Shown here piece by piece: positions 1-64,000 of a DNA stretch of 64,000 nucleotides; within the stretch, counting starts at the first letter, position 1; the number at the start of each line of letters is the position of its first letter. Made by a program: the position numbers and the translations under genes. The stretch is taken from the NCBI GenBank assembly GCA_963575745.1, contig CAUYUJ010000263.1:1-64000 (forward strand), read 5' to 3'. This stretch comes from Prorocentrum cordatum. Its lineage: Eukaryota. The notes below the pieces were generated by a model that made no database searches, was not told the origin of the DNA, and saw nothing but the letters and a program-made list of their open reading frames with translations.

Positions 1-199
1 TCCCGCATGAAGCACTGCCCGAGGCAGCAGCACGGCGTCGCAGCCCACTGCGGCTGCGAGCGAAGAGGGGAGGCACCCGCCCACCAGTGGCGAGCAGATG
101 GGGGGACTTCAATTGACGACCTCAGCAATCGCCGTGACGTGGCAATCTCAAGGTGCAGAGAACCGTGATCAGTTTCGCCTGTGCGTCTCGACAGTCCGC

Positions 200-2630
200 T
201 GATAAGCCGCAGATGGCAGCAGCGCGCGAGCGATCTACACGTGTCCTTGTGCCTGCCCGCCCGACGCCAGGTCAGGCCAGCCCTCGGCCATGAGGCACAA
301 TGCTCGTACGAGACAGTGCGAGCAGCCCGCAATTCTTGGCACTAACGCAAGACAAGAGCAATCCCCCCCATGTGGGGTCATCTTCGAGAGCGCAAAGAAC
401 AGTGAGTCTCCGTCCTTCTCGTAGCTTGTGGCCACCCGCCACCCGTCTCGGGACGGCATCCGGGCCGATCGAGCGCGTCGTTCTTAGGTGTTCTTAGTTC
501 TGCTTGTGGCCGCAAACCTGTGCCCTACGCCTGGCGGATCTTGCGCACCTCCCTATCCGAATGGCCGTGGCATTCGGCGCCATGCGACATTCTTGGCAGC
601 GCACCAGACACAACAACAGTGTCGGACAACCGTAGAAGCGACTTGCGAATTTTGCCCATTTCTCGCGGGAGTTGTCTAACGGAGCCAGGAATTACTTAGC
701 ACGCTATGTAATTCGAGGACAAACTGGTTGAATCGTCGGTTCCTAGATTCGTGGCGATCTCGACAGTAGGGCCAGCCAGGCCGCAGAGTAACGGACGACG
801 CTCAACCGACACTTGATTATAATATCAATGACGTCGACTTTGGTGCGAGAAGCCCCATACCGCAACTCGTCGACGGAGCCCTGTGCAAGCCCATCAAGGC
901 CTCCACGAGCCCATCGAGGACCGTGGCAGGGGAGCCCACACAGGGTGGCCCTGAGTCGTCAACGTATTTTGTGGTCAAGGCCAACAGCGGGAAACCACTT
1001 GTCTCCGCCGAGGGGCCAAATCGAATCAAACTGGCTCTCCCAAGCGTGGCGGCGAAGCTACACGGAGCAATCACTCCCAACTGGGCGAAAACAGGCCCTG
1101 CCACCTATGGAAGGTGGTCTCATCTATCCGGCACTTGGCATCACGAAGCGTGTTCGGACACAACTGGACCATCCACAAAAGACCCTCCGCGAGGCATTCT
1201 CGCAACAATCGACACAAGCAGAACGTGTCCAATACCTTAGCCATGTCCCACAACATCGTCCCCGAGACCTGCCCAGTCGAAGTTCACGCTTCCCTAAGTA
1301 CGAAAGGGCACGAGACAACCGCCACTGTTTCGCAGAGCCCCTTCTGCACCTCCCTGGCGACCCATAAAGAGGAAGCAGGAAGACCGATTGGGCGCCAGCC
1401 TCCAAGGGTCTTCAGCACAAGCAGCACTGGGACACATCGAACGCGACGGGAAAGGGAAGCGAGGATTTCAACCAATGGGAACATCAAGGCAGCCGCTTCA
1501 AAAGTTTATTTCGACTGGCTAGGCCGATTTGGTCAGGTCGTTGCCAGACATTCTTGGAAGGGCAGGCGACATGCCCTCACAGCGTCGCTTGCTGGGCGGG
1601 CTGGCCGACGCCTGCCGCAACCTGCTACATTGCGCAGACTCGCTTCTCACAAGGGGGAAAGGGGTCTGAGACAGCAACACCTCCAGCTGCAAGCGCGGCC
1701 GTGGGCTTCCACTGGCGCTTGCTTCCTAGCAGGATGCGCAGTTCTTCATCCACTGTCCATGCTCGTGGGCAGCCACGCCTTAATAACCCCGGCGAGCACC
1801 TGACTGTGCTTCCGAAGACGCTTCCAGAGAGGCCACACCAGCCCTGCAGTAATTACTGGTCGGCGACCTTGGCTCCATCAATGCAAGCGCCGGCTTCGTC
1901 GTCTGAGGCTGCGCTTGCAGACTCCACCAGGGAGGCAACGCGCGCGCCTGCATCGTCCGCGAATTCGGGACAAAGTCATGGCCAGCAGGAGCCGCACCAA
2001 ACATGTGGCGCGCACGGTTGGCAAGCCACTTCGTCGCCGCCAAGGCACAGCACCCCATGCCAGGATGAATTTGTTCATCAGACACAGGGGCCCAGTTCAA
2101 TTTAGTTGTCCACGCCCAGCTACCGTAGTGCGAAAGGTCGGATGCCCAGATCGGCGATCTCCACATCAGGTCTCTGCGCGAACCCAATGCGCAGCTGTTT
2201 CAGCCTAGCCCGACCCTCTGAGTAATCCCCAGGTCCAGCGACCAGAATTGCGCGATGCCCATGACTAGGGCTCGAGGTCCGAGACGGGGGCCTGGCGGGG
2301 GGGGGCGGCCAGGTTGCAGGTAGAAGGCGGCAACGTAGGAAGCCGACAACTCAACAATCGGAGTCCTAGAGATTGACACCAACACCAAGATCGGCGGTGT
2401 GCCTCCACCGAGGGAAGACGATCCCCATCTCGGTGATGGTGGTAATATTAGGGCTTCCAAGGTGACCGAAATATTCAACACCGAAATCTAAGATCATCAT
2501 CTCCCTGTGGAGGCAAACCCCTGTGCTGGTGTTGGTGCCAATTTCCAGGCCTCCAAAACAAGGTTGGAACCCGGCCGCCTCGGGATGCATGGCCGATCGA
2601 ACGGGGGCGTTGGTCGTGCCCCAATCCATT
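200..2630 (-). mobile_element. Heavily decayed non-LTR retrotransposon (APE endonuclease + reverse transcriptase relic)
   Basis: Collinear minus-strand motif fragments across several frames: AGFQPCFG...NTSTGVCL and VAAFYLQPG (APE-like, ~2300-2580); LKTLGGWRPIGL (~1380-1415); LWDMAKVLD (~1230-1255); GVIAPCSFA (~1055-1085); KYVDD (~955-970); ATNLGTD (~735-760); SGALPRMSHGAECHGHSDREVRKIR (~530-610). Many stops and frameshifts. Confidence 0.65.
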
Positions 2631-3174
2631 TATTTTTGCGCTGGCATAGTGGCCTTCGCAATCCCGAGCGACACCATGAAATTGTCGTTAGAGCTCTGGC
2701 CCCCCTGCCCAGCGAAACAGGCGGCCCGACGCTCGACGCGAATCAGCTCTGCGAACTTGTCGAGGAAACCGATGGCCCAGAGGAGGGCCGGGGAAAAGGT
2801 TGACATTCCATGCGAGAGCGAACTCGCCCATGAAGGCCTCGCCCGCCCCACCCACAGGACCGACGATATCTCAATGTGACTTCGCGATATCTTGTAGATC
2901 ACACATGCTGCAGGGGCTCCCCACGCAGATGGGCTTTCCACTGGGCAGGAGAACGAGCGCATATATATATATATATATATACACTGTTCCTTTGGATTGT
3001 ACGTTCTGATTGTAAGGGCGGAACAACCATGCTTTCAGATTCCGATGATCTGATTTGTCTTTAAAAATTCATCCAGAATCTGCGGATTTGTTCTAAAGAA
3101 ATTATCTTTCAATGACTGTTTTTAATAGTTCAATCGAAATTTTCTGTGTTCTGGACGCCAGAGTCCGACCGCAG

Positions 3175-3790
3175 GCTTGCTGGGCGGCGCCCCTCCTCAT
3201 CGTCCGCCACGACTGGGAGGCGCGGTTAAACGCCGACCAGGGCCGGTGGGCCACTCGCCTCCTGGACATCGACACGCCCACGCCGAGGGTCCTCCTCCTC
3301 CTCCTCCGGGAGCTCGGCATCCCGCAGCGCCTCTCCACGCTGACCTTCCGGGCGGCGGCGGCGCTGGCGGCCAGGATCGAGTCCACCGCGCCAGGATCCC
3401 AGCCCAGCCGGGTGGCGCTTGTCGCGGCGCCGACGGCCCCCGCGTGGATGTGGAGGCTGCGCGCCAACCTGGAGGAATGCGCCATGTCCCAGTATTCGGC
3501 GCGGTCCCTGCACAGGTACCAGGAGCCCGAACACGGGCCGGCGCGGGCGGGCAGGAAGTGGCGCATCCGCACGCACCTCACAGAGGCCGTCGACCCCCGG
3601 CTGGCAAAGGTCGAGTTAGGATGGCGCACGCGCGAGGCGGCCATCTACCCGTCGCGGGGCGACGGCACGGCGATCCAGGCGGCGACCACGACATCGGCCC
3701 GGGCGCGGGCGCAGCTGCGCCTCCAGGGCCGCCTCGCCGTGCGCACGACCGCTTCCCGAGCTTCGCGCCCGCGGCGCGGGGAGGTTATCT
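3175..3790 (+). CDS. Possible coding exon or element ORF fragment, product unknown
   Basis: Non-repetitive, with strongly G/C-ending codons in the frame of ORF 3112..3942 (e.g. CTC CTG GAC ATC GAC ACG CCC); begins after ...GACCGCAG at an abrupt AT-to-GC transition. No domain recognised. Confidence 0.3.
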
Positions 3791-4167
3791 CCCGCGACGG
3801 GCTCCACCCTCTAGAGGGGTGCCGCCACGCCGAGGCGGCGGCCCGCGAGCTCGGGGCGCCGCAGCCAGGCCGCCCCGTCGCCGCCGCCGCCGGATGGCCC
3901 GCGCGCTGGGCCTGCGCCACCGGCAGGCGCGCCGCTGGCTGACCCGCGCGCTGGGCCGCCCCGCCGCCGCCCGCCTGGGGTCCCGGGGAAAAGATTCCGT
4001 GAGCGTCCAGTCCAGCGTCGGGGCAAAGTCGCAACCAAGTGGGCGACCCCTCGGCCCGGGCTGAGTCGCTGGCCGAGCCACGGAGCTTTTTTATAACATC
4101 GTTATTCCATGCGTTCGCCTGCCTGCCGGCGTGCGCACAGCGGCTCGACACGCTGGCCCCGCGCCAA

Positions 4168-4177
4168 GGAAAAGGAG

Positions 4178-4210
<33 letters not shown>

Positions 4211-4640
4211 AAGGAAGAGGAGAAAGAAGAGGAGGAGGAAGAGGAGGAGGAGGAGGAGGAGGAGGAGCAGGGGGAGGAGGAGAGGGAAGATGATGATGAG
4301 GAGGATGGGGGCACTCGAGCGAAAGCGGGGGCGAAGTCGACGACGACGCAGACGGCGCAGACGGCGCCGGCGTCGCCGGGGCAGCGGCGCGCGCGGCCAG
4401 GGGGGCCTCTGCCGCTGGGCCGCCGCAGAGGCGCGGCCCCTGGAGAGCACCCCCCCCTCCTCCTGCTCCTCCTGCTCCTCCTGCCCCTCCTCCTCCTCCT
4501 GCTGCTGCCGCTCCTCCTCCTGCCCCTCCTCCTCCTCCCTGCTCCTCCTCCGCCTCCTCCTCCTCTCCTCCCCCTCCTCCTCCTCCTCCTCCTGCTCCTC
4601 CTGCTCCTCCTCCTCTTCCTCTCCTCCTCCTCCTGCTCCT
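4168..4640. repeat. (GAG)n tract followed by an inverted (CTC)n tract
   Basis: GA-rich 4168-4305 and CT-rich 4455-4640 flank a GC-rich spacer. Confidence 0.8.
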
Positions 4641-5178
4641 CATCGGCCTCCGTGGGCCGCGGCGCGCCGCGCGCCGCGGGCCGGTCGGGCAGCGGAGCGC
4701 GCGCTGTACGGGCGCCGCGTGCTGTCCGAGGAGGAAAGGCATCGGCTACGCGTAGGGTGTCCGAGGAGTTTGGGGGGTTCGAACTTCGAGGTTCGAGGTG
4801 TTCGGGTGCTTTCGCGGGCTCTCGGCGGTTTTCCAGCCTCGGGATGCTTGCCAGCAGCTACGCCTCGCCGCGGGTGTTCCGGGGGTGCTCGGATCGTCCC
4901 GAACGGCCGCCGGCGACCCGAGTGACGGCACGGAAACCCAAATTCGGCGGCCAGCGAGGGGGGGGAACTGAGAAGGAGAAGGCTTTCTCAGAAGTTGGCG
5001 GGAATTCTCAAGAGCCCTCGCTCCTGCTGAGAAGTTTTTAGTTGTCTTCGGGGAAGGGTTAGAAAGCTGCTCTCAAGGCCGGGGGACTTTCGAGACTTCT
5101 GGCAGGGCAGGCCCCTTCCTACTTCCCCCCCGGGCGCGCCGCCTAGGAAGAATGGCATCGACTACACGTAAGAGTCTC

Positions 5179-5370
5179 GAAGAAAAAAGACGGCATAAGC
5201 ACAAGCGTTTGGCGCTTCGCGCTGATTTCTTGGGTCCGCGCTGGCCCCCCCCCCTGGCGGCTCTGACGCCGCCCCTGGCGCGCGGAGCGCGCCAGGGAGG
5301 GGGTCCGGCGCAGATCCAAAAATCCGCGCGGAGCGCCAAAAGCTTATGTTTATGGCGTTTTTTTTTCTTC
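5179..5370. mobile_element. MITE-like foldback, ~80-bp imperfect inverted arms
   Basis: Left arm GAAGAAAAAAGACGGCATAAGCACAAGCGTTTGGCGCTTCGCGCTGATTT... matches the reverse complement of the right arm (...AAATCCGCGCGGAGCGCCAAAAGCTTATGTTTATGGCGTTTTTTTTTCTTC). Confidence 0.65.
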
Positions 5371-5395
5371 CAGGAAAGGCATCGATTGCAGGCTA

Positions 5396-5536
5396 GAGTG
5401 ACCCTTCGCCAGAATGACCTCTGGTGCGTGCCCATTGGGCCCCCCCCGATCGCCGACCGCGATGCGATAGCAGCGGCCTGCGCGCTTGGTTTTGGCCCCC
5501 TCGCGGCCATCAAAAGACGCGCACCAAGGGTCACTC
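5396..5536. repeat. Dispersed repeat bounded by an 11-bp inverted repeat; second copy at ~35263-35400
   Basis: GAGTGACCCTT (5396-5406) / AAGGGTCACTC (5526-5536); the interior aligns by eye with 35263-35400. Confidence 0.65.
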
Positions 5537-6010
5537 CTGCGTGTAGCCGAAGGGACCAATACCGCTACCCTGGGCTCGTGTTCGCCTTTGGGGGGCTTGC
5601 TGAGAGGCCCTCACCGCCACCGCTGGATTCGCCTCGAAATGTTTGTCAGAGCGCACCCCGGGAGAGGTCCGGGGAATAGCGGTATCTCAGCCACGCGCAG
5701 AGGGGGTAGTGGGAGGGGGAGGGTTCCGCAGAAACATCCCTGCTTCTTAGAGGGCGCGGGTCTCAGCTACAGATGTAGGGCCGGTTCCTTCTAAGAAGCA
5801 GCCGCCAAAAAGCCCCATCCCCAACCCCCTGTTCGCGCCGCCAACATAACTGGGGGGTGAAGGGTTGCAGTAGAGGGACCGTAAAGGATCCTTGTAGGGC
5901 CCCAGAGGTGCACGCAGGGTGCATCTGTCTTCGCCCCCCCCGCCCCCCCAGCTATCCCTCCAAATGCCGCAACGCCCAAGCTGCCGGCGTAATGGGCGGG
6001 CGACAAATCT

Positions 6011-6211
6011 AGGCCTCCCAGATGGTGTCCGAGTGAATGGGGTTGGAGGATCGCGCAACATCGCCGACGCATCGGCGATGCGGCTCGATGTGGAGCCCGA
6101 TTTTCTCCACGCCGACGTCGCCGATGCGCCGCCGATGCAGTCATCGCCGATGCATCGGCGATGCGGCGTGATCCTCTGGCTCCGTCTACTCGGACACCAT
6201 TGGGGAGGCCT
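6011..6211. mobile_element. MITE-like foldback, ~70-bp inverted arms carrying internal palindromes
   Basis: AGGCCTCCCAGATGGTGTCCGAGT... / ...ACTCGGACACCATTGGGGAGGCCT; perfect 22-bp palindrome CATCGCCGATGCATCGGCGATG at 6142-6163. Confidence 0.65.
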
Positions 6212-6341
6212 CTGGATAGGGGGGGGAGGGTCGGGGGTGGCAGGAGAGGGGGCCTTTGGGGGCCTCCAGCTCCTGCCTCCTTTCGCCGAGGGGCTGGAGT
6301 CTTCTCCACTCCCCCGGCCGCCTCCATTCATCCAGTCGCTG

Positions 6342-6539
6342 TCGGGGGCGGCAAAGAGGGGGGTGATGACTGGGGGGGGGGGGGGGGAATATCATGGCCG
6401 GGGCCATGAAATTTCCCCAGATGTTATGGCGCCTCTTCTTGCTTCATTGCGCTCCTGGCCCCCCCGCTGGGCCGCGCACGTGCCGCCGGTCATGATTTGC
6501 ACCCCCCCTCTTGGACACCCCCCTCTTGGCCGCTCCCGA
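6342..6539. mobile_element. MITE with 24-bp TIRs and an apparent 5-bp TSD (CGCTG)
   Basis: TCGGGGGCGGCAAAGAGGGGGGTG ... CACCCCCCTCTTGGCCGCTCCCGA (2 mismatches); CGCTG at 6337-6341 and 6540-6544; second copy at 22557-22749. Confidence 0.75.
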
Positions 6540-7702
6540 CGCTGCTATCGATTCGACGGCGGCGCGCTGACTCGCTCGCTCGCTCGCCCTTTCGCGCAGC
6601 GCTGCGCAGCGATCTCTCTCTCGTCCGCGCCGCCACGGCGGCTCGCACCGCGCGGCGGGCAGCGGGCGGGAGACGCGGGAGCCCCCGAGACCACCGGGGG
6701 GGCCCAGATCTCTCACTGGCCCGCGCGCTGTCGAGCAAAGAATCAGGAGGGAAAAAAACACACAGACACCATTGATCCTCGATTCCTCGGAAAATAGGGG
6801 AAAAGATTGGGAGTGGGGGGGAAGACGGAAACCCAGAAAGTATGGGAGACTATGGGGAATATTTTTATGTGTGTGTTTTTGTTGCGTGTCCTGGGGCCCC
6901 TTCAGTTTTCGAGCAAAGAAGTTCGTGCAGTTTGCTTTTTCACCGCTTGGTCCCGCTCAGTGCAATGAGAGAGCTTGCTAGGAAGTGGCAGCCACGAAGG
7001 AAGAGGGGAGGGAGGAAAGGGGGCCTCTCATGAGGACGAAGGGGGGATAGGGTAGGGAGAGCGGGCCACTCACATCGTCCGTGCCACTTGCGGCGTAGTA
7101 CCGTGGATATAAGAATGTACATGTAACGCGCGTGTCCGTAGCGCTGTGGACGACTTTGCCTTGTTTGTAACGCTGGGGTCGATGTACGGTGTAAAGACGT
7201 ATTTTAGTGCAGCATGTGTGGCGTGACAGCAAAGCAAATAATCAAGTTGGGTTTTCGGATATCAGTCGCACGCATGGGCCAGGTACCTAAGGGAGGGTGC
7301 TCACCACGTACGTGGTTCTGCGGCCCCTCCGTCGTCTCTGTAGGCCCACGCTTGCTGTGCGGAGGGAGCGGCGACGGTCAACCCGTGGCGTTGGAATATG
7401 ATCCAGTGGATGACCCTGAATACTCGAAAGGTGGGGTGTGCTCGCAGAACACCCCCCCTCCCCCCTTCAAACGCAAGGTGAGATTTTCGATCCCCCCCCC
7501 CTCCCTCCCTTGAGGGGGGGGTGGGGTTCCGAACCCCCCCCTCCCTTGCAGAGGGGGGGGGGGGTCCGACCCCCCCCCCCATCCCCCCCTTGGCGTTGGA
7601 AAGGAGGGGGCGGGGCTTCGACCCCCCCCCCCTCCCCCCCCTTGCGCCGAACAGGAGGCCAGGGAGAGGGCCTCTCTCGCACGGGGGGGGGCGGGCCTCG
7701 GG

Positions 7703-8050
7703 ATAGTGAGTAGTAAGTAGCGAATAGAGAGTAGTGAGTAGTGAGTCGTGAATAGTGAGTAGTAGCGAGTAGTGAGGAGTGAGGAGTGAGTAGTGAGCAG
7801 TGAGTAGTGAGTAGTGAGTAGTGAGTAGTGAATAGTGGGTAGTGGGGAGTGGGTAGTGAGTAGTGAGTAGCGAGTTGGGAGCAACGTGTAGTGAATAGTG
7901 AGTTGCGAATAGGGAAGTGTGAGTAGTGAGTACTGTGCAGGGAGTAGTCAGTAGTGAGTAGCGAGTAGGGAGTAGCCATTAATGATTAGTGAGTAGTGAC
8001 TAGTGAGTAGTGAGTAGTGACTAGTGGGTAGTGAGAGATGGTTAGTGAGG
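7703..8050 (+). repeat. (TAGTGAG)n heptamer minisatellite flanked by C-run/G-run hairpin-rich sequence (7450-7700, 8050-8145)
   Basis: Direct reading: TAGTGAG TAGTGAG ... with variants. Confidence 0.9.
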
Positions 8051-8169
8051 AGGGGGGGGGTCCCCGACGACGGATCGGCAACGGGGGGGTGGGGGGCGGA
8101 TCGGGGAAAGGGGAGGGGGCGGGGGTCCCCCCCGCCCCTAGGGGACATCCAGCGGCGCGCCCTCATTAT

Positions 8170-9050
8170 GTTGTCTGGGCGCCGTTATCATCCAGTAGTT
8201 CGGTTCCATACTTTGATCCACCCGTCATCGTAACTAGGCTGATCGATGAGTTTCAGGCCGTCTGGACAATCATAGAAAGTATTTGCGCCTTCCACTTTCA
8301 ATCTCGTAGCGGGAACGGTATCTCTTGCTCGTCGCGGGGTCCCCACGTCCTTGTTGTCAATCGTGACGTCCCAGGTAATATCGGCGTATGTGGTGTTTGT
8401 AAATTTTGATCAGTTTCTCGTGCAGATTTTGGGGCTAGTGTTTCGGCGCGGACTTGACGTCAGCGATCTTGAAATAGGTATTGTCCTCCGCTCCGTACGC
8501 AACTTCTCCCATCTTGTATTCACTTGTTCTCGTAAATCATGCCTGGTAGCCAGGCGCCTGTCTCCGCGAACGTTTGTTGTTGTACGCTGCCAGCGTCATC
8601 GGACCCATGATAATGGACCGGGTACGTGTAGGCTGTCATTGTGTAAACGCCTGCAGTTTAATCAGTGGTTCGAGCAGATGGGCTATAGTGATAACGGGAT
8701 GTAGTGAATAATGCATTTGATGTAGTAATATCCAGTTGAACCGTAGGTAGGGGATGCAGACAGGCGGGCTAGTTGGTTAATTGGCAAGTAATGCGCTGGT
8801 CATGGCTTCCGCGTCCCCGCGGTAGTCTTGTGGTGTCGCAACCAGTATAGGTGTTTTTGGCTTTACCCCGAGACCAGAAGTACACACGGCCGCACATGGC
8901 GCACACGTGCGTGCAGGGGAGGGAGGGTGTGGTAGGAACCGTATGGATGCATCGTATTGTTCCCCACATCCAAAGTCGGGTTCTTGTTTTCTCTGCACAC
9001 CCCCGCGCAGGATAACACACCCTTTCCTGTCACACACACGTATCACTATC
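8170..9050 (-). pseudogene. Decayed coding fragment of unknown family, apparently paralogous to 11560-12470
   Basis: Lower-GC, coding-like minus-strand peptides GDAEAMTSALLAN*PTSPPVCIPYLRF and LHEKLIKIYKHHIRRY resemble GHHRDVLRSLLVAQLRIPSPHC and MEEIRQGVRHHIKRH in the same order and with similar spacing. Confidence 0.4.
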
Positions 9051-9371
9051 AACCTCAGTAGCATCAACACCACATCAGCATCAACATCAGTAGCATAATT
9101 TTCATCACTCACTCACTCATTCATGCACTCCCACTCACTCCTTCAATCGTCATCATCACAACCACCATCGTCATCATTCACACACTCACTCACGCTCATA
9201 TTCACTCACACGCAGGCCATCTTGATCACCTTGATCATCACTTGATCACACACTCACTCACCCATTCACGCACCCATTCATTCATCATCTGCATCATCCT
9301 CATCATCATCACCACTCATTCAGCCATTCACTCATTCACTCACTCACCCACTCATTCGCTGGCTTGCATAT

Positions 9372-9985
9372 GGGGGAGGTATCAGGTGGGAGGCTCGTCT
9401 GTGAGCGAATTGCGAGAAGGTCTCGGGCGGGAGCCCTCTCCCTATGGGGCCCGCGCCTCCTGTTTTTCATCCGAGCGGATCACCCTCGAACTTGTAATTG
9501 TCGTCACTATTGGGCTCCTGAGGTCTGAATTGGGGGGAAGTATCAGGCGGGAGGCTCGTCAGTGAGTGAATTGCGTGGGCGTCGTAGGCGGGAGCCCTCT
9601 CCCTATGGGGCCCGCACCTCTTGTTTTTAATCCGAGCGGATCACCCTCGAACCTGTAACTGTCGTCAATATTGGGCTCCTGAGGTCTGAATTGGGGGGAG
9701 TATCAGGCGGGAGGCTTGTCAGTGAGTGAATCCCGTGGACGTCTTAGGCGGGAACCCTCTCCCTATGGGGCCTGCACCTCATGTTTTTAATCCGAGCGGG
9801 TTATTTTCGAACCTGTAACTGTCGTTACTTTGGGGCGCTTGAGGCTTGAATATTGGGGGAGTATCAGGCGGGAGCCCCGTCTGTGAGTGAACTGTGAGTA
9901 AGTCTCATGTGGGAGCCCCCCCCCTTATGGGGCCCGCATTTCATGTTTGTTCTTCCGAGCGGGTCATCCTCAACCTTGTAATTGG
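9372..9985 (+). repeat. Tandem repeat, ~160-bp unit x ~4
   Basis: GTATCAGG(C/T)GGGAG recurs at ~9379, 9540, 9700 and 9862 with conserved CTATGGGGCCCGC and TCCGAGCGG. Confidence 0.9.
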
Positions 9986-10044
9986 CGATTCGCCCGACCC
10001 ATTAGGTGACGAGGAAGAGGACGACGGCGGCGGCCGGGCGCAGG

Positions 10045-10248
10045 GGTAAACCCTTGCGTCCGGGCTGGGGGTGGTAACCCATCCTGTGTCGAAGCGGGGG
10101 CAGAGGGGAAACCCTTGTCTCCGGGCTGGCGGTGGTAACCCATCGTCAGCCGAATCGGAGACAGGAAGAAACCCTTGTCACCGGGCTGGCGGTGGTAACG
10201 CGTCGTCAGCCGAATCTTGCGCAGGGGGGAACCATTGCGTCCGGGCTG
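10045..10248 (+). repeat. Tandem repeat, ~60-bp unit x ~3.5
   Basis: AAACCCTTG(C/T)..CCGGGCTGG.GGTGGTAAC recurs at ~10048, 10109 and 10169, plus a partial unit at 10230. Confidence 0.85.
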
Positions 10249-10461
10249 TACCTTTACGTCATGCTCTCCCGCGCCACGCGCATGCGGAACATGCTGATCC
10301 TGCGGCCGCCCACGCGGGAGTTTCTGGAGCGCGGGCCGCCGGTGTCCTTGCGGAAGGCGCTCGAGAAGTTCGATGAGAAAGTGGGTAGCTCCAGGGATGG
10401 GGCCGAGCAGTTCGCCGCAGAGCTTGGTTTCGTGCTGCCTCCCGCCTGGGCGCGGCCGTGA
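10243..10461 (+). pseudogene. C-terminal fragment of a PIF1-family (Helitron-type) helicase
   Basis: LYLYVMLSRATRMRNMLILRPP...GPP: YVMLSR matches the PIF1/RecD motif VI (YVALSR); GC3-rich codons run to the TGA at 10459-10461; no upstream helicase motifs. Confidence 0.6.
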
Positions 10462-10989
10462 CTAGCTCGGTGCCTGCGGGGTTGTCCCAACGGCTGGTTC
10501 CCGCGCCGCATCGGCTCGCGCGGTTGCCCCAACGGCCTGGCCCGCGGGGTTGTCCCAACGGCCGCGCGACGCGGCCATTCGAGAATGCGCCCGCGCTGGC
10601 CGAGGCGGCGACGGCGTCGAGGAACATCGACGCTCGCACTCTTGCAATAGACAGGAGAGGAGGTGGTGGGTGACGAAACAAACAGCAGGAGGGCGAGGCA
10701 AGGGCATCGCGGGGAGCGGGTGAGGGCCCTGCGCCAAGGTGATAATGATAACGCACAGAGAAGACAATAAGGGCGCAATCGCGAGGACGACAACGAAGGT
10801 TATTTCCACATTAGCCGAACGGATTGTCATGCGAGGTCTCCCCGTCAACATAATTTTTAAGTGGGGCCGCGCGAACATGTAGACGCGAATAATCGCGGCG
10901 AGGGTGTAAAGTACATACATCCTGGTAGAGTGTATCAGTAAGCGGCCTTGGAGCTCACCGCTGGTACCCCGTGCCACGCGGTATAGTAT

Positions 10990-13580
10990 GCCTATGTGTC
11001 AGGCTTGTCCTTTTTGTTTTCGTCGCTCGTGTAATCCATCTTGCGCTTCTTGTCCTCGTTGCCCTCCTCCTTGTTGTGGTCCATGCCCCGTTATTTGGCG
11101 TTGCCGTCCTCGTACATGACACCTTCAAGACGGACGTCCTTGCCCTCGATATTGTGGTCGTTACCTTTGTTGCCGCCCTCGTCGATGCAGGGCCATTCGA
11201 AGGCGATGCTTATGAACAGGGGGAGGTTGTAGTTGATGGGGCCGGTGGCCTTCCAAGCCCCCTGTGGTACGTCCTCGCCTATCTCGTAGCGCGCGCGGAT
11301 GCAGTAGTGTATGTCCCCGTTTGGCAACGGGTTGGCAAAATTGGTAGAAGTTGGTTCAGGTGTCTTTCGACGGTGGTTTTATTGATCATATGTCCGTCTG
11401 TAGTGCCAGTTTGCCCTTGCGCGTCCCAGCTGTGATCCTCCACGCAGCGCTAGCCGAATAGCAGGCACTCGAGCGCTGTGCGTGCTTGTGCTTCGACAGG
11501 GGCGTCGGCTGCCGACCGGCGAACTGTTGACGAGCCTCTTCCGCCCCACTCCTTTTCGTCATAGCGTCGTGGGCTGTGGACAATCACCATCATCACGGTA
11601 GCCGTACATTACGATCTGGCCCAAGTAATGCACAGGGTAATCGCTCAAATTGTCGAAGAGTTTGTGTTGGAGGATGTCCTTGAGCGTCTTGTTTCTCATG
11701 GGCGTACTTGTAGGGATCGGAATGGCAATGTGTTTGTCCTTGATGATGATGACCTCGTCCGTGTACTCGGTGGCGGTCATGTAGAGAAACCACTTGCGTG
11801 GAAAGAGGATGTGGTGGCCAAAACGGATATAGCCCGTGCCGCTCGTCATGAGTTGCGCCTGGGCAGCGGTCATGGTGTATTCATCGGGCTTGTAGTCGCC
11901 ACTGGCCTTGTAGAAGGTGAGGTGGCTGTTCTGGTGGCGCTTGATGTGGTGCCGTACTCCTTGTCTGATTTCTTCCATCCGGAAGTATACCGATTCTGCA
12001 TTGGCTTGGTGGCTAAAATTTGCGACGGGCGACGACCACCTTGGTCAGTGTCTGTATCCACTTGTTTTCTGCTTGGAAAGTGGCGTCGTAGATGCCGCGT
12101 TCATGTGCGTCGTGCCTTCCATGTTGTCGTATTTGACTTGCTCGGGGCCGTATTGCATTGTGACCGCCATGTCCGCCGTGAGGTATCCTACAAGTTCACT
12201 GTACGCCCGGCTTGAAGCTTGTGGCTGGTGAGCTCGAAAGTTGAGGGGGTGTACATGCAATGCGGGCTGGGGATACGCAACTGCGCTACTAGTAGGCTAC
12301 GCAGTACATCACGATGGTGTCCCGTGATGCTCCCGTTGGAACTGGGGTCATCAAAGTTGATGGTGCTTACAAGTGTTGGTGGGCTGGGTTGGCGATGGGT
12401 GACGGCGATGACGTAAGGTCGTTGCGGCGTGCCCCGAGAAGCGTTGGTAGCGCTCAGCGTATGCCGCATTGCCTACCATGATCGGTCGGGTCAATTCTCT
12501 CGAGGTCCTTCCAGTACGTGTTCCATCTGTCCGCGTCCTCCCGAGACGGCGTACGTGTCGCTAGCCTAGGCTGGGGAGGCTGGCAATCTCCGCTTGGGTG
12601 GCTTGCTGAGTTGCGTCCATCTCGCTGACAGTCGTAGTAGCCAGTGCAGAAGTTATCGTCACGTGGGCTCGTACCCAGCATCTGAATCAGCGCATCGTCT
12701 GCAATCCCCGTCGGTGCATAGAGCTCTTTGTTGATGTCGAGAGTGTTCAAGGATTCCATGTTTGCGTTTGCCTCCTCAGCTTTTCGCCCAGCAGAGTCTG
12801 GTTGTATCTGCTGCTGCTGGTCAAGTCGTACGTAAAACTTTTCAAACTGTTTGCGGACGTATGTTGGCGCTTGGCTTGGATGCAGTACTAGTCCCCATGC
12901 GTTTTTGAAGGCACGTCTCAGGAATTCGCATAACTTGGGGGACATTACCATCCGCCCTGTCATTGCGCAGTGCGATACGTGACCTCCCTCCCTTATGGTT
13001 GCAGCGACCGTGGTTCTCTAGCGAAGCTCCTGCCAATTGCAAGTGGGAGCTGAAGGGTAGCACGCAAGAGTCCGTTTCCCATTCGCAGCTGCGCGTCCTT
13101 GCTGTTGAGCCATCTGTATCTCCAAGGTCCGTCTTCGTCTCGTAGAAAAATAGGTACCCCATCCTTTCGTTCACGTGGTTGGTTCCACCTGGCTCCGCTC
13201 CACGTTTTGCATGTTGGTGCGGCGTGAATGCTAACTGCCAGCCCCGTACGCATGAGACTGATCCAGAAGTCCCTCGCTTCATGGACTGGCAGGTTGTCCC
13301 AGTGTGGGTCATTGGTTAAGCCCAGGCTCGTGATTCGGACCTGTCAGCTATTTTCGCTTTCGGCGTAGTGCTTGAAATCTCGTTCTTTGCGGCGGCCCCG
13401 TGCAGGCCCCGTCGGGCGGCTTTTTGTTGGCCGCTCCGCGTGCTCCCCGGGGGACCTGGCGCACGGTGCAAGCCTGTGAGCGTTGGGAGTCTCTCGCTCG
13501 TCGAGGAACAGCCTCAGCCGATACAGACAATGAGGCGTTTCAGAAAGGGCCTCGCCTTCGAGAGTTGTAGGAGTTTCCAT
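10990..13580 (-). pseudogene. Decayed ORF: N-terminal C5-cytosine-methyltransferase-like domain (~13410-12900) followed by an unknown domain
   Basis: One frame with a single stop reads GRRKERDFKHYAE..*QVRITSLGLTNDPHWDNL..RDFWISLMRTGLAVSIHAAPTCKTWSGAR...GPW...QLRMGNGLLRAT, then after frameshifts CNHKGG..IAL and PKLCEFLRRAF. Downstream ORF pieces 12454-12963, 12188-12469, 11559-11978 and 11091-11327 are all on the minus strand. Confidence 0.55.
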
Positions 13581-13732
13581 CTCTTCCTCGGCGGAAGGTG
13601 GCGGAAGTGAAACGAGGTCGCCTCCGCCGACGGAAGCCGGCGGTAGCCGGCGCAATGCCGGCGGAGGGCGGCGGAAGCAAAAGTGTGCGTGCACGCATGC
13701 GTGTGCGTGTTCTTCTCTTCTCGTTGTTTCGT

Positions 13733-15150
13733 TTCTCATTCTGTGGTGTTGGGTCCTCGGTATGGATCTGCAGCGCCACGCGTCTCCGTCTCCTTCTCCT
13801 CCTCCACCTCATCCCTCCACCTCCTCATCAACATCTTCTTCCGTCTTCGCATTTCGGCACACCCCTAACGTGTTTTGTGGCGCACAGGGAGCTCCACATG
13901 CGGCCCCAGTTGGTGTGTTCACATGGCCACCCCTCACGAGGATCGTGCTTCACAGGGAGCCGCACCTGTGGCCCTAGTGGGTGCATTCGTATGGCGTCCC
14001 CGCGCCCATTTCGGCACACCCCTCACGAGGATTGTGCCCCACAGGGAGCTGCACCTACGGCCCTAGTGGGTGCGTTGACCTAGCTTCCCCGCGCTCATTT
14101 CGGCACCTCACTCACGAGGATCACGCCCCACAGGGAGCTCTTCCAGGGGCCCTAGTAGGTGCATTCGCATGGCGCCCCCGCGCGCATGTCGGCACACCTC
14201 TCATGAAGATCGTTCCCCAAAGGGAGCTCCACCTACGGCCCTAGTGGGTGCACTCGCATGGCGTCCCCCGCGCCCATTTCGGCACGCCCCTCACGAGGAC
14301 TGTGCCCCACAGGGATCTACACCTACTGCCCCAGTGGGTGTGTTGACATGGCGTCCCCGCGCCCATCTCGGCACTCCATCCACGAGGATCATGCCCTCCA
14401 GGGAGCTCCACCTATGGCCCCACTGGGTGCGTTCGCATGGCGCCGCCGATCCCAGATGGGCACACCCCTAGCACGCCAGGTAGCCTCACAGGGAGCTCCT
14501 GCGAAGGCACCAGTGGCAGAGTTCGCACGCGTCTCCCCGCACAATTTCGGTACACCCCTCGCACGCTTCGTGGCCCCATCGGGAGCTGCGTTGCATACGG
14601 CACTTGCGGTGTACGACGATGCTGTGGTGTACACGCGCGCTGAGGTGCACGCGAGGCGCCGGTCATTCCTAGGCATTCCCGGACGTCGACGGCGCGGAAC
14701 GTGACGTCACCTGGAGGGGGGGGACGCCGGGCCGGTGACGGCCGCTACCGCGGAGCATAAAAACACCACGCGTCTCCCCGCGCCATTTCGGCACACCCGT
14801 CGCACCCATCGCGGCCCCACAGGGAGTGTTTCCGAAGGCTCCAGTGGCAGGGTTCGCATGCTTCCGCCCCACCCATGTCGACACACCCTTCGCACGCTTC
14901 GTGGCCCCATCGGGAGCTCCTGCGAAGGCCCCAGTGGCAGGGTTCGCATGCGCCTCCCCGCACCATTTCGTCACACCCCTCGTACAGTACGCTCCGTGGC
15001 CATATAGGGAGCTTCATCGAAGGCGCCAGTGGCGGGGTTCGCATGCGTCCCCTCGCAATATGCCGGCACATCCCTCACACACCTTTCGCGGCCCCATGGG
15101 GGGCTCTTTCGAAAGCCCCAGTGGCAGGGTTCGCAAAAGCATGTTTACTT
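13733..15150 (-). mobile_element. Diverged copy of the 77-bp-satellite element (same family as 55045-57654), reverse orientation; related units at 18300-18740
   Basis: Units GGCCCCACAGGGAGCTCC..GGCCCCAGTGG are the reverse complement of the 77-bp unit; CTGTGGTGTTGGGTCCTCG at 13741-13759 matches the family end at 57624-57642; adjacent (CTC)-rich tract. Confidence 0.7.
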
Positions 15151-15299
15151 TTTTACTCTGGGGCGATGACGGCCGTCACCCCACCAGGGGCGGGGGCTGA
15201 AGGATGCCAGTGACGTTTGACGTCGCGTTTCGCGCCGGCGGCGTCTGCGAATGCTTAGGATTGACCGAGGACGGGTAGCAGCAGCATGTAGGTGGCGAT

Positions 15300-15550
15300 C
15301 TGCACTACAGCGCCTGTGTACACCACAGTGCTCGCTTGCACAACAGCGCTTGTGTACACCACAGCGCCTACGTACACCACAGCAGCCGCGTGCAACACAG
15401 CGCCAGTGTGCACCAAAGCGACGGCGTGCACCACAGCGCTTGTGTACACCACAGCGCCTGCGTACACCACATCAGCCGTGTGCAACACAGCACTAGCTCC
15501 ACAGTGCCTGTGTACACCACAGCGTGCGTGTGCACCACAGCAACCGCTTA
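15300..15550 (+). repeat. 18-bp minisatellite (GTGTACACCACAGCGCCT)n; inverted copy at 17875-18170
   Basis: Direct reading on both strands. Confidence 0.85.
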
Positions 15551-15923
15551 CAACAGAACACCATTGTTGCACATAGAATATGGATAACGATCCTTATGAC
15601 AAAGTGGAGCGCCTGTGAATTTCACTAAAAACAATGCTTTAACAAAGGATGTGGAAAGGAATGGTTCTGGAAAAAGGAGCGCCTCTGGAATCTCCAAGTC
15701 CTTCCGAGTCCTCCCGCATCACCCTGATTCCTCCCATCTGCGCCCAGAAGGCTCCCGCAGAGTTGGCCGTCCGAGAACCATGTGGACTGCTTCAATAGAC
15801 AATCTTTCCGGGATCGTTTCAACGCCAGCTTGGAGCGCGAATTGCACAATGCACGTGGCAGGTTTTTGGATGAATTCCGGGCTGGGGAGTTGTCATGCGT
15901 GCACACACCTGTGTAGCAATTTT

Positions 15924-17292
15924 CCCGGAAAGGGCTTAAGCCCAGGGTTCTCTTTTAGTAGGTAAACCTGTCCCCCGGTGCCTGCTTGAAGGAGGCCGGC
16001 GAATTTTTTCCCTGATAAATAACGAGGTCGAAGGAGGCCGGCGAATTTTTCCCTGATAAATAACGAGCCCGCGAATTAAAATTTGAGGATGTCTCGAGCG
16101 AAACGCTTGTTTTTGAGCGCCCGCGAATTAAAATTTGAGGATGTCTCGAGCGAAACGCTTGTTTTTCAGAATTTGTCGAGGATGTCTCGAGCGAAACGCT
16201 TGTTTTTCAGAATTTGTTCCCGGAAAGGGCGTAGGCCCAGGGTTCTCTTTTAGTAGGTAAACCTGTCCCCCGGTGCCTGCTTGAAGGAGGCCGGCGAATT
16301 TTTTCCCTGATAAATAACGAGCCGGCGAATTGCCGGCGAATTTTTTCCCTGGTAAATAAATAACGAGCCGCCGGCGAATTAAAATTTGAGGATGTCTTGA
16401 GCGAAACGCTTGTTTCCATGCACGACCATACCCCAGCACGACCACACCCCAGCACGACCAGCACGACCCACCCCAGCACGACCCCACCCCAGCACGACCC
16501 CACCCCAGCACGACCCGCCCCAGCACGACCCTACCCCAGCAAGACCACACCCCAGCACGACCACACCCCAGCACGACCTCACCACAGCACGACCACACCC
16601 CAGCACGACCACGCCCCAGCACGACCACGCCCCAGCACGACCACGCCCCAGCACGACCACCCCCCAGCACGACCAGCACCCACCAGCACGACCACCCCCC
16701 AGCACGACCACGCCCCAGCACGACCACACCCCAGCACGACCACACCCCAGCACGACCACCCCCAGCACGCACCCCCAGCACGACCACACCCCAGCACGAC
16801 CCCACCCCAGCACGACCCCACCCTAGCAAGACCACACCCCAGCACGACCACACCCCAGCACGACCTCACCACAGCACGACCACACCCCAGCACGACCACG
16901 CCCCAGCACGACCACGCCCCAGCACGACCACGCCCCAGCACAACCACCCCCCAGCACGACCACCCCCCCAGCACGACCACACCCCAGCACGACCACCCCC
17001 CAGCACGACCACACCCCAGCACGACCACTCCCCAGCACGACCACACCGCCTTGGTTGAGTGGTTGCCTGTCGTCGTGGAATGTTTCGTGGGGTGTCTCGT
17101 GGAATGTTTCGCGGGGTGTCTCCTGGAATGTTTCGTGAGGTGTCTCGCGGAATGTTTCGTGAGGTGTCTCGTGGGATGTTTCGTGAGGTGTCTCGTGGGA
17201 TGTTTCGTGAGGTGTTGCCCCGTTGGGTATCGTGAAAACGTGCCCATGCTCCACATGTCTATATCCCTTTCCGGGTTCGTGGGTCCATCATG
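15924..17292 (+). mobile_element. Non-autonomous asymmetric-TIR element (Helitron2/Helentron-like), copy A, with a duplicated 5' end at 16219
   Basis: Starts T-run|CCCGGAAAGGG; contains GAGGATGTCTCGAGCGAAACGCTTG modules, the 16-bp satellite CCCCAGCACGACCACA and 24-bp GTGGAATGTTTCGTGAGGTGTCTC repeats; ends CCCTTTCCGGG-TTCGTGGGTCCATCATG|T-run. Confidence 0.8.
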
Positions 17293-19770
17293 TTTTTGAA
17301 GCGTGAGGGTTGTGTTGAATATTCGATTTGGTGTTCGCCGATGCATGTTTTCCGAAGTGCATGCGTGAGTCACGCCTTTCCCGCAAGCGGGACGAGACGT
17401 CTTAGGGCGCTCGATCGGACGTCGTGTTTTCTGGTTCACGACGAATTTATGTCCTCCACTCTCGAGGGTCGAGTTTCGAGGCTCTCTGCCTTTCGGGTGC
17501 CATCCCCTCCCCCCCCACCTCCTCCCACTTTCCCCCACGTCTTCCCAGCTACTCTCACATCACCCCACCTCTCACCGCCTCCCACCTCCTCCCACGTCCT
17601 CCCACCTCCTCCAAACTCGTCCCATCTTCTCTCCCACCTCCTTTCCACGTCCTCCCGAGTCCTTCCACCTCTCCCCACCTCATCCCATCTCCTCCCACGT
17701 CCACCCGAGTCCCCCCGAGTCCCCCCACTTCTTCCCGCGTCCCCCCGTGTCCTCCCATGTCCACCCGCGAGGAGGGAAGAAAATCGCATTACATGTTCAG
17801 CACTCCCCTTGCGTGGTGCTTCGCGGTCCGCAGCATATCCTCACCTACGTACTCTTTCCACCTGTCCTGTGCACGCAGGCACTGTGGTGTACGCCATCGC
17901 TGTGTTGCACGGCTGTGGTGTACACCGGCGCCTTGGTGTGCACAGGCGCTGCGGTGCACGAAAGCATTGTGGTGTACACAGGCGCTGTGTTGCAGGCGGC
18001 TGCTGCGGTGTACGCATTCGTTTTGGTGTACACAGGCGTTGTGGTGCACGCAAGCACTGTGGTGTACACAGGTGCTGCGTTGCACACGGCATTTGCGGTG
18101 TACAACGACGCTGTGGTGTACACGCGCGCTGAGGTGCACGCGAGCGCTGTGGTGTACACAGACGGTGTGGCGCAGAGCGCCATCTACACGCTGGTCCTAC
18201 TTGGCTTTGGTCATTCCTCGGCGTTCCCGGACGTCGACGGCGCAGAACGTGACGTCACCTGGAGGGGGGGGACGCCGGGCCGGTGACGGCCGCTACCGCG
18301 GAGCATAAAAAATTAACCCCGCGCCATTTCTGCACACCCGTCGCACGCATCGCGGCCCCACAGGGAGTGTTTCCGAAGGCTCCAGTGGCAGGGTTCGCAT
18401 GCGTCGGCCCAGCCAATGTCGACACACCCTTCGCACGCTTGAGCTCCTGCGAAGGTCCCAATGGCAGGGTTCGCATGCGCCTCCCCGCACCATTTCGTCA
18501 CACCCCTCACGCGCTTCAGGGCCCCATATGAGAGTTTCCCCGAAGACCCCAGCCAATGGCAGGGCTTGCTTCTCCCCGCACTATTTCGGCAAACCCCTCG
18601 CACGTTCCGGGGCCCGACAAGAAGCTGCTGCGAAGGCCCCAGTGGAAGCGACAGGGTTCGCATGGTACCACCTTGCCCATTTCGGCATAAACTCACACGC
18701 CTCGTGGCCCCAAAGGGAGCCCCACCGAAAGCGCTACCCACACCATGGTACTCACATCTGCTTACGGATGGGTATGTATCACACAGATATGGACAGACGC
18801 GCAGTCACACATGAGCACACGCAGATCCGCATTCACGGAAGGTTGTTCGCACCCGGACACATACATGAAGCACAGGCTTGCACACATACGCGCACCTATG
18901 CCTACCATTGCGTACGCACGTACAAACACGGAAGGCGAATCCATATACATATATACCTATACGACCACCCTTCGGGTGATAAGGAGGTACGGGGAGGGGG
19001 AGGAACCAACGTCTCACTCGATCGGTCTCACTATCGATCTCACGATCGATCTGACTATCGGTCTCGCTCGATCGATCTCACTCGATCGATCTCACAACCG
19101 CTATCACTCGATCTGTTTCATTCGATCGATCTCACAATCGATCTGATTATCGATCTCACAATCGATGTCACTACCGATCTGACTATCGATCTCACAGTCG
19201 ATCCCACATTCGGTCTCACTATCGATCTCACTATCGGTATCACAATCGATCTCACAATCAAAGTCATCTTCAACATCAACATCAGCTTCATCAACGTCAT
19301 CAACATCATCATCATCACCATCATCATCGGGACACCATCATCATCATCACCTCATCACCACCATCAGCAACCTCATCATCACCATCATCATCGGGACGCC
19401 ATCATCGTCACCATCATCATAATCAACATCGTCATCATCGGGAACACCACTATCTTCATCATAATTGTTATCTCATCGTCAGCATCATGAACAACATCAT
19501 CAACATAATCATCATCATCATCGGGACACCATCATCCGCAACATCGTCATCAACATCATCACCATCGGTAACCCATCATCATCGGCACCATCATCATCAT
19601 CACCATCATCATCATCGGGAAGCCATCATCATCGACATCAGCATCATCGTCATCACCATCATCGGGCCACCATCACCAAATTCATCATCATCACATCATC
19701 ATTCTCAGTATCAACATCATCATAATCATCATCACCATCGGGACACCATCATCGTCATCATCATTTTCAA

Positions 19771-19804
<34 letters not shown>

Positions 19805-19808
19805 GGGG

Positions 19809-19830
19809 TCCGTAGCCATTTTGGCTCAAG
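19809..19830 (+). other. Genomic copy of the dinoflagellate spliced leader (DinoSL)
   Basis: TCCGTAGCCATTTTGGCTCAAG is an exact match to the DCCGTAGCCATTTTGGCTCAAG consensus and lies 77 nt upstream of the 14-3-3 ATG. No SL-RNA intron (GT...) follows. Confidence 0.97.
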
Positions 19831-19907
19831 GCGAAGAGATTTCCAATCAGATTGGAGATACGTAGCATCGGCCGGGGGTCCACCTCGCAAAACAGCCAGT
19901 TGTAGGG

Positions 19908-20630
19908 ATGGCAGTGAATCGCGATAAGGAGGTTTACTTCGCGAAGCTTGCGGAGCAAGCGGAGCGCTACGACGAGATGGCGACTCACATGGAGGCAGTG
20001 GGGAAGTCAGGGGACGAGCTGTCAGTTGAAGAACGCAATCTCTTGTCCGTGGCCTACAAGAACGCCGTGGGTTCGCGCCGCGCTGCATGGCGTATCATCA
20101 CCAGCGTGGAGCAGAAGGAGACTAGCAAGGGCAACGAGGAAAATGCAAAGTTCGCGAAGGAGTATTGCAAGAAGGTGGAGGGTGAGCTCGATGACATTTG
20201 CAAGAAGATCCTTGCCGTGTTGGACAACAGTCTCATCGGAAAGGCAACCACAGGCGAGTCGAAGGTCTTCTACCAGAAGATGAAGGCCGACTACTACCGC
20301 TACATTGCCGAGTACACAACCGGTGCTGACAAGGAAAAGGCTTCGAACGACGCCAAATTAGCCTACGAGGAGGCGCAAGCGATTGCCGACAAGGACTTGG
20401 CAGTGACGCACCCGATCCGCCTCGGTCTTGCTCTGAACTTCTCTGTGTTTCAGTACGAGGTGTTGGCGAATCCGGACGAGGCGTGCAAGATGGCGCGCAC
20501 CGCCTTCGAGGACGCCATCGCCGAGCTCGACAACGTCGCAGAGGACTCCTACAAGGACTCCACCCTCATCATGCAGCTGCTCCGCGACAATCTGACGCTC
20601 TGGACCTCGGACCAGGAGGGCGAGCCCTGA
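19908..20630 (+). CDS. 14-3-3: 14-3-3 protein, intact intronless retrocopy (240 aa)
   Basis: Signature motifs [80 protein letters not shown]; no stops or frameshifts. Confidence 0.98.
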
Positions 20631-20821
20631 GGAAGGCATGCGCCACAAGCGGGACCCGCCGTCGGAAGAGCGTGCCAGCGGGGTTGCCCAAGGAGCAGCC
20701 GCAGGCACCAGGCGCCTAATTGGCAAGTTGCCGTAAGAGCTCGCCAGCTCGCCAGCGAGGCTGCCCCAGGGAAGCGCCCCCGGGCTCGGCCCATCGACCC
20801 CGTGCGTCAGAAGCAAGCAAC

Positions 20822-20845
20822 AAAAAAAACATCATCATCATCGGG
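20822..20845 (+). other. Poly(A) remnant (A8) and 3' copy of the target-site duplication
   Basis: AAAAAAAA (20822-20829) then CATCATCATCATCGGG (20830-20845), identical to 19792-19807. Confidence 0.8.
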
Positions 20846-20890
20846 ACACCATCATCATCACCATCATCATCAACATCATTATCATCGACC

Positions 20891-20926
<36 letters not shown>

Positions 20927-21129
20927 CCACCGGGACACCATGATCATCTCCATCATAATCATCATCATCTCATCATCACACCATAATCAAGAACATCAAC
21001 ATCATCATCATCGGGACCCCATCATCATAAGCAACATCATCATCAACAACATCATCATTGGGGCGACATCATCATCACCACCATCATCATCATCATCATC
21101 CACATCGTCAACATCATCATCAGCATCAG

Positions 21130-21170
<41 letters not shown>

Positions 21171-21222
21171 GGACACCATCGTCACCATCGCCATCACATC
21201 ATCAGCATCAACATCATCGACG

Positions 21223-21265
<43 letters not shown>

Positions 21266-21266
21266 T

Positions 21267-21313
<47 letters not shown>

Positions 21314-21338
21314 TATCATCATCATTATCATCATCATT

Positions 21339-21378
<40 letters not shown>

Positions 21379-22556
21379 CCGACGGGGCACTGGCGGGACA
21401 CCGGCGGGACACCGCGCGCCACCAGCCCCTGGTCAGGAAAGATTTGGTCCGGCCGCGCATCAGCCGGACGCGGGACACCGTCGGGACACCGCGCGCCACC
21501 GGCCCCCGGTCAGGAAACACTTGGTCCGGCCGCACCTCAGCCGGAGGAGACTTTCTACTGGCCCGCCCACGCAGCTTCGCCCCGCCCGCACGCATGGCAC
21601 GCACGAACACGAAACTGAAACCGATTTCCCGGTAGGGGGGCTCTCCGTTCCACTTCGATCTTACCCCCTCACCTCCGTACATATATATATATATATATGT
21701 ATGTATATATATATGTATATATATATATATCCACATACACACATATATGTACACATGTATATTGTGCATGTCGACTGCGCCAGTCAATACATATCGTCGC
21801 TTGGGAGGCTATTATATTTGTTGACTCCGGTCGTCGCGTTTTGCTTGCTTCGTGCCAATCTTTCATGGCAGCCTTGCGATGCCCCCGCAACGCTTCGGCT
21901 CAGCATATTTTACGTGAGACATCCTAGCCCTCTCTCACATCGCGCCGTCGCCCTTCGGCGTTGCGCCTGATTTCCTCAGAGGAGCGAGACTGCCACGAGT
22001 GGGGCTTCGGGTGCGGACAGGTGACGACTGTAAGTAGGGTGCCGCTGCCTTTCAGAAGTATAAGGAAGGGTTGCACGCATGTGTGTGCTCTCTCTCTCTC
22101 TCTCTCGTTCTCGTTCTCGTTCTCGTTCTCGTTCTCTCTCTCTCTCTCTCTCTATGTATCGTTACCTGACTCTTTATATTTCTCTGTGTCTCTCTCTCTC
22201 TCTCTCTTTCTCAGTCGTTCTCTGACTCTCTCGCTTGTTGCGTACGCGACGACGTAGGTGAACGGCGGAAGTTGAAAGCAATGAGGCAGAGGATGCCACA
22301 TCCTGCTTCCGCTGCTCATCCTGTTCCTGTGCAGCATCCTGTTCTTGCTCCTCCTCGCCTCCTCCTATTCCTGCTTCTCCTCCACCTGCTTCACGCTGCC
22401 GTGCCATCGGCTTTGTGGTTGAATGCGTGGGTGGCCCCCCTTCTCATCGAGAAGTCTTCTCCCGGGCCCAGAGTGGGAAAGCGTCGGCGAGCTCGGCGTG
22501 ATTTGCTCCTCCCGGTGCCTCATCATCCGCTTGCAGACCGCCTCCTCTGGCTTCCT

Positions 22557-22749
22557 TCGGGGGCGGAAAAGAGGGTGGTGATGACTAGGGGGGGGTGGAT
22601 ATCATGGCGTGGGCCATGATATTTCCCCAGATGTCATGGCGCTTCTTCTTGTTTCATTACGTCCCTGGCCCCCCCGCTGGGCCGCGCACGTGCCGCTGGT
22701 CATGATTTGCACCCCCCCTCTTGGACACCCCCCTCTTGGCCGCTCCCGC
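22557..22749. mobile_element. Second copy of the 6342-6539 MITE
   Basis: Near-identical interior and TIRs; TSD not cleanly preserved. Confidence 0.75.
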
Positions 22750-23709
22750 ATCTTGCCCTCGGGGTTGCTCTGCTTGATCGTCCAGTGCACACCTTTCGTG
22801 GAGCAACTGGTGTGTGGGCTGCACCTTGCCTTGAAATCTGCCGTCTCTCCGTTGCTCTGCTTCGTTCAGGAGACGAAAAAACACACAAACACAATTAATC
22901 GTCGACTCCCCAGAAAATATGGGAAAATATGGGAATTGGGGGGAAGACGAAAACCCCAAAAATATGGGAAAATATGGGAGATAGTTTCATTTGTGTGTAT
23001 TTATTTGTGTGTCCCAGGGCCCCTTCATTCGTCCTCTCCGCGTCGTATGCCCGCCCCAAACCCACCAGCTCCGCGCCAATCATGTCCCCGCAGTCGCTGA
23101 TCGAGAGGTGGTCGTACACGCCCACCTCGAGATTGGCCATCAAGAGATCCGCTTGCGCCTTGCACAGATCTGTCGTGCTACTCTTTTTTCTTCTCCTTCG
23201 TCTTCTCCTTGGGTGCCGTGGATCCAGATTGAGCCGGGCTTCGCTGAAGAATCTGATCTGGACTGGACCATGGGATTTTTATTGGAGCCCCTCTCTTCGT
23301 GGAGTGCTCGTGCATCTGGTCCTGGACGACTGCTTAAGAAAACGCTTGGAGTGAAGTCGACTGTCTTGACGAAAAATGTTTTTGACGCTGACCTGGGGTG
23401 TAACACATGTGACGTTCTGCTCTATGACAGTCCTGAACCGTCCCAAGAAGAACATACATACATAAAACCAAAACAACAAAACAAAACAAACACCGTTTCT
23501 GGTGCTTGAACCATGAAGACATTTGAAGTTCTTACCAGGTTTCAAGGAAGTGTGTGCGCGGCGTTGAGGCGAGAGCCACAATTTGAATACGACCTGGCCT
23601 CAATCCGCGAAGTTCTGGCAACGATTTGAAACACATGTGTGCGGCGCTAAGGCGAGAGCCACATTCTGAAAACGGCCCGCCCTCAACCAGCGAAGCTCCA
23701 GCATTTTTT

Positions 23710-24800
23710 CCCGGAAAGGGCTTAAGCCCAGGGTTCTCTTTTAGTAGGTAAACCTAGTCCCCCGGTGCCTGCTTGAAGGAGGCCGGCGAATTTTTTCCCT
23801 GATAAATAACGAGGTCGAAGGAGGCCGGCGAATTTTTCCCTGATAAATAACGAGCCCGCGAATTAAAATTTGAGGATGTCTCGAGCGAAACGCTTGTTTT
23901 TGAGCGCCCGCGAATTAAAATTTGAGGATGTCTCGAGCGAAACGCTTGTTTTTGAGGCCGGCGAATTAAAATTTGAGGATGTCTCGAGCGAAACGCTTGT
24001 TTTTGAAATCCCGACCTCACCACACCCCAGCACGACCACACCCCAGCACGACCTCACCACAGCACGACCACACCCCAGCACGACCACGCCCCAGCACGAC
24101 CACGCCCCAGCACGACCACGCCCCAGCACGACCCTACCCCAGCAAGACCACACCCCAGCACGACCACACCCCAGCACGACCTCACCACAGCACGACCACG
24201 CCCCAGCACGACCACGCCCCAGCACGACCACGCCCCAGCACGACCACGCCCCAGCACGACCACCCCCCAGCACGACCACACCCCAGCACGACCACACCCC
24301 AGCACGACCACACCCCAGCACGACCACACCCTAGCAAGACCACACCCCAGCACGACCACACCCCAGCACGACCTCACCACAGCACGACCACACCCCAGCA
24401 CGACCACGCCCCAGCACGACCACGCCCCAGCACGACCACGCCCCAGCACAACCACCCCCCAGCACGACCACCCCCCCAGCACGACCACACCCCAGCACGA
24501 CCACCCCCCAGCACGACCACACCCCAGCACGACCACTCCCCAGCACGACCACACCGCCTTGGTTGAGTGGTTGCCTGTCGTCGTGGAATGTTTCGTGGGG
24601 TGTCTCGTGGAATGTTTCGCGGGGTGTCTCGTGGAATGTTTCGTGAGGTGTCTCGCGGAATGTTTCGTGAGGTGTCTCGTGGGATGTTTCGTGAGGTGTC
24701 TCGTGGGATGTTTCGTGAGGTGTTGCCCCGTTGGGTCTCGTGAAAACGTGCCCATGCTCCACATGTCTATATCCCTTTCCGGGTTCGTGGGTCCATCATG
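23710..24800 (+). mobile_element. Asymmetric-TIR element, copy B
   Basis: TTTTTT|CCCGGAAAGGGCTTAAGCCC ... CCCTTTCCGGGTTCGTGGGTCCATCATG|TT. Confidence 0.8.
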
Positions 24801-25246
24801 TTGTCGTATTGTCAGTGCTTGCGCGTTGTTGTCTGTCGCCGCCGTTCCGACACCGTCTGTTGCTTTGTAATTTCTCGGTGATGCAACAAGCCGCCCACCT
24901 CGCGATCCAAGAATCGGCCCGGGGCGTCGGCACGGGCATCGCGCTGTGGGGCGGCGCGCCTGGGTGTCCGCCGTGTGCTCCGCAGCTGCATTGCCAGGCG
25001 CCGACGCCGTAAGTGTGCTCCTGCGTCGGCCCCAGGTGGACGGCCATCATCTCGGCCGTCGTTCTCTTGGCGGCAGGGGTGTTCTGTGCCTTCGCGGCGG
25101 GGGCCAGCTGGCAGCGGGCTCAGCCATGTGAGCCGCCCGCGCCCCCGGCGGCGGACGACACCCTCGGGCAGTTGGCCCGCCGGCAAGCGCTGCTGGGCAG
25201 GCGCCGCGACCCAAGACCCCAGGGCGATCGAGTCCGACAGTGCCTG

Positions 25247-26620
25247 ATGGCACAGGCGCGGGCAGGGCAGTTCGTGCTGGTGGAGTACGATGTGGGCGGC
25301 CCGCGCGTGCTACACCAGAGGCTGGTTGTGACCGCGGGTGCGGGTCCGCCCCGCAGGTTCTTCGGGGTCTCGCCTGATGGTCTGATGGTGACTACTATGC
25401 AGAGACGCCGTTGGTCGAGGGCGACTACATCAGGGCCTATTTTCGTCCAAGAAACGGCCCGAGCGCTGCCCGAGGGCGTCGATCCCCATATAGTGTACGG
25501 TTTCGACGACATGCCAGACAAACTGTACTCTGACAGGCTGGCCCTGATCGGCGCGGCGGAGATGCAGGTCGACCCGCCCGAGCTGCCTCTGCACATCGCT
25601 TGAGCCGTGCCGCAGCGGGATTACTCCGACGGCCCGCCGCTGGAGGACGCCGCGGCGCCCGGGCATGGGAGCGAGGGTCTGGCGCTGGAGCCCCCTCCTA
25701 CTCCTGTGCGGCCGGGCTCGGAGGCAGGATCCGCGGTCCAGGACCGGCCAGGGGCCCCCCCCCGGTGCCCGGAGTGCGCCCGCCTGCGCCAGGACCCGCG
25801 CCCCGCCAGCTGCTGCTGCCAGCGGCGCGGGAGACGGGGGAAGGCGCCCTAGTTCCCCTTGTTGGACCTGCGGGGGCGCTGGGGGCTGGCACAGTGCCGC
25901 CGCCGACGGCGCCGACCCTGCTGAAGCGGCGCGCCCTGGAGGCACTCGCGGGGTATCAGGAGTGCAACCTGGTTGCTCACCGCTTGCCGCTTGGCGCTGT
26001 CTCCCTTGGCGACCGTGCGATCGTCCAGGCGGGAGGCCAGCCGCTCGCGATCGGTCAGATGACGGCGGAGGACGCGGCGGCCCTGGCGGAGGGTGATCTT
26101 CGAAAGGTGCCACTTTTCTTCGACCAGCAGGGCGAGCGTCGCAGGACGATTGCAGACGTGGCGACTCTCTCCAGCGAGAAGGCCGTGCCTGGCGGGTTCA
26201 GAGTGGCGGGTCCTCGCGCGCTAATTTGGATGCTGAAGTATGTTCGAGACAACGGGGGGGCCTTCTTCGCCGCGCACGAGATACGGGCGCGCACGAGCAA
26301 GGTCGCCGCTGGCTGCAGGAACGTCTACGAACACAAAATAGTGTCCAGGGTGCTAAACGTCGCTGCGTCGCAAGACCAGCTCAACCATCCGTCGCTGGAG
26401 TCCTTCGAGCTCCTGTCCCGGCGCATGGCGCTGATCAAGGAGGCGCGCAGGCTCAACCCAGCGCGGCCTGATTACAGCATGGCAGACTTCTTCATGGGCT
26501 GGGGGGCTCGCTCAGGAGGCGCCGCCATCGCGCCGCAACTGGTCGCCCACGTCGCCTCGGAGGCGTGCCACAAGTCGGCTATCGCGAAGGGGGCCCGAAG
26601 GGCGCGGGAGGAGAGCAGCA
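25247..26620 (+). pseudogene. ORF1 (gag-like) of the YR retroelement, frameshifted
   Basis: AGQFVLVEYDVGGPRVLHQRLV..FFGVSPDG; DLRKVPLFFDQQGERRR; GPRALIWMLKY; YEHKIVSRVL..DQLN..SLESFELLSRR; PDYS..FMG; AIAKGARRAREE. I recognise this pattern from abundant dinoflagellate repeat-derived proteins (from memory, not searched). Confidence 0.55.
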
Positions 26621-27123
26621 GCGCCCCGCGCGGCCCCCCAAGGGCGCGGGCCGCGGGGGCGGCGGCAAGGCCGGCGAGTGCCAGAACCCCGCAGGGGCTT
26701 CATGACGCGCAGAGGGCCTCGGGGATGGCAGATGGGCGCGCCGGCCCCTTTGGCGAGGGGGCCCCACTATGCCCCGGTCGCGGGCTCGCAGGACCCGAGA
26801 GCTGCACCGCGCGACCTCTTCCCTCTTCCGAGGCTCGATGAGAACCTGGCCGCGCGCGGGGGCATGTCGCGCCCCGTTCGCCATGGGCTGAAGTTGCGTC
26901 GCGCCAAGGGCCAGCATGCGGATGCCATGATCGACTCCCCCAACTGGCTCTGCGGCGGGGAGCGCGGCCTCGCCGGGCCTGGCGTTTCTACCAGCGCTGC
27001 GCAGCGTGAAGCCCAGTTCTGCTTCGACATGCGGGGGCTGACGATGGTTACCCCGCTGCCGACTCGAGAAGCCACCCGCGTGCTTCTCCGTTCTGACCTT
27101 GGCCACGACGGTGGGGGGGGGGG

Positions 27124-28660
27124 ACGTGCGTCAATTTTCATTGAACGAACTGATTTTCGCGTTGAGAAAGATGAAGAACGGAAAAGCAGCTGGCCCTGAT
27201 GACGTACCACCAGATTTTTGGAAGGTTGCATCTGCAGATGTACACGCTTGCCAAGCACTATTGCACGTTTGTCAGCGGTGTTGGCCCCAGAAAGACACAC
27301 CGGAAAAATGGCGCATGGCGAATGTCATTTAGCTTTTCAAGAAAGGAGACGCAAATTTACCAAGCAACTATCGTCCGATCTCGTTGCTCTCGGTGGGATA
27401 CAAAGCCCTCGCGGCGATGTTGCATCAGCGACTGCTTCAAGGAGGTGCAGAAGATCGATTACGACACTCACAGTTTGGATTCCGGCCTCGCCGGGGCACC
27501 GCCGACGCGCTCGTGCTTGTGAGGCGCATGATCGACGCAACGCTGATGAATAGCAACGGTGGCATTATTTTGTTCTCCTTGATTGGGCCAAGGCGTTCGA
27601 CCGATTGAAGCCAGAGTGTTTGTGCGCAGCTTTGACAAGGTTTGGGCTACCGCAACCTTTCGCGCGAATGGTCAGAGGAATTTATTCGCGCAGGTATTTC
27701 ACTATACTAGACCATTGTGGTAAATCTTCGCAACGACGCCAAGCTGCCGGCATTGCGCAGGGATGCCCGTTGCCACCGTATTTATTTATTACTGTGCAGA
27801 CGGTGATGCTTCAGGACGCTCTGTCGGACCTGCGCCTTCAACAAGATCCAGGCTATGTGGTCTCTAGGGATATTCTGTACGCCGACGACGCTGCGTTGGC
27901 ATCTCAACATGAAGGAAACCTACAGATCATGCTGGGCGCAATCGCGGCAGAGGGGCGGAAGTACGGATTGGAATTGAGTTGGGACAAAACGGTGCAACTT
28001 CAAATCGGTTCTGTTGGCTTTGTGAGAACGCCGGATGGGGGCCCGATCAAGATTGTCAAGGAAGCTATTTTTTTTGTGGGCTCTTAACTATTGACGGACG
28101 CGCTGGCAATGAACTTTCGAGACGACTTGGAGAAGGCAGAAGTGTTGTTCAACAACTTACTAACTTGTGGACACACTCCGCGGTTGGTTGGCGACGCAAG
28201 ATACTCATATACAACAGCTGCGTGCTCAGCAAACTATTGTACTTGTTGGATTCGCTGTGGCTTCTCAAGCACGACAGAGACAGGCTCGACGCATTCCACT
28301 GCACATGTTTGCGCCGCATTTTAAGGGTCCCACATTCTTACATCTCGCGCGTCAGCAACGTGAACGCACTGGAGAGAGCTGGATCACAACCTTTGTCCTC
28401 AATCTTACGTGAGCGGCAAGTGCAACTCTGCCGGGGAATTGCTTCTGAGACCGGCGGGTCGCTCGCGAGGCGCATTGTGTGCAATCGCAACGGCACGCCC
28501 AAAAATTGGGCTGGCCGCAGACGCCGGGGGCGCCCCAGACAGCAATGGGCAGCCTCTGTGTCTCGAAGCATAGCTGTCTTGTGACGTCACGCATGAATGC
28601 CGAACTTTTTAATACGCCTACGCGTCTGTAAGGGATGCAAGGCCGCAGTCAGTCAGTCAG
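27124..28660 (+). mobile_element. 5'-truncated LINE (RTE-like) reverse transcriptase, pseudogenised, with a (CAGT)n 3' tail
   Basis: KNGKAAGPD; in-frame TAG at 27330; NYRPISLLSVGYK; QFGFRPRRGT; LDWAKAFD (after a frameshift at ~27570); GIAQGCPL; YADD at 27878-27889; frameshift in the T-run at ~28070; RRRRGRPRQQW; stop at 28584; CAGTCAGTCAGTCAG at 28646-28660. Confidence 0.92.
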
Positions 28661-28792
28661 AAGTAGCCGCGCGCCTTCAACGCGAGGAAGCTCGATTATC
28701 CCGCCCCCTCAGGGGCTTTTGCCTGTCCGCCATCGCCTTCTTGCTGATCGACCTCTCAGCGTCGCTGAGCCCGCGCCTGGAGCACCTCGAAC

Positions 28793-31500
28793 AAGAAATT
28801 TGTTGAGGAGATCTTCTCGTGCTCTAAGCACCTCTCGTTTGCTGCGGCCCAGCGTGGGCGCAGATGTTACGCCGTTGATGTACGCGGCCCGCCCAGACGG
28901 AGCGTCCTACGGCTCAAAGCGTTCGAAGCCATCAAAGCTCTCAGCGTGCGCCCCGATTGCAAGCTCGTCTGGATGGGTGCCCCCCGCGCGTCGTGGTCGA
29001 GAGCGAGACGGGGGGGGGGGGCCCCCCCCCCCCCCCCCCCCCTCAGGGATTCCAGCGACGGCCTGCGCGGACATTGTGGTCTCAGCGACTCGGATGCTCA
29101 AGAGGTCAAGGTCGAAAACCAACTGGTGAGAATATCCGCCGGACTAGCTCGCGAGGCTGCCGTCTTCCGTCGTCAGCGCATCGTAGGAATCCTGGCAAGC
29201 TCGAGGATACGGCTGACTTCTGAGTTCTTGTGATTGGAGGGCATAGGCTGGGTAAAATACCAATGTAGCTTTTGTGGGTGCGGTACCCCCTGGCTGAACA
29301 AAAAAACACTTGTTTGTTGGCCCGCTCTGCCCCAGGGCTCGCTGAGCTCCTCAGGCGTCGCATGAAAGCTGGGCGCTGCGGTTTTTCCCGGAAAGGGCTT
29401 AAGCCTAGGGTTCTCTTTTAGTATGTAAACATGTCCCCCGGTGCCTGCTTGAAGGAGGCCGGCGAATTTTTTCCCTGATAAATAACGAGGTCGAAGGAGG
29501 CCGGCGAATTAAAATTTGAGGATGTCTCGAGCGAAACGCTTGTTTTTGAAATCCCGATCGATAAATCACAGGGTGCGGGCCACTTTTTCGTGTGTTGAGG
29601 ATGTCTCGAGCGAAACGCTTGCTCCGCAGAGTTTGCCGAGGATGTCTCGAGCGAAACGCTTGTTTTGCAGAGCCGACCGCGACGCGGAAAAGCGCCCCGC
29701 GCGAAGGAATTTCGATGATGTCTCGACTAATTCCTTTGTTTTTGTACGATTTCCTGGAATTTTGGCAGGATGTCTCGAGCGAAATGCACGACCCCACCCT
29801 AGCACGACCATACCCCAGCACGACCACACCCCAGCACGACCAGACCCCAGCACGACCCCACCCCAGCACGACCCCACCCCAGCACGACCATACCCCAGCA
29901 CGACCACACCCCAGCACGACCCGACCCCAGCACGACCCTACCCCAGCAAGACCACACCCCAGCACGACCACACCCCAGCACGACCTCACCACAGCACGAC
30001 CACACCCCAGCACGACCACGCCCCAGCACGACCACGCCCCAGCACGACCACGCCCCAGCACGACCACCCCCCAGCACGACCACCCCCCCAGCACGACCAC
30101 CCCCGAGCACGACCACCCCCCAGCACGACCACCCCCAGCACGACCACTCCCCAGCACGACCACACCCCAGCACGACCACACCCCAGCACGACCACAGCAC
30201 GACCACACCCCAGCACGACCACACCCCAGCACGACCCGATCGATAAATCACAGGGTGCGGAGCACCCCAGCACGAACCCACCCCAGCACGACCCCACCCC
30301 AGCACGACCCGACCACACCCCAGCACGACCGCACCCCAGCACGACCTCACCACAGCACGACCACACCCCAGCACGACCACGCCCCAGCACGACCACGCCC
30401 CAGCACGACCACGCCCCAGCACGACCACGCCCCAGCACGACCACGCCCCAGACCACCCCCCAGCACACCCCCCAGCACGACACCCCCCAGACACGACACG
30501 ACCACCCCCCAGCACGACCACCCCCCAGCACGACCACTCCCCAGCACGACCACACCCCAGCACGACCACACCCAGCACGACCACACCCCAGCACGACCAC
30601 ACCCCAGCACGACCACACCCCAGCACGACCACACCCCAGCACGACCCGATCGATAAATCACAGGGTGCGGAGCACCCCAGCACGAACCCACCCCAGCACG
30701 ACCCCACCCCAGCACGACCCCACCCCAGCACGACCACGCCCCAGCATGACCACACCCCAGCACGACCACACCCCAGCACGACCACTCCCCAGCACGACCC
30801 CACCCCAGCACGACCCCACCCTAGCACGACCACACCCCAGCACGACCACACCCCAGCACGACCCCACCCCAGCACGATCACACCCCAGCACGACCCCACC
30901 CCAGCAAGACCACACCCCAGCACGACCGCACCCCAGCACGACCTTACCACAGCACGACCACACCCCAGCACGACCACGCCCCAGCACGACCACGCCCCAG
31001 CACGACCACGCCCCAGCACGACCACGCCCCAGCACGACCACGCCCCAGCACGACCACCCCCCAGCACGACCACCCCCCCAGCACGACCACCCCCCAGCAC
31101 GACCACCCCCCAGCACGACCACACCCCAGCACGACCACTCCCCAGCACGACCACACCGCCTTGGTTGAGTGGTTGCCTGTCGTCGTGGAATGTTTCGTGG
31201 GGTGTCTCGTGGAATGTTTCGCGGGGTGTCTCGTGAAATGTTTCGTGAGGTGTCTCGTGGAATGTTTCGTGAGGTGTCTCGTGGGCTGTTTCGTGAGGTG
31301 TCTCGTGGGATGTTTCGTGAGGTGTTGCCCAGTTGGGTATCATGAAAACGTGTCCATGCTCCACATGTCTATATCCCTTTCCGGGTTCGTGGGTCCATCA
31401 TGTTTTCAGGCAGGATGCGCGAACAGCTCGTGGGCAAGAACCCGCAGGGCGAATTTCTAACGAGGATCGCTCAGCCGTATCCGTCGGTTCTTCTGCTCCC
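28793..31500 (+). pseudogene. C5-cytosine-methyltransferase-like domain split by copy C (coding parts 28793-29386 and 31403-31500)
   Basis: FVEEIFSCSKHLS (motif I-like); VWMGAPRASWSRAR (motif IV, PC>PR); IVGILASSRI (GIL is one base per codon from ENP); FCGCGTPW; joined across the insertion: GRCGFSGRMREQLVGKNPQGEFLTRIAQPYP. Confidence 0.6.
29387..31402 (+). mobile_element. Asymmetric-TIR element, copy C
   Basis: GGTTTTT|CCCGGAAAGGG ... CCATCATG|TTTTCAGG; long 16-bp satellite. Confidence 0.85.
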
Positions 31501-33598
31501 ATGTTTGTCAGAGGTTGGGTCTCAGATGATGGCTCTATACCACGCGCTCGCCTAACCTATTATATCAGCTGTGCTTCGCGCGTCCAGCACCAAGTTATGG
31601 GGGTCTGGGGTATCTAACCTTGGCGATGTGCTCGCTGCTGCACGCTCGTGGCCTCGCGAATCGCTCCGTGCCAGTGCTGGCGGATATCAGATTGCGGGTC
31701 TCGTGGCCTCACCCCAGCTGGCGATCGTAAAATAGAGGGGTCCATGCAGACATTGTCAGTGCTTGCGCGTTGTTGTCTGTCGCCGTCGTTCCGACGCCGT
31801 CTGTTGTTCTGTAGGTTTTTCGGTGATCCCCAAACCGCCCCTATGCACCCTCCATGATCTCAGACACAGTCTGGGGCATTTAACCTTGGCACTGTGCTTG
31901 CTGCTGCGCGCTCGTGGCCTCGCGAAACGCTCCCGTGCCACTGCTGACGGATATCAGAATGTGGGGTTCGCGGCCTCACTTCGGTTGGCGTTCGTAACAT
32001 AGAGGGGCCCACGCATACATATTCTCCAATCAGAGCTTGCCTCTGTATGGGTCCTAGCGGATTCATATGGTTAGGTTAGGTTTGCCGCTGATTTTCGCCG
32101 CGCGCCTGGGGGCCCGGGTTTGCCCGGGTGCCCAGGGGTGCCCGGGGGGTGCCCGGGGGTGCCCAGGTGCCCGGGCGTGCCCGGGGGTGTTTTTTTGCCC
32201 AATAGCCCAATAGCCTTACAACTCTATAGCACTATAGGGCTATAGAGTTGTAGGGCCCCCTAGCCCTATAGCCCTGATTGGGGCTTTTCGTCTGTGTATA
32301 TATATACACACATGCAGACCTGCCGTCCCCTCCCCCTGCCTTCCCTCCCCCCGCCTCCTCCTCCATCCTCTCTGGAGCGGGTCGCGCGCGACGGGCTCGG
32401 GGTGAGACGACGCCGGCGGCGACGGAGACAACCCGACAGGGGTGTTCATCTGAAGCGAAACCGGTGTCCTTTTCCTCGGCTTTCTCCCTCCCCTCCCCTT
32501 CCCCTCCCCTTCCTCGCCCGCTTCCCGCCCCTCGTGCTCCCCCTGCCTGCCCCCCTCCCGCCCCCCCCCTCTCTCTCTCCCGCTCCTTGCCTCTCCCTAT
32601 CCCCTCTCTTTCTCCTTGCTATGGAAGAGGCTTCGGAAGAGGACACTTGCTCGCCCTGAGGCCGCTGGGCGAGGCAGGGGAGACGAGCGGCAGCGACCCG
32701 CCGTTTATGCTAAAAGCTTGAATCTGCCATAATTTCCGTCGAAGGCAGATGAGAGCCGAACGGTATACCTTTGACTCCCCCCCGGCTTGCCCCCCTAACC
32801 CGCCTTCCACACGCCGCAACAGCATCGCAGCACGCGGACCATTTCCTTCTCACCCCCCTTCGGAAGGCAGGGCCGAATCCCAACACCTTCCGTTGGGGAG
32901 ACCGGGCAGAGCAGAAATTCGCGCGCCTGGTCGTTTCTGCTGGCGGGCTCACTAGAGGTGACCCGTTGGCATACATTTTTCTTTGTTTGCACAAGTACGC
33001 ACGCAACCGTACAGCCCAAACAGTCATAGCGCCGTCAGAGGCGCGACGGGTCAGCCGCGGGGCCACCCCCAGCGGGGCGTAGCAACGCCATGCGTGCTTG
33101 CCTGAGTTTTCGCGGGGAGAACGGCAAGAGGACCCCCCTCGCTCTTTTTCTTGTATACACCTCATCTCTCTTGAAATGTCCAGAGGAGGAAGAGGAGCAG
33201 GAGGAGGAGGAGGTCACTGAAGGCATCGCTGTCGGCGTCGTCGTCGTCGTCATTGCCGCGCCTCTCGTCTGCGCGGACTCTATCTCACACCCAAATGCTC
33301 AGAGACAGAGTTTCTTAGCGAAACGTGACAAGCGGATGAGATGCAGATTTGGGGATCTCCGCGTCGATTAATTGTGTTGCCGGTTTCGGACTCTGGGGGC
33401 CCTCGCCGGGCCCCAGGACTGTCAAACGACGACTCAGGGTGAAGAGCTGCTCCCAGCGTGCAGGGTGGAAGCTTCGGGGGGTCGGCACAACAAAACAAAT
33501 CATGACGTCGGGGGAAGGCCACGGCCTCACCGTCAGTCGGGCGCGCGAGGTGCGCCCTCGGAGACACCGGTTGAGGGTATCGGAATGGGCACCGGGAG

Positions 33599-33755
33599 AA
33601 TTGGCAAGATGCCCAACAGCAGTTCGTCCTCATTTTGAACCAGAATCGCTGTCCGCGCCGCCGCAGACATTGTTCATTGAAATCCAAGAGTCGCCGGCCC
33701 AACAACGGCCGCTGTCGGTTTTCGATAACACCTGCTGTTGGGCATTTTGCCAATT
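33599..33755. repeat. 24-bp inverted repeat pair (MITE-like)
   Basis: AATTGGCAAGATGCCCAACAGCAG / CTGCTGTTGGGCATTTTGCCAATT, 1 mismatch. Confidence 0.6.
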
Positions 33756-34425
33756 TTTGTTCATCCTGGGCGTCCTAATTGAAGTGCTGGTTCCGGGCGG
33801 GGTGTTCTGCGGGGGCGCCCTCCGAAAAGGGCGCATCCTGGCTCACCGCGCCCGTGTCCGCCCCCCCCCCCTCTCCAATGCCAGGGTCTTGGCATCGCTC
33901 CGACGTGTGCGTTTTTCTCGGCGAGGACCATCGAAGAGCATCGTGGGTCATCCTGGCCAGAGGATCGGCGCGTACGACCCAGATGGGCGTCGCGTAGCGG
34001 GGGGGGGACGAAGCGAGGGCTGCAGAAAACGGCTGTTGAGGGCTCCCAAACGGGCCGTTTAGGGCCCCAGAGTGGCTCCTAGGGCCCGAAAAGTGCACGT
34101 GCCCCCCCCCCCCTCCCATGTATCCCCCCCGGTATGCATTGCTCCTGGGCCCCGCATGATCCCATGTCAGGGAGCGGTGTACACGAAGACGGTCGCGCTG
34201 TCGGTTCTGGCCCACCACGCTTCGGTGCGACGCGCTCACCACGCCCCGGTCCCAGGGCGCCAGTGTCCCGAGTTTTTTCTGGGCCTCCCGCCTTGCGAAG
34301 CGGAGCGGCACGCTATCAGTTCACATGGCATAGCGCGCCGCTGGGGCCGCCGTTGCGACACGCTAAGTTATGCCAGAGATCTCGTCGCCCTGGCCTGGGG
34401 TCGTCCTGGAAGCGACGATAGGTTG

Positions 34426-34650
34426 GACGCCCGAGTTATCCGGGGTAACTCGGGTCCGGGGTAACTCGGGTTTGGGTTCCCGAAAGACGAACCCGAGTTA
34501 ACCCTGACCCGAGTTATCCCTGATGATTCGGGGCTCTGGACGCCCGAAATATCCGGGGTAACTCGGGTCCGGGATAATTCGGGTTCGGATTCCCGAAAAA
34601 ACGAACCCGAGTTATCCCTGACCCGAGTTACCCCTGATGATTCGGGGCTC
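34426..34650. repeat. Two tandem ~112-bp units, each a ~33-bp-stem hairpin
   Basis: 34555-34587 pairs with 34602-34634 at 31/33 positions; the first unit pairs 34442-34474 with 34488-34520. Confidence 0.85.
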
Positions 34651-37600
34651 TGAATAGGGCCGAACAGCCCAGGGGCGGCCATCACACACACACACTCGCC
34701 GAAGAAATGGACCACCGGCGCCCCTCGTATTGCTCCCCCCTGGGCGGCGGGGGCAGGGTTCGGCGACATGGCGAAAATCCGGACCCTGCCCTCGCCTCCC
34801 ATCGATTCAGGAGAATCGATTGTTTGTGGGGGTAGGGTTCGGATGCCGTCACCTACTTACCGACCTCCTCGCGTCCCAGGCCTCCTCTCGTCGTGGAGGC
34901 CTGGACCCATTCCCGAAGGCCTGGACCCATTCCCCAGGACCGGCGTTCCATCCCGAGTCGTTCTTTGACGGTCCCGAGGCCTGGTAAGGGCCCACAGGCC
35001 GAAAATAGGAAGAAATTGTCCGCCGTGCTCATTTCCCCGACGCGAGGAGGTCTGGCTGGGCCCTGGGCTATCCGCCCACGTCTCCCCCGATGTCGCTGCT
35101 CCCCCCGCTAGCGTCCGCCGAGATGATGGCGTGCCGCTTCGCCCCGCGGGGCGGGGAGGCCAGGACAGGCTCGGGACGTTGACGCTGAGGAGACAGGGGC
35201 GCGGCGGAAGGAAGTGTCGCGCCAAAGCGTGGTGGGCCAGAACTGGCGTGACCTGCACGTAAGAGTGACCCTTGGCCGGAGTGACCTCTGGTGCGGGCCC
35301 ATTGGTCTTCCGATCGCCGACTGCAGTGCGACAGCATCGGCCTGCGTGCATGGGTTTGGTCCCCCCGCGGCCTTCAAAAAGACGCCCACCAAAGGTCACC
35401 CTTGCCTAGGGCCACTTTTGCGTGCAGCCGATAGCGGCGCGACACGCTAAGCAAGGGTTCCCGACCGTAGATCCCGTGGCCCTGGACTGGGGCCTTTGCC
35501 CCCCCGCGGACGTTTGGTTTGGAGACCCTTCTAGCGGCGACGGCGACGACGACGACCATGATTGACGACGTTGACGACGTTGACGACAACGACGACGATG
35601 ACGACGCGACGACGACGACGACGACGATTAGACGCGTATACTCTCGCAATTCCACCTGTAGCTAGCGTCGGTTAGCGCCGGTTTAGCGTCGGTTGGCATC
35701 GATTAGCGTTGATGTGGCGTCGATTAGCGTCGACTTGCGTCGACCAGCGTCGATTAGCCCAGAGGCCTTCGAAGCGGCCAGACGACGATTGGCGACGACG
35801 ACGACGACGACGATGACAACGATTAGTCTTGTATGCCCTCGTAACCCCGTCTTTAGAGTGTACTGGCGTCGACTAGCTTCTGTAAATCGAGGAGATGGCG
35901 TCGATCAGCGCTGACTGGCGTCGATGAGTGTCGATTCGCATCGATTCGCGTCGATACTCGCGTCGACTAGCGTCGAGTCGCATAGATTCGCGTCGATACT
36001 CGCGCCGACTAGCGTCGATTGACCCGGAGGCCCTCCGAGCGGCCAGATGCCGGGGGCCCGCGCCAGCTGGGCTGGGGTGCCGCTGCCTGCCCCCGCTGGC
36101 CGCGGTGGCCCGCCGCCTGCTGCGCAGGCAGGCCCTGCCTGCGTCGGCGGGAGGGCTCGACGAGAGGTGGGGCGAAGGAGGAAGAGAAGGAGGTAGAGGA
36201 GGTAGAGGAGAAAGAGGAGAAGGAGGAGAGGGAGGAGGAGAAGGAGGAGGAGGAGGAGGAGGAGGAGGAGGAGGAGGAGGAGGAGAGGCAGGAGGAGGAG
36301 AGGCAGGAGGAGGAGGAGGAGGAGAAAGAGGAGGAGGAGGAGGAGGAGGAGGAAGCGAGGCAGGAGGAGAAGGAGGCGGAGAAGGAGAGAGACGCGTGGA
36401 GAGGGAGGAGGAGGAGAAGGGGGGAGGAGGAAGAGGAGGAATATGGATTATGATCAGAATAAGCAGAGTAATAATCAGAAGAAGTCGGGATGAGGAGTAG
36501 GAGGAGGAAGAAGGGAAGGGAGCAGGAGGCGTGGGAGAAGAAGCAGGGAGCTGGGCGAACGCAGCTCCACCCCGTTGCCTACGGACCATGGAGCAGTGGC
36601 TGGGGTAGGTCGGAGGAGGAAAGGGTACCCATACCGCTACTCTTCGCCCGTTTTCTCTTTTGGGGCCTCTTGTGAGGCTCTCGTCGCCACCGCTGGATTC
36701 GCCTCGAAATCCTGGTCAGAACGCACCCCAGGAGAGATCCGGGGAGTAGCGGTATCGGTACCTTTTGGTTTGCCCAGTAGGTGGTGGGTAGTTGTTGCTG
36801 CGACCGCGGCTTTTTGGTTCAGGACCGCGCAGCTGAGCCATACTTCTACACGCAACCGGTACAGCGGAACTTGAGAAACATTATTTGCCTTGATCCCCTC
36901 TCGCGCATGACAGTACAGAGGCAGGAGGAGGAGGAGGAAGAAGCGTTGGGGGAGGAGGAGGAGGAGGAGGAGGAGGAGGAGGAGGAGGAGGAGGGCAAGG
37001 AGAAGGAGGCTGCTGTGGAAGAGGTGGGGGAGGAGAAGAACGGGGGGCGGGTGTGTGGGGGGCAGATCTCGTCACCAGAGGCGCGCGCCCACCGTGCAGT
37101 TCAAGAGAGAAAGAGAGAGGGAAGATGCGCTTCCCTGATTGCACCCTCGCGCGTGCGCCCGCCACCACCACCACAGACCGTCTTCACCGCCACCAGAGAG
37201 GGCGTGGAATGGGGAATCGGGACAAAGGGAGGGTTGGGAGCCCCCGAACCAGGTGGTGAGATCAGGTGGTGACCTGGAATCCCCCAAAAGGCACGGCTGG
37301 GTTTGGGGACACGGGGTCACCGCCGGGTTTTGTGACTCTGGACCCACCAGCGTTCTGGGTAAAAACCGCACGCGTCCCCTAACTGGGTTGTGACACCAAA
37401 TCGCCCGAGACTCACCGCCGGGTGTTGGGGAATACCAAGAGGGGAAATGGACAGGGGAGCACCCGCCCCATTGCTGGGCTGAGGCGGGCGAGGTTGACCT
37501 CGCCCGCCCCGTCGTTCATGTGGCGCTCCGCGGAACGCTCTGGCCAGCGGTCGCTCGCGCCTGGGGTCGGGCGGAAGCGGCGCTCGCCGCTTGGGAGGGC

Positions 37601-38230
37601 GGTGGGGGAGTGGGGGGGAGAGGGAAAGGGGGAGGGGGGAGGAGGAAGAAGGGAGGAGGAGGAGGAGGAGGAGGAGGAGGAAGAGGAGGAGGAGGAGGGG
37701 GGTGGGGCGAAGGCTTTCGGGGATGCGGGCCATGTCCTGTGGGAAAGCTGGAGCAGCAAGGGCCTACGCACAGGTCGTCCGAGGCCTCCGGGGGGTTCCC
37801 CCTTTTTGGCCCGCGTGCTGCCCCACAGGAGCATGTCAGCAATGATCCAGCAGGGGTGGGTGAGGAAGGGGAGGGGCAAGGAAGAAGACGAGGGAAAAGG
37901 CGAGAGGAGGGGAGGCGAGAGGGGAGGGGAGAGAAGAGCGAGGAGGACGAGGAGGGGAGTCGGACAGGAGGAGGAAAAAAAAAAAGGGAAAGAAAAAAGG
38001 GGGAGGGGGAAGGAGGGGGAGGGGAGGATGATGAGGGGGAGGGGGAGGGGCAAGGAGGGGGAGGAGGAGGAGAGGAGGAGGAGGGGGGATGGAAGTTGAG
38101 GGGAGGGGGAAGTGGAAGGCCGAGGCGGGGGCGAGGGGGGCCAAGGGGACCGGAGGGATGGCTGCGGGGGGGGGGGGCAGTGGAGGGAGAAGGTGGATGG
38201 GGGGTGGGGCGGCGGGGCAGCTCATCCTCT

Positions 38231-38330
38231 NNNNNNNNNNNNNNNNNNNNNNNNNNNNNNNNNNNNNNNNNNNNNNNNNNNNNNNNNNNNNNNNNNNNNN
38301 NNNNNNNNNNNNNNNNNNNNNNNNNNNNNN
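38231..38330. other. Assembly gap (100 N)
   Basis: Run of N. Confidence 1.
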
Positions 38331-38451
38331 CACCCGCGACCCACCCGCGACCCACCCGCGACCTACCCTGCGACCCACCCGCGACCCACCCGCGACCCAA
38401 ACCACGTTCAAGGTACAAACCACCATTTTCGGCGCCTGCGGCGGGCTTTTT

Positions 38452-41400
38452 CCCGGAAAGGGCTCAGGCCCAGGGTTCTCTTTTAGTAGGTAAACCTGTC
38501 CCCCGGTGCCAACTTGAGGGAGGCCGGCGAATTTTTTCCCTGATAAATAACGAGGTCGAAGGAGGCCGGCGAATTAAAATTTGAGGATGTTTCGAGCGAA
38601 ACGCTTGTTTTTGAAATCCCGATCGATAAATCACAGGGTGCGGGCCACTTTTTCCCGGAAAGGGCATGAGCCCAGGGTTCTCTTTTAGTTGGTAAACCTG
38701 TCCCCCGGTGCCAATTTGAGGGAGGCCGGCGAATTTTTTCCCTGATAAATAACGAGGTCGAAGGAGGCCGGCGAATTTAAATTTGAGGATGTCTCGAGCG
38801 AAACGCTTGTTTTTCAGAATTTGTTGAGGATGTCTCGAGCGAAACGCTGGTTTTGCAGAGTTGGGGATGTCTCGAGCGAAACGATTGTTTTCAGAATTTG
38901 CTGAGGATGTCTCGAGCGAAACGCTTGTTTTGCAGAGCCGACCGCGACGCGGAAAAGCGCCCCGCGCGAAGGAATTTCGATGATGTCTCGACTAATTCCT
39001 TTGTTTTTGTACGATTTCCTGGAATTTTGGCAGGATGTCTCGAGCGAAATGCACGACCCCACCCTAGCACGACCATACCCCAGCACGACCACACCCCAGC
39101 ACGACCAGACCCCAGCACGACCCCACCCCAGCACGACCCCACCCCAGCACGACCATACCCCAGCACGACCACACCCCAGCACGACACACGACCCAGCACG
39201 ACCCTCACCCCAGCAAGACCACACCCCAGCACGACCACACCCCAGCACGACCTCACCACAATCACGACCACGCCCCAGCACGCCACGCCCCCCACGACCA
39301 CGCCCAGCACGACCACGCCACACGACCACCCCCCAGAAGACCCCCCCCCAGCACGACCACCACCCCAGCACGACCGCACCCCCAGCACGACCAAACCCCA
39401 GCACGACCACTCCCCAGCACGACCCCACACCCCAGCACGACCCCATAGCACGACCCGATCGATAATCCAAGGGTGCGGACCACCCCAGCACGACACACCC
39501 CAGCACGACCCACCCCAGCACGACCCACCCCAGCACGACCACAGCCCCAGCACGACCACACCCCAGCACGACCACACCCCAGCACGACCCACACCCCAGC
39601 ACGACCCCACCCCAGCACTACCCACCATAGCACGACCATACCCCAGCACGACCACACCCCAGAACGACCAGACCCCAGCACGACCCCACCCCAGCACGAC
39701 CCCACCCCAGCACGACCATACCCCAGCACGACCACACCCCAGCACGACCCGACCCCAGCACGACCCTACCCCCGCAAGACCACACCCCAGCACGACCACA
39801 CCCCAGCACGACCTCACCACAGCACGACCACACCCCAGCACGACCACGCCCCAGCACGACCACGCCCCAGCACGACCACGCCCCAGCACGACCACCCCTC
39901 AGCACGACCACCCCCCTAGCACGACCACCCCCCAGCACGACCACCCCCCAGCACGACCACACCCCAGCACGACCACACCCCAACATGACCATACTCCAGC
40001 ACGACCACACCCCAGCACGACCACACCCAGTCGCACCCCCGTGGAAGGTTTCGTGGGGTGTCTGGTTGAGTGGTTGCCTGTTCGTGGGGTGTCTCGTGGA
40101 CTGTTTCACGGGGTGTCTCGTGGAATGTTTCGTGAGGTGTCTCGTGGGTTGTTTCGTGAGGTGTCTCGTGGGATGTTTCGCGGGGTGTCTCGTGGGATGT
40201 TTCGTGAGATGTCGCCCAGTTGGGTATCGTGAAAACGTGACCATGCTGCACATGTCTTTATCCCTTTCCGGGTTCGTGGGTCCATCATGTTCGTGTGTTG
40301 AGGATGTCTCGAGCGAAACGCTTGCTCCGCAGAGTTTGCCGAGGATGTCTCGAGCGAAACGCTTGTTTTGCAGAGCCGACCGCGACACGGAAAAGCGCTC
40401 CTCGCGCAGGAATTCCGAGGATGTCTCGACTAATTCGTTTGTTTTTGTGCGATTTCCTGGAATTTTGGCAGGATGTCTCGAGCGAAATGCACGACCCCAC
40501 CCTAGCACGACCATACCCCAGCACGACCACACCCCAGCACGACCACACCCCAGCACGACCCCACCCCAGCACGACCCCACCCCAGCACGACCATACCCCA
40601 GCACGACCACACCCCAGCACGACCCGACCCCAGCACGACCCTACCACAGCAAGACCACACCCCAGCACGACCACACCCCAGCACGACCTCACCACAGCAC
40701 GACCACACCCCAGCACGACCACGCCCCAGCACGACCACGCCCCAGCACGACCACGCCCCAGCACGACCACCCCCAAGCACGACCATCCCCCCAGCACGAC
40801 CACCCCCCAGCACGACCACCCCCCAGCACGACCACACCCCAGCACGACCACTTCCCAGCACGACCACACCGACACCCCAGCAACGACCCACCCCAGCACG
40901 ACACCCCCAGCACGACCAACCCCAGCACGACCACAAACCCCACACGACCCGATCGATAATCCTAGGGTGCGGAGCCACCCCATCCGAACCCCCCCCCAAG
41001 CCGACCCCACCCCGCACGTGACCCGCCCACCCCAGCACGAACCACGCCCCATCATGACCCCACCCCAGCACGACCACACCCCAGCACGACCACTCCCCAG
41101 CACGACCCACCCAGCACGACCCCACCCTAGCACGGCTCCACAACCCAGCACGGATACCATGTCCGGCAGCACGACCCCACCCCCAGCACGATCACAACCC
41201 CAGCCACGACCCACCCCAGCAGACCCACCCCGCACGACCGCCCCCCAGCACGACCTTACTCAAAGACGGTGCCGACCACACCCCAGCACGACCACACCAC
41301 AGCACGACCACGCCCCAGCACGACCACGCCCCAGCACGACCACGCCCCAGCACGACCACGCCCCAGCACGACCCCCCAGCACGACCACCCCCCCAGCACG

Positions 41401-42903
41401 ACCACCCCCCAGCACGACCACCCCCCAGCACGACCACACCCCAGCACGACCACTCCCCAGCACGACCACACCGCCTTGGTTGAGTGGTTGCCTGTCGTCG
41501 TTGAATGTTTCGTGGGGTGTCTCGTGGAATGTTTCGCGGGGTGTCTCGTGAAATGTTTCGTGAGGTGTCTCGTGGAATGTTCGTGAGGTGTCTCGTGGGC
41601 TGTTTCGTGAGGTGTCTCGTGGGATGTTTCGTGAGGTGTTGCCCAGTTGGGTATCATGAAAACGTGTCCATGCTCCACATGTCTATATCCCTTTCCGGGT
41701 TCGTGGGTCCATCATGTTTCCCGGAAAGGGCGGGGGCCCAGGGTTCTCTTTTAGTGGGTAAACCTGTCCCCCGGTGCCAACTTGAAGGAGGCCGGCGGAT
41801 TTTTTCCCTGATAAATATCGAGGTCGAAGGAGGCCGGCGGATTAAAATTTGAGGATGTCTCAGGCGAAACGCTTGTTTTTGAAATCCCGATCGATAAATC
41901 ACAGGGTGCGGGACACCTCAGCACGACCACACCCCAGCACGACCACACCCCAACACGACCACGCCCCAGCACGACCACACCCTAGCACGACCACACCCCA
42001 GCACGACCACACCCCAGCACGACCACACCCCAACACGACCACACCCCACCACGATCACACCCCACCACGACCACACCCCAGCACGACCCGATCGATGAAT
42101 CACAGGGTGCGGACCACCCCAGCACGACCACACCCCAGCACGACCCCACCCCAGCACGACCCCACACCAGCACGACCACGCCCCAGCACGACCACACCCC
42201 AGCACGACCACACCCCAGCACGACCACACCCCAGCACGACCACACCCCAGCACGACCCAGCACCACAGCACGACCCCACACACACCCCAGCACGACCACA
42301 CCCCAGCACGACACACCCCAGCACGACCCCACCCCAGCAAGACACACCCCAGCACGACCACACCCCAGCACGACCTCCCCAGCACGACCACACCCCAGCA
42401 CGACCACGCCCCAGCACGACCACGCCCCAGCACGACCACAGCACGACCCCCCCCAGCACGACCACCCCCAGCACGACCCCCCAGCACGACCACCCCCCAG
42501 CACGACCACCCCAGCCGACCACTCCCCAGCACGACACACCCCAGCACGGCACGACCACCCCCCAGCACGACCACACCCCAGCACGACCACACCCCAACAC
42601 GACCATACTCCAGCACGACCACACCCCAGCACGACCACACCCAGTCGCACCCCCGTGGAATGTTTCGTGGGGTGTCTGGTTGAGTGGTTGCCTGTTCGTG
42701 GGGTGTCTCGTGGAATGTTTCACGGGGTGTCTCGTGGAATGTTTCGTGAGGTGTCTCGTGGGTTGTTTCGTGAGGTGTCTCCTGGGATGTTTCGCGGGGT
42801 GTCTCGTGGGATGTTTCGTGAGGTGTCGCCCAGTTGGATATCGTGAAAACGTGACCATGCTGCACATGTCTATATCCCTTTCCGGGTTCGTGGGTCCATC
42901 ATG
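38452..42903 (+). mobile_element. Cluster of three asymmetric-TIR elements: outer D (38452-41716), nested E (38654-40289), head-to-tail F (41720-42903)
   Basis: Three CCCGGAAAGGG starts and three CCATCATG ends. The whole block interrupts a tandem repeat (38331-38451 continues at 42904-43280). Confidence 0.85.
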
Positions 42904-43582
42904 TTGCATTCCTTCCAGGTTGAGAGCCCGCGACCCACCCCGTGACCAACTCGCGACCAACCCGCGACCCAAACCACGTTCAGGGTACAAACCACATTCT
43001 TCGGCGCCTGCGGCGGGCATCTTTTGCATCCGTTTCAGGGGGAGAGCCCGCGGCCCACCCGCGACCACGTTCAGGGTACAAACCGCATTTTTCGGCGCCT
43101 GCGGCGGGCATCTTTTGCATTCGTTCCCGGTGGAGAACCCGCGCCCCACCCGCGACCCAAACCACGTTCAGTGTACAAACCATTTTTTTTGGCGCCTGCG
43201 GCGGGCTGCTTTTGCATTCCTTCCAGGTGGAGGTGGAGAACCCGCGACCCACCCGCGACCTAAACCACGTTCACTGAACAAACCAATGCCGCACAAGCGC
43301 GGCAGCGGATTTTTGCATGCCGCCTGAGCCCGCAAGGACCTCTTCAAGCCCCGCGCATCCACACCAGCCCGTCCAGCAACTCTGCCCTGGCGAGTTGCCT
43401 TAATCAAAGAAGGCGGGGAGCATGAAGTGGAAAAAAGGATTGCGTTGCAGTTATCTTGGGAAAGGAGGGGGAGGCAGGAGGAGTAAACAGGGGACGAGGA
43501 AAACGCGGAAGAAGAGAGGATGTAAAGAGAATGTGGAGAAAGAAAAGGAGGAGGAGCAGGAGGACGAGGAGGGGGAGGAGGG

Positions 43583-43700
<118 letters not shown>

Positions 43701-46700
43701 CGACAATGGGATGACGATGATGGAGGCCGATGAGGGGGAGGACGACAATGGGAGGACGATGATGAAAGGACGAGGGGGCGAGAGGGAGGACGAGGAAGCA
43801 GAGGAGGAGGAGGACGAGGTGGAGGAGGAGGATGGCAATGACGATGAGGACGAGGACGAGGAAGAGGAGGAGGAGGAGGAGGAGGAGGAGGAGGAGGAGG
43901 ACAGCGCCATCGACAGGGAAGGTGGGGGCCACAAGGTCCGCCGGCTCGACGACGCCCGCGTCGCCCGCGCCCGCCCCCTTACTCTTATCCGCAATTGCGG
44001 GGTGCTGCGTAACTTGTCGCTTTTCTTGCAAAATCTGCTTGTAACTTCGGGAATACGCCCGACCCAGGAGCGGCCCTTCGCCGGAGTGGAGGCCCACGGG
44101 TGCCCCCCAAAGGTAAGTCGGTCACGTCCTTCGACAGGAGGAATATTCAGAAATAGATACAAATAATCGGGAGACGATGTTCGCTTACCGTTATGTACTA
44201 TTTTGCACCATGGCTCCACTATTCTTAATTTGTCTTCCAAAGTCCGCCTGTTGGAGGACATGCCCGATCTAATCCCAGAGCCGCACACAAGCGTTCACCT
44301 GCCCAGGGTCACATCTTGCGTGCACCAACATAAAAGGGGGTGGATATTCCTCGGACCAGCGGACTGAACATGACCCTGCTACGTTCCCAACCCACCTGCA
44401 CTAAGCCACAAGGGAAGCTGAAGCTGGTTCAGAAAAATACGGCGAGCGAAAGCGCAGGATTTGCCATGAGTAGCGCAGACTAGATGGCAAGCGCGCGCGT
44501 GGCACGAACGAAAGGACAGCAACAGAAGGACGAGAACTGAGGCCCCAGGCTCGAAGAGGAAATGGGGGTGGGAACGAGGGGCAGGAAAAGGACGGAAGAG
44601 GGGCCGAACAGTTAACGCGACAGCAGCCGCGAGACGGTTCGATAGTAGCGACGTTTCCGCAGTTTGCAGCCCCCTCGGGATAGCGAGGTCGAGTCTGAAT
44701 GTGCGTAGACGGTCGTTCCATTGGGTCCCCCAGCAGCCTTCGAATGTGGCGACATGCTATCAGTTCGCACCCCTCTAGGGATGGCAAGGTCTAGTCTGAG
44801 TTCGCGTAGAACGTCACTCCGCTGGATCCCCCACCAGCCTTCGAAGGTAGCAAAGGTTTCGCAGTGCGCACCCCATCCAGGGATGGCGAGGTTTCATTTG
44901 AATGTGCATAGCAAGTCACTCCGCTGGACCCTCCAGCAGCCTAAGTGGCGGCAGCTTCGCCGCTCGCACCCCCGTAGGGATGGCCCTGATAATTTGTCGC
45001 ACGGGCTTGATGTGATGTGCTCTGGCGCATCGCGCGGGGTTGGTGCAGGTGTGCTCGCGATTCTGCCCCGTTTCATCCATTCCCGAATTGCCCGACGCTT
45101 CATCTTGGGGCGGTTCGCGGGAAGGCGGCGGGCCCCAGTGAAAATTGTTTCAGGCGCCCGTCGGCTCCCAAATCCAAGGGCGACAAGCACTAGCAGCAAG
45201 ATACCCCTTCCGCAAGGGAGGCCTCCACGGCCTCCAGGGCACCCCTCACGAGTCCCAGAGGGCCCCAGGGGCTCCAGCCGGATGGGACTAAGGACGAGGA
45301 TAAATGTTTTCCAAAGCGCTCTGGAATAACCTCAAGGCGTTCTGGAACCCTCTGAGAAGGCCGCGGCGCCCGAGACATCCTCCAGAGCCGCCGGATCTCA
45401 GAGATTCTCGATCTACTCCCACCCAAGGTTATCCTCGTCCTGGCTTCGTCTTATCCAGGAGTGAGCGAAAGGCTGGGGGCACCACGGGCCAGGAGCACCT
45501 GTCGCAACCCCGGAGCGAGGGGGAAAGATCAGGGCCATCGCCGCCCCCGAGGGGCCACAGGCAGAGGCGCAGCAGAGGCGTCCGCGGTTCGGCCGGTTCG
45601 GCGGGCGTCGCGGTGGGTTTCGTTCGGCCTACTTCGGCCCGGTCGGCCGCTGCGTCGCTGTTGCGTCGCTGCGCCCAGGACAGGCTAAATCCAGGAAGGG
45701 TACAGTCGGGGCCCTGAAGAAGGAACCCTTTTGGTTGGGGAGGGGCTCCGCGTTCCTTAAGTGTTTCGCAGCTTGCCGCAGGGTTTCCTTATGTCTTCGA
45801 CGGGAAATCGAAGTTTAATTTATGGAGAAAAGGGGCCTCGTTCCTTATTTAGGGTTCCTTAGGTCAACGCCCCGACGGTAATGCAGCCCAGACGGAGACC
45901 GAGTACTCCGTGCGGATTCATTCCGCGCGGACTTCGCATCCTATCAGGGGAGGTCCAGGCGGAGACCGAGCGCTCCGTAGGGATTCATCCGCGTGGAGCT
46001 AGCTTCGCCCGAGCCGTGGCGCCCTTCCGGGCAGCCTGCGGCCCGGCGGTCTCGGTCGGCCGTCGGGCTCGTCGTCGGTGGGGAGCCCGGTCTGCGGCGC
46101 CGCCGTGGCCGCGGGCAGCGCCGGGGGGCGCGGGCCCTCCTCGCGGCCGCGGCCCCCGGCCGAGCCCCGCCCGCGGGGCGTCGGGGGGCGCCCTCGGACA
46201 GAGAGAGTTTCGGGCCGAACGAAAGGGGGGGATTGGGAAAGGGGGGGGTTACGAAATCTAAAACAGGGCTAGGATCGGGATAAATCGCTCCAGAGCGTTC
46301 CGGAGCGCTCTCAGAGCGTTCCGGAGCGCTCTGAGAGCGGCCGCGGCGCCCAATACGTCCTCCAAACCCGCCGATTCTCAGAGATTTCGAGTTATCCCGC
46401 TCCGATTTTGTCCCGATCTTCGCGTCGTTTTAGGGAGGGGCGGCCCAGGCGGCCCGCACGGCGGCGCCCACGCTGCTGACGCAGCAGCGGCGCGCGCAGG
46501 ACGGGCGCGGGGAGGCGGGCGGGCTCCACGCGAAGACGGCGTGGGACTCGCGCCCGCCGCGGGGCGCCGCGGAGCCCGCGGCCGATGGAGGCCATCGGGC
46601 GGGACGGCCATGGCCAAGCAGCGGGCTTCTAGTGTAGCGAACGGGTTTTCTGAGGACCTGCTGTGGCTTGCAAGAGATCTTCTCCGAGGGCTCCTGGCTG

Positions 46701-47643
46701 AGGCCGTGCTGCTTCAATACACTGGGCCCATGTTCTCTGAAGTTGGTTCCGGGAGCATCCCCTCGTGCTACAGGGTAGTGCCCGGACGGTCGGTCCGCGC
46801 TCAGCATCGGGAGGGTCGAGCTCTGTTGTGCGGGGGAGCGGCGTGGGGGCCGCAGGGTCCCCGTCTGGGGAAGCCGGGCCAGCGCGACTCCTGCCCCCGA
46901 TCGGGCGCTCCTTTGGCGCTGCCGTGGCCGGGTGTTCTCCAAGGTCTCCCCGCTGCACGCCGGCCGCGGCGAAAGGCTTGTCGCGCACCGAGCCCGCTGC
47001 AGGCAGCAAGTCGAGCTGCCCAGTCTCGGGCGGATGTGGCGCGTTCCAGGGAGGGCCTCGCCGTCGAGGGACCGAAGGGTCGGCGGGTCTTGCTCGGCAC
47101 AAGACGGCGGAAAGGCTGGCGGGGGCAGAGCGAGCCGGCGGAAGTGAAACACATCACCCCCAGGAGGTAGCAGTTGCCCTTTATTCAGAGCGCCTGCGGC
47201 TGGCCAGATAGCATCACCCCAGCTCTCTATCGGGGTGACGACCCACCCTCAGGCAAAGGCAAGACACAACTTGAGAAGCAGCAGCGGCATTGCCCGATGT
47301 CCCGCACACAGGTGCCACTGGCCATTTACAGGGTTGATGTCGCATGGGGGTGCCACATGCAGTGCAGCTCGAGTCCTGTATGCCCGATTCAATTGGTTCC
47401 CCACATCTTAGATGTGGGGTTATTGTTCTTGGTGGGACGCCTCCACTTCCTCACTGATTCCCACTGTTGTGTGTTAAACATGAGAAGCCGCGAATTCGAC
47501 AGATGTTCAAAAACGAGCGTCTCGCCTGAGACATCCTAACAACAATGATATCTTGGAGTGGCGTTTTTACTACTTCTCGTGTTAATAATCGCGCTATCGC
47601 TGCATACATCCTCAAAACATCGGGCGCAGCATGGCTGGCGAAA

Positions 47644-48797
47644 CATGATGGACCCACGAACCCGGAAAGGGATATAGACATGTGCAGCATGGTCACGTTT
47701 TCACGATATCCAACTGGGCGACACCTCACGGAAATCAGTCCCACCGAGATCACCCCGCGAAACAAGACACCTCAGAAGTCAAAAATAATTCGTAATATGT
47801 TTTAAATAGATGCCAAAAAAACTGGTAAACATGTCCACATCAAGATGACAAGGAGTTAAACGATGTTCTCGCATTCCATCTGTGCTGCTATAACGACGTG
47901 CTATGAGCCACCGTGCGATCAGACCCCGCTAAACTTCCACGGGGTTCGACTTGGGTGTGGTCGTGCTGGGCGTGGTCCGTGCTGGAGTATGGTTTTCCGT
48001 GTGGGGTGTGGTCGTGCTGGGTGTGGTCGTGCTGGGGTGTTGGTCTTTTGCTGGGTTGGTCGTGCTGGGGTGGGGTCCGGCTGGGGTGTGGTCGTGCTGG
48101 GGTGTGGTCGTGCTGGGGGGTGGTCGTGCTGGGGTGGGGTCGTGCTTGGGTGGGGTCGGGCTGGGGTGTGGTCGTTCTGGGGTGTGGTCGTGCTGGGGTG
48201 TGGTCGTGCTGGGGTGGGGTCGTGCTGGGTCGGGGTCGTGCTGGAGTGTGGTCGTGCTGGGGTGTGGTCGTGTTGGGGTGTGGTCGTGCTGGGGCGTGGT
48301 CGTGCTGGGGTGGGGTCGTGCTGGAGTGGGGTCGTGCTGGGGTGTGGTCGTGCTGGGGTGGTCCGAACCCTGTGACTTATCGATCGGTTCGTGCTGGGGT
48401 GTGGTCGTGCTGGTGCTGGGGTGTGGTCGTGCTGGGGTGTGGTCGTGCTGGGGTCCTGCTGGGGTGTGGTCGTGCTGGGGTGTCGTGCTAGGGGGTAGAA
48501 AAAACAAATTCTGAAAAACAAGCGTTTCGCTCGAGACATCCTCGACAAATTCTGAAAAACAAGCGTTTCGCTCGAGACATCCTCAAATTTTAATTCGCGG
48601 GCGCTCAAAAACAAGCGTTTCGCTCGAGACATCCTCAAATTTTAATTCGCGGGCTCGTTATTTATCAGGGAAAAATTCGCCGGCCTCCTTCGACCTCGTT
48701 ATTTATCAGGGAAAAAATTCGCCGGCCTCCTTCAAGCAGGCACCGGGGGACAGGTTTACCTACTAAAAGAGAACCCTGGGCTTAAGCCCTTTCCGGG
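47644..48797 (-). mobile_element. Asymmetric-TIR element, copy G (reverse strand, rearranged at ~47730-47950)
   Basis: AAA|CATGATGGACCCACGAACCCGGAAAGGG at 47641-47671 and GGGCTTAAGCCCTTTCCGGG|AAAAA at 48778-48802. Confidence 0.8.
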
Positions 48798-48822
48798 AAA
48801 AAGAGCAAGGCAGAGAATGAGC

Positions 48823-51690
48823 AGTTCTGCCGTGCTCCTTCGCTCACGGGGTCTATTCTGCAATGCTCGTTTTTTGTTGTGCCGTCCTCCTTCGCTCTAC
48901 GGGCCTATTATGCCATGCTCCTGGCCATTTTATGTCACAATCATTTGTTCTTGGGGCTTATGATGCTCTGCTCCTGGTCGTTTTCTGCCGTGCTCCTTAG
49001 CTCTTGGAGCATATTCTGCGGTGCTCCTTCGCTTTCGGGGTTTATTCTGCCGTGCTCCTTGTGTTTGTCTTGCATACTCCTTCTTCCTTGGGGCGTATTA
49101 TGCTGTAATCTTGCATCTATCTTGCCGTGCTCCTTAGCTCTCGCGGTCTATTATGCCGTGCTCCTGGTCACTGGTCGTGTTTTGCAATGCTCCTTCTTTC
49201 CTGGCGCCTATTCTGCCGTGCTCCTCAGCTCTTGGGGTCTATTCTGCCGTGCTCCTGTTGTTTTTCTGTCATGCTCCTTCGCTCTTGGGGCCTTTTCTGC
49301 CGTGCTCCTCAGCTCTTGGGGTCTATTCTGCCGTGCTCTTTGTTTTTTTTTCTGCCGTGCTCCTTCGCTCATGGGGCCTATCCTGCCGTGCTCCTGGTCT
49401 TTTTCTGCCGTGCTCCTTAGCTCTGGGGTCTATTCTGCTGTGGTCCTGGTCTTTTTCTGCCGTGCCCCTGAGCTCTGGGGGTCTATTATGCCGTGCTCCT
49501 GGTCATTTTCTGCCGTGCTTCTTCGCACTTGGGGCATCTTCTGCCGTGCTCCTTGTCTCTTGGGTTCTATTCTGCCGTGCTCCTCGTCTTTTTCTGGTTT
49601 GCTCCTTCGCTCTTCGGGCCTATTCTGCCGTGCTCCTGGTCTTTTCTGTCGTACTCCTTGGCTCCTCGGGCCTTTTCTGCTGTGGTCCTGGTCTTTTCTG
49701 CCGTCGTCCTTACGCCGTGCTCCTGGCCATTTTCTGCCGTGCTTCTCTTGGGGCATCTTGGGGCCTATTATGCCGTGCTCCTTAGCTCTTGGGGTCTATT
49801 CTGCCGTGCTCCTGGTTTTTTTTTTTCTGCCGTGCTCGGCAGCTCTTGGAGTCTATTCTGCCATGCTCCTGGTTTGTTTCCGACGTGCTCCTTCGCTCAT
49901 GGGGCCTATTCTGCTGTGCTCCTGGTCTTTGTCTGCCGTGCTCCTGCTTTTTTTCTGCCGTGCTCCTTCGCACTTGGGGCATATTCTGCCGTGTTCCTTG
50001 TCTCTTGGGTTCTATTCTGCTGTGCTCCTCGTCTTTTTCTGGTTTGCTCCTTCGCTCTTGGGGTCTATTTTCCCGCACTCCTTCAGCTCTCGGGGTCTAC
50101 TCTGGCGTGCTTCTGTTTTTTTTTCTGCCGTGCTCCTTCGCTCTTGGGGCCTATTCTGCCGTGCTCCTGGTCATTCTCTGCCGTGCTCCTTAGCTTTTGG
50201 GGTCTATTATGCCGTGCTCTTGGTCTTTCTCTGTCGTACTCCTTCGCACTTGAGGCATATCCAGCCCTGCTCCTTAGCTCATGGGGTATATTCTGCCGTG
50301 CTCCTGGTCTTTTTCTGCCGTGCTCCTTCGCTCTTGGGGCCTATTCTGCCGTGCTCCTGGTCTGTTTTTTTCTGCCTGCTCCTTAGCTCTTGAGGTCTAA
50401 TATGCCGTGGTCATGGTCTTTTTTTCTGCCGTGCCCCTGAGCTCTGGGGGTCTATTCTGCCGTGCTCCTGGTCATTTTCTGCCGTGCTTCTTCGCACTTG
50501 GGGCATCTTCTGCCGTGCTCCTTGTCTCTTGGGTTCTATTCTGCCGTGCTCCTCGTCGGTTTCTGGTTTGCTCCTTCGCTCTTCGGGCCTATTCTGCCGT
50601 GCTCCTGGTCTTTTCTGTCGTACTCCTTGGCTCCTCGGGCCTTTTCTGCTGTGGTTTCGGTCTTTTCTGCCGTCGTCCTTAGCTCTTGGGGCATCTTCTG
50701 CCGTGCTCCTAGTCTTTTTTTCTGGCGTCTTTTTCGCTCTCGGGGTCTATTATGCCGTGCTCCTTAGCTCTTGGGGTCTATTCTGCCGTGCTCCTGGTCT
50801 TTTTCTGCCGTGCTCGGCAGCTCTTGGAGTCTATTCTGCCATGCTCCTGGTTTGTTTCCGACGTGCTCCTTCGCTCATGGGGCCTATTCTGCTGTGCTCC
50901 TGGTCTTTGTCTGCCGTGCTCCTGTTTTTTTTCTGCCGTGCTCCTTCGCACTTGGGGCATATTCTGCCGTGTTCCTTGTCTCTTGGGTTCTATTCTGCTG
51001 TGCTCCTCGTCTTTTTCTGGTTTGCTCCTTCGCTCTTGGGGTCTATTTTCCCGCACTCCTTCAGCTCTCGGGGTCTACTCTGGCGTGCTTCTGTTTTTTT
51101 TCTGCCGTGCTCCTTCGCTCTTGGGGCCTATTCTGCCGTGCTCCTGGTCATTCTCTGCCGTGCTCCTTAGCTTTTGGGGTCTATCCTGCCGTGCTCCTGG
51201 TCTTTCTCTGCCGTACTCCTTCGCACTTGAGGCATATCCAGCCCTGCTCCTTAGCTCCTGGGGTCTATTCTGCCGTGCTCCTGGTCTTTTTCTGCCGTGC
51301 TCCTTCGCTCTTGGGGCCTAATCTGCCGTGCTCCTGGTCTTTTTCTGCCTGCTCCTTAGCTCTTGAGGTCTATTCTGCCGTGCTCCTGGTCATTTTCTGC
51401 CGTGCTCCTTAGCTTTTGGGGTGTATTCTGCCGTACTCATTTGCTCTTGGGGTCTATTCTGCCGTGTTCCTTGTCTTTCTCTGCCGTGCTCCTTCGCTCT
51501 TGGGGCCTATTCTGCCGTGCTCCTGATCTTTTTCTGCCGTGTGCGCCCAGAAGCTCTGCCAAAACGACCACCGCGACGATCCGCACGGCAGATACAGGAA
51601 CACGGCAGAACACACAGAGCACACAGAGGCACGGCAGAACACAGAAGCACGGCAGAACAGGAGCACGGCAGAACACACAGGAGCACAGCG
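48823..51690. repeat. TTCTGCCGTGCTCC minisatellite with a ~975-bp internal tandem duplication and inverted units at the right end
   Basis: Unique variants recur about 970-980 bp apart (GTGCCCCTGAGCTCTGGGGG at 49462 and 50431); GCACGGCAGAA units at 51600-51675. Confidence 0.85.
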
Positions 51691-51824
51691 AAACACACCC
51701 CGCACGCACGCCGACACGCGCGCCACGGCATACCTGCGCGGCATAACAACAACAGAGCATTTTCCACATGCTTGGTGGACTAAAGCGACGCTTCCCGTTC
51801 TTGTCCGGTCAGATTTCTTTTGCG

Positions 51825-53480
51825 AAAAATAACGAGTGGGAAGAGGGCCGGCGAATTAAATGTTGAGGATGTCTCGAGCGAAACGCTTGTTGTTCAGAAT
51901 TTGTTGAGGATGTCTCGAGCGAAACGCTTGTTTTGTGTTATAGATTGTCCTCTCCTGGGGACCAGAATTTAGAGGATCTCTCAAGTGAAATGCTTGGTTT
52001 CACGTGCCCAGGTCTTGAGGATATCTCGAGCGAGACGCTTGGTTTCACGCCTCCGGGTTGCCCAGGCAGAGGTCAAGCGCCAGGATTTGTTGAGGATGTC
52101 TCGAGCGAGACGCTTGGTTTCACGCGTCCTCGTCGCTCAGGCGGAAGTCTAGAATGAGGAGGTGTTGAGGAAGTCTCGATCGAGATGCTTGTTTGCACGT
52201 GTCCAGGTTGCCCAGGCGGATGCCTAGCATGAGAATGTGTTGAGAATGTCTCGAGAGATACGCTTGTTTTCACGTGTCCAGGTCGCCCAGGCGGATGTCT
52301 AACATGAAGATGTGTTGAGGATGTCTCGAGCGAGACGTTTGCTTTCACGTGTACAGGTCGCCAAGGCGGATGTCTAGAATGAGGAGGTGTTGAAATCGTC
52401 TCGAGCGAAACGCTTGTTTTCACGTGCCCAGGTCACCCAGGCGGACGTCTCACATGAAGATGTGTTAAGTATGTCTCGAGCGAGCTACTTGTTTTCACGT
52501 GTCCAGTTCGCCCAGGCGGATGCCTAGCATCAGAATGTGTTGAGGATGTGATGAGCGAAACGTTTGTTTTCACGTGTCCAGGTCGCTCAGGCGGATGTCT
52601 AGAATGAGGATGTTGACAGGATGTCTCGAGTGAAACGCTCGTCCCTAGCACGTTCCGTAGCGCGTCCCCTTGGCACGTCCCGCGGTGCGTCCCCATGGTA
52701 CGTCCCCTGGCATGTCGCCTGGCGCGTCCCTTGAGACGTTCCGCGGCGCGTCCTCCTGTCATGTCCCCCATGTCAATTAGCTCTGCGGCAGATACTATGT
52801 GCTCACGCAGCTCGAGCTTAAGATCCAGATCAGTTCGGTCAGGACTCGGATGCAAAGGAAGGCTCGATCCACGACGCTATAGAGCACAACCGCGGCATGG
52901 CACATCGCATTTCAGCACGGTGCAGCACAGCACAGCCCTCGTCACGGTACATCAAGATCGATACAATCAGCATTGCAACCTGGCACGTTCCGTGGAGCGT
53001 CCCTTGGCGCGTCCCCCTGGCACGTTGCGTGGCGCGTCCCCTGGCACATTCCGTGGCACATCCATTGGCACGTTCCGTAGCGCGTCCCCTTGGCACGTCC
53101 TACGGTGCGACCCCATGGCACGTCCCCTGGCACGTAGCCTGGCGCGTCCCTTGGGACGTTTCGCGGCGCGTCCTCCTGGCATGTCCCCCTGTCAATTAGC
53201 TCTGCGGCAGATACTATGTGTTCAAGCAGCTCGAGCCTAAGATCCAGATCAGTTCGGTCAGGACTCGGATGCAAAGGAAGACTCGATTCACGACGCTATA
53301 GAGCACAACCGCGGCATGGCACATCGCAATTCAGCACGGTGCAGCAAAGCACAGCCCTCGGCACGGTACATCAAGATCGATACAATCAATGCGCTTGCCC
53401 CTCACCCAATCAGGTGTCTTTGAAAGCGTTGCCATGCGTTACATTTCTATATTCCTTTCCGGGTTCGTGGGTCGATCATG
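51825..53480 (+). mobile_element. Variant (5'-truncated) member of the asymmetric-TIR family with different internal repeats
   Basis: Same GAGGATGTCTCGAGCGAAACGCTTG core expanded as ~74-bp units (52090-52640); ~420-bp duplication; ends CCTTTCCGGGTTCGTGGGTCGATCATG|TTT. Confidence 0.65.
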
Positions 53481-56400
53481 TTTGGAAGCGCCTATGTGGC
53501 CGAACGTTGAGGCCAGACTTGCCAAGCTATTGGACCATGTGTTCCCCGAATCGGTTTGGAAAGCCTTCGGGGAACACGTGGGCATCTTGAAGGTCATCTT
53601 GGCCGCCTGGAGGCCACTTTGACCCTTTCGGGCCGTCTTGGAGGACGTCTTGGAGGGCTCTTGGGCCGTCTTGGAGGCCATCTTGAGCGTCGTGGAGGCC
53701 TCTTGGGCCGTCTTGGGAGCCTCTTGGGGCCGTATTGGGCCTCTTGAGCGGTCTTTTGGGGCCGTCTCGGGCCGTCGGAAGGCAGAGAAAAAGCGAATGC
53801 CACAATCCTTCAAGAACACATATGAAATCAATGATTTGGGCCTCTTTCGGGCTTTCCTGGAGGCCCTCTTGGAGGCCTCTTGGGCCGTCTTGGGCCATCT
53901 TAGGGCCATCTTCGGCCGTCTTGGTGGGCTCCTGGCCCGTCTGACGCCGTCGGAAGCCGTTTGGGCGGCCTCTCTGAGCTGACTTGGGGCCCTCTTGAAA
54001 TGCTCCAGGGCCGTCCAGGAGGCCATCTTGGGCGTCTTAAAAGCCTCCTGGGCCGTCTTGGGGGCCTCTTGGGGCCGTATTGGGGGCCTCTTGGGCCGTT
54101 CTGGGGCCATCTTGGAGGCCTCTTGGGCGCTCTGTGGGCGATCTTTGGGGGCTCTTGGGCCGTCTCGGGCCGTCGGAAGGCCGAAAAGAAGCAAACGTCA
54201 AAATCCGTCAAAAACCTACGGAACATCACTCTTTTTGGCCTCTTCTGGCCTTCCTGGGGGCCCTCTTGGAGGCCTCTTGGACCGTCTTGGGCCAGCTTCG
54301 AGCCAACTTCGGCTATCCTGGTGGGTTCCTGGCCCGTCTGAGGCCGTCGGAAGCCGTTTGGGGGGCCTCTCTGGGCCGACCAGGGGTCCTCTTGGGGTAA
54401 TCCAGGGCCGTCGTAGAGGCCATCCTGGGCGTCTTGGATGCCTCTTGGGCCGTCTTGGGGCTCTCTTGGGGCCGTCTTAAAAACGTCTTGGGCCGTCATG
54501 GGGCTATTTTGGAGGCCTCTTGGTTGATCTCGGGGCGATCTTGGGGGTCTCTTGGGCCCTCTGGGGCTGTCGGAAAGCCGAAAAGGCGCAAATGCCCAAA
54601 TCCGTCAAACACCTAAGGCAAATCAATGAATGTGCCTCGTCGGGTCGTCCTGGAGAACCTCTTGGAGACCTCTTGGGCCGTCTTGGAGGCCTCTTTGGGG
54701 CCTCTTGGGCAATCTTCCAGGTATCTCAGGCCGTCTAGGGTACATTTTGGGCCGTCTTGGAGGCATCTTGGGGCCATCTCAGCCGTCTTGGAGGCCATCT
54801 TGGTCGCTTTGGAGGCATCTTTGAGGCCATCTTGGGCCATCTTGGCCGTCTTGGAGGCCATCTTGGGCGTCTTGGAGGCATCTTGGAGGCCATCTTGCGC
54901 CGTCTGGGAAGCCATCTTGGGCGTCTTGGAGGCCTCTGGAACGATCTTGGGGCGACATTGGGGGCCTCTTGGGCCGTCTTGGGCCGTTGGAAAGCCGAAA
55001 AGGCCCACATGCCCAAATCGTTGAACAAAAAACCTTGAGAATGAATTATCCTGGCGAAGGACCCGACCAGATGCAGTTGTGGGTACCGCAATTGTGAAAA
55101 TCTTCTTCGGTGAAACTCTATGGGGCCACGACGCGTTGCACTGGGTGGGGGGGAACGCTGTTCTGGGTGAGTGGTGTGTCAAGTCAGGTTTCCGGGGCGC
55201 ATGCGGACGGTCCCACTGGGGGCTTCGGTGGAGCTCCCTATGGGGCCACGAAACGTTGTACTGGGTAAGTGAAAATGCCAAATTGGGCTTCCGGGACGCA
55301 TGCGGACGGTCCCACTGGAGGCTTCGGTGGAACTCCCTATGGGGCCACGAAGCGTTGTATTGGGTGGGTGAAAATGTCAAATTGGGCTTCCGAGGCGCAT
55401 GCGGACGGTCCCACTGGGGGCTTCGGTGGAGCTCGCTAAGGGGCCACGAAACGCTGTACTGAGTGGGGGGGACGCATGCGGACGGTGGCACTGGGGCCTT
55501 CGGTGGAGTTCCCTACAAGGCCACGAAATTCTGGACTGGGTGCGTGAAAATGCCACAATGGGTGCTTCGGGACGCTTGTGGACGGTCCCGCTGGGGCCTT
55601 CGGTGGAGCTCCCTGTGGGGCCACGAAACGCAGCACTGGGTGTGTGAAAATGCCACACTGGGTGTGCGGGACGCATGCGGACGGTGGCATTGGGGCCTTC
55701 GGTGGAGCTCCCTGTGGGGCCACGAAACGCTGTAATGGGTTGGCGAAGATGCCAAATTGGGTGTTTCAGGACGCACTCGGACGGTCCCACTGGGGGCTTC
55801 GGTGGAGCTCCCTATGGGGCCACGAAGCGCTGTACTGAGTGGGGGGACGCATGTGGACCGTAGCGCTGTGACCTTCGGTGGAGCTCCCTATGGGGCCACG
55901 AAGCGCTGTACTGAGTGGGGGGGACGCATGTGGACGGTGGCACTGGGGGCCTTCGGTAGAGCTCCCTATGGGGCCACGAAGCGCTGTACTGACTGGAGGG
56001 ACGCATGTGGACGGTGGCACTGTGGCCTTTGGTGGAGCCCCCTATGGGGCCACGAAGCGCTGTACTGAGTGGGGGGGGCGCATGTGGACGGTGGCACTGG
56101 GGGCTTTCGGTGGAGCTCCCTATGGGGCCACGAAGCGCTGTACTGACTGGGGGGACGCATGTGGACGGTGGCACTGTGGCCTTTGGTGGAGCTCCCTATG
56201 GGGCCACGAAGCGCTGCACTGAGTGGGGGGGACGCATGTGGACGGTGGCACTGGGGCCTTCGGTGGAGCTCCCTATGGGGCCCCGAAACGCTGTACTGAG
56301 TGGGGGGGGGCCCGAAAAGCTGTACTGAGTGGGGGGGACACATGTGGACGGTAGCGCTGTGACCTTTGCTGGAGCTCCCTATGGGGCCACGAAACGCTGT

Positions 56401-59400
56401 GACGAGTGGGGGGGGGGGCGCATGTGGACGGTGGCACTGGGGCCTTCGGTGGAGCTCCCTTATGGGGCCACGAAGCGCTGTACTGAGTGGGAGGAAGCGT
56501 GTGGACGGTGGCACTGGGGCCTTCGGTGGAGCTCCCTATGGGGCCACAAAGCCTGTACGAAGCGCTGGTAGGGGGGACGCATGGGGGACGCACGTGGACG
56601 GTGGCACTGGGGCCTTCGTGGAGATCCCTGTGGGGCCACGCAACGCTGTACTGAGTGGGGGGACGCATGTGGACGGTAGCACTGGACCTTCGGTGGGCTC
56701 CCTATGGGGCCACGAAACGCTGTACTGAGTTGGGGGGACGCATGTGGACGGTGGCACTGGGGCCTTCGGTGGAGCTCCCTATGGGGCCACGAAGCGCTGT
56801 ACTGAGTGGGGGGGGACGCATGTGGACGGTGGCACTGGGGCCTTCGGTGGAGCTCCTTATGGGGCCACGAAGCGCTGTACTGAGTGGGGGGGCGCATGTG
56901 GACGGTGGCACTGGGGCCTTCGGTGGAGCTCCCTATGGGGCCACGAAACGCTGTACAGAGTGGGGGGGACGCATGTGGACGGTGGCACTGGGGCCTTCGG
57001 TGGAGCTCCCTATGGGGCCACGAAACGCTGTACTGAGTGGGGGGGGGCGCATGTGGACGGTGGCACTGGGGCCTTCGGTGGAGCTCCCTATGGGGCCACG
57101 AAGCGCTGTATTGAGTGGGGCCGCATGGAGCTCCCTATGGACGGTGGCACTGGAAGCGCTTCGGTGGAGCTCCCTATGGGCCACGAACGCTGTACTGAGT
57201 GGGGGGGACGCATGTGGACGGTGGCACTGGGGCCTTCGGTGGAGCTCCCTATGGGGCCACGAAACGCTGTACTGAGTGGGGGGGACGCATGTGGACGGTG
57301 GCACTGGGGCCTTCGGTGGAGCTCCCTATGGGGCCACGAAACGCTGTACTGAGTGGGGGGGACGCATGTGGACGGTGGCACTGGGGCCTTCGGTGGAGCT
57401 CCCTATGGGGCCACGAAACGCTGTACTGAGTGGGGGGGACGCATGTGGACGGTGGCACTGGGGCCTTCGCTGGAGCTCCCTATGGGGCTACGAAGCGCTG
57501 TACTGGGTGGGTGAAACGCAAGGAAGAGGGGGAGGAGGGAGGAGGAGGAGAGAAGAGGAGGAGGAGGAGGAGGAGGAGGAGGAGGAGGTGGAGGAGGAGA
57601 ACGCGGGGACCGTCTCTTCAAAACGAGGACCCAACAACACAGGTTGGTTGGGAATGAGTTTGGCCTCTTCGGGCTTTCCTGGTGGACCTCTTGGAGGCCT
57701 CTTGGGCCGTTTTGGAGGCCTCTTGGGCCGTTTGGGGCCATGTTGAGGCTATCTTAGGCAGTGTTGAGTGCATCTTGGCTCGTCTTGGAGGCATATTGGA
57801 GCCATCTTAGCCGTCTTGCAAGCCATCTTGGCCATCTTGTATGCCTCTTGGAGACCATCTTGGGCCGTCTTGGAGCCGTCTGGAGCAGAAAAAACATTTG
57901 TAACCGGGTTTTCGGCAATCTCCCGGGACCTTGGTGGGACGGGCCGAAGCCCCAGGGGGGGTTCTACCGAGAAGGTCTAGCACGCCAGGCGCCCCTGTGA
58001 TGAATCGACTGGGGACGGCGGATCGAAGACGCTTACGGCGAATCACCGCCGCCCCCTACCTTTTTGGAAGCGCCTATGTGGCCGAACGTTGAGGCCAGAC
58101 CTGCCAAGCTATCGGACCATGTGTTCCCCGAATCGGTTTGGAAAGCCTTCGGGGAACACGTGGGCATCATGAAGGTCATCTTGGCCGTCTGGATGCCATT
58201 TTGACCCTTTCGGGCCTTCTTGGAGGACGTCTTGGAGGGCTCTTGGGCCGTCTTGGAGGCCATCTTGAGCGTCTTGGAGACCTCTTGGGCCGTCTTGGGG
58301 GCCTCTTGGGGCCGTGTCTTGGGCCTCTTGGGCGATCTTTGAGGGCATTTGGGCCGTCTCGGGCCGTCGGAAGGCAGAAGAAAAGCGAATGCCACAATCC
58401 TTCAAGAACACATAGGACATCAATGATTGTTGCCTTTTCGGGCCTTCCTGGAGGCCCTCTTGGAGGCCTCTTGGGCCGTCTTGGGCCATCATAGGGCCAT
58501 GTTCGGCCGTCTTGGTGGGCTCCTGGTCCGTCTGACGCCGTCGGAAGCCGTTTGGGGGGCTTCTATGGGCCGACTTGGGGCCCTCTTGGAATGCTCCAGG
58601 GCCGTCTTGGAGGCCATCTTGGGCGTCTTGAAGGCCTCCTGTGCCGTCTTGGCCATCTTGGAGGCCTCTTGGGCGACCTTTCGGTGATCTTTGGGGGCTC
58701 TTGGGCCGTCTCGGGCCGTCGGACGGCCGAAAAGAAGCAAATGTCAAAATCCGTCAAAAACCTCAGGAAGATCAATGTTTTTGGCCTCTTCTGGCCTTCC
58801 TGGGGACCCTCTTGGGGGCCTCTGGGGCCCTTTTGGGCCAGCTTCGAGCCAACTTCAGCCATCTTGGTGGGTTCCTGGCGCGTCTGACGCCGTCGGGAGC
58901 CGTCTTGGGGGCCTTTCTGGGCCAACGGGGTCTTGGGGCGCTTCGGGACCGTCTTGGAGGCGATCTTGGGCGTCTTGGAGGCCATCTTGGGCGTGTTGGA
59001 GGCCTCTTGGGCCGTTTTGGGGCCCTCTTGGGGCCATCTTGGAGGCCACTTGGGCCGTCATGGGGCCCTCTTGGGGGCCTCTTGGGCGATCTTGGGGGCC
59101 TCTTGGGCCGTCTTGAGTCGTCGGAATACCGAGAAGAAGCAAATTCCAAAATCCTTCAAAAACCTTAAGAAAATCAATGATGTTGGCCTCCTCGGGCCCT
59201 CCTGCAGAACCTCTCGACAGGCTCTTGGGCTGTCCTTGAGGCCTCTCAGGGGCCCCTTGGGCCGCCTTGGGCCATCTTGAGGCTATCTTAGGCCGTCTTG
59301 GGTACATCTTGGCCCGTCTTGGAGGCATCTTAAAGCCATTTTAGCCGTCTTGGAGGCCATCCTGGCCGTCTTGGAGGCATCTTGGAGGCCATCTTGGAGC

Positions 59401-61200
59401 CGTCCGGGGCAGGAAATTGGGGAATTGAGGTCCTTGGCAATCCTCCCGGGACCCCGGCGGGACGCGCCGGAGCCCCAGGGGGAGTTCTTTTGGAAAAAGA
59501 ACCAAAACCAAGATTCATATGGTCTGGCACGCCAGGCACCCCTTTGATAAATCAAAAGGGGGCGGCGGATCGAAGACGCCTACGGCGAATCACCGCCGCC
59601 CCCTGCCTTTGTGGAAGCGCCTATGTGGCCGAACGTCCAGACCTGCCAGGCCATCGGACCATTTGTTCCCCGAATCGGTTTGGAAAGCCTTCGGGGAACA
59701 CGTGGGCATCTTGAAGGTCATCTTGGCCGTCTTGGAGGCCTCTTGGGCGATCTTTCGGCGATCTTTGCGGGCTCTTGGGCCGTCTCGGGCCGTCGGAAGG
59801 CCGAAAATAAGAAAATGTCAAAATCCGTCAAAAACCTAAGGAAGATCAATGTTTTTGGCCTCTTCTGGCCTTCCTGGAGGCCCTCTTGGGGGCCTCTTGG
59901 GCCCTTTTGGGCCAGCTTCGAGCCAACTTCGGCCATCTTGGTGGGTTCCTGGCACGTCTGACGCCGTCGGGAGCAGTCTCGGGGGCCTTTCTGGGCCAAC
60001 GGGGGACCCTCTTGGGGCGCTTCGGGGCCGTCTTGGAGGCCATCTTGGGCGTCTTGGAGGCCATCTTGGGCTTGTTGGAGGTCTCTTGGGGCCGTCTTGG
60101 GGCCATCTTGGAGGCCATTTGGGCCGTCATGGGGCCCTCTTGGGGGCCTTTTGGGCGATCTTGGGGGCTCTTGGGCCGTCTTGAGCCGTCGGAATGCCGA
60201 GAAGAAGCAAACTCCAAAATCCTTCAAAAACTTAGGGAAAATCAATGATTTTGGCCTCTTCGGGCCCTCCTGGAGGACCTCTTGGAGGCCTCTTGGGCCG
60301 TCTGGGAGGCCTCTGGGGGGCCTCTTGGGCCGTCTTGGGCCATCTTGGACTCTCTTGGGCCGTCTTGGAGGCCGCCTTGGACCATCTTGGGCGGACTTGG
60401 AGGCCATCTTGGAGGCCATCTTGGCCATCTTGGAGGCCATCTTGGAGCCGTCTTGGGCAGCAAAGTAGGGAATGGAGGTCCGTGGAAAAAAATCCCGGGA
60501 CCCCGGCGGGACGGGCCGAAACCCACTGGGAGAGTTCTTCTGGAAAAAGAACCAAAACCAAAACCGAGAGGATCTAGCACGCCAGGCACCCCTGCGATGA
60601 ATCGACACGGGGCGGCGGATCCTGGTGGCCTTCGGCCCATCCCGCCACCGTGCCTGGGCTGTGGATATGAAGCCACTTGTATATGTGTTTGGGTGTCGTG
60701 GGGAGCCTCTCTGGGGCCTCAGGGAGGCGGCTTGGGCGCCTCATGAGGGCCTCTGGGGGTCTCGCGGGGCATCTTGTGGGGATCTTGGAGGCCTCTTGGG
60801 CGCGTCTTGGGCGCCTCTTGGGGCCTCTCGGGGACTTTTGGCGGCCTCTTGAGGCTTCCTGGGGGAATCCCGGGGCGCAAATTTAAGAAATGTCGGTTCG
60901 TGGTCCCCTCTTGGAGCCGTCTTGGGGCCCTCTTGGGCCATATTGAGCGCTTCTTGGGCAATCTTGGAGCCCTCGTGGGCCGTCTTGGCTCTTGGGCTGT
61001 CTTAGGGCGGTCTTGGGAGCTTCTTGAGCCGACTTGGAGCGTCGGAAAGCCGAAACTGCAAGAAGGCCAACTGTTTCAAAAAAACAGCTGTAAAATCTGC
61101 GATGTTGGCCTCTTGCGGCTCTCTCGGGGGGCCTCTTGGAGCGCTCTTGGGGCCTCCTGGGGCGTTTTTGGGCCGTCTTGGAACCATCTTCCGGCGCATT
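53481..61200 (+). repeat. Head-to-tail units of a CTTGGGCCGT/CTTGGAGGC-rich element with a structured GC-rich end
   Basis: TGGAAGCGCCTATGTGGCCGAACG restarts at ~53483, 58065 and 59612; CT(A/G)GCACGCCAGGC...GGCGGATC ends at ~57977-58060, 59524-59610 and 60575-60655. Confidence 0.75.
55045..57654 (+). mobile_element. 77-bp-satellite element with a (GAG)n tract and 3' hairpin, inserted in the CTTGG-rich element
   Basis: CCACGA recurs at 57257, 57334 and 57411 (period 77); terminal CCCAACAAC-ACAG-GTTGGTTGGG at 57630-57652; the host repeat resumes at ~57655. Confidence 0.75.
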
Positions 61201-62534
61201 GGAGCTTGTGTGGCTTCGGCAGAGTGAACGCGGCGTAATATGCAAGGGTTCATGGCCTCGGGGACGCGAGCCTTGTGTCATTCACGCGTGTTTGTTGCCT
61301 CGGGGACGCAACACTTGCGTAATTTGCGAGGGTGAATGGCCTCGGGGACGCGACTATTGTTCAATCTACACGGGATTATGGCCTCGGGGGCGCGATCATG
61401 TATTTGCACGTGTCCCACGCCCACCCATGAATTCAGAGAGCGCGATTCGGGCGTGGTAAATTGCTGGTTTGGCCCCCCCCCTCGCGCGGATTTAAACAAA
61501 CAGTGTACAATAGGAAGAAAAACAAGACTGTAACATTGGAGAGTTGAAACTGCAACTGGCGCGGGGAGCAAGCCTAAGCCTCGCAGCCGAATGGCCCCGC
61601 AAGATTCCCCTTCTTCCCTCGCCCTTCCTCCTTCCAGTGTCACTCCCTTCGCATCACTCCTGGAATTCGTCTTCCGTTGTCCGCGTGCCCCTCCCTCCCC
61701 AAAAACTTTCACGCTCCTCCCTCTCCCCGTGGATTATTCCAGGCCGATCCCTCTTCCTCCCCAGATGTTTCCAGACCCCCCCCCCTGGATTTCATCCAGA
61801 TTATGGCAGAATCGGCCAGGTCGCGGGCTTCCAAATTCCTTCCGATTTGGCCAGGTCCGTCCAGATTCCTTCGGATTCTTCAGGGTCCTCCAGATTTCTC
61901 GCGCATTCGCCCTGATTCTGTGCCAGATTCCCCCAGATCGCTGGCGTCCAGATTCTGCCACATCCGTACAGATCCGTCCAGCTATTGCCGAATTCGTGTA
62001 GATTCCGCCCAATTCCTCCAGATCGCCTTCGTCCAGATCCTGCCCTGTTTTTTCAGATGTCGCCAAGCTTTTCCAGATAGTGACACGTCCGTCGCCCTCA
62101 TGTTTCGATTTTTATTTCATCTCGCATGATAACTGCAAACGTTATGTGTGGTCACGCAAGCGACGGGATCGTGCGCGGTACCTATGCACTCATTTGGCGG
62201 CGCGAATGTGTGGAGAAGAATACGGAGGACGTGAACGAAGAGGTGGATGAGGAGAACCATCCCCATCAGCATCGCCCGTATACTCACGACGATGATGGAC
62301 AGACGGAAGAAGGGGAACAGAAGGGAGAGGATGAGGATGGGGAGGTTGACGACGACGAGGACGCACGCGACAAGGAGGACACTCGGCGCGCTGTTCCTGC
62401 GCTATGTTGCGCGGTCCTCTCCGTTGAGACTCGGCCCGGCGGTTCATGCGGCGATGGCTTTTCAGCCACGGGTCATTCGGGTTTCTCTGCCTCTCCTATC
62501 GTCTCCTTCCCCTCCCCTGGCCCCGTGTCTTCAC

Positions 62535-62925
62535 GTCGTCGATGTCATGGTCGTCGTCGTCGTCGTCGCCGTCGTCATCGTCGTCGTCGTGGTCGTCGCC
62601 GCGGGCGCGGTCATGATCATGGTCGTCGCGGTCGTCGTGGTCGTCGTCGTCGACGTGGTGGTGGTGGTGGTCGTTGTCGTCAATCTCGAATTTCGCGGTC
62701 GTCGCGGTCGTCGTGGTCGTCGTCGTCGTGGTGGCAGTCGTGGTCGCGGTCGCGGACGTCGTCGTCGTTGTCGTCGTCGTCGTTTTCGTCGTCGTGGTCG
62801 TCGTCGTCGCGGTCGTCGTGGTCGTGGTCGTCGCCGTCGTCGTCGCGGTAGGGGTTGCGGTCGCGGTCATGGTCATTGTCGTCGCGGTTGTCGTCGTCGT
62901 CTTGGTCGTCGTGGCAGTCGTTGTC
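62535..62925 (+). repeat. (GTC/GTG)n low-complexity tract
   Basis: Direct reading. Confidence 0.9.
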
Positions 62926-63099
62926 GGGCGTCGGGCGGCTTGCGCCACCCTGGGCGCGCGCTGCTAAGGGAGTGCCAGACTTTTCCATGTAATTCTCCCG
63001 TCTCCTCCGAAACGTTGTAGCGTATTCCAGAATTCTTCCGAATGGGCCAGCTAGTCCCAGAACTACCTCTGGGCGCGCCTGCGTGAAGGATCTAGTTAG

Positions 63100-63520
63100 T
63101 CCCGCGATCTCGATCCCCCAATCCTGGTTTGCTTTCTCGTTTCAGGAGTGGCCAGCAGCTGCGCACGCTCCCCGAGCATTGCCACCTGGATAATTTGGAG
63201 GCAGTGAGGCTCGGTCGTGTTCTGGCCGCTGCTACTTCCAGCACTTTGAGCTGATGCATCTACAGGAGTTGCGCGATAAAATTGAGAGCCCGGCCAGCTC
63301 GCGCTGTGGTTGTTGCCCCAGTTGCAGGAAGCGTTGGCTAGGACAACGTCTGAATACATCATCGCCGATCTGTGCAAATGAGGGACTCCATGGAAAATTC
63401 CCACAGGTATTTGCGGTGACCGCTTCCCCCTTAAACAGCCCGCGTGCAGGTGTTGTGGCAAGCTGCGATCGCGTCCTGGTCCCAGGCATGCCTTCATTCA
63501 AGGTGTAGCCGCGGGAGGAG
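63100..63520 (-). pseudogene. Possible N-terminal APE-endonuclease relic of a non-LTR element
   Basis: Weak peptides only: AVTANTCG, SDVVLANA and QSAG in plausible order across frames. Confidence 0.2.
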
Positions 63521-64000
63521 GTTTCGGCGAACCTCACTCGGCTGGACGCCACCCTCTTCCGTTTTGCCGCGCCCTCGCTGCCGCTTTCGACCAAGCGCAC
63601 GGCAACATGGAAACGAACAGATTAGATCAGATGTTTGCCTGAGTGTGTGTCAGCCCTTGTTGGCGAGACCAAAGGTGTGCGTGGCAAGGTTGGGCGGTAT
63701 TGTGCCCTCGTCTCTGGCCAATGCTTCTCGCCGGCGGTCCTCGAGCCGCTTTCGATTACAAGCCTCTGCCTTCGCACCTTTGCTGGAGCTCGGCTGGGCC
63801 ACGACCACGACGGTGACGACGTCCTCCCCCCGCGGGGTCCAGAAACGCCCCCTCCCACCCCCCCGACGATGTCAGACAACGATGACGACGTCCCCCAGCC
63901 GAGTGGGCGAGAAGTGCCCCTCCCCCGCTCCCCCCCCCCGCTGCCCCACCGGACCGACGACAGGCAAAGGCGCCATCTCCCTGCTCCAGGAGTTCGTGCA

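Follow-up and report, generated by a model that had tools for sequence, protein, structure and literature searches.

Anatomy of the 14-3-3 locus

In the window analysed here (the whole stretch of 64,000 bases), an intronless gene for a 14-3-3 protein is embedded in a CAT-rich minisatellite and is flanked by two identical 16-nt sequences, which are treated below as a target-site duplication (TSD). All parts of this locus lie on the plus strand and, unless indicated otherwise, were delimited by direct reading. From left to right, these are the left copy of the TSD (19792-19807), in which a recurrent minisatellite landmark is cut off after GGG; an extra G (19808) that belongs neither to the target nor to the spliced leader (SL) and might be a trace of the mRNA cap; a DNA-encoded DinoSL (19809-19830), which is the sole match to this leader in the window; a 77-nt 5'UTR of the copied mRNA (19831-19907); an intronless coding sequence for 240 amino acids followed by TGA (19908-20630), recognized by Pfam and by alignment with its paralogues; a 191-nt 3'UTR (20631-20821); a run of eight A (20822-20829), the remnant of a poly(A) tail, which abuts the right copy of the TSD; and this right copy itself (20830-20845), after which the satellite unit resumes with its usual ACACC. 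The two 16-mers, the DinoSL, both UTRs, the ORF and the A8 run, all of them listed previously, were confirmed on direct reading, and every coordinate previously given proved correct. The initial annotation also named these parts in their proper order, the one element that it overlooked being the G at 19808.

The DinoSL matches the consensus at 22 of 22 positions. When both strands of the 64,000 bases were searched with up to 3 mismatches allowed, a criterion under which 0.02 matches are expected by chance, this was the single match, with 0 mismatches, which bears out the earlier description of an exact 22-nt leader. No truncated SL relic was found elsewhere in the window with a 15-mer of the SL at up to 2 mismatches, this search returning only the leader's own site; at up to 3 edits, the same 15-mer has one other match, with 3 substitutions, on the minus strand near position 2964 (in reverse-complement coordinates). 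The 5'UTR (19831-19907) likewise contains no relic SL under either of these two criteria. It lacks an upstream ATG and includes an in-frame TAG at 19863-19865. The G at 19808 separates the left 16-mer from the first base of the SL and is absent after the right copy of the TSD. Given that the right 16-mer is followed by A, the G that follows the left one is not part of the target sequence. The possibility that the leader belongs to an SL RNA gene was considered and rejected: what follows it is a UTR instead of a GT intron, and a search of the window with Rfam gave no matches at the gathering thresholds.

The protein encoded at 19908-20630 matches the Pfam 14-3-3 family (PF00244) with an E-value of 1e-97 and a score of 326.6 bits (cut-off 33.2), covering profile positions 2-223 of 223. 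The single 240-aa ORF aligns end to end with the profile and with the paralogues, with no interruptions by introns, in full agreement with its previous annotation as an intact intronless 14-3-3 gene. Pfam was run on the 150 longest of the 357 stop-to-stop ORFs of at least 100 aa in the window; only the 14-3-3 family and a reverse transcriptase domain (RVT_1, see below) passed the cut-offs, the other matches being below cut-off and of low complexity. A tblastn search of the 64-kb window detected no second 14-3-3 copy, its output consisting of the self match and one chance match at E 3.9; therefore, the copy is dispersed rather than tandem.

Public collections include the same protein, encoded on a genomic contig of 116,101 nt. 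It belongs to a cluster of 35 members at 90% identity; the 15 members listed include at least five proteins named Prorocentrum cordatum and at least two MMETSP transcripts, and at least seven close family members are found in named Prorocentrum cordatum records. The proteins of Prorocentrum cordatum and related dinoflagellates in the cluster of P0001 (P0122, P0123, P0128, P0129, P0131) equal the window protein in length and are 94-99.6% identical to it in amino acid sequence. Among the members listed, the closest paralogue is P0122, which has two accessions in Prorocentrum cordatum, is also known as an MMETSP transcript and is identical to the window protein at 239 of 240 residues. The sole difference is at residue 161, where the window copy has D and the paralogue has T, and this site is variable in the family: across 134 relatives, the column contains E in 98, T in 26, A in 5, D in 4 (the window's own protein included) and S in 1. 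The family-invariant residues are all retained, and, as far as can be judged from its sequence, the copy shows no sign of decay.

Given the perfect leader, the 16/16 identity of the TSD copies, the purity of the A8 run and the single difference in 240 residues from the closest paralogue, the retrocopy appears to be young. The previous suggestion of a young insertion fits these observations.

The host minisatellite and the flanking duplication

The minisatellite that hosts the retrocopy was delineated with TRF and with a list of landmarks; its left part extends over positions 19264-19791 and its right part over positions 20846-21378, with the same strand (plus) and motif on both sides. It combines a 3-nt period with a period of ~47 nt and is marked by ATCGGGA landmarks. 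The 16-mer that flanks the insert occurs 5 times in the window (starts at 19510, 19604, 19792, 20830 and 21000), always inside the minisatellite (19264-21378), so that a simple match between two 16-mers is weak evidence for a TSD.

The landmarks are more informative. The ATCGGG/ATCCGG landmark occurs 11 times inside the array, at spacings of 47 to 94 nt on the left side and at larger spacings on the right side. Of the 10 landmarks away from the junction, 9 are followed by A and 1 by C; the eleventh, at 19802, ends after GGG, exactly at the junction with the insert. We further modelled the empty site by fusing the left flank up to 19807 to the right flank from 20846, which yields 1077 positions. 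Exact adjacent duplications of at least 8 nt are present at 172 of these positions and duplications of at least 16 nt at 31, all 31 being pure CAT runs; adjacent duplications that contain GG are found at 0 of the 1077 positions. When the insert is removed together with one 16-mer, a regular satellite unit is restored that fits the TRF consensus by eye. If there were no TSD, the original array would have had to contain two landmarks 16 nt apart, an arrangement found nowhere else in it. The absence of any other landmark-bearing duplication from the array thus indicates that the flanking duplication exceeds the periodicity of the satellite and is not random.

The 16-nt duplication accordingly looks real, its length and its reality both resting on the landmark argument. 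It is at most 16 nt long because the bases that precede the two copies differ (T vs A). Thus, the TSD proposed in the initial annotation stands, with 16 of 16 positions identical and with the landmarks in its favor, but the 16-mer is not unique, given its five local occurrences.

Other tandem arrays adjoin the insertion site, namely (ATCGATCTCACT)n, a 77-nt unit repeated twice and a 16-nt C-rich repeat (19021-19259, 21393-21545 and 16483-16640). The surroundings of the retrocopy are repeat-dense and apparently gene-poor.

Route of integration

The succession of TSD, G, SL, 5'UTR, intronless ORF, 3'UTR, A-run and TSD is the arrangement classically seen in full-length processed retrocopies and supports the production of this one by target-primed reverse transcription (TPRT), the locus combining a direct target duplication, an A-tract that abuts the 3' TSD and a true mRNA 5' end with an additional G. 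It appears probable that the template was a mature 14-3-3 mRNA from a Prorocentrum-like dinoflagellate, complete with cap, trans-spliced SL and poly(A) tail, and that it was copied into the minisatellite by TPRT, with a LINE-type enzyme acting in trans. Under this scenario, the mRNA would have been reverse-transcribed from the poly(A) tail toward the cap, directly at a staggered break in the CAT-rich array. The nick in the bottom strand would have fallen in (ATG)n, at GATG^ATGA and across from the boundary between positions 19791 and 19792, and its 3'-OH would have primed cDNA synthesis on the A-tail. On reaching the 5' end of the SL, the enzyme would have placed one residue opposite the cap, to be seen as the G at 19808; the top strand would have been cut 16 nt downstream, at ATCGGG^ACACC, and filling in of the stagger would have created the 16-nt duplication. 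The endonuclease and the reverse transcriptase would both have been supplied in trans by a non-LTR (LINE-type) element. What this scenario predicts is an intact gene copy of recent origin, lacking a promoter but equipped with an SL, whose internal AG could be used again as a trans-splicing acceptor if the locus is transcribed. Transcripts with a new SL upstream of the relic CCATTTTGGCTCAAG would be the mark of a functional retrogene of this DinoSL-tagged kind.

The G at 19808 fits the cap signature, which implies that reverse transcription would have proceeded through the whole SL to the cap. Together with the complete leader, the A-run and the 16-nt TSD, it agrees with the LINE-type TPRT invoked in the initial annotation; the nick site and the length of the tail do not conform to the L1 variety of this process. 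The consensus nick of the L1 endonuclease is TTTT^AA. A T-rich first-strand nick of this kind is not found at the retrocopy: the putative nick site GATG^ATGA lacks a run of T with which poly(A) could pair. The tail of eight A is also shorter than would be expected of a recent L1-type insertion. The lack of a T-run at the nick and the short tail therefore do not point to an enzyme of the L1 clade, and we describe the copy as TPRT-like in form without assigning it to the products of that clade.

These same two features, a nick site that is not T-rich and a short A-tail, are what could be expected if the cDNA had been made elsewhere, by a Ty1/copia-type LTR-retrotransposon or another cellular reverse transcriptase, and then end-joined at a staggered double-strand break, with no involvement of a LINE endonuclease or target priming. 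We consider this route unlikely given that both mRNA ends are complete, that the insert is flanked by a 16-nt duplication and that the tail directly abuts the 3' copy of the latter, whereas sequences captured at breaks usually have truncated ends and no regular duplication. Furthermore, neither LTR nor primer-binding sequence is present at either junction on direct reading. A 16-nt duplication without LTR sequence argues against insertion by a copia-type integrase, as such integrases produce 5-bp duplications. Involvement of Ty1/copia has been proposed by Lee et al. (2014), and direct evidence for any enzyme is lacking according to the article text of Song et al. (2017; PMC5585692), where the enzyme responsible for retroposition in dinoflagellates is 'presumably' a LINE.

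It is less probable still that the locus does not exist as such and that a cDNA, a transcript-derived sequence or a chimeric long read was joined into the satellite during assembly. Low-complexity satellite flanks are indeed a context where assemblers err, but a chimera would not duplicate 16 target nucleotides precisely on both sides of the insert. The satellite keeps its register and its strand across the insert, and the left landmark breaks off precisely at the junction; the nearest and only scaffold gap of the window, a run of 100 N at 38231-38330, is 17 kb away from the retrocopy; and the identical protein is recorded on the 116,101-nt genomic contig mentioned above. Equally remote is a segmental or satellite-mediated DNA duplication of an older retrogene, with the '16-nt TSD' reduced to a periodic satellite motif: the five occurrences of the 16-mer and the multiple close family members in Prorocentrum cordatum records would be compatible with such an origin, but the two copies of the repeat border, to the base, on the cap G and the A-tail respectively, landmarks 16 nt apart are otherwise missing from the array, and the window contains no other 14-3-3 copy.

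A non-LTR (LINE) reverse transcriptase, dead and truncated at the 5' end, is present on the plus strand at ~27042-28584, ~6.2 kb downstream of the retrocopy. The Pfam RVT_1 domain is split between two frames (E 6e-10 and E 5e-18), the reading frame being interrupted by a TAG at 27330-27332 and shifted near 27554-27605. The best relatives of this remnant among solved structures are the R2 and LINE-1 ORF2p reverse transcriptases. An APE endonuclease is combined with RVT_1 in 3 of the 35 longer relatives (E 1e-10 or better; 863 candidates), and none of these 3 is recorded under the host organism of the retrocopy. The 3' end of the remnant is (CAGT)n (28646-28660), not poly(A), and a search for a TSD around it found none. 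Judged by its domain homology, the remnant shows that LINE-type elements have lived in the host genome. Being broken, ending in (CAGT)n and having no TSD that could be found, it is a poor candidate for the source of the enzyme that made the retrocopy.

Comparison with known retrogenes and additional features of the window

DinoSL-tagged retrogenes are well known in dinoflagellates (Slamovits and Keeling, 2008, as cited in PMC6050394; Song et al., 2017, PMC5585692; Haro et al., 2025, PMC12014239). According to the article texts, at least about a fifth of the genes in Symbiodiniaceae are attributed to retroposition (PMC5585692, PMC6050394), and DinoSL-tagged retrogenes are reported to account for ~22-25% of the genes in two genomes of this family. 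For Prorocentrum cordatum, the genome paper reports the dinoSL in transcripts of 20.1% of the gene models, and a term search of its text returned no passage on genomic retrocopies (PMC10666404).

The window copy shares with the DinoSL-tagged retrogenes a genomic SL joined directly to the 5'UTR, a coding sequence without introns, derivation from a highly expressed, housekeeping-type gene, and an AG within the SL that permits repeated trans-splicing. It differs in its state of preservation and in its location. The published cases, as described in the article texts, were mostly recognized from an SL that survives in truncated or eroded form in a transcript or an upstream region, whereas the window copy retains the complete 22-nt SL, the cap G, the A-tail and the flanking duplication. 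Most Symbiodiniaceae retrogenes are located less than 10 kb from their parents, which led to the suggestion of in-situ retroposition (Song et al., 2017; PMC5585692); in contrast, no parent of the window copy is present within the 64-kb window.

The closest structural parallel is provided by the processed pseudogenes and retrogenes that LINE-1 produces in mammals. The available texts describe LINE-1-made gene copies with TSDs of ~16 bp, no introns and untemplated A-tracts (PMC9578709), and, where L1 insertions are full-length, one additional G at their 5' junctions that is interpreted as a cap signature (PMC11702581). The order TSD, extra G, full-length mRNA, A-tract, TSD and a TSD of ~16 bp are thus common to the mammalian copies and the window copy (PMC9578709, PMC11702581), the latter being distinguished by its GATG^ATGA nick, its tail of 8 A and a template that carried a trans-spliced leader.

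A term search of openly accessible article texts (main text) on dinoflagellate retroposition returned no mention of target-site duplications in the papers listed. No dinoflagellate paper was among the matches listed by a literature search for retrogenes combined with TSDs, and among the papers that join dinoflagellates, target site duplication and retro-terms, none concerned retrogenes as judged by the title and the start of the abstract. Within this body of openly accessible article texts, the flanking duplication and the cap G of a dinoflagellate retrocopy appear to be undescribed. What the present locus adds to the well-known DinoSL-tagged retrogenes is, on this literature, structural evidence for TPRT in dinoflagellates, in the form of the TSD, the cap G and the A-tail.

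As a gene, the retrocopy is one further member of an already multi-copy 14-3-3 family, and its added value is mechanistic. The route of integration is unreadable from eroded relics and becomes readable from a pristine copy with both junctions intact, which supplies the length of the TSD, the two cut positions and the cap signature. The locus also provides a search recipe, namely a full-length genomic DinoSL combined with an A-run and a flanking duplication, and genome-wide application of this recipe would make the mechanism directly testable. With regard to dinoflagellates in general, we regard the chances as evenly balanced that mRNAs are recycled by cap-to-tail TPRT with a stagger of ~16 nt, by a LINE-type enzyme with a nick preference unlike that of L1, in the present case in an (ATG)n/CAT satellite. 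If so, this would count against both the copia/LTR and the in-situ models, and an SL-bearing copy would arrive ready for re-trans-splicing and could work as a gene from the start.

Evidence of repeated recycling comes from a comparison set of 80 environmental 14-3-3 mRNA contigs, the best of which encodes a protein with 86% amino acid identity to that of the window. An SL-like 15-mer is present in sense orientation in 14 of the 80 contigs vs 4 of 80 in antisense orientation, and two to four tandem SL-like units precede the 5'UTR in L011 (1-55), L013 (8-36), L029 (1-27) and L047 (25-56). From the arrangement of these units, the contigs with stacked SLs are transcripts of retrogenes that were recycled more than once. 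The presence of SL-like units on 14-3-3 mRNAs, stacked in L011 and L013, thus indicates that this family has been recycled repeatedly and that its retrogenes are expressed in other dinoflagellates. An exact 24-nt pattern spanning the 5'UTR and the start of the window gene had 0 matches in metagenome contigs, and none of the 80 related metagenome loci showed similarity to the UTRs of the window copy, blastn matching the coding sequence alone.

Several additional features of the window deserve mention. Long homopolymers are found at 29010-29042, where G12 is followed by C21, and at 27113-27123, where the LINE remnant has a G11 run at its 5' edge; these runs may be insertion scars or oddities of sequencing or polishing. 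Extreme strand skews characterize the kilobase blocks 30001-31000, 39001-40000 and 49001-51000, with the GC skew reaching -0.57 and the AT skew ranging from +0.89 to -0.77. The composition of these blocks, which hold long spurious ORFs, suggests that they are further satellites.
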